IMG/VR virus record: IMGVR_UViG_3300032893_000029
Location: 9,636-73,635 of that record
Length of the DNA: 64,000 nucleotides
Origin: a virus
Reading direction: 5' to 3' (one strand)
Below are positions 1 to 64,000 of the stretch, piece by piece. Both the position numbers and the translations under genes were made by a program. Below the pieces are notes generated by a model. That model was not told the DNA's origin and made no database searches. It worked only from the letters and a program-made list of their open reading frames with translations. Numbering within the stretch: the first letter of the stretch is position 1; every line of letters begins with the position of its first letter.

Positions 1-363
1 CAATTCGGCGCCGGGATAGGTCTCGATTTCCGAATTGGCGAGAAACTGTTTGAACATCGTCGTGATCCGAGACGACGGACCGCCGAACGGATCGAGTGTC
101 AGCGGCGCCCCCATCATCAAGGCCTCGACGGTGTCGGCCAGCCCGGTCTCGATTTCGGCGACGATTTCGGCCTCGTGCATTTCGAAGAAGACGGCGAAGA
201 CTTCGTAATTCCGCTCCAGCCATTCAGCGACTTCGCCGGTTGTCACCGGATCGGCCGCTTTCTGCACCTTGGCCTTCTTCGATTTCTTCTTCGCCGGCCT
301 TTTCGGCTTCTGACTGTGCGTATACGGCATGTCGATGACACCGAAGCGGAGCTTCAGCTTCAC
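1..363 (-). CDS. Neck/tail-completion virion protein (3' end runs off window)
   Basis: GTG overlapping the DUF4054 stop; reads MKLKLRFGVIDMPY...TTGEVAEWLERNYEVF; follows head-completion gene. Confidence 0.6.
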   Translation of the reverse strand, partial: MKLKLRFGVIDMPYTHSQKPKRPAKKKSKKAKVQKAADPVTTGEVAEWLERNYEVFAVFFEMHEAEIVAEIETGLADTVEALMMGAPLTLDPFGGPSSRITTMFKQFLANSEIETYPGAEL

Positions 364-830
364 GACAGACCCCACAGCGAGCCCTGCCGCTGCGCGAATT
401 GCAGATAGACCCGCCCGAAGGGGTCCTTGAGATATTGCAAATCGGCGAGCGTGAGATCCTTCAATGCCTGCGGTACTTCAAGACCGGCTGATGTGCCTTG
501 ATCGCCGGCGGACTGCACGACGCCGCTGACCGGACCCAGGATGTTGTACTTCTCCCGCATGTACTCGAAATACGGTTTGCCGTTCTTGTACTGCGGCGCA
601 TCCGGCGGGTCCTGTGCGAAGTTCAGAAGGTTCGACCCGGCGAGATTGTAGACCATCAGCACATAGATATCGCAGGAGACTTGGAGAAAGCGCGGGCTGA
701 CGATGTCGACGGCGACATTGAAGGCCCACCCCCAGAACGGTGAGTCCTGGGGGAGGATCGTAAAGCTGATGCCGTTTGTGTTCGCCCACGCCTGAAAGCC
801 GGCGAGCGTTGCCGGATTAGGAGTTGGCAC
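360..830 (-). CDS. Head-tail adaptor, DUF4054-like
   Basis: 156 aa with G.VQSAGDQGTS and DP(F/Y)GR.YL.AQ motifs; position after capsid genes. Confidence 0.7.
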   Translation of the reverse strand: MPTPNPATLAGFQAWANTNGISFTILPQDSPFWGWAFNVAVDIVSPRFLQVSCDIYVLMVYNLAGSNLLNFAQDPPDAPQYKNGKPYFEYMREKYNILGPVSGVVQSAGDQGTSAGLEVPQALKDLTLADLQYLKDPFGRVYLQFAQRQGSLWGLS

Positions 831-1404
831 TTTGCGCCAATTGCTTCTGGCGGCGCTTGCTGATTTCCGGTTTCAGGCCGGTCTTGCCGCGCAGCGACGC
901 GACTTCTTCGGCCGATCGCGTGCTGTCGACATCATAGCCTTCGGCCAGCATCGGCCCGTCTCGATCGACGGTGCCCGTGGTGTCGAGTTGTTCCATCGAC
1001 ACCCTAGTCTCGTCGGCCTGCATGAGATCCTGGGTCGTGATGGCGGCGAGCTCGCGGCGCTTGCGGCCTTCGGCGGTCTTGAGACCGCTGTTGAACCGCA
1101 ACGCCTTGTCGATGGCGTTCTTCGGCACCGGGCGGTCATAGCTGAAGACATAATCGGTATAGCGCACCATCCGATTGACATCGCTGACATCGATCGCGCC
1201 GTAGCGCTTTAGCTGTCTGACGATGGAGTCGGCGACCATCTTATGGGCAAGATCGCCGCCGACTGGTTCCTGTCTTCCCGGCTTGATTTCGACCATGCGG
1301 GGCAGGACGCCCTTCTGGTCGACGGACTCGCCTTGCTTGTCGAAGTCCAGCCGGAAATAGAACTTCTTCGTCTGGCGAGTCGGGTTTGCGACGTACAGTT
1401 TCAT
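817..1404 (-). CDS. Conserved phage protein between capsid and adaptor
   Basis: MKLYVANPT start with GGAG RBS; operon position. Confidence 0.65.
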   Translation of the reverse strand: MKLYVANPTRQTKKFYFRLDFDKQGESVDQKGVLPRMVEIKPGRQEPVGGDLAHKMVADSIVRQLKRYGAIDVSDVNRMVRYTDYVFSYDRPVPKNAIDKALRFNSGLKTAEGRKRRELAAITTQDLMQADETRVSMEQLDTTGTVDRDGPMLAEGYDVDSTRSAEEVASLRGKTGLKPEISKRRQKQLAQSANS

Positions 1405-1449
1405 GTTGAAGTCTCCGTTGCTTCTTGGGGCTAGAAACGCGGGGATCGG

Positions 1450-2475
1450 TTAGTCCGAATAGACCGCCGACAACAGCGTGATTACGGTGGAGCGGACGCC
1501 CCAGCCGGACGTGATGCGCCATTCCTGGAGCATGTCCGTCATGCCGCGAGGCGCCGGCGAGAGGATTTCACGCGGTGCGGCCATGTCGGAATACTGGGTG
1601 ACGCACGTCGGATTGTTGGGGTTGAGCTTCTGGAAGACGTTGGTGTCGATGACGCCCATCGGCTTCGGGTTCTCGACCTTCGGCATGTCGATGATGATCA
1701 GATCGGCGCCGCCCTGGCCCTGACCGATCAGGGTGTCGTCGTAGACCCAGTTCAGCTTGTCCTTATTGGTCATAAGGATGTCGTCGATCGTGCCCTTCGT
1801 CGAAACCGTACCGGCGCCGGGACGCTGGTACTGCACGAGCTCGACGATGTTGTACTCGAACGGCCCGAGAGCGCGCTGAGGACCAAGGATCGTGAACTCG
1901 CGGCCGATTCCCATCTGGAACGTCCGGGTCTTCATCTGCTGGATCTGCTGCGCGATGAAGAACGCGAACTGGCCGTTGTCGTAGGTCACCAGCGTATCGT
2001 TGCCGAAGCTGTCCGGAGGCAGATTGAGCGAGATCGCGCCGGGGGCGTTGATGATGCCCTCGTTAAGCTGAGGGTTCATGCCGTAGAGGCAAGCGTCGCG
2101 GGCGAGAAGATAATGCGCCTGGCGCCCGCCGAGACGGTAGGCTTCCGGAACCGGGAAGCCCCAATTGCTGCCGGCCCTGACGTCGTGGTGATTGTACTGG
2201 GCGGCGACCTGAAGCTGATAGGTCGCCGTCGAGATGTAATCGGCCACGATGTCGACGCCGGGCAGTTCGTTGAACGCGGTCTGTCCCGCCGCGGCCTTCG
2301 TTCTGACGTTCAACGTCTTCATGTAGACGTAGAGGTCATCTTCGGCGAGGCGGACCCGCATCGAGCTTCCCTCGAGCAGATCGATGAAGCCCGACGGCTG
2401 ACTGATCTGCGTCAGCAACTCGGGTTCGATGAACGAGGGATGCGTGATGACAAAAGACGGTGCTTGGATGGTCAT
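1450..2475 (-). CDS. Major capsid protein
   Basis: 341 aa; strong codon bias; position after scaffold and decoration genes; C-terminal R.TSGWGVR motif. Confidence 0.8.
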   Translation of the reverse strand: MTIQAPSFVITHPSFIEPELLTQISQPSGFIDLLEGSSMRVRLAEDDLYVYMKTLNVRTKAAAGQTAFNELPGVDIVADYISTATYQLQVAAQYNHHDVRAGSNWGFPVPEAYRLGGRQAHYLLARDACLYGMNPQLNEGIINAPGAISLNLPPDSFGNDTLVTYDNGQFAFFIAQQIQQMKTRTFQMGIGREFTILGPQRALGPFEYNIVELVQYQRPGAGTVSTKGTIDDILMTNKDKLNWVYDDTLIGQGQGGADLIIIDMPKVENPKPMGVIDTNVFQKLNPNNPTCVTQYSDMAAPREILSPAPRGMTDMLQEWRITSGWGVRSTVITLLSAVYSD

Positions 2476-2490
2476 TGGCTCCTGGCCTCC

Positions 2491-3327
2491 TTAGATCTGG
2501 ATGATGGCGGCCATGCCGTCGTAGTTCCACGTCGCATTGGTACCATCCCAATCGACGACCATGCAGTTCGTCGTGAGGATATCAAGGACGAGGACGTTCA
2601 GCGCGGCATTGCTGACGGTGCCACCAGTGATGGTGAGCGTGAGGCCTGTCGGGCCGGTGAAGTTCAGGGTTTCCCCCGTGGTGCCGGCGGTTGCGGTCTG
2701 TTCGCCGTCGAGTTCGGCGTAAGAATCGGTTCCGGTTACGGCGGAGAGCTCGAAAGTATCGCCGGGCTCGAGACCATGCGCCGCCGCCGTGGTCAACGAG
2801 ACGGCGCCGGTTCCGGACGTGTAAGTGCCGGAAGAGACCGTCGTGTTGCTGTACGGCACAAGCTGCTGGTTGTTGTAGTCCCAGGAGACCTTGCTGTTGA
2901 TCGGCGAGCCCTTCAGCGCGGCGATGCCCGGTGTTGCCTTGACGGCGATCCGCTGGCCGCTGCCGAGTTTGTAGAACTCGACCTGGCCATAGGACGGCGC
3001 CAGCGGCACCGGACTTTGCGGCGTGATGATCTGTGCATACGACCACACCGAGAAGCCGTTGATCAAAGCGACGGATGTCGCGCGCCCGACGGCACCGCCA
3101 AGAGCGGAGCGCGGGTTGGTGACACCGCCCAGCGGGATGTCGACATAGATGCCGACGCCGGCCCACATCGGAAGGGTTTCCGAAGAGGACAGATAGCCGG
3201 AGGCCTTCTGGTAGACCTTTGCCGGTTCGGGATAGACCTGGCCTTGGACCAGTCCATACGAATCGGTGACGAAGGCGCCGCCGGCAACCGTCGTGCCGAG
3301 CGGGTTGAAAGGAACGTTCGCAGTCAT
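2491..3327 (-). CDS. Capsid decoration/cement protein with inserted beta domain
   Basis: Between scaffold and MCP; PMWAGVGI and SWD..NQQL motifs; Thr/Gly-rich insert TTAAAHGLEPGD. Confidence 0.7.
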   Translation of the reverse strand: MTANVPFNPLGTTVAGGAFVTDSYGLVQGQVYPEPAKVYQKASGYLSSSETLPMWAGVGIYVDIPLGGVTNPRSALGGAVGRATSVALINGFSVWSYAQIITPQSPVPLAPSYGQVEFYKLGSGQRIAVKATPGIAALKGSPINSKVSWDYNNQQLVPYSNTTVSSGTYTSGTGAVSLTTAAAHGLEPGDTFELSAVTGTDSYAELDGEQTATAGTTGETLNFTGPTGLTLTITGGTVSNAALNVLVLDILTTNCMVVDWDGTNATWNYDGMAAIIQI

Positions 3328-3329
3328 GG

Positions 3330-5303
3330 TTAGTTACCCCCGCGGCCGAGATTTTTGCCCTTCCAGTCGCCGACGGCACGTTGTCCGACGCCGGCGAATG
3401 GATCCATCCAGGCGCGCGTGTCGCCGAAGAACTCGACGACGGTGTGCCCGTTTTCCGTGCTGCGGACCTCGCGGAGCCGCCCATCGGGATGCCCGCCGGG
3501 ACGGCGTGCATGTGCCTTCGCCGCTTCGTAGACTTTCGTCTCGACTGCGGTGAAGGTCGCTTCGTCAGCGATCGGGAAGTCCGAGACATCGAACAGTTTC
3601 GTGTCCTTCCATTCCTCGCTGTACTGCTTCAGACCAGCGGCGAGCGAGCGCCGATAGTTTGCCAGATCTTCGCCCGGCATCGGCGCTCTGGCCTGAGATC
3701 CATTCGCCAGATAGACGGCGTCGGCCCTGGCCTGCACCTGTGCGAAAGCCGCGCGCTCTTCCGGCGTCCGCGGTTTTGTCCGGTTGTCGATCGCATCGAT
3801 GCGTGTCGCCAGACCGGCGATGGAATCATCGCGGGCGGCTTTGGCCGCTGCATCGGCCGCGGCTTTGGCGGCGTCGTCGCGGGCTTTCTTCGCCGCGTCG
3901 TCACGCTCTTTGCTCTCGCACTCTTCGGCGTCCTTGCGGGCGCGTTTGGCGCGATCGGCGGCCTTTTCCTTCGGTTCGCCTTCCTTCTCGAATTTGGCGG
4001 CGAGCTCGCCTTCTTCGGAATCGTGACGCGACTTGTATTTGTCGTCGTCGTCGTCATCGCGACGCTTCGAGAAATGCTTGGCGTCGTCGCGGGCCTTCGC
4101 GGCGTCGTCACGCGCCTTTTCGGCGTCGTCACGGGCCTTGTCTTTCTGCTCGACGGCGTCCATGCGCGCGTGCAGAGCATCCATGCGGCCAACCACACCG
4201 CCGACGGCATCAGCCACTTTGCTAATGGTGTCGGCGACCTTATCGAGCTTTGCGTCTCTTTCGGCGTCCTTCCGAGCCCGGTCTTCGGCCGCCTTCTTTT
4301 CCTCTTCCGTCATGACAGAGTCTCCACGAGTTTCATTCGGAACGCCTTCTGGATCGCCACCTTTGTCCCAAACGCCTTGCCCGCAGATGGCGATATGATC
4401 GAGCAAAACGGCTTTTCCTTCGACAAGCCAGGTACGGCCTTTGTCGTCATGAAAGCGCTGATCCGGATCGGCCTTGTTGCCGAGCAGCACGCTTGGCGAT
4501 GTCGACCAGACCTCGTCGGGATCGGCAAGCCTGTTGCCGGCGTCGAGATCATGGATCTTGGCGATGCCCCAGACTTCGTCGCCCTTCAGATAGGGCAACA
4601 TGATGGCGCCGATGACGCGCTTTCGATATTCCTTCGTCGTCAATGTCGCGCCGGGCGGATGTTCCCAGATCACCGACAGCCCGTTGCAGCGCGCCAGGAA
4701 CTCATCGTTGAGATAGAGCGTCGGATCGCGCCAGACGAATTCGTTGAACTTCGGACGGAAAGACTGCCCGGTTCCGGTGATCCGGATCGCGAACAGCCAG
4801 ATGTTTTTGTAGCGCTGCGGGCTCGTCAGTTCGCCGGCGGCGATGGCCCTGGCGATGCCGAGCTCGTCCATCGTCATTCTGTCGAGCGCGATCTTGACGC
4901 CGGGATGCAGCGGTTCCGGCGGCTGATCCGCCGGCGCCCAGGCAAAGCCGACATGCTCGGCGTTCAGCTTCGGGACGAAGCCGGCATCCTTTTCGCTGAC
5001 GACATCGACGAATGTCGTGAAGTCGACGGGATCAGGCGCGACCGGCGGCGGAGCATCGTCGATCGTCGGCGGGGGCAGCGGTTGCAGGATCGACCGCGCC
5101 AGAAACAACAACTGTCCTTTGGGCCGGCGCCCAATTTCCTCTTCGCATTCCCGCGCCGCGCATTCTTCCGCGGATTCGCCGTGCTCGATGGCGCCACCGG
5201 GCAGACACCAGAAGCCCGGGAAGTCGCTGGTCTGCGACCGCTTCAGAAAGAGAACCTTGTTGTCCGGCGCCAGGAACAGCACGCCGGCGCCGCGGACTGT
5301 CAA
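3330..5303 (-). CDS. NUDIX hydrolase + DUF2213 prohead protease + scaffold fusion
   Basis: Intact Nudix box GGAIEHGESAEECAARECEEEIG; central EHP, STSPSV, LDHIAIC..GVWDKGG; charged helical C-terminus. Confidence 0.8.
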   Translation of the reverse strand: MTVRGAGVLFLAPDNKVLFLKRSQTSDFPGFWCLPGGAIEHGESAEECAARECEEEIGRRPKGQLLFLARSILQPLPPPTIDDAPPPVAPDPVDFTTFVDVVSEKDAGFVPKLNAEHVGFAWAPADQPPEPLHPGVKIALDRMTMDELGIARAIAAGELTSPQRYKNIWLFAIRITGTGQSFRPKFNEFVWRDPTLYLNDEFLARCNGLSVIWEHPPGATLTTKEYRKRVIGAIMLPYLKGDEVWGIAKIHDLDAGNRLADPDEVWSTSPSVLLGNKADPDQRFHDDKGRTWLVEGKAVLLDHIAICGQGVWDKGGDPEGVPNETRGDSVMTEEEKKAAEDRARKDAERDAKLDKVADTISKVADAVGGVVGRMDALHARMDAVEQKDKARDDAEKARDDAAKARDDAKHFSKRRDDDDDDKYKSRHDSEEGELAAKFEKEGEPKEKAADRAKRARKDAEECESKERDDAAKKARDDAAKAAADAAAKAARDDSIAGLATRIDAIDNRTKPRTPEERAAFAQVQARADAVYLANGSQARAPMPGEDLANYRRSLAAGLKQYSEEWKDTKLFDVSDFPIADEATFTAVETKVYEAAKAHARRPGGHPDGRLREVRSTENGHTVVEFFGDTRAWMDPFAGVGQRAVGDWKGKNLGRGGN

Positions 5304-5575
5304 CGCCGGATTTCCGTCGTCGTGTTGCCGCGCGCCGGGATCGTTCTGTCGCGGAACCGCCGCATGAAATCCGGCCTGACGAACCCTGGTGCCGCCGCAA
5401 CGGCATTGTTCCCGATCAGCGCCGTGTCTGCGATCAGCGTCTGCGCTTCGCCATAATCCCTGCCGTGCCTCCAGCCGGCTTCATAGCTGGTCTTCCATGT
5501 GATCAGCGCGACGGCGGCGCAGAGACAGAGGCAAGTCAGGATTTCGCGGCGATGCTTCACAATCGTTTCGGTCAT
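5300..5575 (-). CDS. Small membrane protein
   Basis: Hydrophobic ILTCLCLCAAVALITW; coupled to neighbours. Confidence 0.5.
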   Translation of the reverse strand: MTETIVKHRREILTCLCLCAAVALITWKTSYEAGWRHGRDYGEAQTLIADTALIGNNAVAAAPGFVRPDFMRRFRDRTIPARGNTTTEIRR

Positions 5576-5576
5576 G

Positions 5577-7871
5577 TCAGGAGCCCTTGCAATCGTAGAC
5601 GCCGGCATCGCTGCCGGTACCGGTCACGGTCGCCGCCGAACCGCTGGTCGGTACCATCTTTACGGGGTTCAGCGCCGTGGTGTCCTGGGCGAAGCAGCTA
5701 TAGGTCGTGTTCGACGCGAACGGCAGGCCGGTGACGCTGACCGTCCCGCTGGAAAGCGTGAATGTCCCCGTGATTTCGTTTTGCACACCCGCCGCGGAAC
5801 CCTGATGAAAGGTGACGGCCGTCGGGTACATCTTGTTCCACTCGACAACCGCGGCACTGGTCAGCGACGGACAGTTGATCGCCGCCGGCGTCGTGCTCGG
5901 CATCGTTATGACGTTTGCGGAGATCGACAGGCCGGCGCCGGTCTCGCTGCCGCACCGGATGCCGCCGGTCGTGTTGGACGCCGCCACCGAGGCATCGATG
6001 ATGTTGCCCTTGATCGCGACGTTCGTGAACGAAGCGGGGCTTCCGACATCGATCGCCTGCCAGACATAGGTCGAGGAATTGTCGTTAAAAATGCTGTTGC
6101 CGGCCAACGATACGTTCGTCAGTGCGATCGAGCTCGCCAGGATTGCGGTGGCGTTCTGGTAGGAACTGTTGTTGTTGGACTGGTCGACGAAGTTGTTGCC
6201 ATTCGCCGTGATATCTGTCCCGCCGCTCAGATAGAGTCCGATCCAGCCGCCATAGACTTCATTGCCGGAGACCGTTACGTGTTCGGCATTCTGGAGGCGA
6301 ATGTCGTCGAGCGCGTCGGTGATGTTGCCCTGCGGATTGACGAACGTATTTCCGATGATCGACGCGACGCCGCCGTAGGTGCTGGCATTTGAAAGCCAGA
6401 GCGCGGCGAGGATGTTCGTGTTTGTCGAGCGATGGGTATTCGACAGATCGACATCGTCAAAAAGATTGCCAGCAACGGTCAGTTGTTGGGCATCGTTCAC
6501 GAGGTTCAGAACGGAATCGTAGAACTCGTTACCCGTTATAACCGTGACCGCGGTGCCTGTGACCTTCGTGACTTCTTTGGCGCTTGTCACATACGGGGTG
6601 TCATGACCGCTCGATTGGACCAGGTTTCCGGTAACGACGGCGTAGCCACCGCCCGCAATGTCGAAGCCCCCCATATCGCAGTGATAAAAAACGTTCCCCG
6701 CGATGACATATTGAGTGTCATACGACGCCGAGACGGTGTTGAAGCAATACCCGGTCGACGTATCGACGATGTTGTTTGAGATCACAGCCCGGGTCGCGCC
6801 GGTCGAGGTCGACATCGCGCCGGTCGCAAAGGTGTGGCCGTATTCCGCGACAGTCGGCAGCGTCGAGCCGGTGAACTGGTAGACCTTGTAGAAGTGGTTT
6901 CCCGACTCCTCGAAATCGACCATCGTGCCGTTGCCGCCGGGCCACGAGCCGTTTCCAGCGATGTTGGTGAAATAATTGTCGGCGACCCTGGCGTAGCTTG
7001 CGTTGTCGATTTCGAGCCCATTCACGCTCGAATTCTGAAAAATGTTGTGGTCGACGACGGCGCGGCCCGTGATGGAATTGATAAAGACCAGATTGCCGTA
7101 GGACCAGTTCTGCGACTGCGCCGAGCGGTTCGAGCTATTGCCGCCGAAGACGCCATTCGTGATCCGGATGTTTCCGGTCAGCGGCGAGCTCGGACCGCTT
7201 CCGAACTGAAGCGGAAGATCGACGCGCTCGATGACGGCGGAACCAGCAGCGGTCGGACCGCCTTGCGCAAAAGATACGCCATATTTGAGCGTCAGCGTGT
7301 CGCTGGTGCAGGGCGCGCCAGCGACGGACGTGCCGCACGCCGAAATTATGTCGGGATAGGTGTAATCATTGTTGGCATAGCTGGCATCGCGGATGAAGAC
7401 GTTGTCGCCGACACAGAACAGCGTATGGCCGCCACTGACCAGATTGACCGTCGTATCGCCGGAATGGACGATACCGGTCGAACCGGAGGCCGTTGTCGTC
7501 GTCGCGACGGAGCCGGTCAACTTCAGTGTGCTTCCCCTGAGATCCAGAAGCGCCGGCAGAACTGTCGTGCTGCCCGGAATGCCGACACCGCAACCGCCGA
7601 TCGTGTAGGTCTGGTTTGCCGGGAAAAACACCGCGCCAGCGTTCCCAGCCGCGATGACGGCGTTGTCGATATTGGTGACGTCCGTCACGCCGCTGCCAGT
7701 CGACATCTGGACGTAAACGATATTGGCGTTCCAGACCGGGCCGTTGTAATCGGCCATCATCACTGAAGCGGCGACGATCGCGGAAGCCAGCACGCCGGCG
7801 GAGCGCCAGGCGCCGAGGCCTTTGGTCAGTGCATCGAGCGAGCGACGGCCGAATTCGAGGATCTGTCTCAC
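5577..7871 (-). CDS. Right-handed beta-helix (pectate-lyase-like) spike/fibre protein
   Basis: DVTNIDNAVIA..GAVFFPA N-terminal motif; many I.GN.F repeats; small C-terminal beta domain. Confidence 0.8.
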   Translation of the reverse strand: MRQILEFGRRSLDALTKGLGAWRSAGVLASAIVAASVMMADYNGPVWNANIVYVQMSTGSGVTDVTNIDNAVIAAGNAGAVFFPANQTYTIGGCGVGIPGSTTVLPALLDLRGSTLKLTGSVATTTTASGSTGIVHSGDTTVNLVSGGHTLFCVGDNVFIRDASYANNDYTYPDIISACGTSVAGAPCTSDTLTLKYGVSFAQGGPTAAGSAVIERVDLPLQFGSGPSSPLTGNIRITNGVFGGNSSNRSAQSQNWSYGNLVFINSITGRAVVDHNIFQNSSVNGLEIDNASYARVADNYFTNIAGNGSWPGGNGTMVDFEESGNHFYKVYQFTGSTLPTVAEYGHTFATGAMSTSTGATRAVISNNIVDTSTGYCFNTVSASYDTQYVIAGNVFYHCDMGGFDIAGGGYAVVTGNLVQSSGHDTPYVTSAKEVTKVTGTAVTVITGNEFYDSVLNLVNDAQQLTVAGNLFDDVDLSNTHRSTNTNILAALWLSNASTYGGVASIIGNTFVNPQGNITDALDDIRLQNAEHVTVSGNEVYGGWIGLYLSGGTDITANGNNFVDQSNNNSSYQNATAILASSIALTNVSLAGNSIFNDNSSTYVWQAIDVGSPASFTNVAIKGNIIDASVAASNTTGGIRCGSETGAGLSISANVITMPSTTPAAINCPSLTSAAVVEWNKMYPTAVTFHQGSAAGVQNEITGTFTLSSGTVSVTGLPFASNTTYSCFAQDTTALNPVKMVPTSGSAATVTGTGSDAGVYDCKGS

Positions 7872-7872
7872 G

Positions 7873-8343
7873 TTATTTTGCTCCTACGGCGCCGGGTGTG
7901 CTGCTCGAGCTCGCAATCGCGGAGATCGCATCGGACGGGACATAGCTGCCTTCCCAGGACCGGTGCCAAAGCGGCGGGATCGTGATTTCGCCGGCGGCGC
8001 AGGCACTGCCGGTAATGGTCGCCGTTGAGCCGACGGAAATGCAGATCGTCGCCGTCGGACTGTCGTTGACGATGTCGCAAAAGACCTTGCAGGCCCCGGC
8101 CGTGATGATGGTCGAGGCCGTCGTTCCGATCGTCACCGCGGAATAGGCACCCGATGAATTCGTCGGCAAGAAGGTCCCGCCACCGCCGCTCATATTGACC
8201 TTGAGCGAGCCGTCGGAATTGACCGTCGCGGATTTCAGTGTCGACGGGTCCTGGATCTGGACCGGCGATCCGGCGACCTGCGCATCGGCGAACGAGGGCG
8301 CGAGCAGGCACGCCGCAAGTGCGGCGAGAAAAAGTCTTTTCAT
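7873..8343 (-). CDS. Secreted beta-rich virion-like protein
   Basis: Sec signal MKRLFLAALAACLLAPSFADA-Q; Ser/Thr/Gly-rich body. Confidence 0.7.
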   Translation of the reverse strand: MKRLFLAALAACLLAPSFADAQVAGSPVQIQDPSTLKSATVNSDGSLKVNMSGGGGTFLPTNSSGAYSAVTIGTTASTIITAGACKVFCDIVNDSPTATICISVGSTATITGSACAAGEITIPPLWHRSWEGSYVPSDAISAIASSSSTPGAVGAK

Positions 8344-8354
8344 GTCATGCTCCC

Positions 8355-8726
8355 TCAGTGTGGGCCGGCGAGAAGGACGCAGTTCGAAATGTTCGCCGCG
8401 ACCCCTCCGGTATTTTCGAAGGTGACTATGAAGGTCTGGTACGGCGCGCCGTCCGTCACCGACAGCGATGCCGGCTCATTGGCGACGACGTTCAGCGGAA
8501 TCGCCGGGCCGACCGGTGCCAGCCCAGCGGTGTCGCCGTAACGCTGGATCGATGCGGTGCCATTCTGATCGCTCGTGATGCAGAACGTCAGATTCGGGTT
8601 CAGCGTGCGATTGCGGAGCAACCCGCTGTTCCAGGTCGCGCCCGCGGCGAGTGTTGTTGGGAACGGCGTCGGCGGTGTCAGCGGGTACGTGATGTTGCGC
8701 ACACCGACGGAAGTGTTTTGCGGCAT
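8355..8726 (-). CDS. Beta-sandwich virion protein, paralog of 56650-57015
   Basis: Shares IQRY.D.A..P.G.AI and ENTGGV.A..S...LL with 56650-57015. Confidence 0.65.
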   Translation of the reverse strand: MPQNTSVGVRNITYPLTPPTPFPTTLAAGATWNSGLLRNRTLNPNLTFCITSDQNGTASIQRYGDTAGLAPVGPAIPLNVVANEPASLSVTDGAPYQTFIVTFENTGGVAANISNCVLLAGPH

Positions 8727-8729
8727 CGG

Positions 8730-9029
8730 CTATCCCTTCGTTATTTCGAGCATGACCGCATCGAGGCGACGATGCGCGGAGTCCAGCCTGGCAAAACTAT
8801 CTTCGCGGTGTTCGGTCTCCCGCTCTTCTTCCGAGAAAAACTTGTCCAGGAGACCCCGAAGCTCCTTCCAGTCCCCGTCGCTCATGTCGTCGCGCACGGG
8901 TTCCGAATCGTCGACACCAGTGATCAGCCCCTTGTTTCTCGATGCATAGAAGACCCGCTCGCCTTTTTCGGCGCCGTATTTCTTCTGCATCGCGGCCATG
9001 ATCGTTTCGCCTTTGGCCGTCAGAGGCAT
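8730..9029 (-). CDS. Small head-associated protein
   Basis: MPLTAKG..IM..M.KKYG.EKGERVFYAS.NKG motif; acidic tail. Confidence 0.65.
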   Translation of the reverse strand: MPLTAKGETIMAAMQKKYGAEKGERVFYASRNKGLITGVDDSEPVRDDMSDGDWKELRGLLDKFFSEEERETEHREDSFARLDSAHRRLDAVMLEITKG

Positions 9030-9532
9030 CAAATCGTCTCCATCAATTTCAGCAGCGATTCGACTTCTGCCTGAATGCCGTCAAGTCGGCTGTCGAGATC
9101 GTCCGCCGGCGGCGCGCCGGCGGTGTCTGGCCGGCGGGCAACGAGCTCGCAGAAATCGATCATGTTGGACTCCAACAGGATCGTAGAACTGTAGTGCTCT
9201 TTCCCCGGGTTGCCGGCGTTCGGATCGAACACCTTGGTTGCGCCGGCGCGGCCGTCGAGAAGGATCGCGTGTTCGCCGCCCTTGTCGTTCAGCGATATGA
9301 CGCCGAGCACGTAAAGCCCGGATGTCAGCGGCTCGCCTCTATCGCCAATCCGAAGCCAGATTCCGCGTTCGGCGAGCCAGGGCCCGAATTGCTCCGGCTC
9401 GAAATCCTGCTCGAGATTGATCCCGAGCTCTTCGACAGGAATGCCGAGTGCCATCGCGAAGCATGTCGCGAGACAGCACCGGTCTGTCGGCTGGCGCTGA
9501 TGGACGATCGGATCGGCGAGGCGAAGGATCAT
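9029..9532 (-). CDS. Papain-fold (C39-like) cysteine peptidase
   Basis: Q-x4-C (QPTDRCCLATCFAMALG), HAILL, VFDPN in C39 order. Confidence 0.6.
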   Translation of the reverse strand: MILRLADPIVHQRQPTDRCCLATCFAMALGIPVEELGINLEQDFEPEQFGPWLAERGIWLRIGDRGEPLTSGLYVLGVISLNDKGGEHAILLDGRAGATKVFDPNAGNPGKEHYSSTILLESNMIDFCELVARRPDTAGAPPADDLDSRLDGIQAEVESLLKLMETI

Positions 9533-9837
9533 CTTTCGACGCCGTCTTCAAGAAAGCCGTGCCAATGATATCTGCCGGTTACCTCGTCTTTCCCGATTCC
9601 GATCGATGGCGACAGCGTCGCCTGCGGAAACGGTTTGACGATCTTCCACTCCGGACCGCCGGCGTCGGCAAGGCCTTCGAACCACATCGCGCTTTGCATC
9701 CCGCAGCCGCAGGGACAGGCGTGGCCGATTCCCATCTTGATGTCGGCCTGGTTGCGCATGAACCAATAGGCGCGGGGGCGATGAGCGTCGGCGTTGTCCT
9801 GGCTCGAGACTTCAAAGGCGACGGCGTTTCGTGGCAT
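9529..9837 (-). CDS. DUF6527-like Cys/His protein
   Basis: CPCGCG ... W ... TLSPSI ... HWHGFL.DG. Confidence 0.65.
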   Translation of the reverse strand: MPRNAVAFEVSSQDNADAHRPRAYWFMRNQADIKMGIGHACPCGCGMQSAMWFEGLADAGGPEWKIVKPFPQATLSPSIGIGKDEVTGRYHWHGFLEDGVER

Positions 9838-9849
9838 CGGCGTTCCCTT

Positions 9850-9887
9850 AAAAAGGCCATGCCGGCGTCGTTACCCGCCGGCATGGC
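9850..9887 (-). terminator. Intrinsic terminator inside late operon
   Basis: GCCATGCCGGCG/CGCCGGCATGGC 12-bp stem followed by CTTTTT on minus strand. Confidence 0.8.
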
Positions 9888-9955
9888 ATCAAGTCGGGGA
9901 GTACCCAGCTAAGGGCAACATCGGCCCGGAACTGTCCGGAACCGGCCGATGCATC
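9850..9955 (-). ncRNA. Possible SuhB/MmgR-like sRNA
   Basis: Hairpins, then single-stranded CTCCCC-GACTTG, then terminator. Confidence 0.35.
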
Positions 9956-9973
9956 GGACGCCTCGCGGCGAAT

Positions 9974-10051
9974 TCAGTGTATGTGCGCCAGCGCGGCACC
10001 GATCACAGTCAGGTGCGCCGCCAGCATGTAGATCAGGGCTAGCACCTTCAT
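9974..10051 (-). CDS. 25-aa hydrophobic peptide MKVLALIYMLAAHLTVIGAALAHIH
   Basis: ATGA overlap with upstream stop; single TM-like segment. Confidence 0.45.
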   Translation of the reverse strand: MKVLALIYMLAAHLTVIGAALAHIH

Positions 10052-10215
10052 GCCGCGAGCTCCCCGGATTTTTTCTCGGCCTTCAGCCGATACAGCTTTC
10101 CGGCGACTGCATTACGCGATTTTCCGATCGCGCGGCCGATCGTGCTGAAGCTCTTGTCCTCGGCGTGCAGCGCCTTCAGCACGGTAAGCTGCTCGTCGCT
10201 CCATCTCTCATTCAT
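10048..10215 (-). CDS. GcrA-like N-terminal HTH only
   Basis: W(S/T)DEQ...LK.L....S.S.I...IG.SRNAV.GK..RL matches GcrA N-domain; AAGGAA RBS. Confidence 0.75.
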   Translation of the reverse strand: MNERWSDEQLTVLKALHAEDKSFSTIGRAIGKSRNAVAGKLYRLKAEKKSGELAA

Positions 10216-11048
10216 CTCGACAGTTCCTTTCTGACCGCTTCGAGGGATTCGAGTCCCTTCTTTGTCAGCATGTCCGGCGCCGCGCGGTAAAGCGCCGATA
10301 CCGTATAGAACCACTGCATCCAGCAGCGGCAGAAAATCTCTTCACCGACCGCGGTGTATTGATCGTAGAAACCCATCGGACCCGGTTTCACCAGCCCGCG
10401 TGCCAGGGCCCAATTCCCGCGGAGCATGAAGATCTGCTCGTCGCGTTCCTTGTGGTCCTCGCGGTAATTGTAGTGCGGCGTCCGCCAGTTCGAATGCCAC
10501 ATCCCGGCAATGGCGCCGCCGTCTCTGGCGAGGATGTCGGAAATCGCGGCCGTCATCTTGTGCGACTGGTCGATGAGCACGCGGCGCTCTTCGAACTTCA
10601 CCAGCCCAAGCGGTTTGGCGATCTGCGCCCTGGTCTCGGCGCGTTTCGCCACATCGGTTCCGCCGGCGGGGATCGATGTCGCCCAGCCTTGGAAGCGCTG
10701 TAGCGTCTTCGCCATCATCTGGTCGCGGTTCAGTCGGATCAGACCGGCCGATGCCATGATGCGGCGATCGACTTCGGCCCGAAGTGCCGGGCGGACCCGC
10801 TCGATGGTGAAGCGCTCGATTCCGCGATGCATCGCCAGGATGCCGCCGCGATCGATGAGCTTGCGATAGGTCTCCTCGAGCACCATTCGAAGCTGCCGCT
10901 CGAGCTCGTATTCCGGTGTCAGCGTCCTTTCCGCTGCTTCTTTGATTGCCTTCAGCCAGCGATCGACGCGCTCCTGGCTGTCGAAGCCGTGCTCGACAAG
11001 ATCGTTGATCGCCGCGCGGAGAACATCGGAATAGCTCCGGGCAACCAT
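10212..11048 (-). CDS. Head morphogenesis protein (MuF/SPP1 gp7-like)
   Basis: IDQSHK, WHS, R.DH..RD, GEEIFCRC motifs; follows portal. Confidence 0.8.
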   Translation of the reverse strand: MVARSYSDVLRAAINDLVEHGFDSQERVDRWLKAIKEAAERTLTPEYELERQLRMVLEETYRKLIDRGGILAMHRGIERFTIERVRPALRAEVDRRIMASAGLIRLNRDQMMAKTLQRFQGWATSIPAGGTDVAKRAETRAQIAKPLGLVKFEERRVLIDQSHKMTAAISDILARDGGAIAGMWHSNWRTPHYNYREDHKERDEQIFMLRGNWALARGLVKPGPMGFYDQYTAVGEEIFCRCWMQWFYTVSALYRAAPDMLTKKGLESLEAVRKELSR

Positions 11049-12532
11049 CAGGGCCTGGCCGGAAGCTTCCTGATTTCGGCGACGACGTGCGGCCAGCGAT
11101 CACTGCTGTCGGCGTGCGAATACGGCGTCGCCTTCGGTTCGCCGGGTTCGGTCATCTGCGTCGGCGGTTCATAGGTCGCGATGTCCGCGATTTCCAGATG
11201 GAGCTCAGCCGGGAAGAATTCCTTCTGCTCGTTGATAACCGACTGGACCCACTCGACGACGGTCGCTTTGTTCGGCTGATCGCACGCCGGCATGATGACT
11301 TCGGCCGCGGCGAGCGTCGACCGCATCAGGAAGTCGTGCTTCTTTGCCTTCTCGCTGTCCGGCTCCGTCAGGAGATTCGGCCATTTCGTCTTGAAGGAAT
11401 TCTTCGCCTCATAGAAGAACGTCGTGTAATCGACGCCGCCGTACTGCTCCGGGAACTTCGCCTGAAGCGACTTATAGAACTGCTTGTTCCAGGCGCGGTG
11501 CATGACGATCAGATCGAACCAGGCGAACAGCGATTCCATTTCCTCGCGCTTGTCGTCGATGTAGTGCGCGACATATTTCGCATCCTCTGACCCCGTCGAG
11601 AACGCGTGCGCGAAGGTCTCGTTGTTCAGCATCACCGCCGGCATGTCGTCGCCGGACGCGATGTTTTCGAGGATGTTGCGGCGCGAATTGCCGAAGGCGC
11701 CGTCGAGATTCTGCATGTTCAGCGTCTCGACCTTATCCTTCTCGCCGACTTGCAGAACGTTCTCTGTCTCCGCTTCCTTCAGGAGATTGCGCTTGATCGA
11801 GCCGAACTTCTCCGCGATCCAGTCGACGGCCGATGAGACCGTCTGCATCATGACGACGAGCAGGCCGGCCTTCTTGACCACCATGTCATCCGTCACCATC
11901 GAACTGATGAAGGACTTCAGCGGATAGAGACAGGGCTGGTAGACGCTTCGGCCGGTGAAGCCGTAAGCCGACGGCGTGTAGCTGATATAGATCGGGTCGC
12001 CGTGCATGACGACATGGGCGCGGGAGCGGTGATAGGCCGTCCCGGCGATCGCGATGCCGTCGACCTTCTGGAAATCGACGGAGTTCGGGTCCTGGTTCAA
12101 GACCAGCGAGCCCGCAGTATTCAGCGCGTCGAGGATGTTGAAGCTGATGGCGAGCTCGGCGAGCCTGTCATAGGGCAGCGGTTCCATCGGATCGATGCCG
12201 TTTGCCATCAGGCAGACCGATGAAATGCCGTACACCCGCGACATCGTCTTGACGTTCAGGATGTGCTTCTTGACCTCGAGCGCCTTCCATTCCTTTTCGA
12301 AGGCCTCTTTGAGATCCTGTTCCGGGCCGCCGGTGATCGAGATTTCGCGGGCCTGCGACAGCGCCAGCTTGATCGGGAAGCGCGCGATCTTCGCACCCAG
12401 CGGGTGATATTCGAATATCACCTTGCACATTTCGTAGGACGGTTGCGCTCCGGGCTGGAGCTCGTCGGTGCAGATGAAACTTTGGAGCGAGGTCCCGAGA
12501 TTTGCGGGACCGATGACGGACGTTTTCGACAT
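11048..12532 (-). CDS. Portal protein (DUF1073-type)
   Basis: 494 aa between terminase and MuF; SRVYG, YGFTGRSV, W.NLL motifs. Confidence 0.85.
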   Translation of the reverse strand: MSKTSVIGPANLGTSLQSFICTDELQPGAQPSYEMCKVIFEYHPLGAKIARFPIKLALSQAREISITGGPEQDLKEAFEKEWKALEVKKHILNVKTMSRVYGISSVCLMANGIDPMEPLPYDRLAELAISFNILDALNTAGSLVLNQDPNSVDFQKVDGIAIAGTAYHRSRAHVVMHGDPIYISYTPSAYGFTGRSVYQPCLYPLKSFISSMVTDDMVVKKAGLLVVMMQTVSSAVDWIAEKFGSIKRNLLKEAETENVLQVGEKDKVETLNMQNLDGAFGNSRRNILENIASGDDMPAVMLNNETFAHAFSTGSEDAKYVAHYIDDKREEMESLFAWFDLIVMHRAWNKQFYKSLQAKFPEQYGGVDYTTFFYEAKNSFKTKWPNLLTEPDSEKAKKHDFLMRSTLAAAEVIMPACDQPNKATVVEWVQSVINEQKEFFPAELHLEIADIATYEPPTQMTEPGEPKATPYSHADSSDRWPHVVAEIRKLPARP

Positions 12533-12795
12533 CAGCCCGGAACGATTCCGGCAAGACCGAAGCCAGGCGTTTCAGGCCCGACGCGCTCGTGCTCGCACCG
12601 CGCATGATAGGCAAGCCAGCGCCCCCACTCGTCGCCACGCCGGTATTGAAAGTTCACCAGCGCATCGCGACCACTGAGGCATTTGCGCTTGGTCGGGAAA
12701 TAGGCGAACTCGATGCTGCACTGATGGACCCGCGGCAGCACGTCCGGAACGCGGCAGTTCGCGACCATCACAAGGGCATAGACCCAAATCAGCAT
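12532..12795 (-). CDS. Hypothetical protein
   Basis: ORF coupled to portal start. Confidence 0.45.
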   Translation of the reverse strand: MLIWVYALVMVANCRVPDVLPRVHQCSIEFAYFPTKRKCLSGRDALVNFQYRRGDEWGRWLAYHARCEHERVGPETPGFGLAGIVPG

Positions 12796-12938
12796 CGTGT
12801 CGCCTTTCTGAGAGACCGAAGCGGGCGATGTTGTGCTCGCCCGCCATTCCAGATCATGCGATCGGAATTTTCATGCCTCTGGATCTCTGCCGGCACAACC
12901 CGGGTTAAAGCTTCGATCCTTCGGCCTCTTGCTCTCAT

Positions 12939-13223
12939 CTATCCGATACCGACCGCGACGTTGTTCGCGTCGGCTTTGATCTTTTCCCAGACTTCGTTCT
13001 CGACGCGGTAGAGATATCGCAAGGCGACTTCGCTGTTCCGCGCGCGGGCCTTTTTGATCAGACGCCAGCAACGCCGGTACCGCGACCTCAGATGCTTGTT
13101 GACCATCCGCCAATGCGGACCGCAGATAATCTCGGTGTTGTTGCCGGCCCATTCCTTCGACGCCGTCCTTCCGCATCCGATGACGCAGCACGGGATTCGG
13201 TCTGGCTTCAGCGGCCGGATCAA
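12939..13223 (-). CDS. Small Cys/His (Zn-binding-like) protein
   Basis: TTG overlapping TerL stop; CCVIGC...IICGPHW. Confidence 0.5.
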   Translation of the reverse strand: MIRPLKPDRIPCCVIGCGRTASKEWAGNNTEIICGPHWRMVNKHLRSRYRRCWRLIKKARARNSEVALRYLYRVENEVWEKIKADANNVAVGIG

Positions 13224-15352
13224 TAGCCCTCCGGATTCCCAAGTGCGAGCACGACGCCGAGCAGGAAGGCGCAAAGCAAATCGCCGGGCTCCTTGCTGTC
13301 CTTCTTTTCGTCGATCCGGAATGTCTCGATGTGGTCGAGCAGGAAATTCCGGGTCTGTCCGCCGAAATCGATGACCTTGTCGTCGGCCGGCTGCGCGATC
13401 TTTATCAGGTCGCGCTCGAGATAGGCCGCAACCGCGGTGGCACGTTCGGCAATACCGATGTTCGCGATCGCGTCGTTGATCGGCAGGATCGGCAGGCGCC
13501 AGCGGGCGCCATGCTGATAGACGACGGCGCCGGTCTCCTTGTTGATGACGAAGATACCGAGCGGCCTTGTCTGCGCCGGCCTTGCGAGTTCGACGAGTCT
13601 GCCGACGGCACGCTTCAGCCATTGTTCCGACAGTGCTGTTCCGACCGGTGCGAGATCCCAATCAAGGATTGTCAGCGCGTTCCCGCCGACCTTGCGGCGA
13701 CCGAAATAGACGATGCCGGCGCTATCGTTGTCCCTGCCGGTCTTCACGCCGGAAAACATCACGGCGAACACACTGTCGAGCAGCCGCGGCGGTGTGACGG
13801 GCTGGCCGCGGAAGCGCAGCTTTTCGATGTCGAAGAAGCCGTCCGATGCGCGCGAGCTCAAATAGTTGAACGCTCCGGCGCCGCCGTCGACTTGGTCATC
13901 GTGTCCTTTTGGGAACGCGCAGAGCTCATCGATGAATTCCTCGTTCCAGGCGCCGCGGACCAGGTAGACATTGCCGGCCTCGCATTGATCGGCGAAGGGT
14001 TCGGCCCGGGTGCCTTTGTCGCCGGTTTCCCGATCGGCTCTGACGCGCCAGCCGGCGAGCATCGCGATGTAGCTCTGTGCCTGTTCCTTGCCGGCCTGGC
14101 CGGGGTCCTCGTTCAGATGGATGTGGGTTTCTTTGCCGTCGATCTCGGCCGTCGCTTTGACTTCCTTTCGGACTTCATGCGCCGACTTCTGAAACCGGTT
14201 GACGTTCTCGATGTAGTAGCTGGTGTCGTCGGTCGACATCTTCAGCCCGACGGTGAAATCCGGATCGGTGCTGTCCGACGGCGCCGAGGCGGCGAGGTCC
14301 CATTTCCGGACACGGCGCGTGATCTTCGCATCCGCGGGAACGCGATCGATGATCTTGCCGTCGAACCATTTGCGCTGAAACATCCCGCCTTCGCGGGCCG
14401 TCGGGCGCTGCTGATACTGTGCGGCGTAGGCGTGCGGGCCCAAGCCCTTCTTCTGCGCTTCGACCGCTTCCCGGGGGAAGCGTATCGGTTCCAGAAGCTC
14501 GCCTTCCTCCTTGCGCCAATCGGCGCCCCATCTGGTGACGCAGCGGCGCGACTTCTCGAATGTCATCGGCAGCATGACAACCACGGTATCCGGCACGACT
14601 TCGCGCCAGACCCTGCCGATGTCTCGCGGTCCGGTGCATTGCCAGATACCGACCATTGCCGACTTCGTCAGGCTGTTCAGTCGGCTCAACGCGCCTTCGC
14701 GGAAGAGACGCGTCACTTCGGCAAGCTGGTTCTTGTATTCGACCGTCTTCACCGACAGCGGATCGTCGATGATGAGACGGTCGCCGCGTTTTCCCATCAG
14801 CGAAGCAAACGGTGCGCCGAGGCGCCAGCCCGTTGCAGTGTTCTGGAACGAATAGACGCCGGCGGTCGTTAATTCGATGAGCGGCCAGCGCTCCTGGTAC
14901 CAGTCCGACTCGATTAGCGCCTTGCAGCGATCGTTGTCGCGATCGGTCAGGGTCTTTTCGTAGGACGTGCAGAGATAGCGATAGGTCGAATAGCCCATCG
15001 CCCATTCCCATGCCGGCCAGAACACCGACACGATCAGGCTCTTCATGCAGCCCGGCGGAATCTCGATGATCAGTCTCGTGATCTCGCCGCGCGTCACCGC
15101 CTCGAGGTGTGCGCAGATCAGTTCGATGTGCGGCGACAGGATGAATTCGGCGCGGGGCTCGAGGACATGCCAGGCCTCGCGGATAAACCCGACCAGTGTT
15201 TTGCAGCGGTCGCGGCTTTCCTGAAGAAGCTCCTCACGCGTCCTGTTGTGCTGGTCCCTCTTCAGAGCCTCGCGACGCTGCCTCTCCAGCATCACGCGGG
15301 ATAGCAAGGCCGATTGAGCGGAGAAGGTCCTGGAGGGTGGCGAACTGTTCAT
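13220..15352 (-). CDS. terL: Terminase large subunit with extra C-terminal domain
   Basis: Walker A IPPGCMKS, Walker B LIIDDP, YQQRP, WDLA, HDDQVD; exact start uncertain. Confidence 0.9.
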   Translation of the reverse strand: MNSSPPSRTFSAQSALLSRVMLERQRREALKRDQHNRTREELLQESRDRCKTLVGFIREAWHVLEPRAEFILSPHIELICAHLEAVTRGEITRLIIEIPPGCMKSLIVSVFWPAWEWAMGYSTYRYLCTSYEKTLTDRDNDRCKALIESDWYQERWPLIELTTAGVYSFQNTATGWRLGAPFASLMGKRGDRLIIDDPLSVKTVEYKNQLAEVTRLFREGALSRLNSLTKSAMVGIWQCTGPRDIGRVWREVVPDTVVVMLPMTFEKSRRCVTRWGADWRKEEGELLEPIRFPREAVEAQKKGLGPHAYAAQYQQRPTAREGGMFQRKWFDGKIIDRVPADAKITRRVRKWDLAASAPSDSTDPDFTVGLKMSTDDTSYYIENVNRFQKSAHEVRKEVKATAEIDGKETHIHLNEDPGQAGKEQAQSYIAMLAGWRVRADRETGDKGTRAEPFADQCEAGNVYLVRGAWNEEFIDELCAFPKGHDDQVDGGAGAFNYLSSRASDGFFDIEKLRFRGQPVTPPRLLDSVFAVMFSGVKTGRDNDSAGIVYFGRRKVGGNALTILDWDLAPVGTALSEQWLKRAVGRLVELARPAQTRPLGIFVINKETGAVVYQHGARWRLPILPINDAIANIGIAERATAVAAYLERDLIKIAQPADDKVIDFGGQTRNFLLDHIETFRIDEKKDSKEPGDLLCAFLLGVVLALGNPEGY

Positions 15353-15821
15353 CCGACAACTTCGTCAGGTCGAGATTGTCGAACAGGCCCCGTCCATCTG
15401 GTCCGGTCAAGGCGAGACGATCGTCCCAAGGGTCTTCGAAGTCCTTGCCGCGGCCGAGCATCCGAAGTGCGAACTCGATCGCCTTCTGCTCGCCCTTCAG
15501 GATGTTGAGATAGAGGGCATCTGCCGCCGACTTCAGAAGCTTGCCCTTCGCCATCCGCAACTGCGGACCGTAGTGCTTGGCGAGAGTGTCTTCGTCGATG
15601 TCGAGGAAGTCCGCGATCACCGATCGCTTGTACTTCAACTGCACATAACGCTCGACGGCAGCGATGGTCTCTTCCGTCGGCTGGTGCGGCGGGCGTCCCG
15701 TCGTACCCTTTTTGCCTCTGAGCTTCGGCGCTCGTTTCTTGCGATAGGGACCCCGACGTTTCTTCGGCTCATCAGGGGATCTGGTCCCGCTTTGGCCTTC
15801 GCTTGTCGCGTCCTTGCTCAC
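15234..15821 (-). CDS. terS: Terminase small subunit
   Basis: GRPPHQPT, HTH IADFLDIDEDTL.KHY, C-terminal LTGPDG; directly upstream of terL. Confidence 0.8.
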   Translation of the reverse strand: MSKDATSEGQSGTRSPDEPKKRRGPYRKKRAPKLRGKKGTTGRPPHQPTEETIAAVERYVQLKYKRSVIADFLDIDEDTLAKHYGPQLRMAKGKLLKSAADALYLNILKGEQKAIEFALRMLGRGKDFEDPWDDRLALTGPDGRGLFDNLDLTKLSDEQFATLQDLLRSIGLAIPRDAGEAASRGSEEGPAQQDA

Positions 15822-15874
15822 AATTCACGTCGAACCGAAAAAATCCTCTGACGGAGGCAAAAATCCGTGATGGC

Positions 15875-15908
15875 AGAATCGCTAAAGCTTTTCTGCGGAA
15901 TCTGTCAA
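15875..15908 (-). promoter_or_regulatory. Putative late promoter (pR'-like)
   Basis: TTGACA (15903-15908 minus), 17 nt, TTAGCG; at 3' end of the regulator gene and upstream of terS. Confidence 0.5.
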
Positions 15909-16571
15909 GCGTCTCGGTTTTGTTCGGCCCTGCTTCTTGCGACCGGCCGAACGCTTTTTCGGTTTTCCGGCGAGCGCGTCCAGCGCATCACAAACGCGCG
16001 CCGTTACGCGGTTTTTGTCGAAGCGAATACGTGCCGCACGTACCGCCTCAACCATCGTGTAACCCTCACCACAAAATTTTCTGCAAATCGTGTAATCGGC
16101 TCGGGAGAGACGCTGTTTGATCCTTCCGATTTCCTGTGCTGATTCGGCTTGCGCCCGCGACCACGGCGTCTGTTGTCCGCCGCCTCTGACACGCTCGAGA
16201 TCTGTGCTGTCGCGTCCGCTGCTGTTCAGGCGTTCGCATAAGGTTCGCAGGTGTTCGCCGGCGCAGAACTGTTCGAAGGTAATCCGGCCCTGGTGATAGG
16301 CCAGGGTCAGCGGGTGCTCGCCGGAGTTCACCCAGCGTAGCGATCGGCCAACGGAGTATTCGGCAAAATCCTCAATGACGGGATCGACGCCGGGACCGCG
16401 GGGCGCTTCTGTCAGCGCCTTCAATTCCTGTTCGGTCAGGCCGCGCGCCATGCGGAGGGTGCCGCGGGGATTGAGCTCCCCTCGCAGTTTCGCGTGATGC
16501 GGTTTCGGTAACTCCTCGCGCTCGAGCTCGACACGCGAGATTTTCTTGCCGCCTAACGGCTGCTTACCCAT
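15882..16571 (-). CDS. DUF6456/GafA-like late transcription regulator
   Basis: PL...Y..GRI...QF.AGE.LR and C-terminal CG.G.T...ALDALA HTH-like segment. Confidence 0.65.
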   Translation of the reverse strand: MGKQPLGGKKISRVELEREELPKPHHAKLRGELNPRGTLRMARGLTEQELKALTEAPRGPGVDPVIEDFAEYSVGRSLRWVNSGEHPLTLAYHQGRITFEQFCAGEHLRTLCERLNSSGRDSTDLERVRGGGQQTPWSRAQAESAQEIGRIKQRLSRADYTICRKFCGEGYTMVEAVRAARIRFDKNRVTARVCDALDALAGKPKKRSAGRKKQGRTKPRRLTDSAEKL

Positions 16572-16973
16572 TCGACAAGGGTCCGGACAGTCCCCGATCC
16601 GGAATCGCCCGTTGAATCTGACGGGTCAAGGGTTTAGAGCAGTTCTGCGCAGGCTGGCGGGGTTCGGTTCCCGAAACATCCGTAAATCTCGCCTTCCCCT
16701 TCTAACGCTGGTCGACCGTTAGGCGCACGTCGACCGTTGCAGCTTGGGGGAGCATCCTGTGAGAGACCGAACCGTCTTCATCATGCTCGATGCGCTTGCC
16801 GTCGATCTGGCGCGATGCAACACGATCGACCGAGCTCAATTTCTGATCGATGAGGCCAAGGCTGCGGCGGAGCGCAAGATACCGCCGGCACCGCGGGAAC
16901 TGCCGAAGCTCGGCAAGCTCGAGCCTACCAATCGGAAGGCGCGGCGGGCTAAGGCGAAACGAGAGCGGGCGCG

Positions 16974-17411
16974 TTGAGCCGGCCGAAGCGGAAACCGGTG
17001 CCGATCGCGACGCGTCGGGCGGTGTGTCGCCGACAAAACGGGACCTGTAAGTGCGGCTGCGGGGAGCCGGTGTTTGTCGAGCGGGGGCGGCGGACGCATT
17101 TCGATCACGAGCCCGCGTTGATCCTTCGGGACATCAATGCCGACGGCAGCGATTACGATCCGCCACAGCATTCCGTCGACCACCTCGATGCTTATGCACA
17201 CATTTCTCACGCCAGGCGGAAGACTTCGGGGCTCGGTGCGACGACGGCGGGATCTGATATCGGGAAGCGGAAAAAGGAGCGACGGCGCGCCAAAGGCCAG
17301 AAGCCGAAACAATGGTGGATGTCGAGACCGATGCCGAAACGCAAAACGGTCTGGCCGAAACGGAAACTGGCGAAGGGTCGCGGTCTTGCGCGTCGGCCGC
17401 ATCCGCGGTAG
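16974..17411 (+). CDS. HNH-like nuclease
   Basis: RQNGTCKCGCG ... FDHEPAL ... H..KT; basic tail. Confidence 0.55.
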   Translation: MSRPKRKPVPIATRRAVCRRQNGTCKCGCGEPVFVERGRRTHFDHEPALILRDINADGSDYDPPQHSVDHLDAYAHISHARRKTSGLGATTAGSDIGKRKKERRRAKGQKPKQWWMSRPMPKRKTVWPKRKLAKGRGLARRPHPR

Positions 17412-17436
17412 GCCGGACAAACCGATTTGCTTACAC

Positions 17437-17745
17437 CCCGGAAGGGCGGGGCCGGCGATAGCGAGCCAGAGAGATTCCGGAGCTCTGGTGTTGCAGTCCG
17501 GTCCCGCCCGTAGCGGGGATCGCAGTGGGAAACGGATGATGTCCGTAGCGACCCACCGAAGGGGCGGCGCTCTTCCGACTATGCCGGCTCCCGGTACGAT
17601 TCTCGGAAGCGTTGCAGGCAGACGAAACGGTCGAGTAGGCAGAGGTCGCGGGTGCGGGTCCCGCTTGGCGCCGGCGGAAGACGCGACGCCAATAGCTCAG
17701 AACCCGGGTAAGAGAGAGCGCTGCCGAAAGACCGGCCTTCCCCAC
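17437..17745 (+). ncRNA. Structured ncRNA with 3' circularly permuted tRNA-like (YrlA-like) module
   Basis: Intergenic; T-arm, closed acceptor stem, D-arm and anticodon-like stem at 17628-17734; multibranch 5' domain; G-U pairs favour plus strand. Confidence 0.65.
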
Positions 17746-17809
17746 CTCACCAAGAAATGTTAATGCCGGAACTGCCACGCGTCGCAGCGCGAGCTCAGGA
17801 GAACGCCCG

Positions 17810-18034
17810 ATGAAACACATCTTCATCCTCATGCTGATCTTCAACCGGGAACCGATGGTTCGGGTCGGAAGCTTCGACACCAAAAAGGCGTGCGATGCCG
17901 CCGGCTTCCCTCTGACCTACGGCGGAGTGGTGGAGGAAATGAGGAGCAAAGGCTGGATCAGGGAGGGCCAGTTAGTCAGCATCAGCGGAAGATATGCTGA
18001 CGATTACACATGCGTTATGGCCAACGGCAGATGA
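17810..18034 (+). CDS. Hypothetical early protein
   Basis: AGGAG RBS; preceded by TCGCAG-loop hairpin. Confidence 0.6.
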   Translation: MKHIFILMLIFNREPMVRVGSFDTKKACDAAGFPLTYGGVVEEMRSKGWIREGQLVSISGRYADDYTCVMANGR

Positions 18035-18245
18035 GGCCCGCCATGCGGATTCGGCCCGACAGCGCCTTCATGCATTTCCATCGAGAGAACGTAAGCGGCG
18101 CCCTTATGCGCCGACTCTTGCGGATCAGATCGGTCTTCCGATCCTACAAACGGCTGATCTATCCCAACATGCCGTGGATCGGCGATGTGCCACGCGAGAA
18201 CGTCGCGCTGATCCGGATGCGGGTGCAGGCGGCGAGGAAGCGTCG

Positions 18246-19357
18246 ATGAAACTCGGACTGTTCTATGTCGACAACAACCGCCGGTGCCGCGAGGCCAGAT
18301 ATCCGGGATATCGACGTATGCCGATTTCTGGCTATGAGGAATCGGTCAGCTTCCCGACGTGCAATGCCGACTTCGAAGTCACGGCGACCGGGATTTTCTT
18401 CATCGACGACGCCGGGAATGTCATGCGGTCCGCAGAGCTCGTGCCGACTATCCGAATCCAGAAATGCGTCACGCCGGTAATCATCACTGTCTGCAACTAT
18501 GGGAAGAGGGTCGGGTGATGCCGGGCTATCGCGCGGAATTTCCTGATGGTGTCCAGCGGCGCATCCGGAGGAGCAAACGGGTCTTCACCCATGCCTGGCG
18601 CGTCAAGGGTCTCTTCGGCGCCGAAAAGAAAAACATCGCGGAGTACGGCTTTGCCGGTTCGCGGTTTCTTGCTGAAGCCGCGGCGCACACCGTCGCCTCA
18701 CGTTTCGCCAAGTACGGCAACGGCGATTATTCCGACATCGATCCGATATCCGATATCGTTACCGAGATCGTCACCGTGGTCGAAACCGATGGCTAAGGTC
18801 GATCCCTGTTATTCGGTTCAGTGTCCGGCGTGCGGGGCGCCGAAACATCATCGCTGCAAAAGCGCGAACGGGAAAAAGACTGCCGATCCGCATATCGATC
18901 GCCGGCGCGATTTCCAGAACGGCACAACAACACCGCCGCGGGTTCCGTGGTCGGCACCGGATGTCGCGACGACGCGCATGAAGTCGCCGCTGCTCGAGCT
19001 CATCAAGGATCGTAATCGCGCCATCATCGAAAATCTCGCCAAAGGACTTTCCGTCACGCTGATGTTCGGCGCCGTCCCGCTGACGACGTTCTATCCCGAT
19101 GGTCGCGTCGAGCATCACGAGGATATGTTCTGATGACGGACAGGAGCATTCATCCGAGGGCGGTGTCCTGGCAGCGCGACGGCGATACCGGCTATTCGTC
19201 GTCGGTCGGTGTTGTCTGGCGCGGGCCGGACAATCGCTGGTACGCGCAACCGGGTTCGAACATGCTTGAAGAAGACTTCTCGAACTGGCGAGCCGCAGCG
19301 CGTGCATGTGAGGAATGGCACGGGCGGCGCAGCAAGGCAACGGAACGTCTCCGCTAG
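18246..19357 (+). CDS. Run of small coupled ORFs (18246-18518, 18518-18796, 18789-19133 Zn-finger, 19133-19357)
   Basis: Overlapping stop/start codons; CPACGA...C......H..R in 18789-19133. Confidence 0.55.
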
Positions 19358-19381
19358 ACCCGCTACGGCCTTATCCCCAGC

Positions 19382-19401
19382 AATGTTTCACGTGAAACAT
19401 T
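19382..19401. promoter_or_regulatory. parS: parS site
   Basis: Perfect palindrome AATGTTTCACGTGAAACATT containing the chromosomal parS consensus. Confidence 0.85.
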
Positions 19402-19470
19402 CATGCTTGGAGGCCGAAAAGTGATTTATAAACGGTCGCTTACTAGGCCGAAAATCAAGCAAAAATAGTG

Positions 19471-19548
19471 CTTTACAGCCCCGGGCTTGGTGCCTGAACC
19501 TCTTCCCATCAAGACCGGTCGCAGCCGGTCGCGCATCAGGAGGACAAA
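19471..19548 (+). promoter_or_regulatory. Early promoter + leader hairpin, copy 1
   Basis: CTTTACAG-N12-TGCCTGA-N9-CATCAA, GACCGG-TCGCAG-CCGGTC, AGGAGG. Confidence 0.8.
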
Positions 19549-19716
19549 ATGCCGGTATCCGAAAAGACAGTCCGCGTCCCGGTCGGCGGAAACGACACCG
19601 ACGAGCTCGAGAAGCTGGTCGACGAGATTCTTTCCCGTCCGGAAAACGCGGACTACGAATTGGTCGACATATCGTCCGACGATGCAGTGACCGAGCTCAC
19701 GCTTCGGCACATCTGA
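19549..19716 (+). CDS. 55-aa acidic protein (not in ORF track)
   Basis: AGGAGG RBS; MPVSEKTVRVPVGGNDTDELEKLVDEILSRPENADYELVDISSDDAVTELTLRHI. Confidence 0.7.
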   Translation: MPVSEKTVRVPVGGNDTDELEKLVDEILSRPENADYELVDISSDDAVTELTLRHI

Positions 19717-19739
19717 AACGACAAACGGAGGCGGATTCA

Positions 19740-20168
19740 ATGGCTCGGCTCAAATCAAACGGCGAAGTCGTCGGCACGATCGAAGGGATTCACGGTTCGA
19801 AGCGCTATATGTCGAACCGCGTCATCCTGAAGAACACCGGACACGGTTGGAAAAAATACGGCCGGTTGTCACCCGACATCGATCCGCGCACGGCGTTCGC
19901 CGAAGCGGTCGCAAAACAGAACAAGATGCTGGAACAGCGTCCGGCATACGCCGCATTCCGCAACGCGATTCATCGGGCCTGCGGTCTCTCGAAACGCTGG
20001 AGGCTCTATTCGGCAATCCAGTTGATGCCCGACGACGCCGACGGCGTCTGGTCGGAGGCCTGCGACGGATACGACGCGGTCCACCTCGATCTGGACGAAG
20101 TCGTCGAGCTCTGCCGGCTCTACAAGGCAGCTATGAAAGAGAATTCCGAAGTCGACGCCGCGGCGTGA
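19740..20168 (+). CDS. Hypothetical early protein
   Basis: GGAGG RBS; contains PDDADGVWSE motif. Confidence 0.7.
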   Translation: MARLKSNGEVVGTIEGIHGSKRYMSNRVILKNTGHGWKKYGRLSPDIDPRTAFAEAVAKQNKMLEQRPAYAAFRNAIHRACGLSKRWRLYSAIQLMPDDADGVWSEACDGYDAVHLDLDEVVELCRLYKAAMKENSEVDAAA

Positions 20169-20245
20169 CTTTACAGGGGCCCGCTGGGTGCCTGACCATC
20201 ACGACATCAAGAGCGTTCGCAGCGCTCGCACTTAGGAGGACAGCA
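20169..20245 (+). promoter_or_regulatory. Early promoter + leader hairpin, copy 2
   Basis: CTTTACAG-N12-TGCCTGA-N9-CATCAA, GAGCG-TTCGCAG-CGCTC, TTAGGAGG. Confidence 0.8.
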
Positions 20246-20476
20246 ATGCTTAAGATCGAATTCAATACCCGCGAATATGAATTCTCGCACGGCCACAAGC
20301 CGCGCGGGCGCGGATCATGGGCGTTCTTTCCCAATCGCAAGACGCTCATCGAGCAAGCGATGTGGACGCCGTCGATGACCTACGGCGAGGCCAAGCGCTG
20401 GATCGCCGCCAAGCTCCGTTCGGCACATTGTCCCGATACGGATCACGACAGCATCGAACTCTTTGTCGGGAGCTAG
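20246..20476 (+). CDS. Hypothetical early protein
   Basis: AGGAGG RBS; Y.FSHG.KPRG.GSWAF motif. Confidence 0.7.
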   Translation: MLKIEFNTREYEFSHGHKPRGRGSWAFFPNRKTLIEQAMWTPSMTYGEAKRWIAAKLRSAHCPDTDHDSIELFVGS

Positions 20477-20480
20477 ACCG

Positions 20481-22025
20481 ATGGCCCGCATCAATGAGAG
20501 TGCGACCTACGTCGGCACGATCGAGTGGCTCGAGAGCGGCAACCGTGTCGCGCTGTACTTCGGCGAAAACCGCAACACCGGCGAGGCGATTGTCTGGCAG
20601 AGCCTTCTAGGACGTTCCGGCAATCCCGGCGCCGATCGCCGCAGTGGCCCCGGTATCAGTCGACACACCGGCCGCAACATCACGAAGCTGCTCGCCGAAC
20701 TCAATCGGTATCTTAACGGCGGCGAACTCGTGTGGGCCGATCGCAGCGACAAGGTGTTCGACGCGCTGCTTCGGCGCGTCGATTTCGTCGCCACGAAAGA
20801 CGAAGCGATCGAGCTGCGCGGCAAGCTTCTCTCGGAACGCGTCGACGCGTTGCGCCAGCTCCGATTCGAGGCGTGCAAGCGATCCGGTGTCGGCCTCTAC
20901 ATTGAAAAGCTGGATGCTAGGATCAAGGCGCTCGACGAAGCCATCGCGGAGTTCGGGCCATGACCGACGACAGACTCGACCTCAACGATCTGCGCCGCGC
21001 CCATGCCCGCGAAAAGCTTCGTGTGCAGAGACAGCGCGAACGCGACAGGCGTGCCCGGGAACAGCGTGAACACCGCAACCGCAAACAGTACAACCGGTTT
21101 CTCCGTCAGCACGGCGAAGCCTGAAAGGAACAGCCATGATCACGAAAACCAATGCCAGCGCCTACGTCCGCCCGCTTGAGAACTGGCGAGCGGTTTGGGA
21201 CAAGGTCCGGCCGTCTTCTGCCGCAGAGCTCGGCAAACATATTCTCGGTGATGTCACCGGGTATCGATCTCCGACCCATCAAGACGACGACGCCGAACAA
21301 GTCGGCCGCGCCGTCATCGCCTACCAACAACCGCTTGTAGATCTGCTCAGCGAGGCGGAAAGCTTCATCGCCGGATTTGAGGGCGACACGACGCAGAAAG
21401 GTGTCGACGATCTGCTCGACCGCCTCCGCAACGCGATCCTGAGGGCGACGGTGTCATGACCACGATCGAATTCGAACGCGTCATCCGCGACTGCAAGGCC
21501 AATGACCGCTGCAACGATCCGCGCTTCCTGATCGCCGATTATGATGTCGTCATCGACGGTACGGTTCGGGCGACGTTTTCCAGGAATGCCGGCTCCAAGG
21601 GCTACCGGCTCTATGCGCCGGACGGTTTCCCGATCACGGCGGAACCGATGAAGTGGAACGAGGACCCGAACTGGCGAATCGTTTCGGCGGAAACCAAGAG
21701 CGAATTCGGCTCCATCCTCGCCGAACTTCTGCTGGCGCAACGCATCCCGACGCCGGCGGATGTCGAACAGCGGATCGCCGGCGAAGCCCGGGCGCGTGAA
21801 ATCGCGATCGAGCTCCATGTTGAGGCCGGTCGGGAACGGGTCGTGAAGAAGCACGCGATGGAACTTTATCGGCACATGATTGATGACCGCCGGGTCAACG
21901 GTGCCGCAGCGGTTGCCGTCGGGCCGCTCCTAGCGAAGATCGACGCGGAGCTCGCCGAACACGAAGCCTGGGTCAGAGAAGCCTGCGAAACCGGCGCGAT
22001 CAGCATCTGGAGTCTGCCGTCATGA
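20481..22025 (+). CDS. Early hypothetical ORFs (20481-20963, 21136-21459, 21456-22025)
   Basis: RBSs and overlaps; phage-like codon usage. Confidence 0.6.
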
Positions 22026-22639
22026 AAAATCGATTCCCACGCGAATTCTACATCCCCGCCGGCAGCGTCAAAGTTGCCGACAAGAACTCGACCGCGGTCG
22101 CATATCTGTACGACACGAAGAGCAGCAAGCCCGGCGCGGTCTGTTTCGCCGGGAAGGCTGACAAGCCGGCGGCGAAGTTCTATTTCAACGGACCGAAACA
22201 GCGGGAGCAGTTCGTGAAAAACTTTTTCGAGCGCCAGCGCGCGATCGAGGCCAACCGTGTTGCTGCTAGGCAGAACCGGAAGGCCTTCGTGCATTCCGTT
22301 CAGGTCGGCGACATCTACAGGACGTGCTGGGGCTACGACCAGACCAATGTGGAATTCTTCGAAGTCGTCGAAGTGAATGGCAAATACGCCCTGCTTCGCG
22401 AGATCGCCGCGGAATCGATCAGCAACGGCCACGGCCAAGACACGCTGATGCCGCTATCCGGCGCCTTCCTGACGCCGCGATATAAGGGCGACGATCGCGG
22501 CCTGCCGATCCGGCGGCTGATACAGCCTCACGGGATCAAGATCGATGATGTCCGCACGGCACGGGCATGGGGCAAGCGCGTCGCCGGCGTCGTCATCGGA
22601 CAACCGGCAACGGCAACATCTTCGGGATGGGGGCACTGA
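22022..22639 (+). CDS. Conserved phage/MGE protein
   Basis: VGDIY...WGYDQTNVEFFEVV motif. Confidence 0.65.
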   Translation: MKNRFPREFYIPAGSVKVADKNSTAVAYLYDTKSSKPGAVCFAGKADKPAAKFYFNGPKQREQFVKNFFERQRAIEANRVAARQNRKAFVHSVQVGDIYRTCWGYDQTNVEFFEVVEVNGKYALLREIAAESISNGHGQDTLMPLSGAFLTPRYKGDDRGLPIRRLIQPHGIKIDDVRTARAWGKRVAGVVIGQPATATSSGWGH

Positions 22640-22721
22640 TGACCAAGGCGCTGTGGTTGCTGCTTCTCGGAAGCTGTTCGCTGTGGGCGCTTGTCATCGG
22701 CGCCGCCTGGCTGGTGTCGCC

Positions 22722-23573
22722 ATGATATCTGACGCGAAAGGCACCGAACTGATCAAGCGCGCCAGCATTGACGAGTTGATCGGCCATCGAAACCGTGCGC
22801 TCGAGCTCTACAAGACGGCGTTCGACATGATCGTGTCCGGCAACGAGGCGTTTTCCAGGGCGGTGCCATCGAAGATCGGATACGCCCATATCGGCCGCGA
22901 GGAAGTCGACCGTCTTAACTTCATCAGCGAACCCTATGTCGAGCGGACCCGTGACGACTTCGTCGAGCGGTGCCGCAAGCACATCGATCGGATGTTGTGG
23001 GAGCATCTTCTGCTCGCCACCGGGATCGGCGATGTCATGGACGCCGCGCAAAAGGAACAGTTCCGCAAGCAGGTCAGCGATAACCCGCCGGTCTGTTCCG
23101 CGGAAACCTGCGCGGCGACCTGTCTGACGCTCGCCGGCAGGGCGCCGGAGCTCTTCGACCGCTCCGTTATCACGGTGTTCGAAAGTCTATGCCGCCGGCG
23201 CTACAAGTCGCATGATGGCTGGGAAATCGGGCCAAGGATCATCATGACCTATACGGTGTCGTTCTGGTCCGGTTCGTTTTCCTGGTCCTACAGTTCCTAT
23301 GCCAACGGCCGCGACAGGGTCCGCGATATGGATCGCATCTTCCACATCCTCGACGGCAAGACACCGCCGGGACAGGAAGCCGATTGCACCAATCTAGTCG
23401 CGCAGGCGATGACGGACCGGAATCAGAAACAGTTCTCGACGCCGTATTTCCGGTTCCGCTGGTTCGAAAACGGCAACCTTCATGTCTACATTCTCCGCGA
23501 CGATCTGCGGGAGAAGGCGAACCGCATCGTGGCGCGTCACCACGAAAACACTCTCGCCGATACGAGGATCTGA
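22722..23573 (+). CDS. DUF4942-like protein
   Basis: V..VFE.L...YKSH....IG.RII; DMDRIFH.LDGK; YF..RWF.NGN.H. Confidence 0.65.
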   Translation: MISDAKGTELIKRASIDELIGHRNRALELYKTAFDMIVSGNEAFSRAVPSKIGYAHIGREEVDRLNFISEPYVERTRDDFVERCRKHIDRMLWEHLLLATGIGDVMDAAQKEQFRKQVSDNPPVCSAETCAATCLTLAGRAPELFDRSVITVFESLCRRRYKSHDGWEIGPRIIMTYTVSFWSGSFSWSYSSYANGRDRVRDMDRIFHILDGKTPPGQEADCTNLVAQAMTDRNQKQFSTPYFRFRWFENGNLHVYILRDDLREKANRIVARHHENTLADTRI

Positions 23574-23812
23574 TCGATGACAACCACTGAGGACAAAAAG
23601 AACGGAGAATTTGTTATGGAAACTTTTGTCGATGTTGACGGATCGACGCGCTGCAAAGCATGTGCTCTCCACCCGGATGAATGCACTTGCCGTCCAGATC
23701 ATCCAATCCGCCGGATTGTGAATACCGCGTTTGAGCGCGAAGCCGCGATGCAGAAGTTCTTACGCGTCTGCGGTCGAAACGTATTCGTTGGCTCTGACTA
23801 GAAAATTAACCG

Positions 23813-24265
23813 ATGACGAAATTCGAAACTCCGGCGTTGCAACGAGCCTACGATGTCGCGGTCAAAGCGTTCCACGATAAGCAAAGCTATCTCTATGCTG
23901 ACGGGAAGCCATTGCGCGGATCATCGGACCGTCACTCATTCTGGAATGGATTCAACGGTCATCCGCCGCGGCACGCGAAAACGTCGATTGCTTACGCGAC
24001 ATGGGCGGCTGGCCGCGACATGCGCGAGCAAGCACGACGCCCGACTGACCAGGACGTGCTCGAGCTCTTGACGGCCGCGGAAAACGGCCTTGCATCGATG
24101 ATGACCGAGCTATCCATGATCCTCGAAAGTCACTGCAAGCTTGACCGGAACTACAAGCCGCGACGCGCCACGCTCGATCCTGGTGTCAAACGGTTTGTCG
24201 AGACGCTTGAAGAAAAAATCTCGCAGGCGCGTAAAGCGATCGCGAACTGCAGGAAACCATCTTGA
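23813..24265 (+). CDS. Hypothetical protein
   Basis: 150-aa ORF in early operon. Confidence 0.55.
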   Translation: MTKFETPALQRAYDVAVKAFHDKQSYLYADGKPLRGSSDRHSFWNGFNGHPPRHAKTSIAYATWAAGRDMREQARRPTDQDVLELLTAAENGLASMMTELSMILESHCKLDRNYKPRRATLDPGVKRFVETLEEKISQARKAIANCRKPS

Positions 24266-24375
24266 CGCGCCCGCCGGCGATCGTCTCGGTCCTGATGCGC
24301 GGGATATTCATCGGCGGGTTTCTCGCGGTGCTGCTATGGGCATTTTGCCTTCTGCCGCCTCGTCGGATGGGTCTA

Positions 24376-24490
24376 GGCCGGGCCCCCGGGCGGGACCCTT
24401 CGCAGGGGCCCCGCCAGACCTAACCAGGGCGCTTAGGAGACGGTGGGAACCATCAATCCCTAGTCAGGCCTCCCCTTTCGGGGCCCGGCC
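24376..24490 (-). ncRNA. Candidate trans-acting antisense sRNA
   Basis: CCCC-GAAA-GGGG; 14-bp arm with 3 G-U pairs; 10-bp hairpin with loop CTGCGAA; GCTATAC -10 at 24492-24498 on minus strand. Confidence 0.65.
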
Positions 24491-24575
24491 CGTATAGCAC
24501 GAATCAGGGCCCGGAAAAGACCCCGCCGCCGGTCAAAAATGGCGGAATTCCGGGGAAAAAATCGTCCGGTGGTGG

Positions 24576-24649
24576 CTTTACAGCTCCGGGCTGACTGCCT
24601 GAAACTCGAATCATCAAAGGGGATCGCAGTCCCCCGCTAGGAGTCCGAA
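24576..24649 (+). promoter_or_regulatory. Early promoter + leader hairpin, copy 3
   Basis: CTTTACAG-N12-TGCCTGA-N9-CATCAA, GGGGA-TCGCAG-TCCCC, CTAGGAG. Confidence 0.8.
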
Positions 24650-25270
24650 ATGACCTACGACGAAAACCCCTACGGAAACCTTTCCGATGTCGAGCTCGTC
24701 GAATTCGTGCTCGGCCCCAAGGCCAAGGAAGGCATCGCGGAAACGCTGGTCCAGTCCTTCGGCAATTTTCAGGAAGTTGTCGCGGCGACTCCGGTCCGTC
24801 TTTCCGAACACGGGCTTTCCGACCATGCCGTTACGCGGCTGAAGAAATTCCACACCGCGGCGACGCGGATGCACGCCCTTAAGGTTCTCAATCGGCCAGC
24901 GATGTCGAGTTGGGCGGATGTCACCGAATATCTCACGGTGAAGATCGCCAGACTGGAGCACGAGGAATTTCATGTGCTGTTTGTCGACCGCAAAAACAAC
25001 CTGATCGCCGACGAAAGGATGAGCCGCGGCACGATCGACCACGCCCCGGTGTATCCGCGCGAAGTGGTGAAGCGGGCGCTCGAACTCAATGCCGCCAGCA
25101 TCATCCTCTCGCACAATCACCCCAGCGGCGACCCGACACCCAGCCGCGCCGATATCGACATCACGCGAAAGATCGTCGACGCCTGCAAGGCCATCGACAT
25201 CCGGGTGCTCGATCACGTCATTGTTGGCCGCAATGGCACGGCCAGCATGAAGGCCTTAGGGCTGATCTGA
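24650..25270 (+). CDS. radC: RadC family JAB/MPN protein
   Basis: EEFHVLF, GTID..PVYPREV, HNHPSGDP.PS.AD, LDHVIVG. Confidence 0.9.
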   Translation: MTYDENPYGNLSDVELVEFVLGPKAKEGIAETLVQSFGNFQEVVAATPVRLSEHGLSDHAVTRLKKFHTAATRMHALKVLNRPAMSSWADVTEYLTVKIARLEHEEFHVLFVDRKNNLIADERMSRGTIDHAPVYPREVVKRALELNAASIILSHNHPSGDPTPSRADIDITRKIVDACKAIDIRVLDHVIVGRNGTASMKALGLI

Positions 25271-25292
25271 AAATCAAAGGAGAGACCGGACC

Positions 25293-25701
25293 ATGCGTTA
25301 CGGACAAAAAAACGGCGACGGCCCGACAGCCGGCAAAAAGGCAACCGTCTATGAAATCGCCATGCCGGACGGGTCGATCGTGAAGAAGCGGGTATTCCGA
25401 GACGATATGGGCGACACGCTTATAGCCACGGCTCTCCGGCACAACGGCAAAATCTTGGCCGTTGTCTGGCCGGGAGTTCCGGAATGGGAAGGCGACTTTG
25501 GGCAGCTTGTCGCGAGGAAGGTCTGACATGAAAAAGCTCACCAGAGCCCATCAAAAAATCCTGTCGCAAGCGCTCGACATCGCGGTGTCGATCTGGTCGA
25601 GCAACGCGACGTGCCCGACATTTCCGAAGCCGGTCCGGCAGGCCTATCGTCGCCGCGTCGATAATGTTGCCGCGCTTCGGAAGAAACTCGACTTTCACTG
25701 A
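25293..25701 (+). CDS. Two small ORFs (25293-25526; 25528-25701)
   Basis: AGGAG/GGAAGG RBSs. Confidence 0.45.
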
Positions 25702-25713
25702 AGGAGATATTGT

Positions 25714-26247
25714 ATGGGGACTAAACGCGAAATTATTCCATTCTCGCCGCTTCCCGGCAAAGAGTGGCGCGCCATCGAGGAATGGATGGGATACGAAGTT
25801 AGCAATTTTGGCCGGGTTCGGCGCGTATCTCTGATGGTCGCGCGACCAAATTCAGATGGCTATCCAATGGTTCATCTCAGTTTCGGCAAACGAGGCAAAG
25901 CCAGACTTCGGGCAGTGCATATATTGGTGACGCAGGCGTTTCACGGTCCACGGCCATCGCCACGGCATACCGCATCGCATGAAGACGGCGTCAGAAGCAA
26001 TTGTCGTTCAGACAATCTCTTATGGGAAACACACTCGGAAAATCTGGCTCGCCGAAGGGACCACGGGACACATATTGTCGGTGAGCGCAACGGCACGGCC
26101 AAGCTCACCACCAACCAGGTATTGGAAATTCGAGCGAAACGCGCAGCCGGGCCGCGCGGAATAGTCAAAGCCCTAGCGCTAGAATACGGCATGTCGGAGT
26201 CAACAATCAGCCGTATCTGTCTTCGGCAAGGATGGTCTCATGTCTAA
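25714..26247 (+). CDS. NUMOD4-HNH homing endonuclease
   Basis: EWR.I....GYEVSNFGRVR; VH.LV..AF; H.DG...N....NL.W. Confidence 0.85.
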   Translation: MGTKREIIPFSPLPGKEWRAIEEWMGYEVSNFGRVRRVSLMVARPNSDGYPMVHLSFGKRGKARLRAVHILVTQAFHGPRPSPRHTASHEDGVRSNCRSDNLLWETHSENLARRRDHGTHIVGERNGTAKLTTNQVLEIRAKRAAGPRGIVKALALEYGMSESTISRICLRQGWSHV

Positions 26248-27139
26248 AATTCGAGTGGACCGTATCAAACCCGATCCGGGCCAGCCTAGAAAACTCTTTG
26301 ATCTTGCGGACCTTCAAGAGCTCGCCGCGTCGATCAAAGCCAACGGATTGCTGCAGCCGATCCTGGTCCGGCCGGCAGAGAAAAAAGGCGAGTTCTACAT
26401 CGTCGCCGGCGAGCGGCGCTGGCGCGCCCAAAAGCTGCTGATCGACGCCGGCGAGAAGGGCTTCACCCAAATCGAATGCTCGCTCGCCGGACTGCCGGGC
26501 AAGCCGATGAAGGAAGTCACCCTCCGGGTGAAGCAGATCGTCGAGAACGTCGTCCGTGCCGACATGACGCCCCTCGAGGAAGCCCACGCCTTCCAGAACC
26601 TGCTCGAGCTCGGTCTTGATGAGCAGAAAGCGGCGAGCCACATCGGCATTCCGCTGAGCAAGTTCCAGCGCAGTGTGTCACTGCTCCGGCTCGAGCCGCA
26701 GATTGCGAAGCTGCTCGCGGCGAAACAGATCGATGTCCCGCAGGCCTATCAGCTTGCCAGGCTCCCCCGCCACGAAGACCAGATGCAGATCCTTCGCCTG
26801 CTGAACCGCGGCGAGCTCGGCAAGTGGAAATCCTTCGAAGCCGCGATCGATGCGAAGCTTGAAGGCGTCACCCAGGAAGATTTCTTCGGACCCGGTGCGC
26901 CGGCGGCAACCGAAAAGGAAGTCGCCGAACTCAACGCGATGGAGCAGAAGATCGAGCGGGTTGCCGGGCTTCTGTCGGCCGGCTGGTCCAAGGGCGCCTG
27001 TATCGTCGCCAACAAGGTCTCCCCCGATCGCGCCCGACACATGGCCGACAGGCTCGCCGCGATCCGGCTTACCGTCCGCACGATGGAAGCAGAATTGCGA
27101 GCTATTAACGCTCAAGCGAAAATTGCCCTGGAGACATGA
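26240..27139 (+). CDS. ParB/Spo0J-like protein
   Basis: P.QPRK.F, ELA.SIK.NGLLQPI.VR, AGERRWRA, EN..R.D..P.EEA. Confidence 0.85.
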   Translation: MSKIRVDRIKPDPGQPRKLFDLADLQELAASIKANGLLQPILVRPAEKKGEFYIVAGERRWRAQKLLIDAGEKGFTQIECSLAGLPGKPMKEVTLRVKQIVENVVRADMTPLEEAHAFQNLLELGLDEQKAASHIGIPLSKFQRSVSLLRLEPQIAKLLAAKQIDVPQAYQLARLPRHEDQMQILRLLNRGELGKWKSFEAAIDAKLEGVTQEDFFGPGAPAATEKEVAELNAMEQKIERVAGLLSAGWSKGACIVANKVSPDRARHMADRLAAIRLTVRTMEAELRAINAQAKIALET

Positions 27140-27631
27140 GTGCTCACGAAAGCGGTCGTTAGGAGGCTTTTCGATTACAACCCTGTCACCGGTTCGCTCA
27201 CCTGGCGCATCAGCCCCGCCAACAGAGTGAAAGTCGGAGACGAGGCCGGGACGGTTAGTTGTGGATACCGAAGAGTCCGGATCAAGAATAAGCCATATCT
27301 CGCGCACATCATCATCTGGATCTGGATGAAGGGCAGGCTACCGAAACGAAAAATCGACCATCGCGACGGAAATGGTTCGAACAACAAATGGTCGAATCTT
27401 CGGATGGCAACATCTACAGAAAACCAGCGGAACACAAAGCTTAGAAAAGATAATTCCTCAGGCGTCAAAGGTGTTTCATTTCATAAACGATACGGGAAGT
27501 GGGCGGCCTACATCACCATCAACAAAAAGACGATCACAATAGGCTTTTTCGACAGCGTCGAAGCAGCGGCAGAAGCAAGACGCAATGCCGCGCTGAAACA
27601 CTTTGGCGAGTTCGCTCGCGAAGTGGCATGA
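27140..27631 (+). CDS. HNH-AP2 homing endonuclease
   Basis: IDHRDGN..NN.W.NLR; NSSGVKGV; AP2-like G.F...E.AA.AR. Confidence 0.85.
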   Translation: MLTKAVVRRLFDYNPVTGSLTWRISPANRVKVGDEAGTVSCGYRRVRIKNKPYLAHIIIWIWMKGRLPKRKIDHRDGNGSNNKWSNLRMATSTENQRNTKLRKDNSSGVKGVSFHKRYGKWAAYITINKKTITIGFFDSVEAAAEARRNAALKHFGEFAREVA

Positions 27632-27657
27632 TTCACAATCAGTTATAGGAGAATTAA

Positions 27658-28272
27658 ATGCCAATTCCACCGACAAAACACGGTCTACCAGCTATGGCCT
27701 GCGTCTCCGCGCTCCAGAAATGCATCCGCCGCGGCCTCGAGCGCGAGGCGATGGAGTTCGCCGTCGAACTCCATGAAACATCGAAGGGCTTCAATACAAT
27801 GCTCTGCAATCGCCTAGAAATAATTAGTCATGAGGACATCTGCATTTTTTCGAGCCCGCACATCGTTCCTTTCGTCAAGGCGTGCTGCGATCAGGCTAGG
27901 GAGTGGTACGACCCGAAGATGCTGAAGCCCGGCAAATCCAGGATGGCGATCGGCAACGCGATCCGCATGATGGCGCGGGCACCGAAGAGCCGGGAAGGCG
28001 ATCATTTTCACGTCGCCGTCGGGCTGCGCGCCGCGCTCGAACACTACGTCCCGGAAATCCCGGATTGGGCGAACGACGGTCACACTCTCGTCGGCAAGCG
28101 CATGGGCCGCGGCCTCGACTTCTTCCGGGAAGTCTCGACGCAGCTATATCCGGCGCCGGCCGTCGCAGACCCTTACGAGGAAGAGTTTTACCGCCTTCTC
28201 GCGCTCAAAGCGCGACAGCCTAAGACGGCGACACCGGGAGACTTTCTTGGCGCGGAAGATCAAGACGAGTAG
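27658..28272 (+). CDS. RarA/MgsA C-terminal-like protein lacking ATPase
   Basis: SALQKCIRRG ... RL.IIS.EDI ... IPD.A.D.HT..G. Confidence 0.6.
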   Translation: MPIPPTKHGLPAMACVSALQKCIRRGLEREAMEFAVELHETSKGFNTMLCNRLEIISHEDICIFSSPHIVPFVKACCDQAREWYDPKMLKPGKSRMAIGNAIRMMARAPKSREGDHFHVAVGLRAALEHYVPEIPDWANDGHTLVGKRMGRGLDFFREVSTQLYPAPAVADPYEEEFYRLLALKARQPKTATPGDFLGAEDQDE

Positions 28273-28912
28273 CCACGATATCGGCGACAAGCTGTTTGAC
28301 GTCTAGGCCGTCCTGGTCACAGGTACTTTTCAGGGCCCACGTCAGGAAGTCCTGCATCGCTTCACTGCTCTTGCGGAAGAGATCGTGGTGCCAAATCACC
28401 GGCACCGCGTTCTCGGCCGCTTTGAAGCGCAGATGTTCCGACATAAAGGTGTGTGCCGCGATCGCCCGCTGCCGGACACTGTGATGCTCGCCGACGCCGT
28501 ACCCGCGGTTGTGCAGGGCCCAATAGGCGTGCTCATAGAAAGACCACACCCTGGCACGCGTCGGCGGGAACGACAGATCTGCCGGCCGCAGGAAGACGAA
28601 GCAGCGGAAGTGCCGCATGAAGAGCTCGAGCTTCATCGGCGAGAAGACTTCCTTGGTGAAGGTAAAGCCTTCCGTCCCCCACGTCTCCTTGATGCAGCGA
28701 TCGGCCCGGAAATCGCCGGGATCGGCGATTTTGTCGTAGCACTCGACGAGCTCGCAGCCGAAGTGCTGCACCAGGGCCCGTTCGTGCTTGAAGTTCCGGA
28801 TTGGATTAAAGAACTCCGGGGCACAGCGACAGCCCTCGATGTTCCTGGCGATCTGCTCGCCGAACCAGGTCGACCCGCTGTTCGGCAGGCTCAGCATAAG
28901 AAGTGGTTTCAC
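28220..28912 (-). CDS. Sulfotransferase-like protein
   Basis: N-terminal LLMLSLPNSGSTWF (PAPS 5'-binding-like), EFFNP, FTKEV, FVFLRP. Confidence 0.55.
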   Translation of the reverse strand: MKPLLMLSLPNSGSTWFGEQIARNIEGCRCAPEFFNPIRNFKHERALVQHFGCELVECYDKIADPGDFRADRCIKETWGTEGFTFTKEVFSPMKLELFMRHFRCFVFLRPADLSFPPTRARVWSFYEHAYWALHNRGYGVGEHHSVRQRAIAAHTFMSEHLRFKAAENAVPVIWHHDLFRKSSEAMQDFLTWALKSTCDQDGLDVKQLVADIVATRLDLPRQESLPVSPS

Positions 28913-28920
28913 TGGCGCCC

Positions 28921-29685
28921 CTATTTCTGTGCGGTCTTGTTCGTCCTCTTCACCGCGATGCGAATCGCGGCGACATCCCGATTTTTAGCAAATGCCGGCG
29001 GCTTGAACGAAACGGCGTCGCCCCAGGTGTGCCGCAGAGCTCGCGACGCCTTCTCGAACTGCTCCGGGGTCACCAGACCGACATTGCCGCCGCGGCCGGA
29101 AAAGACGCGGCCACAATCGAAATAGAACCGGATGTCGGCATAGACGCAGCGGTCCTCGAGCAGCGTTTGCAGCGTCCAGTCGACATCGGCGCGACCGAAG
29201 TACTCCGGCCGGTAGTGCCGCCGGCGGGCCCGTCCCATGACGCCGAAGGCGTTGCAGACCGATTGCGTCGGCACGATCGGGCGGACATCCGGTTTGATGA
29301 CTGTGGTGTTCGGCGTCCTGGAGAAGCAGAACGTCGTCAGACCGAGGTCTTTCGTGTTGCGGGCGGAGTTTTCGAGGATGGCGAGGATTTCGTCGGGACT
29401 GTGGATGTAGCGCTGAGATCCCGTCGTCACCTTGACGCCGCGGAAATCGTCATCGATTTCGATGAGAATATCCGCGCTGACGTTATCCATCATCCAGTTG
29501 ATCACATAGGGCAGGCCTTCCATCGGCGGGTGGAGCAGAAGCTTGTCCTTCGGGACTTCCGACGCGTAATCCTTGGCCTCGCGCTCGTCGACGCAGATCA
29601 CAGCGGAGGGAAGCAGATGCCGCAGCAGCGGCATGTTGTGGGCGCGCCGGCGGGACGGGACCACGATCCGGTAATCGAGCTTCAT
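28921..29685 (-). CDS. TET-associated (TAGT/GREB1-like) glycosyltransferase
   Basis: IVVPSRRRA, V...E...Y, EIDDDF DxD motif, D.D..LQ.L, GG.VG. Confidence 0.7.
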   Translation of the reverse strand: MKLDYRIVVPSRRRAHNMPLLRHLLPSAVICVDEREAKDYASEVPKDKLLLHPPMEGLPYVINWMMDNVSADILIEIDDDFRGVKVTTGSQRYIHSPDEILAILENSARNTKDLGLTTFCFSRTPNTTVIKPDVRPIVPTQSVCNAFGVMGRARRRHYRPEYFGRADVDWTLQTLLEDRCVYADIRFYFDCGRVFSGRGGNVGLVTPEQFEKASRALRHTWGDAVSFKPPAFAKNRDVAAIRIAVKRTNKTAQK

Positions 29686-29843
29686 TTTGCTATCATAACC
29701 AAAACATTCGCCATCAGCGTTGTTGCCGCGGTCGCGAGGCAGGTAAGCAACAGTCGGTCGAATCCGCGCCAACCGAACCCATTAAAAACATCGGACCAGA
29801 AGGCGCCGAGCAGGAACAGGCAGATATACGATTCGGCTGTCAT
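29682..29843 (-). CDS. 53-aa hydrophobic ORF
   Basis: ATGA overlaps at both ends; MTAESYICLFLLGAFW. Confidence 0.45.
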   Translation of the reverse strand: MTAESYICLFLLGAFWSDVFNGFGWRGFDRLLLTCLATAATTLMANVLVMIAK

Positions 29844-30511
29844 TTCTTCGGCTCCAGCAGCTTCAGCAATGTTTCGGCGCGGATCGCGCGCGATGTCCCC
29901 ATCCGGCCGCGGCGCTTCTCCGGCTTCAAGCCGAACTTGTCGCAGAGCACGTTGAACTCGTGCGTCGTCGACGCCAGGACAACGAAGAAGTCGTAATGCT
30001 CGTGCGGTTGCAGCGCCATTCCAGGGACTTCAACGGACTCTTCGTCTTCTTCGTCTTCCTCTTCCTTCGCCAGCTTGTGACCGATGTCGGCGAGCAGCCG
30101 GCGGATTTCGGCGTTGGTTTCGTCGCGGGCCTTCTCGAGCAGAGCGGCAAGCTTTTCCTTGTTGCCCTTCGCCATCTGCGAGATCGGATCGTAGGTCAGC
30201 AAAATCTTGTCGGCCTCTTCGTCGTTAAGATCGACGATGAGAACCGGAACCTCCTGGTCATCGAGGATGTCGCTTCTGAGATGCCCGTCGAGCAGTTCGA
30301 ACCCATCGTCGACTTTGCGGGCGACAACGGCGCCGACGATGCCGATTTCCTTCAGGATTCCGGTCAACGCGCCTTTCTGGCTTTCCGGATGGACGCGCCA
30401 GTTCTTCTTGTTGCGCTTGAGCTCTTTGCCTTTGATGCGGCGGAAATCGACGATGCGGTCACGAAAGGCCGTGCTGACTTCGGGAGCGGGTTTCGGTTTC
30501 GGCTTTGTCAT
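29840..30511 (-). CDS. ParB/Srx N-terminal domain protein
   Basis: N.R.HP..Q...L...L.EIG.V, LLDGHLR, EVPV. Confidence 0.75.
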   Translation of the reverse strand: MTKPKPKPAPEVSTAFRDRIVDFRRIKGKELKRNKKNWRVHPESQKGALTGILKEIGIVGAVVARKVDDGFELLDGHLRSDILDDQEVPVLIVDLNDEEADKILLTYDPISQMAKGNKEKLAALLEKARDETNAEIRRLLADIGHKLAKEEEDEEDEESVEVPGMALQPHEHYDFFVVLASTTHEFNVLCDKFGLKPEKRRGRMGTSRAIRAETLLKLLEPKK

Positions 30512-30522
30512 TGCATGGCCCC

Positions 30523-31077
30523 TCAGATGGAAATCTCGCTTCGAAAACGCTTGTAATCACCGCCGCATGGCTCGACGAAAGACGCCCACGGCATTCGCTT
30601 CATCATCGAGGAATCGTCGACGCGCAGAACGCCGGCGCGCCGCGCGTCTGGTCTGAGCGCAAAAACCCATCGATCCTTCGTCGCTTGCTGCTTGCCCTCC
30701 GTCCATGAACCGTTGCCGGTTGGGGGGGGGCGGAGACGATGCCATGTCGGCGCCCACGCCCAATTGCAGGCTCGATAGAGCGCGCCGGTATGGCCTTGCG
30801 ACGGATCTGAATAGCTGACCACAGTCGTCGCTTCGACGTGAGAGCGCGCCCACTTCGCAAAGCGAGACCATTGACGCGATCCTGCATTCGGTTCGCCGAG
30901 CAGGCACCATCTGACCAGCTCGAGCCAATCACCAGGAAGCTTGCGCGATCGCGGAGACGAAAACAGCATGACGCCAAATTCGTCTTTCCATCCGAATGTC
31001 GCTGTCTTCGTCGGACCGAGATAGTGACGCCCGACCAGGACACGATTGCACTCTTCAACGCTCGCCAGCACTTGCAT
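30523..31077 (-). CDS. Mom-like GNAT DNA-modification protein
   Basis: HYLG, ELVRWC, VVSYSDPSQGHTGALYRACNW. Confidence 0.75.
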   Translation of the reverse strand: MQVLASVEECNRVLVGRHYLGPTKTATFGWKDEFGVMLFSSPRSRKLPGDWLELVRWCLLGEPNAGSRQWSRFAKWARSHVEATTVVSYSDPSQGHTGALYRACNWAWAPTWHRLRPPPTGNGSWTEGKQQATKDRWVFALRPDARRAGVLRVDDSSMMKRMPWASFVEPCGGDYKRFRSEISI

Positions 31078-31244
31078 CCCTCGTCATTCTCAAAAAAGAA
31101 AAGGACCGGCGGTTATCCCGCCGGTCCCTCTGGAAGATGCGTTTCGTTCGCGAGAATCGCGATGTGAGAACCGTGCCTACATGACGTTCTCCTTTCGCTC
31201 TAGCTTCTGGGACCGGCGCACCGGTCCTTGGGTGCCTGGAAAGA

Positions 31245-31971
31245 CTAGGCCAGGTGATCGTCGAAACCAAGCACGGCATCGACGAGCTCGGCGCCATAGA
31301 TGTAGATAAGCCGTTTCCTCGACATACCGCCGCGGCGGTAGTGGTTAATCGAGGCGATGTCCTTGTTGCGGCGTTCCAAGCTGGCATTGAGAAGAAATTC
31401 CTCTTCGCGTCGGCGTTCTTCGGCGGACATCGGCTCCGGACGCCGGTGACGGGCGATCTTTGCCGCGGAAACCTCAGACGCCATCACCTTGCTCGACAGC
31501 ACTGCCGGCGTTCGGCTCGACTTCTCCTGGCAGGAATTCGCCGGCGGCAGGATCGGCCGCGGCGCCGTTGACAGCGGCGAGCGGCGGGATCTGCGGGGCA
31601 TCGACGATGTCTTCCGGTTTTGGTTGCCATTGAGCCAGTGCGGCCTGAAGAGCCGGGTGGCGCCAGCAGAGATCGTTGGTCTTGTGAACCTGTGGATAGA
31701 CCGTGCGTAACTGCGTCGACTGCTTGCCGTTCGGCAGCGCGAGCGGAAGCAGCATGACGCGCGGCGGATCGGCTCGGCAGATCCGATTGGTGAAGTCGAC
31801 GACGCCGCCGGGTCGTATTCCGGGATTCGACATCGGGCAATTGCCGCAGTTTGCGGCGTAGTGTTTCTGCGGCGCGCCAGCGGCGGCTTTCTCGGCTTCG
31901 ACGTTCTGCTCTTCGGTCATTCGTGCTCTCCTCTTTCTGTCTCTGACGTACTTCGGGACGAAACGCGGCAT
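31245..31971 (-). CDS. Two hypothetical ORFs (about 31245-31430; 31474-31971 Cys-rich)
   Basis: CGNC...CR.DPP...YP.V...D.C motif in the second ORF. Confidence 0.5.
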
Positions 31972-31973
31972 GG

Positions 31974-33056
31974 TTATTTTTCCTCCGCAAGCCGGATGAC
32001 GACATCCTGGCCGTATTCGCGATCGAGCCTGGTCCGGTAATTATTCCGGACCCAACTGGCGCGAAACGCTTTGGTGTAGACGAACTCGACGGACTTGCCA
32101 TCCTCGACGACTTCGCAATCGGCGAACCAACTCAGGATTTCTGCGCTTTCGATTCCGGCGTGAAGCAGCCGGCCGACGTGATGGCCGATGCGGGCCCGCA
32201 GCCGATCGAGCTCGATGTCGATGTCATGCTTCGGCGCCATCTGTTCGAGATAGCCCTTGTAGGCGCCTTCGCGGAGCCAGGTCCGCGGATGCTGGACGAG
32301 AAGCGGGCCCGCCGATGACGGCCGGCGCTCGTTCTCCTCTTCGATCCAGCGGCCGTGCGCGTCGATCGCGGCGATCATTTCTGCCGGCGTCGGCGGCGAC
32401 TTCGAAAGCTGGATCGACTGGTAGGCCTGTTTCGCCGCCTCTTCGGATGAATCCCTCCGGAAGCCCGGCCAGCGCCGGAAGGCCGCCCAGATCTGGTCCC
32501 ATGTCGGGACCGGTGGCGATGCTGTCTTTTCCGTCCCGAAAAGCGGCATCTCACTCTCTCCCCCTAGAGAGTTAAGGGACGGTTCTTCTGACGGTTCTCT
32601 ATATGCGCTGTCGGATTCTGCACCCTTTCGTGTCGGCATCTGCACCGTTTGGGTCGGACTACGGTGCAGATTCTGCATCCTTTTTTTCCTTCGTTTCTGG
32701 AACCTACAGGCGTCGCAGTCGGGATTTTCCTGCTCGTGCAAACCCTGCAATTCCTGCACCCTTTCTAAGTCTATGACGTAGTGAACGAATCGGCTCCGGC
32801 CACCGAGATTGACCCCCTCCCCGATTGGCATCCCGTCCTCGTCGACCCGGATGATGATGCCGTCTTCCCGAAGCCGTTTCAGGGCATCCTGGGTCGCCCG
32901 AACGGATTGGCGGCACTTCGCAGCGAGATATTCGACACTTGGGAAGATGTTCTCGCCGTTATGGTCGCCAGCATCGGCGAGTGCGAGAAGGACGAGAAGC
33001 TGTCCCCCCTGGTAAAGGCATGTCCTCCAGATATCGGTCATGACCTGGATGCTCAT
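31974..33056 (-). CDS. Replication initiator (HTH, lambda O-like)
   Basis: LVLLALAD..D..G...FPSV..LA.KC..S.R.Q..L..L...G.I; EPSEEPS; HPRTWL. Confidence 0.8.
   Translation of the reverse strand: MSIQVMTDIWRTCLYQGGQLLVLLALADAGDHNGENIFPSVEYLAAKCRQSVRATQDALKRLREDGIIIRVDEDGMPIGEGVNLGGRSRFVHYVIDLERVQELQGLHEQENPDCDACRFQKRRKKRMQNLHRSPTQTVQMPTRKGAESDSAYREPSEEPSLNSLGGESEMPLFGTEKTASPPVPTWDQIWAAFRRWPGFRRDSSEEAAKQAYQSIQLSKSPPTPAEMIAAIDAHGRWIEEENERRPSSAGPLLVQHPRTWLREGAYKGYLEQMAPKHDIDIELDRLRARIGHHVGRLLHAGIESAEILSWFADCEVVEDGKSVEFVYTKAFRASWVRNNYRTRLDREYGQDVVIRLAEEK
32615..32766. repeat. Iteron-like repeats, putative origin
   Basis: (T/C)CTGCA(C/T)C at about 32617, 32639, 32672, 32752, an inverted copy at 32662, and a T-tract, all within the rep linker. 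Confidence 0.6.
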
Positions 33057-33403
33057 GGGCGATCGACCTTCCAGGAAAGTCGATAAGTGTGCGCAGAAAA
33101 CGGGTGCCAACTGATTCGGCCGCCAATCTTCGTTCTATTCTTTCGAATGACGTAACCGGCTCTGACCAGACGATTGATTGAGCGCGCGATAGTGGCGCGA
33201 TCTACACAGACAGCAGCAGCCATTTTTGTTTGGCTAACCCGGCACCAGTTTTTCTTTCGAGCCAACAGGATCAAAAAACAGAGCACCCGCAGATCGTTGC
33301 GTTTTAGCGTCGGATCACTGCAAGCACCGAATGGCACCGCGATCTGCGCAGGCGGACGGCCAAAAAATTTCGGATCGGTTCTGAATTTTGCGGCGCGGGT
33401 CAC
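33053..33403 (-). CDS. HTH DNA-binding protein
   Basis: SQTKMA....VDRATIARSINRL...GY. Confidence 0.7.
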   Translation of the reverse strand: MTRAAKFRTDPKFFGRPPAQIAVPFGACSDPTLKRNDLRVLCFLILLARKKNWCRVSQTKMAAAVCVDRATIARSINRLVRAGYVIRKNRTKIGGRISWHPFSAHTYRLSWKVDRP

Positions 33404-34188
33404 AGCATCGACCCCTGGCGTTTCGGGTCCGGTGTGACCGCTTCCGCCGGCATCCACTTAGCCGATTTGTCCTTGATCTCGGCATAGACCCGGGGATGCT
33501 GCGCGCGGAATCGCGGCATCTGCCGGCCTTCGAAAAGCTTGCCGTCCTCGACGCGAAGCCATTCCTGCGCGATCCAGCGGCGGACATCGATGTTGAGCGC
33601 CTTGAAATCGGCACGGGTCACATGACCTCTGAGCTCGAGGATGACCGCGATCTTCAGTGCGCGGACTTTCCAGTCCGTCAATTGCACCGGCGCTTTGCTG
33701 CCGGCGATGACATCCGGCACGAAATCCGGAAGTCTGCACCGCCGATACGGCGCCCGCTCGTGCCAGGCCTCCGACCAGATTCCGGTGTCGTCGATCGCTG
33801 GGAGCACGGGATCGAAAGCACCGCTGTAGCGGAATTTCAGATCGCCGTGCCCTTCCGGCCAGCACCGCAGAATTGTCAGACCGAGATATTCGCAGATGCG
33901 TTCGAGCTTTTGCAGCCCAACATACGCCGGGACCAGAACGGCACGGCAATCCGGACCGTTGCGGTCGAAATAGCTGTTTCCCAGCGCCTGGTTGATGACA
34001 TCGAGATTCATCGCCATCTTGGCCTGAATCCCGATCTGGAATCCGTCAACTTTCCTGACCAGAAGGATGTCCCAGCCGGCGGTTTCGTTGTAGGCGATCC
34101 AGGCCTCGCCGATGAGCGATGTGAAGCGGGCGCACAACGCGGCCTCGCTTTCGAACTTCGGCTCTTCGGTCCTGACCCCCTTTCGCAT
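33400..34188 (-). CDS. PD-(D/E)xK-like nuclease fold protein
   Basis: E..L ... YNETAGWDILLV ... IGIQAK. Confidence 0.5.
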   Translation of the reverse strand: MRKGVRTEEPKFESEAALCARFTSLIGEAWIAYNETAGWDILLVRKVDGFQIGIQAKMAMNLDVINQALGNSYFDRNGPDCRAVLVPAYVGLQKLERICEYLGLTILRCWPEGHGDLKFRYSGAFDPVLPAIDDTGIWSEAWHERAPYRRCRLPDFVPDVIAGSKAPVQLTDWKVRALKIAVILELRGHVTRADFKALNIDVRRWIAQEWLRVEDGKLFEGRQMPRFRAQHPRVYAEIKDKSAKWMPAEAVTPDPKRQGSML

Positions 34189-34192
34189 CCCG

Positions 34193-34393
34193 TCAGCTCC
34201 GATAGATGCGGCGATTGCGTTTCGGTCTCGGCACGCCGGCGTCGTCAAGAATCTTTGCGATGGTCATCATGCCGCGCCCCATGCGTGTGGCGATGGTCGA
34301 CACGGCGAGATCGTGCGGCGGCTTCGCCAGCGCGATGATGCGATCGCGTTCTTTCTCGTCGATCGGTGGCAATGTCCGATAGGCGCCGCTCAT
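34193..34393 (-). CDS. Small HTH protein
   Basis: VSTIATRMGRGMMTIAKIL...GV. Confidence 0.55.
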   Translation of the reverse strand: MSGAYRTLPPIDEKERDRIIALAKPPHDLAVSTIATRMGRGMMTIAKILDDAGVPRPKRNRRIYRS

Positions 34394-34965
34394 CAGACCG
34401 CTCCCTGATCGAAGAGCCCGACCTGGTCGCCCCAGTTGTCCCAGCCGGCGCGATCCGTTCTGGTGAACAGATCGGCGCGATTGACCAAGTTCCAGCAATG
34501 GGCGTCGACCATCGCGTAAAATTCTTCGGGCTTGCGGGAATGCTCGCGGGCCAGACCTTCGAATGTCGACGGAAACGGCTTGTGCTGCGGCGAGCCCGTG
34601 GTTGCGAGAAGAATCGGCTCGTGCATCGTCCGGACGCGATAGCCGGTCCCCATTCGGTTCTTGTTGTTGACGGTCTTTTTGAGCCAGACGATCTCGCTCT
34701 TCGGCACAAAGCCCCATGTCCGCACGATGTCCGTCGCGATGCCTTCGGCCATCGCCCAGCCCGTGGTCCAGAACAGCAGGAGGCAGTCCTTGCTGGCGAG
34801 CTCGCCAACCGGAAGGGCCTTGATGTCGGCCAGCGGCATGACCTTGTAATGGGGATCGGCACCCTTGGCGGTACCGGCGTCGGAATAGTTTTTGAAATCC
34901 AGCGGAACATCGGCAACAATCAACTCGTAGCCGAACATCCGCAGTCCGCCGAACTGCCAACTCAT
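34393..34965 (-). CDS. MT-A70 family adenine methyltransferase (motif DVPL)
   Basis: HY..M....I..LPV..LA, LFW.T, WGF, W.K, G.GY..R..HE, REHSRKP, LF.R..R.GW..WG. Confidence 0.8.
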   Translation of the reverse strand: MSWQFGGLRMFGYELIVADVPLDFKNYSDAGTAKGADPHYKVMPLADIKALPVGELASKDCLLLFWTTGWAMAEGIATDIVRTWGFVPKSEIVWLKKTVNNKNRMGTGYRVRTMHEPILLATTGSPQHKPFPSTFEGLAREHSRKPEEFYAMVDAHCWNLVNRADLFTRTDRAGWDNWGDQVGLFDQGAV

Positions 34966-35137
34966 CGCACACGCTCCTTCGCGAGCGCTGCCATCTGTCC
35001 GTGATTCGCCGGACCCACGGCAAGGGGGTCCATCGCGTTTCGTTCCGGAAAAATTTCTAGCTGGCCTACGCAAAACAAAGGGGCGCCTCCCGGCTGATCC
35101 CGGGAAGACACCCCAGCATTACCCCCGACGCTGCTTC

Positions 35138-35341
35138 TTAAGCGGCAGCGATTCGTTCGTATTCGACTGGCTTCCGGCGCAGGCCGAGCGGCTCGAGGAC
35201 GCTGTCCCCGGGCTCGGATTTTTCGTTGAGGACATCGGAAACGTACTGCTTGGAGACGCCGTTCTTGGTCGCCCAGGCCGTGAGCGATCCTTCCGCTTCG
35301 ACCGCCCGCCGGAGGATTCTTCGCACTTCCGCAGCTTTCAT
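35138..35341 (-). CDS. Cro-like HTH regulator
   Basis: WA...GVS.QYVSDVL.....PG..VL..LGL; first gene of leftward operon. Confidence 0.75.
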   Translation of the reverse strand: MKAAEVRRILRRAVEAEGSLTAWATKNGVSKQYVSDVLNEKSEPGDSVLEPLGLRRKPVEYERIAAA

Positions 35342-35363
35342 CGCCTATCCGTCCGTAACCGTA

Positions 35364-35393
35364 TTGACATTGGCTAGCCGAAATCGGTACTGA
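35364..35393 (+). promoter_or_regulatory. Sigma70-like rightward promoter
   Basis: TTGACA-N17/18-(G)TACTG in divergent intergenic region. Confidence 0.5.
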
Positions 35394-35437
35394 AATCAAC
35401 AGGGCGATTCCCGCAGAGCAGGAAAAGGGGCGAGCCG

Positions 35438-36260
35438 ATGTCAGACAAGACCGTCCGGCTGGATCAATTCAGGCAGAAACGCCTGCGGGAAACCACGCGG
35501 GCCCGCTTCATCGATGAGGCCATCGAGGAGGTCGACATGCTAAAACGGCACCTCGAGACGATTCGCTCTGGCAAGACCAAGGAAATCGACCGCCAGATCA
35601 CGCTGATCCAGGCCAAGCTGTCTGCGGCCTCGATCGAAGGGCTGCTCGATGCCGCCCGCGCGATGGGCAAGCCTTAATGACGACGAGGGGAACCATGCTT
35701 GACACCGACGACATCTTCACGGCGCAAAAGGCGCTGTACTACGGCCATATCACGCAAGACGAATTCTGCGAACTTCTCGATGCCGGCGGTCTCGGCGCCG
35801 CTGCGATCGGGGAATATCTCGATGCCGTCAGGCTCGCCATCCGGGACAAATATGCCCTGCGCCGGCCGGCTCCGACGCGGCAAGGCGACATCGATTACGA
35901 CCTCGTGCTTGCCGGGTCATGTTCAGATCCGCTCCGGCGGCAGGGAAGCCTCTTCGCCAGATCGGTCCGGCTTGTCATGGAGGCCGTTGTCATCACCGCG
36001 ATCGTGCTGGCGGCGCTGGCCTATATCTGCTTCGGCGGGCGCTGATGGCGGATGTCGATAAAATCGAAGCCGGCTGGCGCGAATACGCCGAAAACGTTCT
36101 GCCGGCAGAGGTCGGCGAAGAACAGAGAATCACGATGAAGATGGCTTACTTCGCCGGAAGCCTGCGAATGGCCCGGCTGATCAGCGAAGGCTTTACGAAA
36201 GAAGAAATCATCGCGTCGCATCTTAAGCATCTTGAAGATTGCCGCACAGGGAAACTCTGA
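35438..36260 (+). CDS. Three small ORFs (35438-35677, 35677-36045, 36045-36260)
   Basis: Coupled stop/start codons. Confidence 0.55.
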
Positions 36261-37186
36261 TGGCCGAGAACTCGGATATCTCCTGGTGTGACCACACGTT
36301 CAACCCGTGGATCGGCTGCACAAAAGTCGGACCTGGCTGCGATCACTGCTACGCCGAAAAGCTGGCGACGACGCGTCTCAAGGTCGGATGGGGCAAAGGC
36401 GCGCCGCGCCGGCGGACAAAACCGCAGAACTGGTCGAAGCTCCTGAAGTGGGACCGCGAGGCCGATGCCTTCTATGCCGCCAACGGCCGCTGGCCGCGGG
36501 TCTTCTGCGCCTCGCTGGCCGACATCTTCGACAACGAAATCGATTCCGGCTGGCGATCGGATTTCTTCGACCACATCCGCAAGACCAGGAACATGGAAAT
36601 CCTGATCGTCACCAAGCGGATCAGCAACGTCGAACGGATGCTGCCGCGGGATTTCGGGGAACACGATGCCGATCGCCGCGTCATCCTGATCATCACCGTT
36701 GTCAACCAGCCAGAAGCCGATCGCGATGTTCCGCGGCTCCTCAAGCTGAAGCACAAGTTTCCCTGGCTTCGCGTCGGGCTCTCGATCGAGCCGATGCTGG
36801 GACCGATCCACCTTTATCCGTACTGGCTCGACCGCAATTTTGATGGTCGCCAGCAGCGCGGGCTCGGACCGACGCCGACAATTGATTGGGTCATCACCGG
36901 CGGGGAAAGCAAACAGCTTGACGGCATCCGTCCGCTGGTGGAGCTCGAGACGCAATGGGTCAGGGATATCGATAGGGTCTGCGTGCGCTATCGTGTGCCG
37001 CACCATTTCAAGCAATGGGGATACACGATTCCGGCCGATCAACTTCTGCACACGACCGCAGCGGACGATGCCGTCATCTATCGAGACAAGCGTGGAGCTC
37101 CAAGGCTTATCTGGCGCGAGGAATTCGGCAACGCGCTCTACGGCCATGAAGTCCGGCAATTCCCGGAACAGAGGATAGCAGCATGA
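36260..37186 (+). CDS. DUF5131 (phage Gp37/Gp68) protein
   Basis: ISWCDHTFNPWIGCTKVGPGCDHCYAE, SIEPMLGP, WVITGGES, FKQWG. Confidence 0.9.
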   Translation: MAENSDISWCDHTFNPWIGCTKVGPGCDHCYAEKLATTRLKVGWGKGAPRRRTKPQNWSKLLKWDREADAFYAANGRWPRVFCASLADIFDNEIDSGWRSDFFDHIRKTRNMEILIVTKRISNVERMLPRDFGEHDADRRVILIITVVNQPEADRDVPRLLKLKHKFPWLRVGLSIEPMLGPIHLYPYWLDRNFDGRQQRGLGPTPTIDWVITGGESKQLDGIRPLVELETQWVRDIDRVCVRYRVPHHFKQWGYTIPADQLLHTTAADDAVIYRDKRGAPRLIWREEFGNALYGHEVRQFPEQRIAA

Positions 37187-37359
37187 CCCGCAGAGACCTA
37201 TTTGAAGAGAAACGCCGCGCCGCGCTGAAAGCCATGTCGTTGCGGGTTTTCACCGCGGTCGTGATGCTGATCTGGATCGTCATCGTCGCCGGCGTCATCG
37301 AGGTTGTCTGGCATTTCGCCGCGAAATACTGGTAGCGCCGTTATCTCGAGAAAGGAAAG

Positions 37360-38056
37360 ATGGGGAACATGAGCCACGAAGAGCCTGAGGATTTCACGAA
37401 ATTGCGGAAGCAGCGGATCGAGGATTTCCGCGAAGTCGCGTCCGATCCGAACCAGGCATTCTGGTTCTGCGGTGTGCAGATCGAAGGCAGCGATGTCGTG
37501 TCGGCAGGCCTGATGGGGACGGCAGCGGCGCGTTATGTCTTCGGCGTCCTCTGCGAAGATGTCAGCCAGATGCATCGGTTCGGAAGATGCCCGTCTTGCG
37601 ACCGTGTCGCGATGGCCTTCATCGCGGCGAAGGAAGCATTCGACAAAGTCATGTCCGCCGGACAACAACTGGCGCACAAACACTAGGAGTCCGACGATGC
37701 AAATCGACAACGACACACTCAAGGTTGCGCTCGCCAAGGCCGTTCTCGACACGATGACGGCGGAGAAGCGCGAAGAAATCATCACGAACGCCGTTGCCTC
37801 GCTGCTCAATACCAAATCGAGCGACAGATACGATGCGCCGAGCGTGCTTCAACACGAGTTCAACACTGCTGTCCGGGATCTCGCCCGCAAGATCGCGACG
37901 GAAGAGCTCGAAAGCAACGAAGAAGTAAAGGCCGCGGTCCGGAAGCTCATCACTGACGCCTGGATCAAGCTCACCGGGCCGGACAATTATTCGAATATCG
38001 TCGGCAAGATCGCCGACGCGATGGCTGCTGGTCTCGCCGGTCGCGATCGTTTTTGA
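37360..38056 (+). CDS. Two hypothetical ORFs (37360-37686; 37697-38056)
   Basis: RBSs AAGGAA and TAGGAG. Confidence 0.6.
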
Positions 38057-39339
38057 TGTCGGACCACCTTCTCCTGATCGACGCCTCCGGGCTGGCCTAT
38101 CGGGCGCTTTACACCGGCCCGAAGTTCGAGCGCCCGAGTGACGGCGCGGCGATCGGCGGCGTGCTGGCCTTCATCAAGATCGTCTGGAAGCTGCTCGGTG
38201 CCGCCCGTTCCGACATGCCGACACACGCCTGCGCGGTGTTCGATCTTCCAGGCCCGACCTTCCGGCACAAGCTGTTTCCGGACTACAAAGGCAACCGCGG
38301 ACCGCGGCCGACGAAGCTGCGCGGCGAGTTCTCGCTGATGATGGAGGCGATCCGGGCCTTTGGCTTCCATCACGCCGGGATGTCGGGCTACGAAGCCGAT
38401 GACATCATCGCCACGCTGGCGCATGTCGCCGATCGCGACGGCGCCCGCGTCACCATCGTCTCATCGGACAAGGACATGATGCAGCTTGTCCGCAAGGGGT
38501 GTGTCGAGATCGTCGATCCCCGCCGCAAGGCCCGCATCACCGAAGACGATGTCCTGAAGAAATTTGGCGTGCTGCCGGAATACGTCGCCGATGTCCAGGC
38601 GCTCGCCGGCGATCCCGTCGACAACATCCCCGGGATTCCGGGGCTTGGGCTCACCGGAGCCGGCAGGATCATCGGACAACACGGCTGTCACGTCGAAGGC
38701 CTGATCACATGGGCGAAGACGGCAACCGGCAATGATGCTGCCTTGATCCGCAAACACGTCGATGCGATCGAGCTCTGCGCCGGCCTGACCAGGCTTAAGA
38801 CCGATGTCCCGGTGTTCACCGGCTGGGACCAGCTTACCGTCACCCCGACCAGGATCGAAGAAATCGAAGCGCTGCTCACCCGGCTGGAATGCCCAATGAA
38901 GCTCGACGCGCTGTTCAAGATCAATTTCGAGACGGCCCGTGAGGTCTCGGCCGATGTCGACCCGCTGGAATGGTGGAAGGAAGAAATCGATTTCCCCGGG
39001 CAGAAAATCCCGCTGGAGCCGCAATGCGGGTTTTACGAGCGCCGCTATGTCAAGGACGGCCCCTGGGTGCCGGCGCGCATCTTTGCCGTTCCCGTCCGCG
39101 ATCCCGTTCAGGCCTCACTCGGCAAGATGACGATGCGGTGCGAAGTCGGGGGAGAACCCAAAGACGCCGTTCAGGAATGGGACGCCTTGTGCTCTCATCC
39201 GATCAGCCAGGGCCGCTACAACGACATGATGGCGAAGGTCCACCGCCAGGGACGGCGGGGTTTCCACAAGCCGGTGGATCTGTTGTCGGCGCCGGCACCG
39301 ACAAATCCGAGACCGAAACAACGAAAGGCGAAACGATGA
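38056..39339 (+). CDS. 5'-3' exonuclease (PolA N-terminal/FEN) with C-terminal extension
   Basis: LIDAS...YRA, FRH..FP.YK.NR, YEADDIIATL, SSDKD, L.GD..DNIPG.PG.G. Confidence 0.9.
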   Translation: MSDHLLLIDASGLAYRALYTGPKFERPSDGAAIGGVLAFIKIVWKLLGAARSDMPTHACAVFDLPGPTFRHKLFPDYKGNRGPRPTKLRGEFSLMMEAIRAFGFHHAGMSGYEADDIIATLAHVADRDGARVTIVSSDKDMMQLVRKGCVEIVDPRRKARITEDDVLKKFGVLPEYVADVQALAGDPVDNIPGIPGLGLTGAGRIIGQHGCHVEGLITWAKTATGNDAALIRKHVDAIELCAGLTRLKTDVPVFTGWDQLTVTPTRIEEIEALLTRLECPMKLDALFKINFETAREVSADVDPLEWWKEEIDFPGQKIPLEPQCGFYERRYVKDGPWVPARIFAVPVRDPVQASLGKMTMRCEVGGEPKDAVQEWDALCSHPISQGRYNDMMAKVHRQGRRGFHKPVDLLSAPAPTNPRPKQRKAKR

Positions 39340-39556
39340 TCGATGTTCATAAAAAAGCGCTCGAGGCGGCAAGGCAACTTCTCCCGGATGGCTTTGTCAT
39401 TGTCCCGAAAGTCCCGACCGAAGCTATGCTCGCCGCGGCGAACAAGGCTTCGCTTTCAAACGCGGTGCTAATGGACGATACGCGCTTTGCCTGCGAGCGC
39501 GCGACATACGAAGCCGCAATCGCGGCTTACACCATCTAACCAAAAAGAGAAAAACG

Positions 39557-41098
39557 ATGACTGACGGAACTGTCCTAGAACCCGGCATCGGGCACAACGC
39601 ACCCCCGGAGCCAATCCGCTATCCCAGCGATGTTGCCATCCTTGAAGATCTGAAGCGGCGATATCCGGAGCTCGAGACGCGACCGGTCGAATGGGAAGCC
39701 GCGCTCGCCACCTTCCCGGAGAGCTTCACGCTTGAAGACGCCGATCGCGCCGCGGCGCTGCAAGATCTGCTCGGTCAGATGGACAAGACAAAGAAGGTCT
39801 GGAAAGGCACGCTCGATGCCGAGACAGACGAGCTCGATACCAAGATCAAGATCATCCGCAATTTCTTCAAAAAGGGGATTGAGTGGATCGGCGGCGGTGC
39901 CAAGGAAAACGGTGTGCTCAACATCTGGCGCCCGCGCCATCAGGCCTTTCTCGATCTGAAGGCGGAAGACAACCGCCGCAAGGCCGAAGAGGAAGCGGAG
40001 CGCCAGCGGCAAGCTGCTGAGGAAGCCCGGCAGAAAGCCGAACACGACAAGCAACTCGCCTTCTGGCGCAGCTTCGATGCCGAAATGGCGCGGGCGCGGA
40101 AAGAAGCCGCGGAGCAGGCGGCGCGCGATGCCGAAGAAGACAAGATGTGGGCGGAGGCCCGCGCTGAGCTCGCCGCCTACGATGCCAGACAGGCGGAGAA
40201 ACAGCGCCGTGAGGACGAGCGCCACGGCCGGGAACAGAATGTCGAGCATATCCGCGCGATGAAACAACTGCATCGCGAGGCGAAGACGCTGGCCGACAGC
40301 GAGAACCAGATGATCATCGGCGAGCAATACAAAAGCGACGCCCGGCTCGACGCTCTTGTGCTTGAGGATGGCGAAATCGCGAAGCTCGCCCGCGAACTCC
40401 TGCACTCGCCCTATCTCGACGATGACCAGAAACAAACCGTTGAAGGCATCCGCGCCGATCTTGTGATCTGGCGCGAACAGCGTCTCGCCCGCTTCGGCGA
40501 TGCGGAACGTCTCGTGCATGAACGCCGGGCCCGCGAGGCGCGGGAACGCGAACAGCGCGAAGCCGAACAGGCCAGGATGCGGCGTCTCGGTGTCTGCCTT
40601 CTCCAGATCGGCGCCGAAGCGACGCGGCGCGCCAGGATCGAAGCGGAAGAGGCGGCGCAAGCGGCGAAGCAAATCGTCAAGGACGCCAAGACCGATGTGA
40701 AAGACGCCGAGAAGGCGGAGACGCTGGCAAACCGCGATGCCCGCACGGCGACACGCGAGGCCGGTTATTCCGAACGCGAAGCCGACAAGACGGAAAACCG
40801 TGCCGATCGGCTGGAACGCCGTGTCGAGACCGCAACGGATGCCGACTTCGGGCGCCATCGCGGCGAACTCGGTACCGTTGGCACGCTGACCGGCCACTAC
40901 GCCGCGGACATCTTCGACTTCGAAGCCCTTCGGAAAACCTGTGGCGAGCTCGGACCCTACTTCACCGATGACGCGCTGAACGGCGCCGTTTATCGCTGGA
41001 TGACGGAGCGCCGCGGCACCTGGACCGAAGAGCGCAAGGAAGGGCTTCTGCCCGGCGTGACATTCATGTGGATCGTCGACTCGAGGATCACGACATGA
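39557..41098 (+). CDS. Long coiled-coil protein of recombination module
   Basis: PGIGHNAPP start; E/R/A-rich helices; C-terminal LPGV. Confidence 0.65.
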   Translation: MTDGTVLEPGIGHNAPPEPIRYPSDVAILEDLKRRYPELETRPVEWEAALATFPESFTLEDADRAAALQDLLGQMDKTKKVWKGTLDAETDELDTKIKIIRNFFKKGIEWIGGGAKENGVLNIWRPRHQAFLDLKAEDNRRKAEEEAERQRQAAEEARQKAEHDKQLAFWRSFDAEMARARKEAAEQAARDAEEDKMWAEARAELAAYDARQAEKQRREDERHGREQNVEHIRAMKQLHREAKTLADSENQMIIGEQYKSDARLDALVLEDGEIAKLARELLHSPYLDDDQKQTVEGIRADLVIWREQRLARFGDAERLVHERRAREAREREQREAEQARMRRLGVCLLQIGAEATRRARIEAEEAAQAAKQIVKDAKTDVKDAEKAETLANRDARTATREAGYSEREADKTENRADRLERRVETATDADFGRHRGELGTVGTLTGHYAADIFDFEALRKTCGELGPYFTDDALNGAVYRWMTERRGTWTEERKEGLLPGVTFMWIVDSRITT

Positions 41099-42336
41099 CC
41101 GAAGTCAAAGAAAAGACAGCCCTTGAAACCGAACTGCCGCCGACCGCCGAAATGAAAGCCGGCCAGGAACTCGTCGCCGTCGCGAACAAGCTTCCGCTTC
41201 GGCTCCCCTATCCCCGCAACGCGCTCGATCTTTTCGGTGTCGATCCCTTCATGTGGAAGGCGATCATCGATGTCGTCTATCCGCTGGCGCGATCGGTCGA
41301 GTCGATCATGCTGGCGATGTCATACTGCAAGGCCCGCAATCTCGACATCATGAAGCGAGTTGTCCACATCGTTCCGATGTGGTCGCGCGCCGCCAATGAC
41401 GGCAGAGGCGGACTGGTCGACACGCTCTGGCCCGGGATTGCCGAAGTCCGCATCACCGCGGCGCGGACACTTAACTACGCCGGCAAGGACTCCGAAATCG
41501 AAGGCCCGATGATGACAGCCGCGTTTGAACACGGCAAAGAGCGAGTCGAGCTCGAATTCCCGGAATGGTGTCAGGTCACGGTCTACAAGATGATCCAGGG
41601 CGTCCGCTGCGCCTTTGTTGGACCCAAGGTCTACTGGCTCGAGGCCTATGGCACCGAAGCGCACGACAGCGAAATCCCGAACGATATGTGGCGGACCAGG
41701 ACGCGCGGCCAGCTTGCGAAGTGTGCCGAAGCCGCGGCGTTGCGTGCGGCCTTCCCCGAAGAGCTCGGCAACGAGTACGTCGCCGAAGAAATGGAAGGCA
41801 AGATCATCGAAGGTGTTGCCGTCCGCGTCGGTGAGATCCTGAAGGAACGCGTCGTCAACCCCGACGGCACGATGAACCCCCCGAAACAGACCGGCACCGG
41901 CTTTGAGCGTCAGGAAACCCCGGCCCGGGCGGAGCCGGAAAGCCGCCAAACCGACGCCCCAGCCGCGGCCGGAGCCGCCGAATCCGGGTCTGCCGGTACT
42001 ACCGGGCCCGGCGGGCGGGAAGCCGCCCCTAGCCCCTCAGAATCGCCCCGGGAAGAGCCCAAACCGGCCGAAAAGCCAGCGGCCGATCAAGCCGCCCTTC
42101 CCCTCCAGCCCGCGGCCGAACTGACCCCGGAACAGCGTCGGGAACAGGAATGGCAGGATTACCGACAGGACCTTCACCGCCAGATCGTGTCCCTGCAAAC
42201 CGGCATGGATGTCGATCTGTTCGAGGATCGGCATCTGCCGGAATTCGACGGCAGGCCCGCTGAGGAGCGCCAGCAATTCAAGGAGGCCTGTGCGCGGCGC
42301 TTCAACGAAATCCGTTCGCAGAGAAAGAGCCGCTGA
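41095..42336 (+). CDS. bet: Phage recombination protein Bet (RecT/Redbeta family)
   Basis: YCKARNLD.MKR.VHIVPMW, R.TAART..YAG, PEWC.VTVY, QLAKCAEAAALR.AFPEE. Confidence 0.85.
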   Translation: MTEVKEKTALETELPPTAEMKAGQELVAVANKLPLRLPYPRNALDLFGVDPFMWKAIIDVVYPLARSVESIMLAMSYCKARNLDIMKRVVHIVPMWSRAANDGRGGLVDTLWPGIAEVRITAARTLNYAGKDSEIEGPMMTAAFEHGKERVELEFPEWCQVTVYKMIQGVRCAFVGPKVYWLEAYGTEAHDSEIPNDMWRTRTRGQLAKCAEAAALRAAFPEELGNEYVAEEMEGKIIEGVAVRVGEILKERVVNPDGTMNPPKQTGTGFERQETPARAEPESRQTDAPAAAGAAESGSAGTTGPGGREAAPSPSESPREEPKPAEKPAADQAALPLQPAAELTPEQRREQEWQDYRQDLHRQIVSLQTGMDVDLFEDRHLPEFDGRPAEERQQFKEACARRFNEIRSQRKSR

Positions 42337-42520
42337 TGCTGCGCAATGCCGTCATCGGGACGATCGGCTGTTTCGGCGGCTTCGTCGGGATCTGTATCTC
42401 GGTCATCATCGCCTCGAGCGTCGATCCTAATGCCAAGCATCTTAATGTTTGGCGCGTCTTGCTGCCGGCTTCTGTTTTGATCGGTGCGGTAAGCTTCGGC
42501 GTCGTCGGCGGATTGCTGCC

Positions 42521-43960
42521 ATGACGGAGGGTTTCAAGATCACGTGGCTCGATTCCGGACTGGAGCCGCGGTGTGCGCCGAATCCAAACTATCCCAACGG
42601 TATCGATGTCGATGTCAGTGACGGCGCGTTGAAAACCTGCCGCGTCGAGCTCCCTTATCCGGCGAAGCGCATCGGTCGTTATCGCGTCGAATGCGAGAAG
42701 TGCGGGATCAAGGCCGAATGCACGACAGCCGGCAGGCCGGATGATCCGACGAGCATCACCATCGGCTGCTACACCCAAAAACTCTTTCCCGGTGTGACCA
42801 GGATCACAATCGGGCCAAGCCCCGTAAAGGAGAAAAAGCCGTGAGAACACAAGATGAAATCCTCGCCGAAGCCCGGCGATCGATTCGTGTCAGAGAAGAT
42901 CCTTTCGGCACCTATCTCGGCGAACTTATCATGCGCTTGCCCTTCGATGTCGCCAATGAATTCCTCACGGTCGAAGCGACGGCGGAAAAATTCGGCGATC
43001 CAAAACCATGCGATGACGAAACCGTCATCGGCGAGCTCAGGGAGTACATGGCATTCGCCTGGGACAAAGCCAACAATTGTCGCGGTCTTTCCGCGGTGCG
43101 ATCGCTCTATCACATGAAGGCCTGGCTGTGGCTGCTCGGAGAAGATGACGCCGCGACACATCTGTTCGACGACTATCGTTTCTACGGCAAGCCGCAACTC
43201 GCCGCGATTTGCGAGCATTACGCGATCGACTGGAAAGCGCTCGATGACGGCAACTGGACCAACGACGAAAGCTGCAACGGACCTGTTGGCTGTCCGGAAC
43301 CGCTCAAATGGAACCAGCCGGCGCTTTCCGTCGAGACGCCGCCGGCGCCGGACAAGATCACCGCAGAAGAAATGCGCACGGTGTTCGGCACCGACATGCC
43401 GATCGAGGCGGTCAAGCTGCTCTGGGAAACGCCAGACGACTGGACCGTTGGTCAGGTCCGCGCCGAGCTCCGTCGCATCATGGAAGAGCGCAAGAAGGCA
43501 AGAACCATCACGATACATATAAAAGTCCCGCCGGAACCGCGGCTGGAAACCCCGACGACGGCGCTGCGCTGGAACGGCGGCGTGCTGGAACAGGCCTTCG
43601 TGCATCATGTCCCGCCGTCCTACACCGAAGAAATCGAGTGGCGCCGCGTTCCAGACGCCGAATAGAGGGGGAGCCATGACATACAAAATCGTGGCTGGCG
43701 CCGTCGTCGTTTTCGGTCTTGTCGTGTCGGTCTTCGCGATAGTTTCGCGCGTGCTGCCGCAACCGGCGCCAGGGCGCACGGTTGTTTGCGGCAACGATTT
43801 CTTCTTGCTGGAAAAGGGGTCGCAGCCCCTTGTCGGCACCGACGGCAATGTGCTGTGGCCGTCGGACTGGTCGACAGAACAGGCGCGTCAGTACCGCGAC
43901 AAGCATCACATCCCCGGCGGCTGGCGCCCGACGGACAGAACAGAAGAGAGAAAGCCGTGA
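42521..43960 (+). CDS. Hypothetical ORFs (42521-42844 Cys-rich, 42841-43665, 43676-43960)
   Basis: Coupled ORFs; YM.FAWDKANNCRGLSA motif in 42841-43665. Confidence 0.6.
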
Positions 43961-44134
43961 ACACCGGAGTCGTAACGCTGTCGCTGTACTGCATCTTGTG
44001 GGGCATCTAGTCGATCAACCCGCGATTTCCGCCGGCCTGGCAATCCGGCATGTTCCTGCTTGCTATTGTATTCGGATTCTTCGCCGGCATTTCCGTATCG
44101 ACATCACCGTGAAACTCAAAAAGAAAGGCAAACC

Positions 44135-45682
44135 ATGACTGACATCGCTGTTTCGAAACTGAAGTTCGGCCAGGACTACCCGCCGGGCTGCATCAACATC
44201 CGTTCCGTCGATCGCGACGCCGATCTTCCCGAGCTCACCGCGTCGATCAAAGCCGAAGGTCTGCTTCAGCCGCTGGTCGGTGTCGAGCATAACGGCGATT
44301 TCTACATCGCCGACGGCAACCGCCGGCTCGCCGCGCTTAAGAAGCTGAAGCTCGAAACGATTCACGAAAGCAATCTCTGGCTGATCGACGGCACATCCGT
44401 CGAGGACATCAAGACCAAGGCGCTTGCCGCCAATATCCAGCGGGTGCCAATGCATGAAGTCGACCGCTACGAAGCCTTCGCCGCGCTGAACCTTCCGCCG
44501 GAGAAGATCGCGGAACGCTTCGGTGTCGATATCAAAGTCGTCAAGCGGGCGCTGGCACTCGGCAACCTCTGCGATGTCATCCGCAAGGACTGGAAAGCCG
44601 GCAAGCTGAGATCGGATGTCGCTAGGGCCTTCACGCTCCAGCCGGATCTGAAGCTTCAGGAACAGGTCTACAACCGGCTTAAGAAATCGCACCAGATACA
44701 TTCCGATTGGGTGGTCCGCCGCGAGATCACCGGCAATGTCGATGCGGAGCGTGTCGCCGATCTTCTGGCCTATGTCGGAGAGCCCGAATATCTCGCCGCC
44801 GGCGGCGTCATCGTCCATGACCTTTTTTTCGTCGAGAACGAGACGAGGTCCGTCGTCGGCAATTACGAGCTTCTGGTCAAATGCGCGAAGGACAAGGCCG
44901 AAGCGTTTATCGCGAAGCTTAAGGAAGAAGGCTGGTCCTGGGTGGCGTTCGATTTCGAGCTCCCAATGTACTGGCATCACGACATGCAGATCATCGGCAA
45001 AAAAGCCGACAAGGCCAAAACCGGCTGTGTCGTCGCGATCAAGAACGGGAAGCTCGATATCACTGTCGGCGTGTCGAAGACGAAAGCCAAGGTCGCCGGC
45101 GAGAAGCGGACTGAGGCAAAGAGGGCAAATCCGAATAAGATATCGAACGCCCTGATGCGCCGCATCGACCGCTGGAACGCGGTGGCGACGAAGAAGGCGC
45201 TGACGATGATCGCGACACACAATGCCACCAACAATCCGCTAATGGCGGTCCTTGCGGAAACCGTTGCGAGGATCATCTTTCCGGATCGTGCCGGTTTCAC
45301 TCCGGACCCTGTTACGAAGGCCTTGCCGGACATCCGCAATGCCACGCTCGAGATCACGATCGCGTCGGAACTTGTGAAGGCCTTCGACCGCAAGGACTAT
45401 TTCTCCAACGCGCCGAAACTGGTTGTGCTGAAGGCGGTAGAGGAGTGCTTCGGCAAGGAAACGGTGACGAAGCTCGCCGCAAAATCGAAGCCTGACATCT
45501 GGAAGTTCGCGCTCGCCAATCTGCCGTCGACCTATCTGCCGCCGGCGATGCGGACGAAACGCTACACCGTTGCGAAAGCGAAGGATGGGACCAGACTGGC
45601 GGCTGAAGGCACGCTTGAGAAGGCCAAAGGCAAGAAAGGCCCGGCGAAGAAAAAGGCGCCGGCGCGGAGGAAGGCGGCATGA
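44135..45682 (+). CDS. ParB-like protein, long form
   Basis: L.ASI.AEGLLQPL, DGNRRL.AL, N.QR..M..VD.YEAF, IA.RFG; Y.AAGG....DLF. Confidence 0.8.
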   Translation: MTDIAVSKLKFGQDYPPGCINIRSVDRDADLPELTASIKAEGLLQPLVGVEHNGDFYIADGNRRLAALKKLKLETIHESNLWLIDGTSVEDIKTKALAANIQRVPMHEVDRYEAFAALNLPPEKIAERFGVDIKVVKRALALGNLCDVIRKDWKAGKLRSDVARAFTLQPDLKLQEQVYNRLKKSHQIHSDWVVRREITGNVDAERVADLLAYVGEPEYLAAGGVIVHDLFFVENETRSVVGNYELLVKCAKDKAEAFIAKLKEEGWSWVAFDFELPMYWHHDMQIIGKKADKAKTGCVVAIKNGKLDITVGVSKTKAKVAGEKRTEAKRANPNKISNALMRRIDRWNAVATKKALTMIATHNATNNPLMAVLAETVARIIFPDRAGFTPDPVTKALPDIRNATLEITIASELVKAFDRKDYFSNAPKLVVLKAVEECFGKETVTKLAAKSKPDIWKFALANLPSTYLPPAMRTKRYTVAKAKDGTRLAAEGTLEKAKGKKGPAKKKAPARRKAA

Positions 45683-46509
45683 AGATCCTTGTCATCGATC
45701 TGGAAACCATCGGCGAAGGCCCCGCCGATGGTGGCGTCGTCGAGCTCGGCTGGTGTGAAGTGCTGCAATTCAAGGTCTACAAATCTCCCCTCAGCACCGG
45801 TCCGGAAATAATCGATTACACCATCGGGGAATCCGGCGCGCACTTCATCGATCCCGGGATGCCGATCCCGCCGGAATCCTCGATGCATCATCACATCATC
45901 GATTCCGATGTCGTCGGTGCCCGGCCGTTCGCGCTCGAGCTCGGCAACCTGCTGAAGGTCCGCGAGCCGACGGTGCTGGCGGCGCATTCGGCGAAGTTCG
46001 AACAGCGCTTCATCACGCCGGACATGACCGGCGGCTTGCCCTGGATCTGCACCTACAAATGCGGCCTCAGGCTCTACCCCGATGCGCCGTCCCATTCGAA
46101 CCAGGGGCTACGCTACTACAACAAGCCCCAAGGCCTGATCCGGGAGAAAGGTCTGCCGGCACATCGCGCCGAACCCGACGCCTATGTGACGGCGTTTCAC
46201 GTCCGCGACATGCTCTCGCTCGCATCGGTTGAGGATCTGGTAAAATGGAGTTCGGAGCCAGCGTTGCAGCGGACATGCCATATCGGCAGCTATCGCGGCG
46301 AGAAATGGGTCAACATCGAAAGCTCTTTTCTGCGCTGGGTCGCCGATCGGGACTTCGATGAAGATGTCCACTACACCGTCAACCGCCTCTTGTTGCAGCG
46401 GCAGGGTCTTGACGGCGAAGAACTCGAGGCGGCACTTCACAAAATCCTGCACGGCGAAGAGGATCAAGACGATGTCGAGTTCGAGGAAATCGTCGACGAA
46501 AGCCGGTAG
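45679..46509 (+). CDS. DEDDh 3'-5' exonuclease (ExoX-like)
   Basis: VIDLET, AAH.AKFE, WICTYK, HRA..DAYVT. Confidence 0.85.
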   Translation: MKILVIDLETIGEGPADGGVVELGWCEVLQFKVYKSPLSTGPEIIDYTIGESGAHFIDPGMPIPPESSMHHHIIDSDVVGARPFALELGNLLKVREPTVLAAHSAKFEQRFITPDMTGGLPWICTYKCGLRLYPDAPSHSNQGLRYYNKPQGLIREKGLPAHRAEPDAYVTAFHVRDMLSLASVEDLVKWSSEPALQRTCHIGSYRGEKWVNIESSFLRWVADRDFDEDVHYTVNRLLLQRQGLDGEELEAALHKILHGEEDQDDVEFEEIVDESR

Positions 46510-47012
46510 TGCCAGCGGCACGATTGACGCCGCGAAGGCCGCGGCAGAAGCGCTCAAGGACTTGAATATGTTCTATGCGATCATCGCTCTATGCGAGCAC
46601 AGTCTTTTCAGTGCCGACAGCCATCGCGGCGAGGCGGAAATCATCCGCATCTGCAAACGCCACTCCGCGGCGTGCCTAGACCGCTACGACAGCGCGATGA
46701 AAAAACTTCAGGACAAACAGAAGGAGCAGACATCATGACACCGACAGCAACAGCTTTTGCCATCCTCACCCAGCTTATGGTGATGCACGGCGCGACGCCG
46801 CTCGATGCGCCACACCGTGCGACGGACGCCGTTCTTCAGGTCCGGCTGCGTCCGGTTACAGCCAAAGGCGTCGCACTTAAGGACGCGCCCTGGACCGATG
46901 TCGCCTATTGTGCGCCGAAAGATTGCGCCGGCGCGATGTGGCAGCAATCGAACGCCCGCAAGATCACCGATGCCATCGCGGTTCTGGTCCCGCTGGCACT
47001 GAGGAGGAAAAC

Positions 47013-47657
47013 ATGACTTATCTCAAACCCGGATTTCCTGAACTGCCGGTGCGGATGCGGAGCCGGCCGATCGACGATCGCGGTTATCCGGTGCCGTGGT
47101 TTGTCGGGAAAACTGACGCCGGCTGGGACTTCCGCGTCATCCGGCCGGATGGGATCGCGCTCGCCATCCTGCGCGACACATGCTGGCTCTGTGGCGACCG
47201 GCTCGGCCGACACAAGGTTTTCTGCATCGGACCGATGTGCGCCATCACGCGGACAACATCGGAACCGCCAAGCCATCTTGATTGTGCCGAGTTCGCGGTC
47301 AAAGCCTGCCCATTCCTTTCCAACCCCGACATGCGTCGCAGCCCGCGGCCGATGCCGGAAGGATCGAGTGATCCAGCGGGCATTCACATTCCCCGCAATC
47401 CCGGCGTGACATGCCTTTGGACGACGGAGACCTACAAAACGTTCCCTGTCGCCGGCGGCAGGCTGATCAAGCTAGGCGATCCAAGTCATATCGCGTGGTG
47501 GGCGCGCGGACGGACGGCGACGCGCGAGGAAGTCGAGGAAAGTGTCAACACCGGACTGCCGCTTCTCCAGAAGCAGGCGATGGAAGACAGCGCAGAAGCC
47601 GTTGTCGACCTCGCCAAAAGGGCGGGCTGGTTTCGCGCAAATCTTCTACCGGCCTGA
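47013..47657 (+). CDS. Conserved Cys/His phage protein
   Basis: GYPVPWFV, CWLCG, EPP.H.DCA..A...CPFL. Confidence 0.7.
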   Translation: MTYLKPGFPELPVRMRSRPIDDRGYPVPWFVGKTDAGWDFRVIRPDGIALAILRDTCWLCGDRLGRHKVFCIGPMCAITRTTSEPPSHLDCAEFAVKACPFLSNPDMRRSPRPMPEGSSDPAGIHIPRNPGVTCLWTTETYKTFPVAGGRLIKLGDPSHIAWWARGRTATREEVEESVNTGLPLLQKQAMEDSAEAVVDLAKRAGWFRANLLPA

Positions 47658-47922
47658 CGATGGCGCTTTCACCCCATGACACCGCCAGGATCGTCGGCAC
47701 GCTGACTCTGTTCCTCCGACACGAAGTCACTGACGCCGGCGGGACCCCGGAAGACGGCGCCGCCGTTCTGCGATTGATGTATGTCTCGGCGTTTTGCCTG
47801 CTGGCTCAACACGACGGCGTCAAGCGCGATGTCGCCACGGCCGCCCTTTTGAAAACCACCTATGACGCTTTCGTGCCGGCGTGGCATATCGCGATCGATA
47901 TCGCGAATGGAAAGAGACCGCG

Positions 47923-49677
47923 ATGACCAGCTTCCCAATCCCTGACGCCGTTCTAGCCCGTCACATCGCGGTGCTGGGACAGACCGAGTCCGGAAAGACC
48001 TACGACAGCAAAAGCATTGTCGAGCACCTTGTCGGCGAGGGCTACCGCGTCTGCATCCTCGATACCGTCAAGTCGGACTGGTGGGGCCTGACATCTTCCG
48101 CCAGCGGCAAGCGGCCCGGTCTGCCATTCAAAATCCTTGGCGGTCCGCGCGGGCATGTGCCGCTGCACGCCGGTGCCGGCAAGCCGATCGGCGAGCTCGT
48201 CGCCCGGGGCAAGTTGCCGCTGTCGATCATCGACATGCAGGATTTCGACATGGGCGAGCCGCAGGCCTTCTTTGTCGACTTCGCCAAGGCGCTGTTCAGG
48301 AACGTCAAGGGTGTAGTCTATCTCGTCATCGAGGAAGCCCATGAACTCGCGCCGAAAGAACGTGTCGGCGCCGACAAAGAGAACATGGCGGTGTATTGGG
48401 CGAAGAAGCTCGCCACGGCGAGCCGGACGAAAGGCATCCGGCTTCTCATCGCGTCGCAGCGGACCCAGGCCGTCCACAACGCGCTGCTGGGTAGCTGCGG
48501 GACGATGATTGCGCACTGTCTGCAACTGCCGGCCGATCAGAAACCGGTGAAAGACTGGCTTAAGGCCAACGTCGCCGACAAGGAGCTCTATCAGAAGATC
48601 GAGGGTGATCTTGCCTTTCTGCAAAGCGGCCACGCCTGGGTGTGTTCAGCAAAGGCCGGTTATTTTGAGAAGGTCCACTTCCCGAAGATCGCGACGTTTG
48701 ACAACACCGCAACCCCGGACAAGGACAGCGGTGACTTCGATGTCGCCACGGCGCCGGTCGATGCCGATGAACTCAGGGCCATCATCGGCGATGCGATCAA
48801 GCAAGCCGAAGCCAATGATCCGGTGTTCCTGAAGAAGCGGATTGCCGAGCTCGAGCAAAAGCTGCGGAATCCGGTCTCGCTGGCGCCGCTGGTTCCGGCG
48901 GTCTCGACCGCTGATCTTACGGCCGCGACATGGAAGGGGTTCCGGGAAGGCTTTGAGAAAGGCAAGATCGCCGGCGATGCGGAGGCGCGTGTCCGCATCT
49001 ACCGCGAATTGGTGGATCTGTTCGGCAAGAACATGGCGCAATTCGACGGTGCGCTGGCGACCGCGGCGAGCGATCTTGCCAAAGCGAGCTCCGGCCTCGA
49101 GCCAACGCTGAACGCGCCGCCGATGGTAAAGCCGCCGGAATCGGCCGGCAAAGCGCCTGATGCCGTCATCCGGACCGTTGAACCGCCTAGCGATCTGCCG
49201 AAGGCTATGCGCCGCGTGCTCGATGCAATCGCATGGTGGCGCAACATGGGGATCGAGCCTGTCGAGAAGAAGCGCGCCTGCATTGCCTGCGGTCTGTCGA
49301 CGAAGGCTTCGACATTCGGCGTCTATCTTTCGAAGCTGAAAGAGCTCGGCTACATCGAAGTCGAATCGCCAATGGTGAAGCTGACGCCGGCGGGCTTGGC
49401 GCTTGCCAATCCGCCGTTCGCGACGACGAATGAAGGCCTTTATCGCGTCGCCAGGGACATCCTGGACAGCCAGCCGCAAAAGGTGTTCGAGCTCGTCTAC
49501 AGTCGGCATCCGATCGCGGTCGACAAGGCGTGGCTCGCCGAAAGGATGAATCTCAGCCTCACCGCCAGCACGCTTGGCGTCTACATCAGCAAGGCGGCAA
49601 GCGTCGGGCTGCTCGAGACCCACAAGGGCGGCTTGGTATCGGTTCCGGCGTGGCTGTTCCCTGAAGGTGGCGCATGA
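47923..49677 (+). CDS. HerA/DUF87-like P-loop ATPase with C-terminal wHTH repeats
   Basis: HIAVLGQTESGKT, LVIEEAHE.AP, ASQR; two ST(F/L)GVY.SK segments. Confidence 0.8.
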   Translation: MTSFPIPDAVLARHIAVLGQTESGKTYDSKSIVEHLVGEGYRVCILDTVKSDWWGLTSSASGKRPGLPFKILGGPRGHVPLHAGAGKPIGELVARGKLPLSIIDMQDFDMGEPQAFFVDFAKALFRNVKGVVYLVIEEAHELAPKERVGADKENMAVYWAKKLATASRTKGIRLLIASQRTQAVHNALLGSCGTMIAHCLQLPADQKPVKDWLKANVADKELYQKIEGDLAFLQSGHAWVCSAKAGYFEKVHFPKIATFDNTATPDKDSGDFDVATAPVDADELRAIIGDAIKQAEANDPVFLKKRIAELEQKLRNPVSLAPLVPAVSTADLTAATWKGFREGFEKGKIAGDAEARVRIYRELVDLFGKNMAQFDGALATAASDLAKASSGLEPTLNAPPMVKPPESAGKAPDAVIRTVEPPSDLPKAMRRVLDAIAWWRNMGIEPVEKKRACIACGLSTKASTFGVYLSKLKELGYIEVESPMVKLTPAGLALANPPFATTNEGLYRVARDILDSQPQKVFELVYSRHPIAVDKAWLAERMNLSLTASTLGVYISKAASVGLLETHKGGLVSVPAWLFPEGGA

Positions 49678-51326
49678 TCTTCCGCCGCGACAACGGCAGG
49701 GTGTCCTTCCGCTGCAATCTCACCGGCTGCGAGACGACGATCGACACCGACCAGACCGATATCTGGCTCGCCGCCGATGTGCCGGAGAAGGCCGGATGGA
49801 TCTGTATGAAGCGCGGGAAATACTGGACGCATTTCTGCTGTGCAGCGCATAGCGAAGCCCATTACGGAGCCATCCTATGAAATGCCAGATCGTCAAGGGA
49901 CCCGGCGGATCGGCCATGATCATCTGCGGCTCGCGCCGGCAGAACGCGCTGACATGCGCGTTCTGTTCGGCAAAGGCGACACGGCTCTGCGATTTTGTCG
50001 TCGAACCACGCGTCGGGCATGTGCCACCGAAAACCTGTGACAAGCCGCTCTGCACGGCTTGCGCTGTCAGGTTCGGCACCGACAGCGATTCCTGCCCGGA
50101 CCATCCGATTCCCGATGGCGCCGGCGAACAGCTTAAACTTGAGATCTGAAAGGAGCATCGTGTGATTGATAAGTTTGAGCCACAGAGGCCGCAGTACACC
50201 GCTCACATCGTCGATTGGATGCTATGGCAATTTCGTTTCCGCGTGCTAGTGCGGCCAGAGAGCCTCGTAAACCTGAACGTCCTCTAAGGAGAAAAAGCGA
50301 TGTTTGACGAAAACGATGTCGTCGAGGTCCGCCGCTGCGTCGGCTGCGGCTGCACCGATCGCCGTGCCTGCCCGGAGGGCTGCTACTGGATCAAGCCGGA
50401 TCTGTGCAGCACATGCTGGGCCGCGGAAGTCGATCCTCTCATCGAGGCTGCACTGGACTGGTCGAACAGCGTGGCGGAGCGCGGCAACAGCCAGTCCGAC
50501 ACGTTTGCCGGCCGGATCGGCGACAGGCCTTGCCGGATAGAGGCCACGCCGAGCGCGATCCGGGTGTTCGATCACTTGCAGGTTGAAATCTTCTCTGTCG
50601 AGGCCGACGGCTGGCGGATGCTGCCGGCGTACCATCCGCGGGAACTGATGCCGCTGTTCGAGACCGCGCGATGAACCCGTTCGAAGCCCTTCTTGTCAGC
50701 ACCGCCGGCGCAATCGCCGGGGCGATCGTTCTCGAGCTCCAATGGCGGCTCGCATTCCAGAAGGGGCTTAAGGCCGGCAGCACGATTAAGGTCGCATTCG
50801 AAAAGCTGCTGCCGGCGCCGCCATCGGAGCTCTATGTCGATGTCATCGATCCGGAGGGCGCCGTGCTTGGGACGAAGAAGGCCGGCTTCTACATCGATGA
50901 CGACGGCAATCTCTGCAACGCCGCCGATGTTGAAATCTTCGTCGGCGCCATTCCGTCGGCCCTTTTCTTCGTCATCCGGGCGGAATCCGCCCGCTGCATC
51001 ATGCGGGCCACGCCGGCGACGTTTGACAATAAGGACGTGATCGGCAAAAACACCGTTGTCATACGGCGCGACGAAATATCGCTTCACATCGTTCCGCCGA
51101 AGAAGTCGGAAAGCCGAGTGTCATGAACGCCTACATCGTGGTTTCCAATCTGCTCGAGATCGCCAGGCAGCGCGAACATCAGGCGCACGCCCGGCGCTTC
51201 GAAGCGCAGGAATCGGCAATGGTGGAGGTCGGCGACATCCGCGGCCGCGCCGCTGTGCTCACCAGGGCATTGACCGGCGGCTACGCCGCGAGTCTTCCGG
51301 CGTCGCTGATCCACCGCGCTGCCTAA
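49674..51326 (+). CDS. Small ORFs (49674-49880, 49877-50149, 50300-50674, 50671-51126, 51123-51326), several Cys-rich
   Basis: ATGA overlaps; C..CGCTD..AC..GC.W....LCS.C in 50300-50674. Confidence 0.55.
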
Positions 51327-51328
51327 AC

Positions 51329-51360
51329 AAAAAGACCCCCGGATTTCTCCGGGGGTCTCT
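51329..51360 (-). terminator. Intrinsic (possibly bidirectional) terminator
   Basis: AGACCCCCGGA-GAAA-TCCGGGGGTCT-TTTT on minus strand. Confidence 0.8.
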
Positions 51361-51511
51361 AGAGCACCGGCTTTCGCCGTCTGCCTTCACCATAGGATGC
51401 CCTACATCAGAACTGCAGGAGCATCAGCTTTCTTCGTCTTTCAGCCACCAGGACCGTTGTCGTGTTTGTCATGAAAACGACTCCTCTGTTTCGACTCGCA
51501 CCCTGCCATAG

Positions 51512-51545
51512 AAAAAGGGCCCGGAGCTATGGCGCCCGGGCCCTC
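51512..51545 (-). terminator. tmRNA terminator
   Basis: AGGGCCCGG/CCGGGCCCT stem followed by TTTT on minus strand. Confidence 0.75.
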
Positions 51546-51866
51546 TCCTTCTGTTGCCAGGGCCCCTTAAGGGGCCCCCGGAGCTCAGGCCGCTACGCGG
51601 TCCGCTCCAGCGAACGTATTGTCGTTCGCATCTATGTTGCCCGCGGGTCTCCTGTGAGGCCTTCCCGCCCGTCGATCCTGTTTCGTCCCCTTATCGCCCA
51701 CCGGCCAGACTGGTTACTGGGGCAATTCTGCCGCAAGCGGCGCGACCGTCGGTCCCCCGAGCGGACTCGCGATGGGCGTTTCGGTGCCAACCGAAACTGG
51801 TGGAGACGCCGGGTACCGCCCCCGGGTCCGGCTCGATCCGTCCTCACGATCACTGATTTGCGAGCG
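51546..51866 (-). ncRNA. ssrA: Two-piece (permuted) tmRNA; tag ANDNTFAGADRVAA
   Basis: Acceptor piece ends GACCCGGGGGCGGTACCCGGCGTCTCCACCA (CCA at 51798); coding piece starts GGGGACGAAACAGGATCGAC at 51690; G3-U70 pair; tag 51629-51585; CTGGCAACAGAAG end. Confidence 0.92.
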
Positions 51867-51894
51867 GCGGGACCATAGCGCCGGCGCGGACAAG

Positions 51895-51921
51895 AAAAAA
51901 GCCCCGGCCGGAGCCGGGGCT
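51895..51921 (-). terminator. Terminator of lysis/late operon
   Basis: AGCCCCGGC-TCCG-GCCGGGGCT-TTTTT. Confidence 0.85.
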
Positions 51922-51978
51922 GAAGTCTGAAGCGTACTCTGATGTCCCGCGAATCGGCGAAGCGATTCGAAGCCCGAT

Positions 51979-52284
51979 TTATCGATGACCCCGCAGTTCT
52001 GTCAATTGCCGTCGCTGTCGGCCGCGGGCGAGATAGGGTCTCAAAAAGAACATGACACCGACGACGAGAACGCAGGCGTGCATTCCGAGGATGCACCATC
52101 TGGCGCCCCCGATCGCAATCGGAAATTCTGCAAGATGGCTTACAGCCAGCACGAGCGAGCAATACAGCCAGATTGCAACCGTCACTCTCATCCATATCGG
52201 ATGATCGGCATAATCGCGCAAAAACACTGCAACCACGAAGAATGTACCGATCAAAAGAAGGATGGCGTCGAGACGCAGGAACAT
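51979..52284 (-). CDS. Three-TM membrane protein (lysis cassette)
   Basis: Three hydrophobic segments, basic tail. Confidence 0.6.
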   Translation of the reverse strand: MFLRLDAILLLIGTFFVVAVFLRDYADHPIWMRVTVAIWLYCSLVLAVSHLAEFPIAIGGARWCILGMHACVLVVGVMFFLRPYLARGRQRRQLTELRGHR

Positions 52285-52598
52285 TACTGCTCTCCTTTAC
52301 TGATGCCTCTTAAACGTTTCAGCACACCGATGGGGTCTTGCCTTATAGCGTTCACGCCGGCGATGGCGCCGCCGCAAAGACCCATGCCGGTCAGCCCGAA
52401 GAAAAATCCGAACGCACCGATCCACTCGTTGTCCCAATGCAACCACTGTACCAGCGGCACCGGCAGAAGGATCGACAGCGCGGAACCGCAGAGCACGATC
52501 GACAAACCGCTAAGCCAGGTGATCCTTCCCTGAAACAGGAAGGCAATCGCGACGCCGAACATCCCCCATTCGGCACCGCCGACAGACATCTTGTCCAT
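52284..52598 (-). CDS. Holin-like membrane protein
   Basis: About three TM segments; GFFFGLTGM; DP...LKR tail. Confidence 0.6.
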   Translation of the reverse strand: MDKMSVGGAEWGMFGVAIAFLFQGRITWLSGLSIVLCGSALSILLPVPLVQWLHWDNEWIGAFGFFFGLTGMGLCGGAIAGVNAIRQDPIGVLKRLRGISKGEQ

Positions 52599-52610
52599 GA
52601 CGCAAAACCT

Positions 52611-53399
52611 TTATGCCGTGACCGCTGCCAGGTCGGATTGCAGTTGTGCGAGATCGAAGCCGCTTGGTGCAGTGCCGGATGTCCTGATCCAGTCCGGCGA
52701 CAACACGGCGTAGGCTTCATCGGCGTATGCGGCGAGCCACGCCCATGTCAGCCGCTTCGGCGCTCCCCACGTGATGCAGGTCAGCCCGTTGGCATCATAG
52801 GCGACGAGCGGCACGGCATGACCGCCCCAGGAGTCCGGTTCCCATTCGCCGGTGAGCGTGAAGCCCGGCGAAAATCCCGGTGGCACATCCCAGACATCCT
52901 GCGACTGCGCCGACAGCGGCAGAGCGACACCGATGTAGGCGGCGCCGAACAACATCAGCGTCGCCTTAACGTCGGTCTGGTTCGTGAAATCGATCGAGGC
53001 GTAGGCGTTGATTTTGTGGCCGGCGATTCCGGTCTGTCGCCAATAGTTCAGAACGTCGAGCTCGACGCAGCCGTTGTCGGTTGAGGCGTCACCGGGGACA
53101 TAGCCGCCAAGAGTTTCGTAGGCGGCGAGGATCTGTGGATCTGGCGCGATGAACTCCGTTCCGGCATCCGCGGTCCAGAGCTCGATGCAGTGCCCGACCG
53201 CGGCGATCGTGCAATCGCCCAAGCTGTCGTTCAGCATCATCGGCCAGTTGTTCTTGACCGCGGCAGTGTAATCCACCATCGCCGGCAGCGGCGGCAGCGC
53301 TTCCGGCTTCAGATATTTCGCCAGCTTCAGCGTTCGGCTGTCGTGCCGTGGTTTCGCTTTTCCGAGTCTGCAACGGGCAGGATCGTGAAACATCGTCAT
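52611..53399 (-). CDS. Papain-like (C1-like) cysteine peptidase
   Basis: LND.LGDCT.AA.GH ... WGGHAV...YD ... ITWG. Confidence 0.7.
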   Translation of the reverse strand: MTMFHDPARCRLGKAKPRHDSRTLKLAKYLKPEALPPLPAMVDYTAAVKNNWPMMLNDSLGDCTIAAVGHCIELWTADAGTEFIAPDPQILAAYETLGGYVPGDASTDNGCVELDVLNYWRQTGIAGHKINAYASIDFTNQTDVKATLMLFGAAYIGVALPLSAQSQDVWDVPPGFSPGFTLTGEWEPDSWGGHAVPLVAYDANGLTCITWGAPKRLTWAWLAAYADEAYAVLSPDWIRTSGTAPSGFDLAQLQSDLAAVTA

Positions 53400-53421
53400 T
53401 CCCCCTTTTTCAGATTTTACA

Positions 53422-54009
53422 TCACGTCGGTTCTAGACACAGAAGAGCGTCGCAATCCGGCGCCGGGATGAATTGCATCCCGGCAAGCCGTTTCGTTAAT
53501 CTCGGATTCATTCCGATATTTTTGCTGTAGCCGTACTTCGCATAGTGGCAGCGCTTACAGAGCCCAAGCGAGTAATGCTTTCGCTCAGGGTGACATTCGG
53601 CCGGCAGATGTGCCTCGCGCCTTTTGTTCGGCCTCTCGTCCCAGCGACGGAGACAGTCCTTTATTTTTTCTGATCTTCGCGCGCCCATATAGGGCAATAC
53701 CTGCCGCATTATCCGAGCAGCCGCATAGCCGCCAACTTGAGCGCGCAAAAATGGCTTCGTTCCGAGTCCATTTTTTCTTATCGGCTGACCGCTCACTCGA
53801 CAATTTTCCATCAGCAGTGCTGCTCGACGGATCACATCTTCGTCTGTCATTTCGATACTAATTGCGATCGAGATACCGACGCAGTTTCGGTGTGGTCGCC
53901 AGACAAAGCTTCCTTCACCTTCAAGCAGGCCGGCGAGCCAAGCTGCTTCCAGATCGGTCAGCGCGCGTCCTTGATATATGCCTCGATTCCTTGGAGATAG
54001 AGTGTCCAT
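53422..54009 (-). CDS. LAGLIDADG-type homing endonuclease
   Basis: AWLAGLLEGEGSF, I.MTDEDVI, PYM..R+; start uncertain. Confidence 0.7.
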   Translation of the reverse strand: MDTLSPRNRGIYQGRALTDLEAAWLAGLLEGEGSFVWRPHRNCVGISIAISIEMTDEDVIRRAALLMENCRVSGQPIRKNGLGTKPFLRAQVGGYAAARIMRQVLPYMGARRSEKIKDCLRRWDERPNKRREAHLPAECHPERKHYSLGLCKRCHYAKYGYSKNIGMNPRLTKRLAGMQFIPAPDCDALLCLEPT

Positions 54010-54593
54010 CGGTGCCTCGCAAAGACCCCCCAAGAGTCTCCGAGTTCCGGCGCTACATCAAGCGGAATGAAATCGCGCGGCGGCACATATGGCCAACTCG
54101 GCAGTGTCGGCGGCACCATCGTTACCGGATCGTCGCCGTTCTTGTACGACGCGATTGACACCGGGCCGAGAAGATCAGCGAGCTTCTGAAAGCCGGGGCG
54201 AGGCGAACCCATTACGACGACGCGTTGCGGCCGCTTCGATCTTACTTCGTGACGTGCCGCATGAAGCAGTGCATGCGCCGCACCGAGACTATGACCGCTG
54301 ATTATGACTTTTGCGCCCAAGGTCGCGTCGACCTGGTCCCAAACGGCGCTGACGCCCTTCAGAAACCCGGCGTGGACCTTTCCGAACACCGGATAGTCGA
54401 CGGGCTCAAAATCGAGATCGTCGATCCAGTCCAGCGCCGTTGTCGATCCGCGCCAGATGACGACATCGACATCGCCAACCCGCTTGCGTGCGGCGAAGCC
54501 GCCGTCATGCGGCCAGAGATTATCCCAATCCGCATCGAGCGGATTGTCGTCGTAGAGCTTGAAGCAGATTTTGGCGATGTCGAGGTCGTTCAT
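53958..54593 (-). CDS. Lipase class 3
   Basis: WRGST...DWIDD, VHAGF, GHSLGAA, GSPRPG, N..DPV..VP, H....Y. Confidence 0.85.
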   Translation of the reverse strand: MNDLDIAKICFKLYDDNPLDADWDNLWPHDGGFAARKRVGDVDVVIWRGSTTALDWIDDLDFEPVDYPVFGKVHAGFLKGVSAVWDQVDATLGAKVIISGHSLGAAHALLHAARHEVRSKRPQRVVVMGSPRPGFQKLADLLGPVSIASYKNGDDPVTMVPPTLPSWPYVPPRDFIPLDVAPELGDSWGVFARHRWTLYLQGIEAYIKDAR

Positions 54594-54606
54594 TGCCGGC
54601 GCTCCG

Positions 54607-55311
54607 TTACGGTTTGACGCCGAACGCGGCAAGGTTCGCCAGGAAGAGGGCAGGCTGATTCTGCACGTCGACCTGAAGCGGCCCGCAGGCCTGTTCCAGT
54701 GCCTGAACCTGGCTCTGCGAGATCAGGTTCGTGCTGTCCTGAAGCGAGACGCGACCCTGCTCGAAAGCGGAAAAGGCACCGGACACCGGATTTGTCGTCA
54801 ATCCGCTGGCGATGGCCTGCTGCTGTTTCACGAAGGTCTCGAGGCCTTCGAAGCAGTTCGAGGCCATCGTGTCCTTGTTTGCGATCGCAATGGCATCGGC
54901 GTTCTCGAGATCTGCGACGGCAAAGTTGGCGATCTTCGCCACGCTCTGTTGCAGCGACGGCGAGCCCGTGATCCCGCCGGCGCCGTTGCTGGCACACGCC
55001 GACAGCGCGCCGGCGAGAACTGCGACCGCAAAGAACGGAAACAGCAATGCCAGCATCATGCCGGCGCTGCGACGGCCGCTCTGCGCCGCGTCGGCGAGGA
55101 GCGCCTTCACCTTCGCGACATTCGCCGGATGGTTGACCAGGCTGTGCAGCAACACGACGGCGATGACGAATACCGCCATGATCAGCGTCAGGATCGCCGA
55201 GCGGACGTTGTCCGGCAGCATCGGCGTGAAGTATGCGAACACCGTCGCGAAGGCCGCGACGACGGCCGCCCAGTTGATGTTTGTCGGCATCGGAAAATCG
55301 ATGTTGTCCAT
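54607..55311 (-). CDS. Membrane protein with internal lipobox
   Basis: Two N-terminal TMs, then hydrophobic segment ending LSAC. Confidence 0.65.
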   Translation of the reverse strand: MDNIDFPMPTNINWAAVVAAFATVFAYFTPMLPDNVRSAILTLIMAVFVIAVVLLHSLVNHPANVAKVKALLADAAQSGRRSAGMMLALLFPFFAVAVLAGALSACASNGAGGITGSPSLQQSVAKIANFAVADLENADAIAIANKDTMASNCFEGLETFVKQQQAIASGLTTNPVSGAFSAFEQGRVSLQDSTNLISQSQVQALEQACGPLQVDVQNQPALFLANLAAFGVKP

Positions 55312-55441
55312 GATGTTTTTCTCCGTGAGGTTTTCCCGGCGATGACTGTCATCCCAGGCGGGAGCCGTCCATCGCCGCGCTCCCCCCGCACGCCCTCACG
55401 GGTACGGCAGAAGGCCCCACACGATGATGAACGGCCCGCGT

Positions 55442-56002
55442 CTAGGATGCCGGCAGAAGTTTCGACAGGTAGGCCGCTTCGGCCTTGCGGCGAGTCGGAT
55501 AAGGGTCGCCGAAATGCTCGAGCTCAGCGACAGCCCCGGGCCAGTCCCGGCGGACCATGAGCCGCCAGAAGACCGGGCAGCGATCGGCCAGCCCGCCGCC
55601 GTACTGGTAGGCGACAGAGGCCAGGACGGTCATGGCGGGTTCCGGTAGACCGGCAAACGAGCCCGGGCCGGCAAAGGCGTCATAGCGGCGCCTCAGCGGC
55701 CCCAAAACCGCGGCCCGCCCCAAGGCGTCCAGAGCCAGCGCCTGATCCTCGGTCAGCCTCAGCGGCCGTTTTTTGAGCGCTTCCACAGCCGCCAGCTTTT
55801 TCAAGCCGAGATAGGGCTGGACCAGCGCCTGGAGGTCCCCGGGAAGGCCCCGGATGTCTGCGGGGCCGATCTGGCCCAGATCGACGCCGGCCCCGATGGT
55901 CACCCCGGAATTCGAGTTCCCGGCATAGGGAACATATCCGGTCAGGACATCGCCGCCTTCAAGGGAGCAAATCCATTGCCAGTTAGGTCTAGCTGCTTCC
56001 AA
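55442..56002 (-). CDS. Endolysin, pesticin C-terminal-like muramidase
   Basis: LEG....GYVP....NSGVTIG.GVDLGQ, PYLGLK, SVAYQYG, Y.TRR..EA.YL. Confidence 0.85.
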   Translation of the reverse strand: MEAARPNWQWICSLEGGDVLTGYVPYAGNSNSGVTIGAGVDLGQIGPADIRGLPGDLQALVQPYLGLKKLAAVEALKKRPLRLTEDQALALDALGRAAVLGPLRRRYDAFAGPGSFAGLPEPAMTVLASVAYQYGGGLADRCPVFWRLMVRRDWPGAVAELEHFGDPYPTRRKAEAAYLSKLLPAS

Positions 56003-56574
56003 CGCTTCGCCCTCACGATCTGACTGACGGTCCGGGCGTCGACGCCGAATTTTCGCCCTATGCTGGCATAGCTTTCATTTGCCGCCGCTAATCTCTTAAT
56101 CTCGACGGCCTGCGACACGGTCAGCCGCGAGGCGCCGTGTCGCTCTCCCCACGCGACGGTCGCATGAAGAATTTTATCAGCGGCGTTTTCTTCTGGTGTG
56201 GCCCAGCGCAGATGGAACGGGGTCACGCAAGCCAGATGCCCCTTTCCGCAGGAATGAGCTGCCTGATGACGCTCGGTCGGCGCGGGTCCATATAGGCGTT
56301 CACAGATCAACCGCGAAACCTGATGGAATTTACCGTCGACCCAAAGGCAGGCACCACTTTTGCGAACCGTTTTGAAAGGCCAGAAGAGACACAGATTCCG
56401 GTCTGTATAAGCCAACACAACGGTTTCGAAATATCTGCGCTGTGCGCCATTTTCGATCCTGCCGCCGAGCGGGTCGCCATGGTCGACGAAACGCCGGTAG
56501 TGCCTATCGCAGAACCCTTTCGCCCAATGCTTATTGCCGCAACTCGGCACGGAACATATACGGGAGATGGTCAT
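55942..56574 (-). CDS. HNH homing endonuclease
   Basis: CSV..C......GFC..HY.R; AAHSCGKGH..CV.P.HLRW.T..EN..D. Confidence 0.85.
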   Translation of the reverse strand: MTISRICSVPSCGNKHWAKGFCDRHYRRFVDHGDPLGGRIENGAQRRYFETVVLAYTDRNLCLFWPFKTVRKSGACLWVDGKFHQVSRLICERLYGPAPTERHQAAHSCGKGHLACVTPFHLRWATPEENAADKILHATVAWGERHGASRLTVSQAVEIKRLAAANESYASIGRKFGVDARTVSQIVRAKRWKQLDLTGNGFAPLKAAMS

Positions 56575-56649
56575 TTTCGAGCTTCCACAGAGTTCGAACT
56601 TGGCTGAGGACCTAAGAACGTTAGCGCGTTCTCAGGTCCGCCATATTAA

Positions 56650-57015
56650 TCACCCGAACCAGCACAGCAAAAGAATGGCGTCACTGAGATCCGCCGTGAC
56701 GCCGCCGGTGTTCTCGATCGACATGATCAGCGAGCCGGCGCAGATGCCGTCGTTGGTGTTCTTCGACGCGAAGGTGTCGGCGACGAGCGCTTGCGTGATC
56801 GCGGCGCCGATCGGCAGCGTTGCGGCACGGTCGATGTAGCGCTGAATCGTGATCGTACCGGTCTGGCTGAGCTCGGCGCCGAAGGCGAAGGCGTTGAAAC
56901 CGGCGAGCGGAATCGGCGCCGATGACCAGGTGTCGCTGGCCCCGATCGTCGCCGGAGCATCGAGATTTGGATAGGTCTGAAAGCCGCCGTTCGAGGCGAC
57001 GCCGAATCCGGCCAT
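56650..57015 (-). CDS. Beta-sandwich virion protein, paralog of 8355-8726
   Basis: Shared motifs with 8355-8726; follows fibre genes. Confidence 0.65.
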   Translation of the reverse strand: MAGFGVASNGGFQTYPNLDAPATIGASDTWSSAPIPLAGFNAFAFGAELSQTGTITIQRYIDRAATLPIGAAITQALVADTFASKNTNDGICAGSLIMSIENTGGVTADLSDAILLLCWFG

Positions 57016-57027
57016 GTCGGAGCTCCT

Positions 57028-57543
57028 TTAGAGAATCGGCGTCCAGGCGCCGGAGATTTTCTTATAGATGAAGTTGCCGGCGACGACGCCGTCCTGGCGG
57101 AAGGCGAAATCGCCATTGTTGCCATCGGCGTTGCTCGGCGCGCCTACGGTGACCCAAAGCCCGCAGAGACTCTGTGCGTCACCCGTGGCGAGCAGCGGCG
57201 GATAGATCGGGTTGGTTTCGGCCTGGATCTTGTCCGGCTGGAGGAAGTTCGCCGCCGTTCCGCCGGTCAAAAGGTTCTGCGCGTAATCCCCGGTGTTCCA
57301 GTTCTGCGCCGTGGTGCCTTCCTGCCCGCGCTCGATCGTGAAGGTGTCGACCGACGCCGCGGTGACATAAACGACTTCGCGAATCGTCCCGGTCGCCGCG
57401 TCGACGAGCGTCAGCGCGAAGATGTTGCCATCGGTCGGGTTTGGAAAATTCGCTCCGGTCCCGGTGGCGACCGTCATCGAGGTCGCTGTCGATGTCAGCG
57501 GCGCCGCCAGCGTCGTCGAGGCGTTGTTGGAAAACAGGAACAT
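57028..57543 (-). CDS. Short tail-fibre protein
   Basis: N-terminal domain homologous to that of 57547-58845 (NNA.TTLA, GTGA.FP, EVV.VTA, ERGQEGT.A..W). Confidence 0.75.
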   Translation of the reverse strand: MFLFSNNASTTLAAPLTSTATSMTVATGTGANFPNPTDGNIFALTLVDAATGTIREVVYVTAASVDTFTIERGQEGTTAQNWNTGDYAQNLLTGGTAANFLQPDKIQAETNPIYPPLLATGDAQSLCGLWVTVGAPSNADGNNGDFAFRQDGVVAGNFIYKKISGAWTPIL

Positions 57544-57546
57544 CGC

Positions 57547-58845
57547 TCAGACTCCGAAGAAGACCAGGATGCAGTTGTAGTCCGGATCGTAAGGCGTCGC
57601 CGTCGAGCCTTCGCTTGGCAGCGAGAAATTCACGATGATGGTGTTGCTGCTGCTGCGGTCGCAGCCGATATCGAGTTGCGAATTGTCGTCGCTGTTGTTG
57701 AACTCGGCGGTGCCGACGCAGCCCATAAATGACGTGATGCTGTAGTTCACCGAGAACTGGTACTTGCCGGTCGACATCCGGACACCGGCTCCGGCCATGT
57801 TGACGGAGCCCAGCACAACGATCGCGCTGCCGTTCCAGTAGAAATTGATGATGCCCTTCGGCACGAAAGGCGAGAACGGCATCAGCGCCGGCGTGGCAAA
57901 CACCCCTGTCGCCAGCGCCGCGGCGATCATCTGCGCCTGCGTCGCCGCGACTGGCGGCGGTCCGCCGTCGCCGATCGTGCCGTTCGGATCGGTGAAGACC
58001 GCCATGTCGCCGACGGTGTAGGCACCGCTGGCGAGAGATGGGACTTTCGGCAGAGCGTTGTTGGTGACGTTCTTGAACGCCGCCTGGCCCGGCGCGCCGC
58101 CGTCCTTGATCGAGCCGTTGGGATCGGCAAACACGGCAAAATCGCCGACGGCGACGCTGCCGACGATCGAGGCCAGGTTCGGCGCCGTCGTGCTCGAGGC
58201 CGCTTTGAATGCCGCGGTACCGAGACCACTGACGCCGCCGCTCTGCAAGACGAAGTTGCCGGCACCGTCGGCGACAGCGGTGAAGATACCGTTGGCGACG
58301 AGTTGGCCGTTGTTGACGGCACCGCCGCCGGGCAGAACCAGAGGGAAGCTGCCGACATCGGTGATGTCGATGACGACGCCGGCGGTGTTGGCTGAGCCGG
58401 ACTTCTTGACCCGGATGACGAAGCCAGCGGTGATGGCGACGGGGACCGGATCAAGCGCGATGACGACGGTGTTGCCGGAACCGGTATCCGGCGCGTAATT
58501 GACGGCCTGCTGTTGCAGGTCCTGCGCCTGCATGAACCCCTGAAGATCTGCCGCGGTCGGAAGCTGGTTGGCGAGATCGTTGACATTCCAGCTTTGCGCC
58601 GTCGTTCCCTGCTGGCCGCGCTCGATCGTGATCTGGTCGGTGCTGCGCGCGGTGACGAGAACGATTTCGGTCAGAAGGCCGGTCGCTGCATCGTTGAACG
58701 TCAGATAGAACGAAGAGCCGACGGCAGGATTCGGACTCGGAAACAGCGCACCTGTGCCGGCGGCGAGATTTGCGACCGTAGAGCTCGGCGAGATCGCACC
58801 GGCGAGTGTCGATTCGGCCTGATTGGCGTAGAGCAGATAGCTCAT
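57547..58845 (-). CDS. Tail fibre protein
   Basis: Start MSYLLYANQAES; GLGTAA; two repeats of VGD.AVF.DPNG.I.DGG. Confidence 0.8.
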   Translation of the reverse strand: MSYLLYANQAESTLAGAISPSSTVANLAAGTGALFPSPNPAVGSSFYLTFNDAATGLLTEIVLVTARSTDQITIERGQQGTTAQSWNVNDLANQLPTAADLQGFMQAQDLQQQAVNYAPDTGSGNTVVIALDPVPVAITAGFVIRVKKSGSANTAGVVIDITDVGSFPLVLPGGGAVNNGQLVANGIFTAVADGAGNFVLQSGGVSGLGTAAFKAASSTTAPNLASIVGSVAVGDFAVFADPNGSIKDGGAPGQAAFKNVTNNALPKVPSLASGAYTVGDMAVFTDPNGTIGDGGPPPVAATQAQMIAAALATGVFATPALMPFSPFVPKGIINFYWNGSAIVVLGSVNMAGAGVRMSTGKYQFSVNYSITSFMGCVGTAEFNNSDDNSQLDIGCDRSSSNTIIVNFSLPSEGSTATPYDPDYNCILVFFGV

Positions 58846-58874
58846 GTTAGTCTGTCGACCTCGCTGGATTTCCC

Positions 58875-59510
58875 ATGTCGCCGAACTCCTATTACGTCTA
58901 CGCATTGTTTCGCCCGAACGGGCACGTCTGCTACATCGGCAAGGGCCGAGGCAAACGGATGAACCAGCATTTCCGGCCAAGCTCTTTGAAAACAATGGCG
59001 AACCGCCATCTTGCCAATATCATCCTCAAGGCCGGGGGCAGACTTCCTTGTGTCAAAATCAGAAACGGTCTTACCAATGCCGAGGCCATAGCCATCGAAG
59101 TCGCTTTCATCGCCGCGATCGGTCGACTGCCGAATGGCCCGCTTGTCAATCGAACAGACGGCGGTGAAGGAAATTCCGGTTGGTCTGTCAGGGACGAGAG
59201 TCGGAAGAAAATGCGGGCAAAAGCTATTTCGCGGATGAAAAATTCCGCTCTTCGGCAACATCTGCGCGACATCAACACCGGCAAGAAGCATACCGAAGCG
59301 ACGCGTGCCAAAATGAGAACGTCGCATAGGGGCAAACCTCCTGCATGGTCGCTCGATCCGATCCTGCGCGAAAAGACGATTAAGAAAATGCGACGCAATA
59401 GGAAGAACCGCGTTATTTCTGCCGAGTGGAAAGCGAAAATCCGTGCTGGACTTCTCGAATACAACAAGCGTCGAAGACCTCAAGAAAACGCGACCGTAAA
59501 CGAATACTGA
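58875..59510 (+). CDS. GIY-YIG/NUMOD3 homing endonuclease, antisense to tail operon
   Basis: YYVY......CYIGKG...R; LVN.TDGGEG; GKKHTEATRAKM. Confidence 0.85.
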   Translation: MSPNSYYVYALFRPNGHVCYIGKGRGKRMNQHFRPSSLKTMANRHLANIILKAGGRLPCVKIRNGLTNAEAIAIEVAFIAAIGRLPNGPLVNRTDGGEGNSGWSVRDESRKKMRAKAISRMKNSALRQHLRDINTGKKHTEATRAKMRTSHRGKPPAWSLDPILREKTIKKMRRNRKNRVISAEWKAKIRAGLLEYNKRRRPQENATVNEY

Positions 59511-61087
59511 AACGGTGTTTCCAGCGCGCCGCTCGCCAGCGCCGCTTGCAGAACCGATGCAATCGTCGAGGGCGCGATCGTGATGGTGTAGGCGCCGGCG
59601 GAAACCGTGATCGAGATATCGTGCGTGTTGTCGATCGGGGGCGCCGTCCCGTTGACGCCGATGAGAAAGCGCTTCACCCGGCGTTTCAGCCACGGGATGC
59701 AGAACCGCTTCCCGTCGTCCTTGAAGTAATGCCAGGTCAGGCAGCGCTGGTAGATGTCATCCGTCGTGACGAAGGATTCCGACGACTCGCCGATGAGCTT
59801 CCGGACGTTGATCGGCAGCTTCGCCAGCGCGACGGTGTTGATCGGACCGATCTGCTTGACGCTGCCATAGGCCAGCGTCGGCCGCGGATAGTCGTACATC
59901 CCGGCGCCGACCCAATCGAGGACATCGCCGGAGAGACCGGTGTAGATCGGCAGTTCGATATCGTTGAACCAGTCGAGATATTGCTGCGCCAGCGTGTTGT
60001 AGGCACCGACGAAAGCCTGGAGATCGGGATCATCCTGGTACTGCACATAGAGATAGGCCGGCGTGATGATCTGGACCGCTTGCGGCTTCGGCGGCGGCGG
60101 CGGCGGGTTGACGACGAAGCCCGACGCCGAACCGCTGCTTGAGCCTGAACCCTGAAACGAACTGTAGACCCAATTCGTCGGCGAGAACGATCCGCCGGCG
60201 ACGCCGGAGCCGGTAAAGGTGCGATCGGCGATGATCGGGACCACGAATTCGCCGGCGGCGACCCCGGAGCCACCGAAGGATTCCGCCCATGTCGATTCCC
60301 AATGCGCGACACCGCTCGACGAGCCGGAGCCGTCGAAGGCGACATGATGCAGGGCTTCGGAAGCACCCTGACCGGAGCTCGAGCCGCTTCCGGTGAACGT
60401 GCTGTCGCTTACGACTTCGGGATAGGCCTGGATGGCATCGACTAGCAGCACATAACCCTGGCCCGCCGTTCCGGAAAATCCGACGGAGGCACCGGAGAGC
60501 TTTGATGTCGTCGATAGATATTCGGTGCCGAACTCCGTCGTGCTGCCGCCGCTGAGCAGCGTGTAGCCGGCCTGCGGCGACACCGAGAAAATCCCGGCAT
60601 TCACCGATGCCAGAATGATCGTCGAAGGATTTGTCGTCGAGATCCCTGTCGCATTCGGTGTCGCGGAAAAACTTGTATGCCCGACAGCCGGCAGCGAGGA
60701 ATTCGGATCGAATGGCGCCGACGTGTCCGCACCGGAGACCCCGAAGAACTCCGCCTGGGATTCCGTCGGCGTACCACTTAGATTGATTGTCCCGGTGACT
60801 GCCGAGAGCGGCGAAGCGGCGATGGCATACCATTCCTCGATGGAATAATACGCCGCAGTCCCGTCGACGGGGAGCGGCCCGGTTGTATACCGCTTCGTCC
60901 AGGTCAGTCCGGTTCCGGTGATACTGCTGACGGTCGGAAACCCGACATTCGTGTTGTCGAGAACGTAAATCCTTAAGAGGATGACATCGTTTGCATTCGC
61001 CGTTGTCAGCGGCCCGATGCTATAGCTCGTCGCGGTTCCGCCGCTATTTAAGACGTAGCCGTCGATCTGCGGTGCGGGCAGTCCCAT
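59480..61087 (-). CDS. Baseplate wedge-like protein with N-terminal beta domain and Gly/Ser repeats
   Basis: C-terminal PAYLYVQY.DD.DLQAF, LDWVG.G.Y...RP, TDDIY.R.LTW. Confidence 0.7.
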   Translation of the reverse strand: MGLPAPQIDGYVLNSGGTATSYSIGPLTTANANDVILLRIYVLDNTNVGFPTVSSITGTGLTWTKRYTTGPLPVDGTAAYYSIEEWYAIAASPLSAVTGTINLSGTPTESQAEFFGVSGADTSAPFDPNSSLPAVGHTSFSATPNATGISTTNPSTIILASVNAGIFSVSPQAGYTLLSGGSTTEFGTEYLSTTSKLSGASVGFSGTAGQGYVLLVDAIQAYPEVVSDSTFTGSGSSSGQGASEALHHVAFDGSGSSSGVAHWESTWAESFGGSGVAAGEFVVPIIADRTFTGSGVAGGSFSPTNWVYSSFQGSGSSSGSASGFVVNPPPPPPKPQAVQIITPAYLYVQYQDDPDLQAFVGAYNTLAQQYLDWFNDIELPIYTGLSGDVLDWVGAGMYDYPRPTLAYGSVKQIGPINTVALAKLPINVRKLIGESSESFVTTDDIYQRCLTWHYFKDDGKRFCIPWLKRRVKRFLIGVNGTAPPIDNTHDISITVSAGAYTITIAPSTIASVLQAALASGALETPFQYSFTVAFS

Positions 61088-61123
61088 TTACGGACTCGCG
61101 ATGCCGAATGGCATGAAGCCGGA

Positions 61124-61555
61124 TCAGCTTTCGCCGACGAATGACGACGGTGTCAGAACCGGCGTGACGCCGCCGCTGATGACTATCGCGGATGTCAGCG
61201 GCAGGCGATAGAGCAGTTCGCCGGCACCGCTCAGTGCGGTTCCGAGACCGACATAGGTTTCCGTTTCGCTGCCAGCGGTCGCACTCGGAAAATTGATGTT
61301 CGACACCGGCGAGATCTGTTCGCCGGAGATCGACCAGCCGCCGGTTGTCCGTGCGACGGCCTGCCGGGCATAGCCGGTATAGGCCGCCTCGGATGTCGTC
61401 TGGTTGCCGCCGACACCGGGATCGGCGGTGTGCAGGCTGACATAGATGTTGGTGATCGGAGAGACCGAAGCGTTTTCCGCGATGTTGGCAATGGTCGTTG
61501 CGTTGAACAGAAGTTCGAGAACCGCTTGCGACCAATAGTTTGTTTTCTGGCCCAT
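61124..61555 (-). CDS. Small virion fibre/baseplate protein
   Basis: Y.SLHTADPG.......E..Y.GYARQAV motif. Confidence 0.7.
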   Translation of the reverse strand: MGQKTNYWSQAVLELLFNATTIANIAENASVSPITNIYVSLHTADPGVGGNQTTSEAAYTGYARQAVARTTGGWSISGEQISPVSNINFPSATAGSETETYVGLGTALSGAGELLYRLPLTSAIVISGGVTPVLTPSSFVGES

Positions 61556-61567
61556 CTTTTATCCTCT

Positions 61568-63013
61568 TCAGGCTTGCGAGATCGACACGGCGTCCGCCGT
61601 GCAGGAAAAATAACTCAGCGGATCGCCGACGATGATCTTCGTTCCGACTTCGGGAGAGACGCCGATGCCGTTGATCGAGACGGTAAAGGTCAGCGTCGTG
61701 ATGAGCTCCGCCGGCAGGATTCCGGACACCGACGCGATGAAGGTCTCTTCAAGCTGAAGAACGTTGATCGGCTGACCCGTCGCGATTGCGGAAACATAAG
61801 CCGCAAGCGGCGTCGCGGCGGCCTGCTGCATCGCGGAATTCGAGACGACATTCGTCGAGATCGTGTCCCAGGTGACATCCATCGCCACGATCTGCGCCGG
61901 CGGGACGACAAACGGAATCTCGTAGGTGTCGGGATAGTCGTAGAGAGACGCCGTGACGTTTCGGTTGTTCGGTGTGACGACGCCGCCGCCGGTATAGGTG
62001 CCGAATCCGGTCGTGTTCAGCGCCAGGCTGAATTCCGTCGGGCTTATCACGGTCACAACCCCGGTGCTGTCATAGGTGCTCGGGCTGGCACCGGACACCG
62101 TCGCGGTCTGTCCGTTGATCAAGCCGTGATTGAGATCCGTCGTGATGACGCCGGGATCGGCCTTGGTGTAGCTCTCGACGTTGATGACGGATGACTTCAG
62201 CGTCGAGATATCGGGAACGGCCTTGTAGATCGCGTTTGCGATCGCATAGGGATCGCCCCCGGGTCCGACGACGATGATCCAGCCGCCGCCTTCCTGCGGG
62301 ACAGCGGAGACCAGATTGGCTTCGACACCGGGAATGTTGCGGAGCAGCGTCTTCAAGGCGCGCGCCATCCCTGTCGACGCGACGAGCCCGGCTTGCAAGA
62401 CATCGGAACGATAGGAAGTCGACGACTGCGCGCCCTGGCTCGGAATGCCGGCGCTCGGATTTGTGAAGTTGAGCGTGATCGCGCCCGGGACCTGCGTCAC
62501 GGCGCCCGTCACGGTGTTCGGCGGCACCGGCCAGGTTCCGCCGACGGTTGCGACGCAATAGATCGGCGGGGATGTCCCATCGGCACCGACGGCGGTCTGG
62601 TCCTGCACGACATATTGAAACGTCCCGTCGGTTGCGATGAAGCCCTGCTCGATGACGAAGCCCGGCGTCGAATCGTAGGCCGAGATATAGACCGACGTGT
62701 TGAAACCCAGTCCCTGCGGGACGCCATAGATCTGTCCGAACTGGTTGAGAAGGAATTCGTTGCAGCCGTAAGGCGTCAGCGAATTGAAGAACTCGACGCG
62801 GATGCCATCGATGATGACCAGCGCGCCGGTGGCTGTCGAACTGATGTCCTCAACCAGAGCGCCGGGAAGATTTGCGGTGTAATCGGGATTTGTCGATGTC
62901 ACCAAAGCGATGAGCTCGGCGTTCAGCGCCGTCGGTGTCTGCGGCAGCAAGCCGACGATGGTGACGACTGTCGGCAGATCGGTTGCGACAACGGGCGATC
63001 CGGCGTTGCTCAT
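61568..63013 (-). CDS. Baseplate J-like protein
   Basis: P.YTANLPG.L.EDI.ST, GGDPY..ANAI, DYPDTY.IPFV.P. Confidence 0.8.
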   Translation of the reverse strand: MSNAGSPVVATDLPTVVTIVGLLPQTPTALNAELIALVTSTNPDYTANLPGALVEDISSTATGALVIIDGIRVEFFNSLTPYGCNEFLLNQFGQIYGVPQGLGFNTSVYISAYDSTPGFVIEQGFIATDGTFQYVVQDQTAVGADGTSPPIYCVATVGGTWPVPPNTVTGAVTQVPGAITLNFTNPSAGIPSQGAQSSTSYRSDVLQAGLVASTGMARALKTLLRNIPGVEANLVSAVPQEGGGWIIVVGPGGDPYAIANAIYKAVPDISTLKSSVINVESYTKADPGVITTDLNHGLINGQTATVSGASPSTYDSTGVVTVISPTEFSLALNTTGFGTYTGGGVVTPNNRNVTASLYDYPDTYEIPFVVPPAQIVAMDVTWDTISTNVVSNSAMQQAAATPLAAYVSAIATGQPINVLQLEETFIASVSGILPAELITTLTFTVSINGIGVSPEVGTKIIVGDPLSYFSCTADAVSISQA

Positions 63014-63324
63014 CTCTTAGGCTCCGGTTCGTCGATGTTTCCTGTGGTGACGCAGCGGCCGTTACGGATGTAGCCGTGCCAGCAGCGTCCGCAGTTCACC
63101 GAAGGGGTCAAGGTTTCGCGGCCGACGGCGCCGCTGATGTCCCATTGTGCCCTTCCGCCGTTCTTGTTCTGCGGGTCGCGCTTGATCCCGGGATTCCTGC
63201 CGGCGAGCAGAAGCGGTCCGCAGGGCCCGGCGCGACGCGGGCATCTGAACCAGACCTGTGTCGCCTTCTCCGGCGTCGTCGGGTTTCCCGCGGCATCGTG
63301 ATATTCGATGTTGGCCGCGGTCAT
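63010..63324 (-). CDS. DUF6527-like Cys/His protein
   Basis: FRCP....C ... W...G.....TLTPSV.C..CWHGYIRNG. Confidence 0.6.
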   Translation of the reverse strand: MTAANIEYHDAAGNPTTPEKATQVWFRCPRRAGPCGPLLLAGRNPGIKRDPQNKNGGRAQWDISGAVGRETLTPSVNCGRCWHGYIRNGRCVTTGNIDEPEPKR

Positions 63325-63683
63325 GTCGGGAATTCTCCGGTCAACACGCTGCCCTGCTTCGTCGTCGCCGTGATCGAATAGACCGGCGGTTTCCTGTTGC
63401 TGTAGGGGCCGCTGTTGGCGCGGGCGACGAGAAGGCTGGCGAAGTACGCCGCATAACGCCGCTGGGTCAGCATCATGTTGTAGTCCGGCGGAATCCCGGA
63501 CCGTGCCGCCGGGATCGCCGGCAGGCCCCACGATCCGTAAAACGGCGATTCGTTCAGGTTCAATTGCAGGGTCTGCGCCAGCGCGGTTAGATACACCGCG
63601 GAGTTGTCGCCGTCGGGCGCGGTCTCGACGACAACCCATGTCCTCGAGCCGTCTTTGTTCGTGATGCGGCCGTAAGTTCTCAT
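63321..63683 (-). CDS. Baseplate protein (sheath initiator/gp46-like)
   Basis: MRTYGR, L.QTL.LNL.ESPFY...G.PA. Confidence 0.7.
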   Translation of the reverse strand: MRTYGRITNKDGSRTWVVVETAPDGDNSAVYLTALAQTLQLNLNESPFYGSWGLPAIPAARSGIPPDYNMMLTQRRYAAYFASLLVARANSGPYSNRKPPVYSITATTKQGSVLTGEFPT

Positions 63684-64000
63684 ACGACAGGCCCCGAATT
63701 GCTGCTTCCGGTCTGTACCGCGCTGTGCATGTGCGTCGCCCAATCGGTTCCGTCGATCGTGATTGCGCTTGACGTGATGACGATTTCCATTGAACCGACT
63801 TTCAGCGTGATCGAATTCTTCCCGGTGATAGTCATGTCTTCGGTGTTCGATACGATCGAGCAATTGTTGCCGGTGTCGCGAAGCCGGAAGCCGTTCGGAC
63901 CATAGATGCAGTAGGCGTTCGGATCGTCGGGTGCCGACCAATCCGCTGACGACACCGGCACCCAGACCAGAGCGCCGAGATTGGACGGCATCTGCTTTGT
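63680..64000 (-). CDS. Baseplate spike protein, C-terminal part (5' end off window)
   Basis: NL.ALV.VP, YGPNG, terminal HMHSAVQTGSSNSGP metal-binding tip. Confidence 0.8.
   Translation of the reverse strand, partial: TKQMPSNLGALVWVPVSSADWSAPDDPNAYCIYGPNGFRLRDTGNNCSIVSNTEDMTITGKNSITLKVGSMEIVITSSAITIDGTDWATHMHSAVQTGSSNSGPVV

What the first reader, a model, noticed from the sequence alone, without database searches (positions are those of the whole stretch)
24376..24498. Candidate multi-target antisense sRNA that could silence the early operons (RNA-based switch)
Seen: on the minus strand, after a GCTATAC -10 box, the region folds into CCCC-GAAA-GGGG, a 14-bp arm AGGCCUGACUAGGG/CCCUGGUUAGGUCU carrying an unpaired UCCUAAGCG, and a 10-bp hairpin with loop CUGCGAA. 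Five G-U pairs and a GNRA loop all favour the minus strand. CUGCGA(A) is the exact complement of the (U)UCGCAG loops in the leader hairpins at 17782, 19519, 20216 and 24624. (C)UCCUAAG complements the RBSs just downstream (CUUAGGAG, GCUAGGAG, UCAGGAG). The two elements are in the correct antiparallel order. The RNA also contains UUGAUG, complementary to the CAUCAA at the leader 5' ends, which may be chance. It is transcribed divergently from early promoter 3. Established: P1 C4 and P4 CI are bipartite antisense RNAs controlling immunity. Inference: this is an unrelated sRNA that uses loop-loop kissing plus RBS occlusion on at least four dispersed leaders, in a window with no recognisable CI-type repressor.
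Basis: partly seen in the sequence, partly recalled or inferred. Interest (0 to 1): 0.9.

Follow-up and report, generated by a model that had tools for sequence, protein, structure and literature searches.

The report
Candidate antisense RNA against phage early leaders
A 115-base stretch of this phage folds, on the strand opposite its early genes, into the most stable RNA shape in the genome and exposes two short segments that match the start regions of four early messages, so it may be an RNA switch, but nothing yet shows that it is made.

Summary
Window 24376-24490 (minus strand) folds into a three-way junction. It has an 11-bp closing stem, a 14-bp arm with an unpaired UCCUAAGCG, and a 10-bp hairpin with loop CUGCGAA. 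The energy is -78.8 kcal/mol (z -4.0), the most stable of 1838 windows across the 73.6-kb genome. It has 5 G-U pairs and no mismatch. The plus strand folds worse (-63.5, z -1.8).

The loop complements the invariant (U)UCGCAG loops of four leader hairpins. The unpaired segment complements their CGC..AGGAG motif.

Three caveats:
- The plus strand of the element carries the same leader motifs in sense orientation, so a shared origin explains the complementarity equally well.
- The proposed -10 box would start transcription inside the closing stem, and no U-tract terminator follows.
- No relative, RNA read or sequence variant was found, so covariation and expression are untested.

My best reading, at confidence 0.4, is a trans-acting antisense RNA that works like P1 C4. 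It is not a member of that family. The main rivals are a sense-strand member of the hairpin set and a cis-antisense partner of a small membrane-protein ORF. The scan has no look-alike on other DNA.

The parts
24376..24490 (-). Whole structured element: a 115-nt three-way junction RNA, the candidate sRNA core
   Evidence: MFE -78.8 kcal/mol, z -4.0. Most stable of 1838 genome windows. Ensemble pairing is well defined. The minus-strand flanks are unstructured.
24480..24490 (-). 5' strand of the 11-bp all-G-C closing stem (GGCCGGGCCCC)
   Evidence: It pairs with 24376-24386.
24376..24386 (-). 3' strand of the closing stem (GGGGCCCGGCC)
24472..24479 (-). Junction strand GAAAGGGG, unpaired. Its GGGG could pair with the UCCC loop at 24445-24448; that pairing is my inference.
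   Evidence: Unpaired probability 0.7-1.0.
24416..24471 (-). 14-bp arm (24471-24458 with 24429-24416; 3 G-U pairs) holding a 6-bp inner hairpin and the unpaired anti-RBS segment
   Evidence: On the plus strand the three G-U pairs become A-C mismatches and the arm does not form.
24430..24438 (-). Unpaired UCCUAAGCG, complementary to the CGC..(U)AGGAG motif of the leaders
   Evidence: Unpaired probability 0.94-1.0. Hybrid-only ranks of the four leaders are 1, 5, 7 and 10 of 115. With accessibility they are 16, 65, 83 and 105.
24389..24415 (-). 10-bp hairpin (1 G-U pair) with 7-nt loop CUGCGAA (24399-24405), complementary to the (U)UCGCAG leader loops
   Evidence: Loop-site ranks are 1, 2, 3 and 8 of 115.
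24492..24520 (-). Promoter-like match CTTTTC-N16-CTATAC.
   Evidence: 9 of 12 matches to CTTGAC-N17-CTATAT (consensus from the PMC2873474 abstract). Such scores occur 73 times on both strands of the genome. The start site would fall inside the closing stem, and the generic sigma-70 scan did not find it.
17778..17812 (+). Leader 1: CGCG-TCGCAG-CGCG hairpin, AGGAG, ATG 17810. It lacks the shared promoter motif.
19471..19551 (+). Promoter module 1 (CTTTACAG-N12-TGCCTGA-N9-CATCAA) and leader 2 (GACCGG-TCGCAG-CCGGTC, AGGAGG, ATG 19549)
20169..20248 (+). Promoter module 2 and leader 3 (GAGCG-TTCGCAG-CGCTC, CTTAGGAGG, ATG 20246)
24576..24652 (+). Promoter module 3 and leader 4 (GGGGA-TCGCAG-TCCCC, CGCTAGGAG, ATG 24650 of a RadC-like gene)
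   Evidence: Best summed two-site energy of 115 start regions.
24262..24423 (+). Small ORF of 53 codons (TTG overlapping the upstream stop, or ATG at 24295) with one membrane-helix-like segment. Its last 16 codons lie inside the element.
   Evidence: GC by codon position is 0.66/0.50/0.74 before the element. The hydropathy peak is 2.3.

Best explanation
The element encodes a minus-strand RNA of about 115 nt that folds into a closed three-way junction and acts in trans on the phage's own early messages.

Shown by folding:
- One arm ends in the 7-nt loop CUGCGAA.
- The other arm carries the 9-nt unpaired UCCUAAGCG.

Inferred mechanism:
- The loop forms a 6-7-bp loop-loop (kissing) helix with the invariant (U)UCGCAG loop. 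That loop sits about 6 nt from the presumed 5' end of four early leaders.
- The unpaired segment then pairs with the adjacent CGC..AGGAG motif and blocks ribosome binding.
- This would explain why the leader loops are invariant while their stems differ.
- The RNA probably arose from a leader-like module now read from the other strand.
- Its ends are more likely set by a start upstream of 24490, or by processing at the closing stem, than by the GCTATAC box.

Not shown: when it is made, and whether it acts as an early shut-off or as immunity.
For: 1. Strand- and RNA-specific structure.
- Minus strand: -78.8 kcal/mol, z -4.0, 0 of 200 shuffles. Plus strand: -63.5, z -1.8.
- 5 G-U pairs and no mismatch in 41 pairs.
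- With DNA parameters the two strands are nearly equal, -33.5 against -30.8.
- Most stable of 1838 genome windows.

2. Both antisense segments lie in the two largest unpaired stretches. 0 of 3000 shuffles expose both CUGCGA and CUCCU.

3. Specificity for the leaders.
- Loop-site ranks are 1, 2, 3 and 8 of 115 start regions.
- Hybrid-only anti-RBS ranks are 1, 5, 7 and 10 of 115. By my own hypergeometric arithmetic, all four in the top ten has p of about 3e-5.
- The RadC leader has the best summed energy of the 115.

4. The leader hairpin set is real and unusual. The three shared promoter modules are expected 0.00 times by chance. None of 264 + 80 other phage loci has three or more leader hairpins sharing a loop.

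5. The RBS-like motif on the plus strand has no proper gene. It is followed by GTG after 3 nt and a 6-codon frame.

6. A 9 of 12 promoter-like match lies just upstream on the minus strand.
Against: - No evidence of a minus-strand transcript. No RNA run was listed, which says nothing either way.
- The consensus scan found no sigma-70 promoter or terminator here.
- The 9 of 12 promoter match would start the RNA inside the closing stem. From that start the MFE loses the CUGCGAA hairpin.
- No U-tract follows the element, although this phage has canonical U-tract terminators.
- The plus strand of the element carries TTCGCAG in a hairpin loop and then CGCTTAGGAG. Complementarity to the leaders therefore follows from shared motifs whatever strand is used.
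- All six TCGCAG-loop hairpins, including one inside a gene at 43814, are in sense orientation on the plus strand.
- With accessibility of the target included, the anti-RBS site ranks only 16, 65, 83 and 105 of 115.
- Nested-structure co-folding gives no net gain, +2.1 to +3.2 kcal/mol. This method cannot model kissing loops.
- The strand asymmetry of 15.3 kcal/mol is 2.3 SD of the genome-wide spread.
- No homologue exists, so there is no covariation test.
Confidence: 0.4

Rival explanations
1. Sense-strand element. The TTCGCAG hairpin in the element is one more member of a plus-strand hairpin set read by a protein or host factor. Comparable cases are boxB with lambda N, or coat-protein operators. 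Here the member sits at the 3' end of the upstream operon, or is a relic of a lost promoter-leader-gene module. No antisense RNA is made.
For: - All six hairpins with this loop are on the plus strand, in sense to the genes: 17778, 19513, 20211, 24389, 24619 and 43814.
- The plus strand of the element also has CGCTTAGGAG and CATCAA, the other leader motifs.
- The closing stem is all G-C and forms equally on both strands.
- No minus-strand promoter or terminator was found by the consensus scan.
Against: - The 14-bp arm and inner hairpin form only on the minus strand. Five G-U pairs become A-C mismatches on the plus strand.
- The plus-strand z-score is only -1.8.
- In the element the loop and the RBS motif are 25 nt apart and split between two arms, unlike the compact leaders.
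- The RBS-like motif has no usable ORF.
- A decaying relic is not expected to be the most stable RNA fold of the genome.
Confidence: 0.22
2. Cis-antisense RNA. A minus-strand RNA is made, but its target is the perfectly complementary 3' end of the upstream operon. That region includes the small membrane-protein ORF 24262-24423. The closest models are the 3'-overlapping type I toxin-antitoxin pairs of Bacillus prophages (TxpA/RatA and BsrG/SR4, recalled). The match to the leaders is a by-product of the shared hairpin motif.
For: - The small ORF shows a coding-like GC pattern of 0.66/0.50/0.74 and one hydrophobic helix with hydropathy 2.3.
- Its start overlaps the upstream stop, with AGGA 7 nt upstream.
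- Its last 16 codons and stop lie inside the element.
- The minus-strand-specific structure fits an antisense RNA.
Against: - The ORF has no promoter of its own and sits at the end of a long operon, unlike known type I toxins.
- It has no Pfam or homologue support; I did not search it.
- This reading does not explain why an anti-RBS segment specific to the leaders is exposed.
- The same lack of promoter and terminator evidence applies.
Confidence: 0.15
3. Structural spacer without a regulatory RNA role. The element is a G+C-rich inverted-repeat element acting as an operon boundary. It could be a factor-dependent or atypical terminator, an RNase processing site, or a DNA-level element. Its match to the leaders would then have no function.
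For: - It lies exactly between the end of one operon and the next promoter module.
- It is closed by an 11-bp stem that forms on either strand.
Against: - No U-tract follows on either strand, while the phage's own terminators have one.
- DNA-parameter folding is weak, z -2.1 and -1.8.
- This reading does not explain the G-U asymmetry or the exposure of both motifs, 0 of 3000 shuffles.
Confidence: 0.13

Closest known systems
P1/P7 C4 antisense RNA (Rfam RF01695) and P4 CI RNA
   Same: Each is a small phage RNA closed by a terminal stem. Each presents two short single-stranded antisense segments that pair with two sites around a ribosome-binding site of a non-overlapping phage message and keep lytic or anti-repressor functions off. 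The C4 role comes from passages of PMC8198154. The two-segment architecture, the RNase P processing and the P4 CI details are recalled.
   Different: - There is no covariance-model match: 0 hits at E <= 10 in the genome and none in the local scan.
- C4 and CI lie on the same strand as their targets and are cut from the same transcript (recalled). Here the complementarity requires the opposite strand.
- Here four dispersed leaders would be targeted.
- One contact would be a loop-loop helix with a structured hairpin.
ColE1 RNA I/RNA II and R1 CopA/CopT kissing complexes; OxyS-fhlA two-site kissing (all recalled)
   Same: Recognition is through fully complementary 6-7-nt hairpin loops. OxyS uses two separate exposed segments on one target, one of them at the ribosome-binding site.
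   Different: RNA I and CopA are cis-encoded and fully complementary to one target. OxyS is a host RNA with a terminator. None of them is a phage RNA aimed at a repeated leader hairpin.
P22 sar and lambda OOP (recalled)
   Same: Short phage antisense RNAs transcribed against the direction of the neighbouring operon, in or next to an intergenic region.
   Different: They act only on the overlapping message, and they have recognisable promoters and terminators.
3'-overlapping type I toxin-antitoxin pairs of prophages (TxpA/RatA, BsrG/SR4; recalled)
   Same: A small hydrophobic ORF whose 3' end is overlapped by a structured RNA on the other strand, in a phage genome.
   Different: Here the ORF is the last gene of an operon and has no promoter of its own. 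Toxicity is unknown.
Lambda-type nut boxB hairpins bound by N (recalled)
   Same: This applies to the leader hairpins. They are promoter-proximal RNA hairpins with an invariant loop and variable stems, repeated in several early transcripts.
   Different: No N-like protein was identified. The hairpins abut ribosome-binding sites. One copy sits inside a minus-strand-optimised fold.

Membership tests
Rfam C4 antisense RNA (RF01695) | Match to the family covariance model at or above the gathering score (45 bits) | tested here: not met
   0 matches at E <= 10 in the whole 73.6-kb genome. No C4 hit in the permissive scan of 24200-24700.
Rfam C4 antisense RNA (RF01695) | Encoded on the same strand as its targets, upstream of them, and excised from the shared transcript (recalled feature) | tested here: not met
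   The sequence shows complementarity to the leaders only for the minus strand, while all targets are on the plus strand.
Rfam C4 antisense RNA (RF01695) | Two exposed antisense segments that pair around a ribosome-binding site | tested here: met
   In silico only. UCCUAAGCG and CUGCGAA are unpaired in the fold and complementary to the leaders.
Any described RNA family (Rfam 15, 4227 models) | Covariance-model match | tested here: not met
   At gathering threshold the window gives only tmRNA at 51.5 kb. At E <= 10 the region gives only a 19-bit b55 match against a gathering score of 70 bits.
Intrinsic (Rho-independent) terminator | G+C-rich hairpin followed directly by a U-tract | tested here: not met
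   No terminator-like site at the element on either strand (sequence). A canonical example from this phage has a U-tract.
This phage's own leader module (hairpin with (T)TCGCAG loop, CGC, AGGAG, start codon) | Loop sequence and RBS motif in sense orientation on the plus strand | tested here: met
   TTCGCAG loop at 24399-24405 and CGCTTAGGAG at 24430-24439 on the plus strand.
This phage's own leader module (hairpin with (T)TCGCAG loop, CGC, AGGAG, start codon) | Preceded by CTTTACAG-N12-TGCCTGA-N9-CATCAA; RBS directly after the hairpin; a gene follows | tested here: not met
   The promoter pattern has only 3 copies, none upstream of the element. 25 nt separate the loop from the RBS motif. Only GTG after 3 nt and a 6-codon frame follow.
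Type I toxin-antitoxin, 3'-overlap class | Small hydrophobic ORF overlapped at its 3' end by a structured antisense RNA | tested here: inconclusive
   The ORF is plausible and the overlap is real. Transcription of the antisense strand and toxicity are unknown.
Type I toxin-antitoxin, 3'-overlap class | Toxin gene with its own promoter and convergent antitoxin promoter | tested here: inconclusive
   No promoter was found for the ORF, whose start overlaps the upstream stop codon. The only minus-strand candidate is a 9 of 12 promoter-like match.
Bona fide expressed sRNA gene | A discrete transcript with defined 5' and 3' ends | not testable with these tools
   No RNA run holds the region. The three DNA runs only confirm the DNA sequence.

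The most novel reading that the evidence does not exclude
A phage with no recognisable integrase or CI-type repressor controls four dispersed early transcription units with one trans-acting three-way-junction RNA. The RNA docks by a loop-loop kiss on an invariant hexaloop at the 5' end of each early message. It then covers a leader-specific CGC..AGGAG ribosome-binding motif. This would be an RNA-only early shut-off or immunity switch that evolved from a leader copy read backwards.
Probability: 0.3. Interest if true: 0.8.

Novelty: new variant of a known kind. Interest (0 to 1): 0.55.

Why it matters
If the RNA is made and acts as proposed, one phage sRNA would switch several unlinked early operons through a shared RNA 'address', the invariant leader loop. 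That goes beyond the single-operon logic of P1 C4, P4 CI, P22 sar and lambda OOP. It would also explain a hairpin set with a conserved loop and variable stems without invoking a protein.

The design is compact and easy to test with compensatory loop mutations, and it could serve as a portable multi-gene RNA switch. If the sense-strand reading is right instead, the interest moves to the unknown factor that reads the UCGCAG hairpins.

Either way, the element is the strongest RNA structure in this otherwise orphan phage genome.

Tried and rejected
**Homologues and covariation**
- blastn of 24270-24660 found nothing in phages or plasmids.
- Covariance model R1 was built from the single sequence. 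It found 0 hits in 80 loci around RadC relatives (432 kb) and 0 in 80 loci around TerL relatives (1.09 Mb).
- In 80 loci around relatives of the 76-aa first gene after promoter 2 (772 kb) it found only 2 weak partial hits: 17.5 and 14.9 bits, E 2.6 and 8.1.
- In the window it found only itself at 153.7 bits, plus two weak hits: 16.8 bits (E 0.29) on the plus strand at 24366-24424, overlapping the element, and 10.2 bits (E 5.6) at 51897-51924.
- The 150-aa gene just upstream has no relative among 5.8 billion proteins or in viral contigs. The 76-aa gene alone found none in viral contigs.
- The promoter pattern gave 101 single chance hits in viral contigs.
- The promoter + CATCAA pattern gave 2 metagenome hits and 1 genome hit. 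I read the two metagenome hits, and they lie in what looks to me like unrelated protein-coding sequence. I did not open the genome hit, in a Runella record.
- Earlier findings of the scan show no look-alike elsewhere.

**Expression**
- No RNA holder was listed.
- Contigs of three wetland DNA runs carry the identical sequence, with no variant listed between 22485 and 25017, which includes the element. They give no polymorphism test. Depth in two of the three runs is low.

**Other readings considered**
- Known RNA family: none. tRNA or tmRNA: none here.
- Retron-like RNA: no minus-strand gene follows the element. I ran no reverse-transcriptase family search.
- Single-stranded-DNA element: weak with DNA parameters.
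- N4-type hairpin promoter (recalled idea): the start would remove the RBS, and no ORF in the window exceeds 764 aa.
- A shared minus-strand promoter motif with other minus-strand operons: none found.

**Method notes**
- Nested co-folding of the RNA with each leader gave no gain, but it cannot model kissing.
- Unrestricted duplex search gave meaningless long duplexes. I replaced it with windowed site energies.
- The gene list used as control (115 start regions) is a crude ORF/RBS/GC3 call. Some of its starts are wrong.
- One search had a counting bug and was replaced.

**Not available**
- I did not ask for any paper supplements.

Full report
**Setting**

The window is bases 9636-73635 of a 73,635-bp IMG/VR virus record, classed as having direct terminal repeats. 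It was assembled from a wetland metagenome. Genes found:
- A large terminase at 13220-15352 on the minus strand. Its nearest cultured relatives are Erythrobacter and Rhizobium phages at about 40% identity.
- A block of mostly orphan plus-strand genes from 17.8 to 28.3 kb. It includes a DUF4942 protein, RadC, two HNH endonucleases and a ParB-like protein.
- DNA-modification and recombination genes further on.
- A permuted alpha-type tmRNA gene at 51.5 kb.

No tyrosine integrase, serine recombinase or S24 peptidase was found. The only HTH_3 match is sub-threshold at 14 bits, at 35192-35266 on the minus strand.

**The repeated leaders**

The pattern CTTTACAG-N12-TGCCTGA occurs three times, at 19471, 20169 and 24576. 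The chance expectation is 0.00. Each copy is followed after exactly 9 nt by CATCAA. Next comes a hairpin whose stem differs between copies (GACCGG, GAGCG, GGGGA) and whose loop is TCGCAG or TTCGCAG. Then come CGC, an AGGAG-type RBS and an ATG.

A fourth hairpin, CGCG-TCGCAG-CGCG, precedes the ATG at 17810 without the promoter motif. A fifth, AAGGGG-TCGCAG-CCCCTT, lies inside a gene at 43814.

This is not a common pattern. None of 264 other loci held at that point, and none of 80 fetched later, has three or more RBS-proximal hairpins sharing a loop. TCGCAG itself is not enriched: 50 copies against 63 expected.

**The element**

On the minus strand, 24490-24376 folds into a closed three-way junction:
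- An 11-bp all-G-C closing stem.
- The junction strand GAAAGGGG.
- A 14-bp arm with three G-U pairs. It holds a 6-bp inner hairpin and the unpaired UCCUAAGCG.
- A 10-bp hairpin with one G-U pair and the loop CUGCGAA.

The numbers:
- The energy is -78.8 kcal/mol, z -4.02, with 0 of 200 shuffles as stable.
- The ensemble is well defined, and both motifs have unpaired probabilities near 1.
- There are 30 G-C, 6 A-U and 5 G-U pairs, with no mismatch inside any helix.
- The plus strand reaches only -63.5, z -1.76. The five G-U pairs become A-C mismatches there, and the 14-bp arm does not form.
- With DNA parameters the strands are nearly equal, -33.5 and -30.8. The signal is therefore RNA-specific.
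- Across the genome (1838 windows of 123 nt, both strands) the element is the most stable fold. Outside the element the best value is -69.1, and the GC-corrected z is -4.8. The strand difference of 15.3 kcal/mol is 2.3 SD.
- The minus-strand flanks are unstructured, with z values of about 0, +1.5 and -0.8. The unit is sharply bounded.

No Rfam family matches, and the C4 model finds nothing in the genome.

**Complementarity to the leaders**

CUGCGA(A) is the exact complement of (U)UCGCAG.
- Loop site, in a windowed hybridisation-plus-accessibility calculation over 115 crude start regions: the four leaders rank 1, 2, 3 and 8.
- Unpaired segment CUCCUAAGCGC, hybrid energy alone, restricted to -25..+5 of the start: the leaders rank 1, 5, 7 and 10 of 115. 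The segment matches the leader-specific CGC..AGGAG motif, not only the generic Shine-Dalgarno core.
- Unpaired segment with target accessibility included, using windows that reach into untranscribed DNA: the ranks fall to 16, 65, 83 and 105. Only the RadC leader has the best summed energy of the 115; the others rank 16, 22 and 36.
- Shuffles: in 3000 dinucleotide shuffles of the element, CUGCGA is fully unpaired in 5, CUCCU in 36, and both in 0.
- Nested co-folding shows no gain, but it cannot represent loop-loop helices.

1. The plus strand of the element reads as a hairpin with loop TTCGCAG, then 25 nt, then CGCTTAGGAG, and it also contains CATCAA. These are the leader motifs in the leaders' own orientation. 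Any RNA from the other strand is therefore complementary to the leaders by construction, and the complementarity alone does not prove an antisense function. Against a simple relic, the motifs are not contiguous as in the leaders. They sit at the tips of two arms of a fold that works only on the minus strand. The plus-strand RBS motif is followed by GTG after 3 nt and a 6-codon frame.

2. The GCTATAC box is part of a 9 of 12 match, CTTTTC-N16-CTATAC, to the rhizobial sigma-70 consensus CTTGAC-N17-CTATAT (consensus from the abstract of PMC2873474). Such scores occur 73 times on the two strands of the genome, about one per 2 kb. The generic sigma-70 scan does not report it. The match ends at 24492, so transcription would start near 24485, inside the closing stem. 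From that start the MFE keeps the arm with the anti-RBS segment but replaces the CUGCGAA hairpin, and z falls to -2.6.

3. No U-tract follows the element on either strand, although this phage has a canonical stem-plus-U-tract terminator near 31.1 kb.

4. A 53-codon ORF at 24262-24423 runs into the element. Its TTG start overlaps the upstream stop, with AGGA 7 nt upstream. It has one hydrophobic helix and a coding-like GC pattern before the element. Any minus-strand RNA would also be a cis-antisense partner of that message.

**Comparative and expression evidence**

I could obtain neither.
- The phage is an orphan. The best RadC relative is at 49% and the best TerL relative at 55% in IMG/VR. The upstream 150-aa gene is unique among 5.8 billion proteins.
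- A covariance model of the element finds nothing credible in 240 loci totalling 2.3 Mb.
- Pattern scans of viral, metagenome and genome collections gave only single isolated matches. The two metagenome hits I read look like chance, and I did not open the genome hit.
- No RNA run holds the region.
- Three DNA runs hold the identical sequence without variants.

**Weighing**

The minus-strand, RNA-specific structure and the exposure of two leader-specific antisense segments are hard to explain if only the plus strand matters. The invariant leader loops with variable stems call for a loop-specific reader.

A trans-acting antisense RNA explains both. It works like P1 C4 (role from passages of PMC8198154; architecture recalled), but it is not a member of that family. 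Because there is no promoter, terminator, transcript or covariation evidence, I hold this at 0.4.

The rivals:
- A sense-strand hairpin-family member or relic: 0.22.
- A cis-antisense partner of the small ORF: 0.15.
- A structural operon boundary: 0.13.
- The remainder is chance or something not considered.

Noticed in passing
window 43814-43831 (+): The hairpin AAGGGG-TCGCAG-CCCCTT is nearly a copy of the RadC leader hairpin (AAAGGGGA-TCGCAG-TCCCC), but it lies inside the coding region of a 94-aa gene (43676-43960). It may be a sixth member of the hairpin set, or a further target.
   Followed up: partly
window 24262-24423 (+): A small ORF of 53 codons, or 42 from the ATG at 24295, with one membrane-helix-like segment. 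Its start overlaps the stop of the upstream orphan gene, and its tail is encoded by the structured element.
   Followed up: partly
window 51494-51890 (-): A permuted (two-piece, alpha-type) tmRNA gene lies inside a virus record classed as having direct terminal repeats. ARAGORN and two Rfam models agree. It is either a phage-borne tmRNA or host DNA in the record.
   Followed up: no
window 19471-19513, 20169-20211, 24576-24619 (+): The three shared promoter modules have a -35-like TTTACA but a -10 region (TGAACC, TGACCA, TGAAAC at 17-nt spacing) unlike the sigma-70 consensus. A-tracts precede two of them. They may need a phage or alternative sigma factor, or they may be operator sites.
   Followed up: partly
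window 35138-35341 (-): A 67-aa ORF gives a sub-threshold HTH_3 match (14 bits, E 0.004) in the divergent region between a minus-strand and a plus-strand operon. It is the only Cro/CI-like candidate seen. No integrase, resolvase or S24 peptidase is present in the genome.
   Followed up: partly
window 26240-27139 (+) and 44060-45682 (+): ParB_N-domain proteins occur in a phage without an integrase. Together with the parS-like palindrome noted earlier at 19382, this could point to a plasmid-prophage lifestyle.
   Followed up: no
window about 31090-31130 (-): A canonical intrinsic terminator, GGACCGGCGG-GATAA-CCGCCGGTCC followed by a U-tract, lies upstream of the Mom-like gene. It shows what this phage's terminators look like.
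   Followed up: no
window 17437-17745 (+): Earlier notes of the scan flag a structured RNA candidate of about 300 nt just upstream of leader 1. I did not examine it. Leader 1 lacks the shared promoter, so it may be transcribed together with that region.
   Followed up: no
window 20246-20476 (+): The 76-aa first gene after promoter 2 belongs to a large family with no Pfam match here. It has 653 representatives at E <= 0.001, and the invariant positions in the 27-sequence alignment are H15, P19, G21, G23, W25, F27 and A49. Most of the listed matches are between 55 and 150 residues long, and relatives are found on viral contigs.
   Followed up: partly
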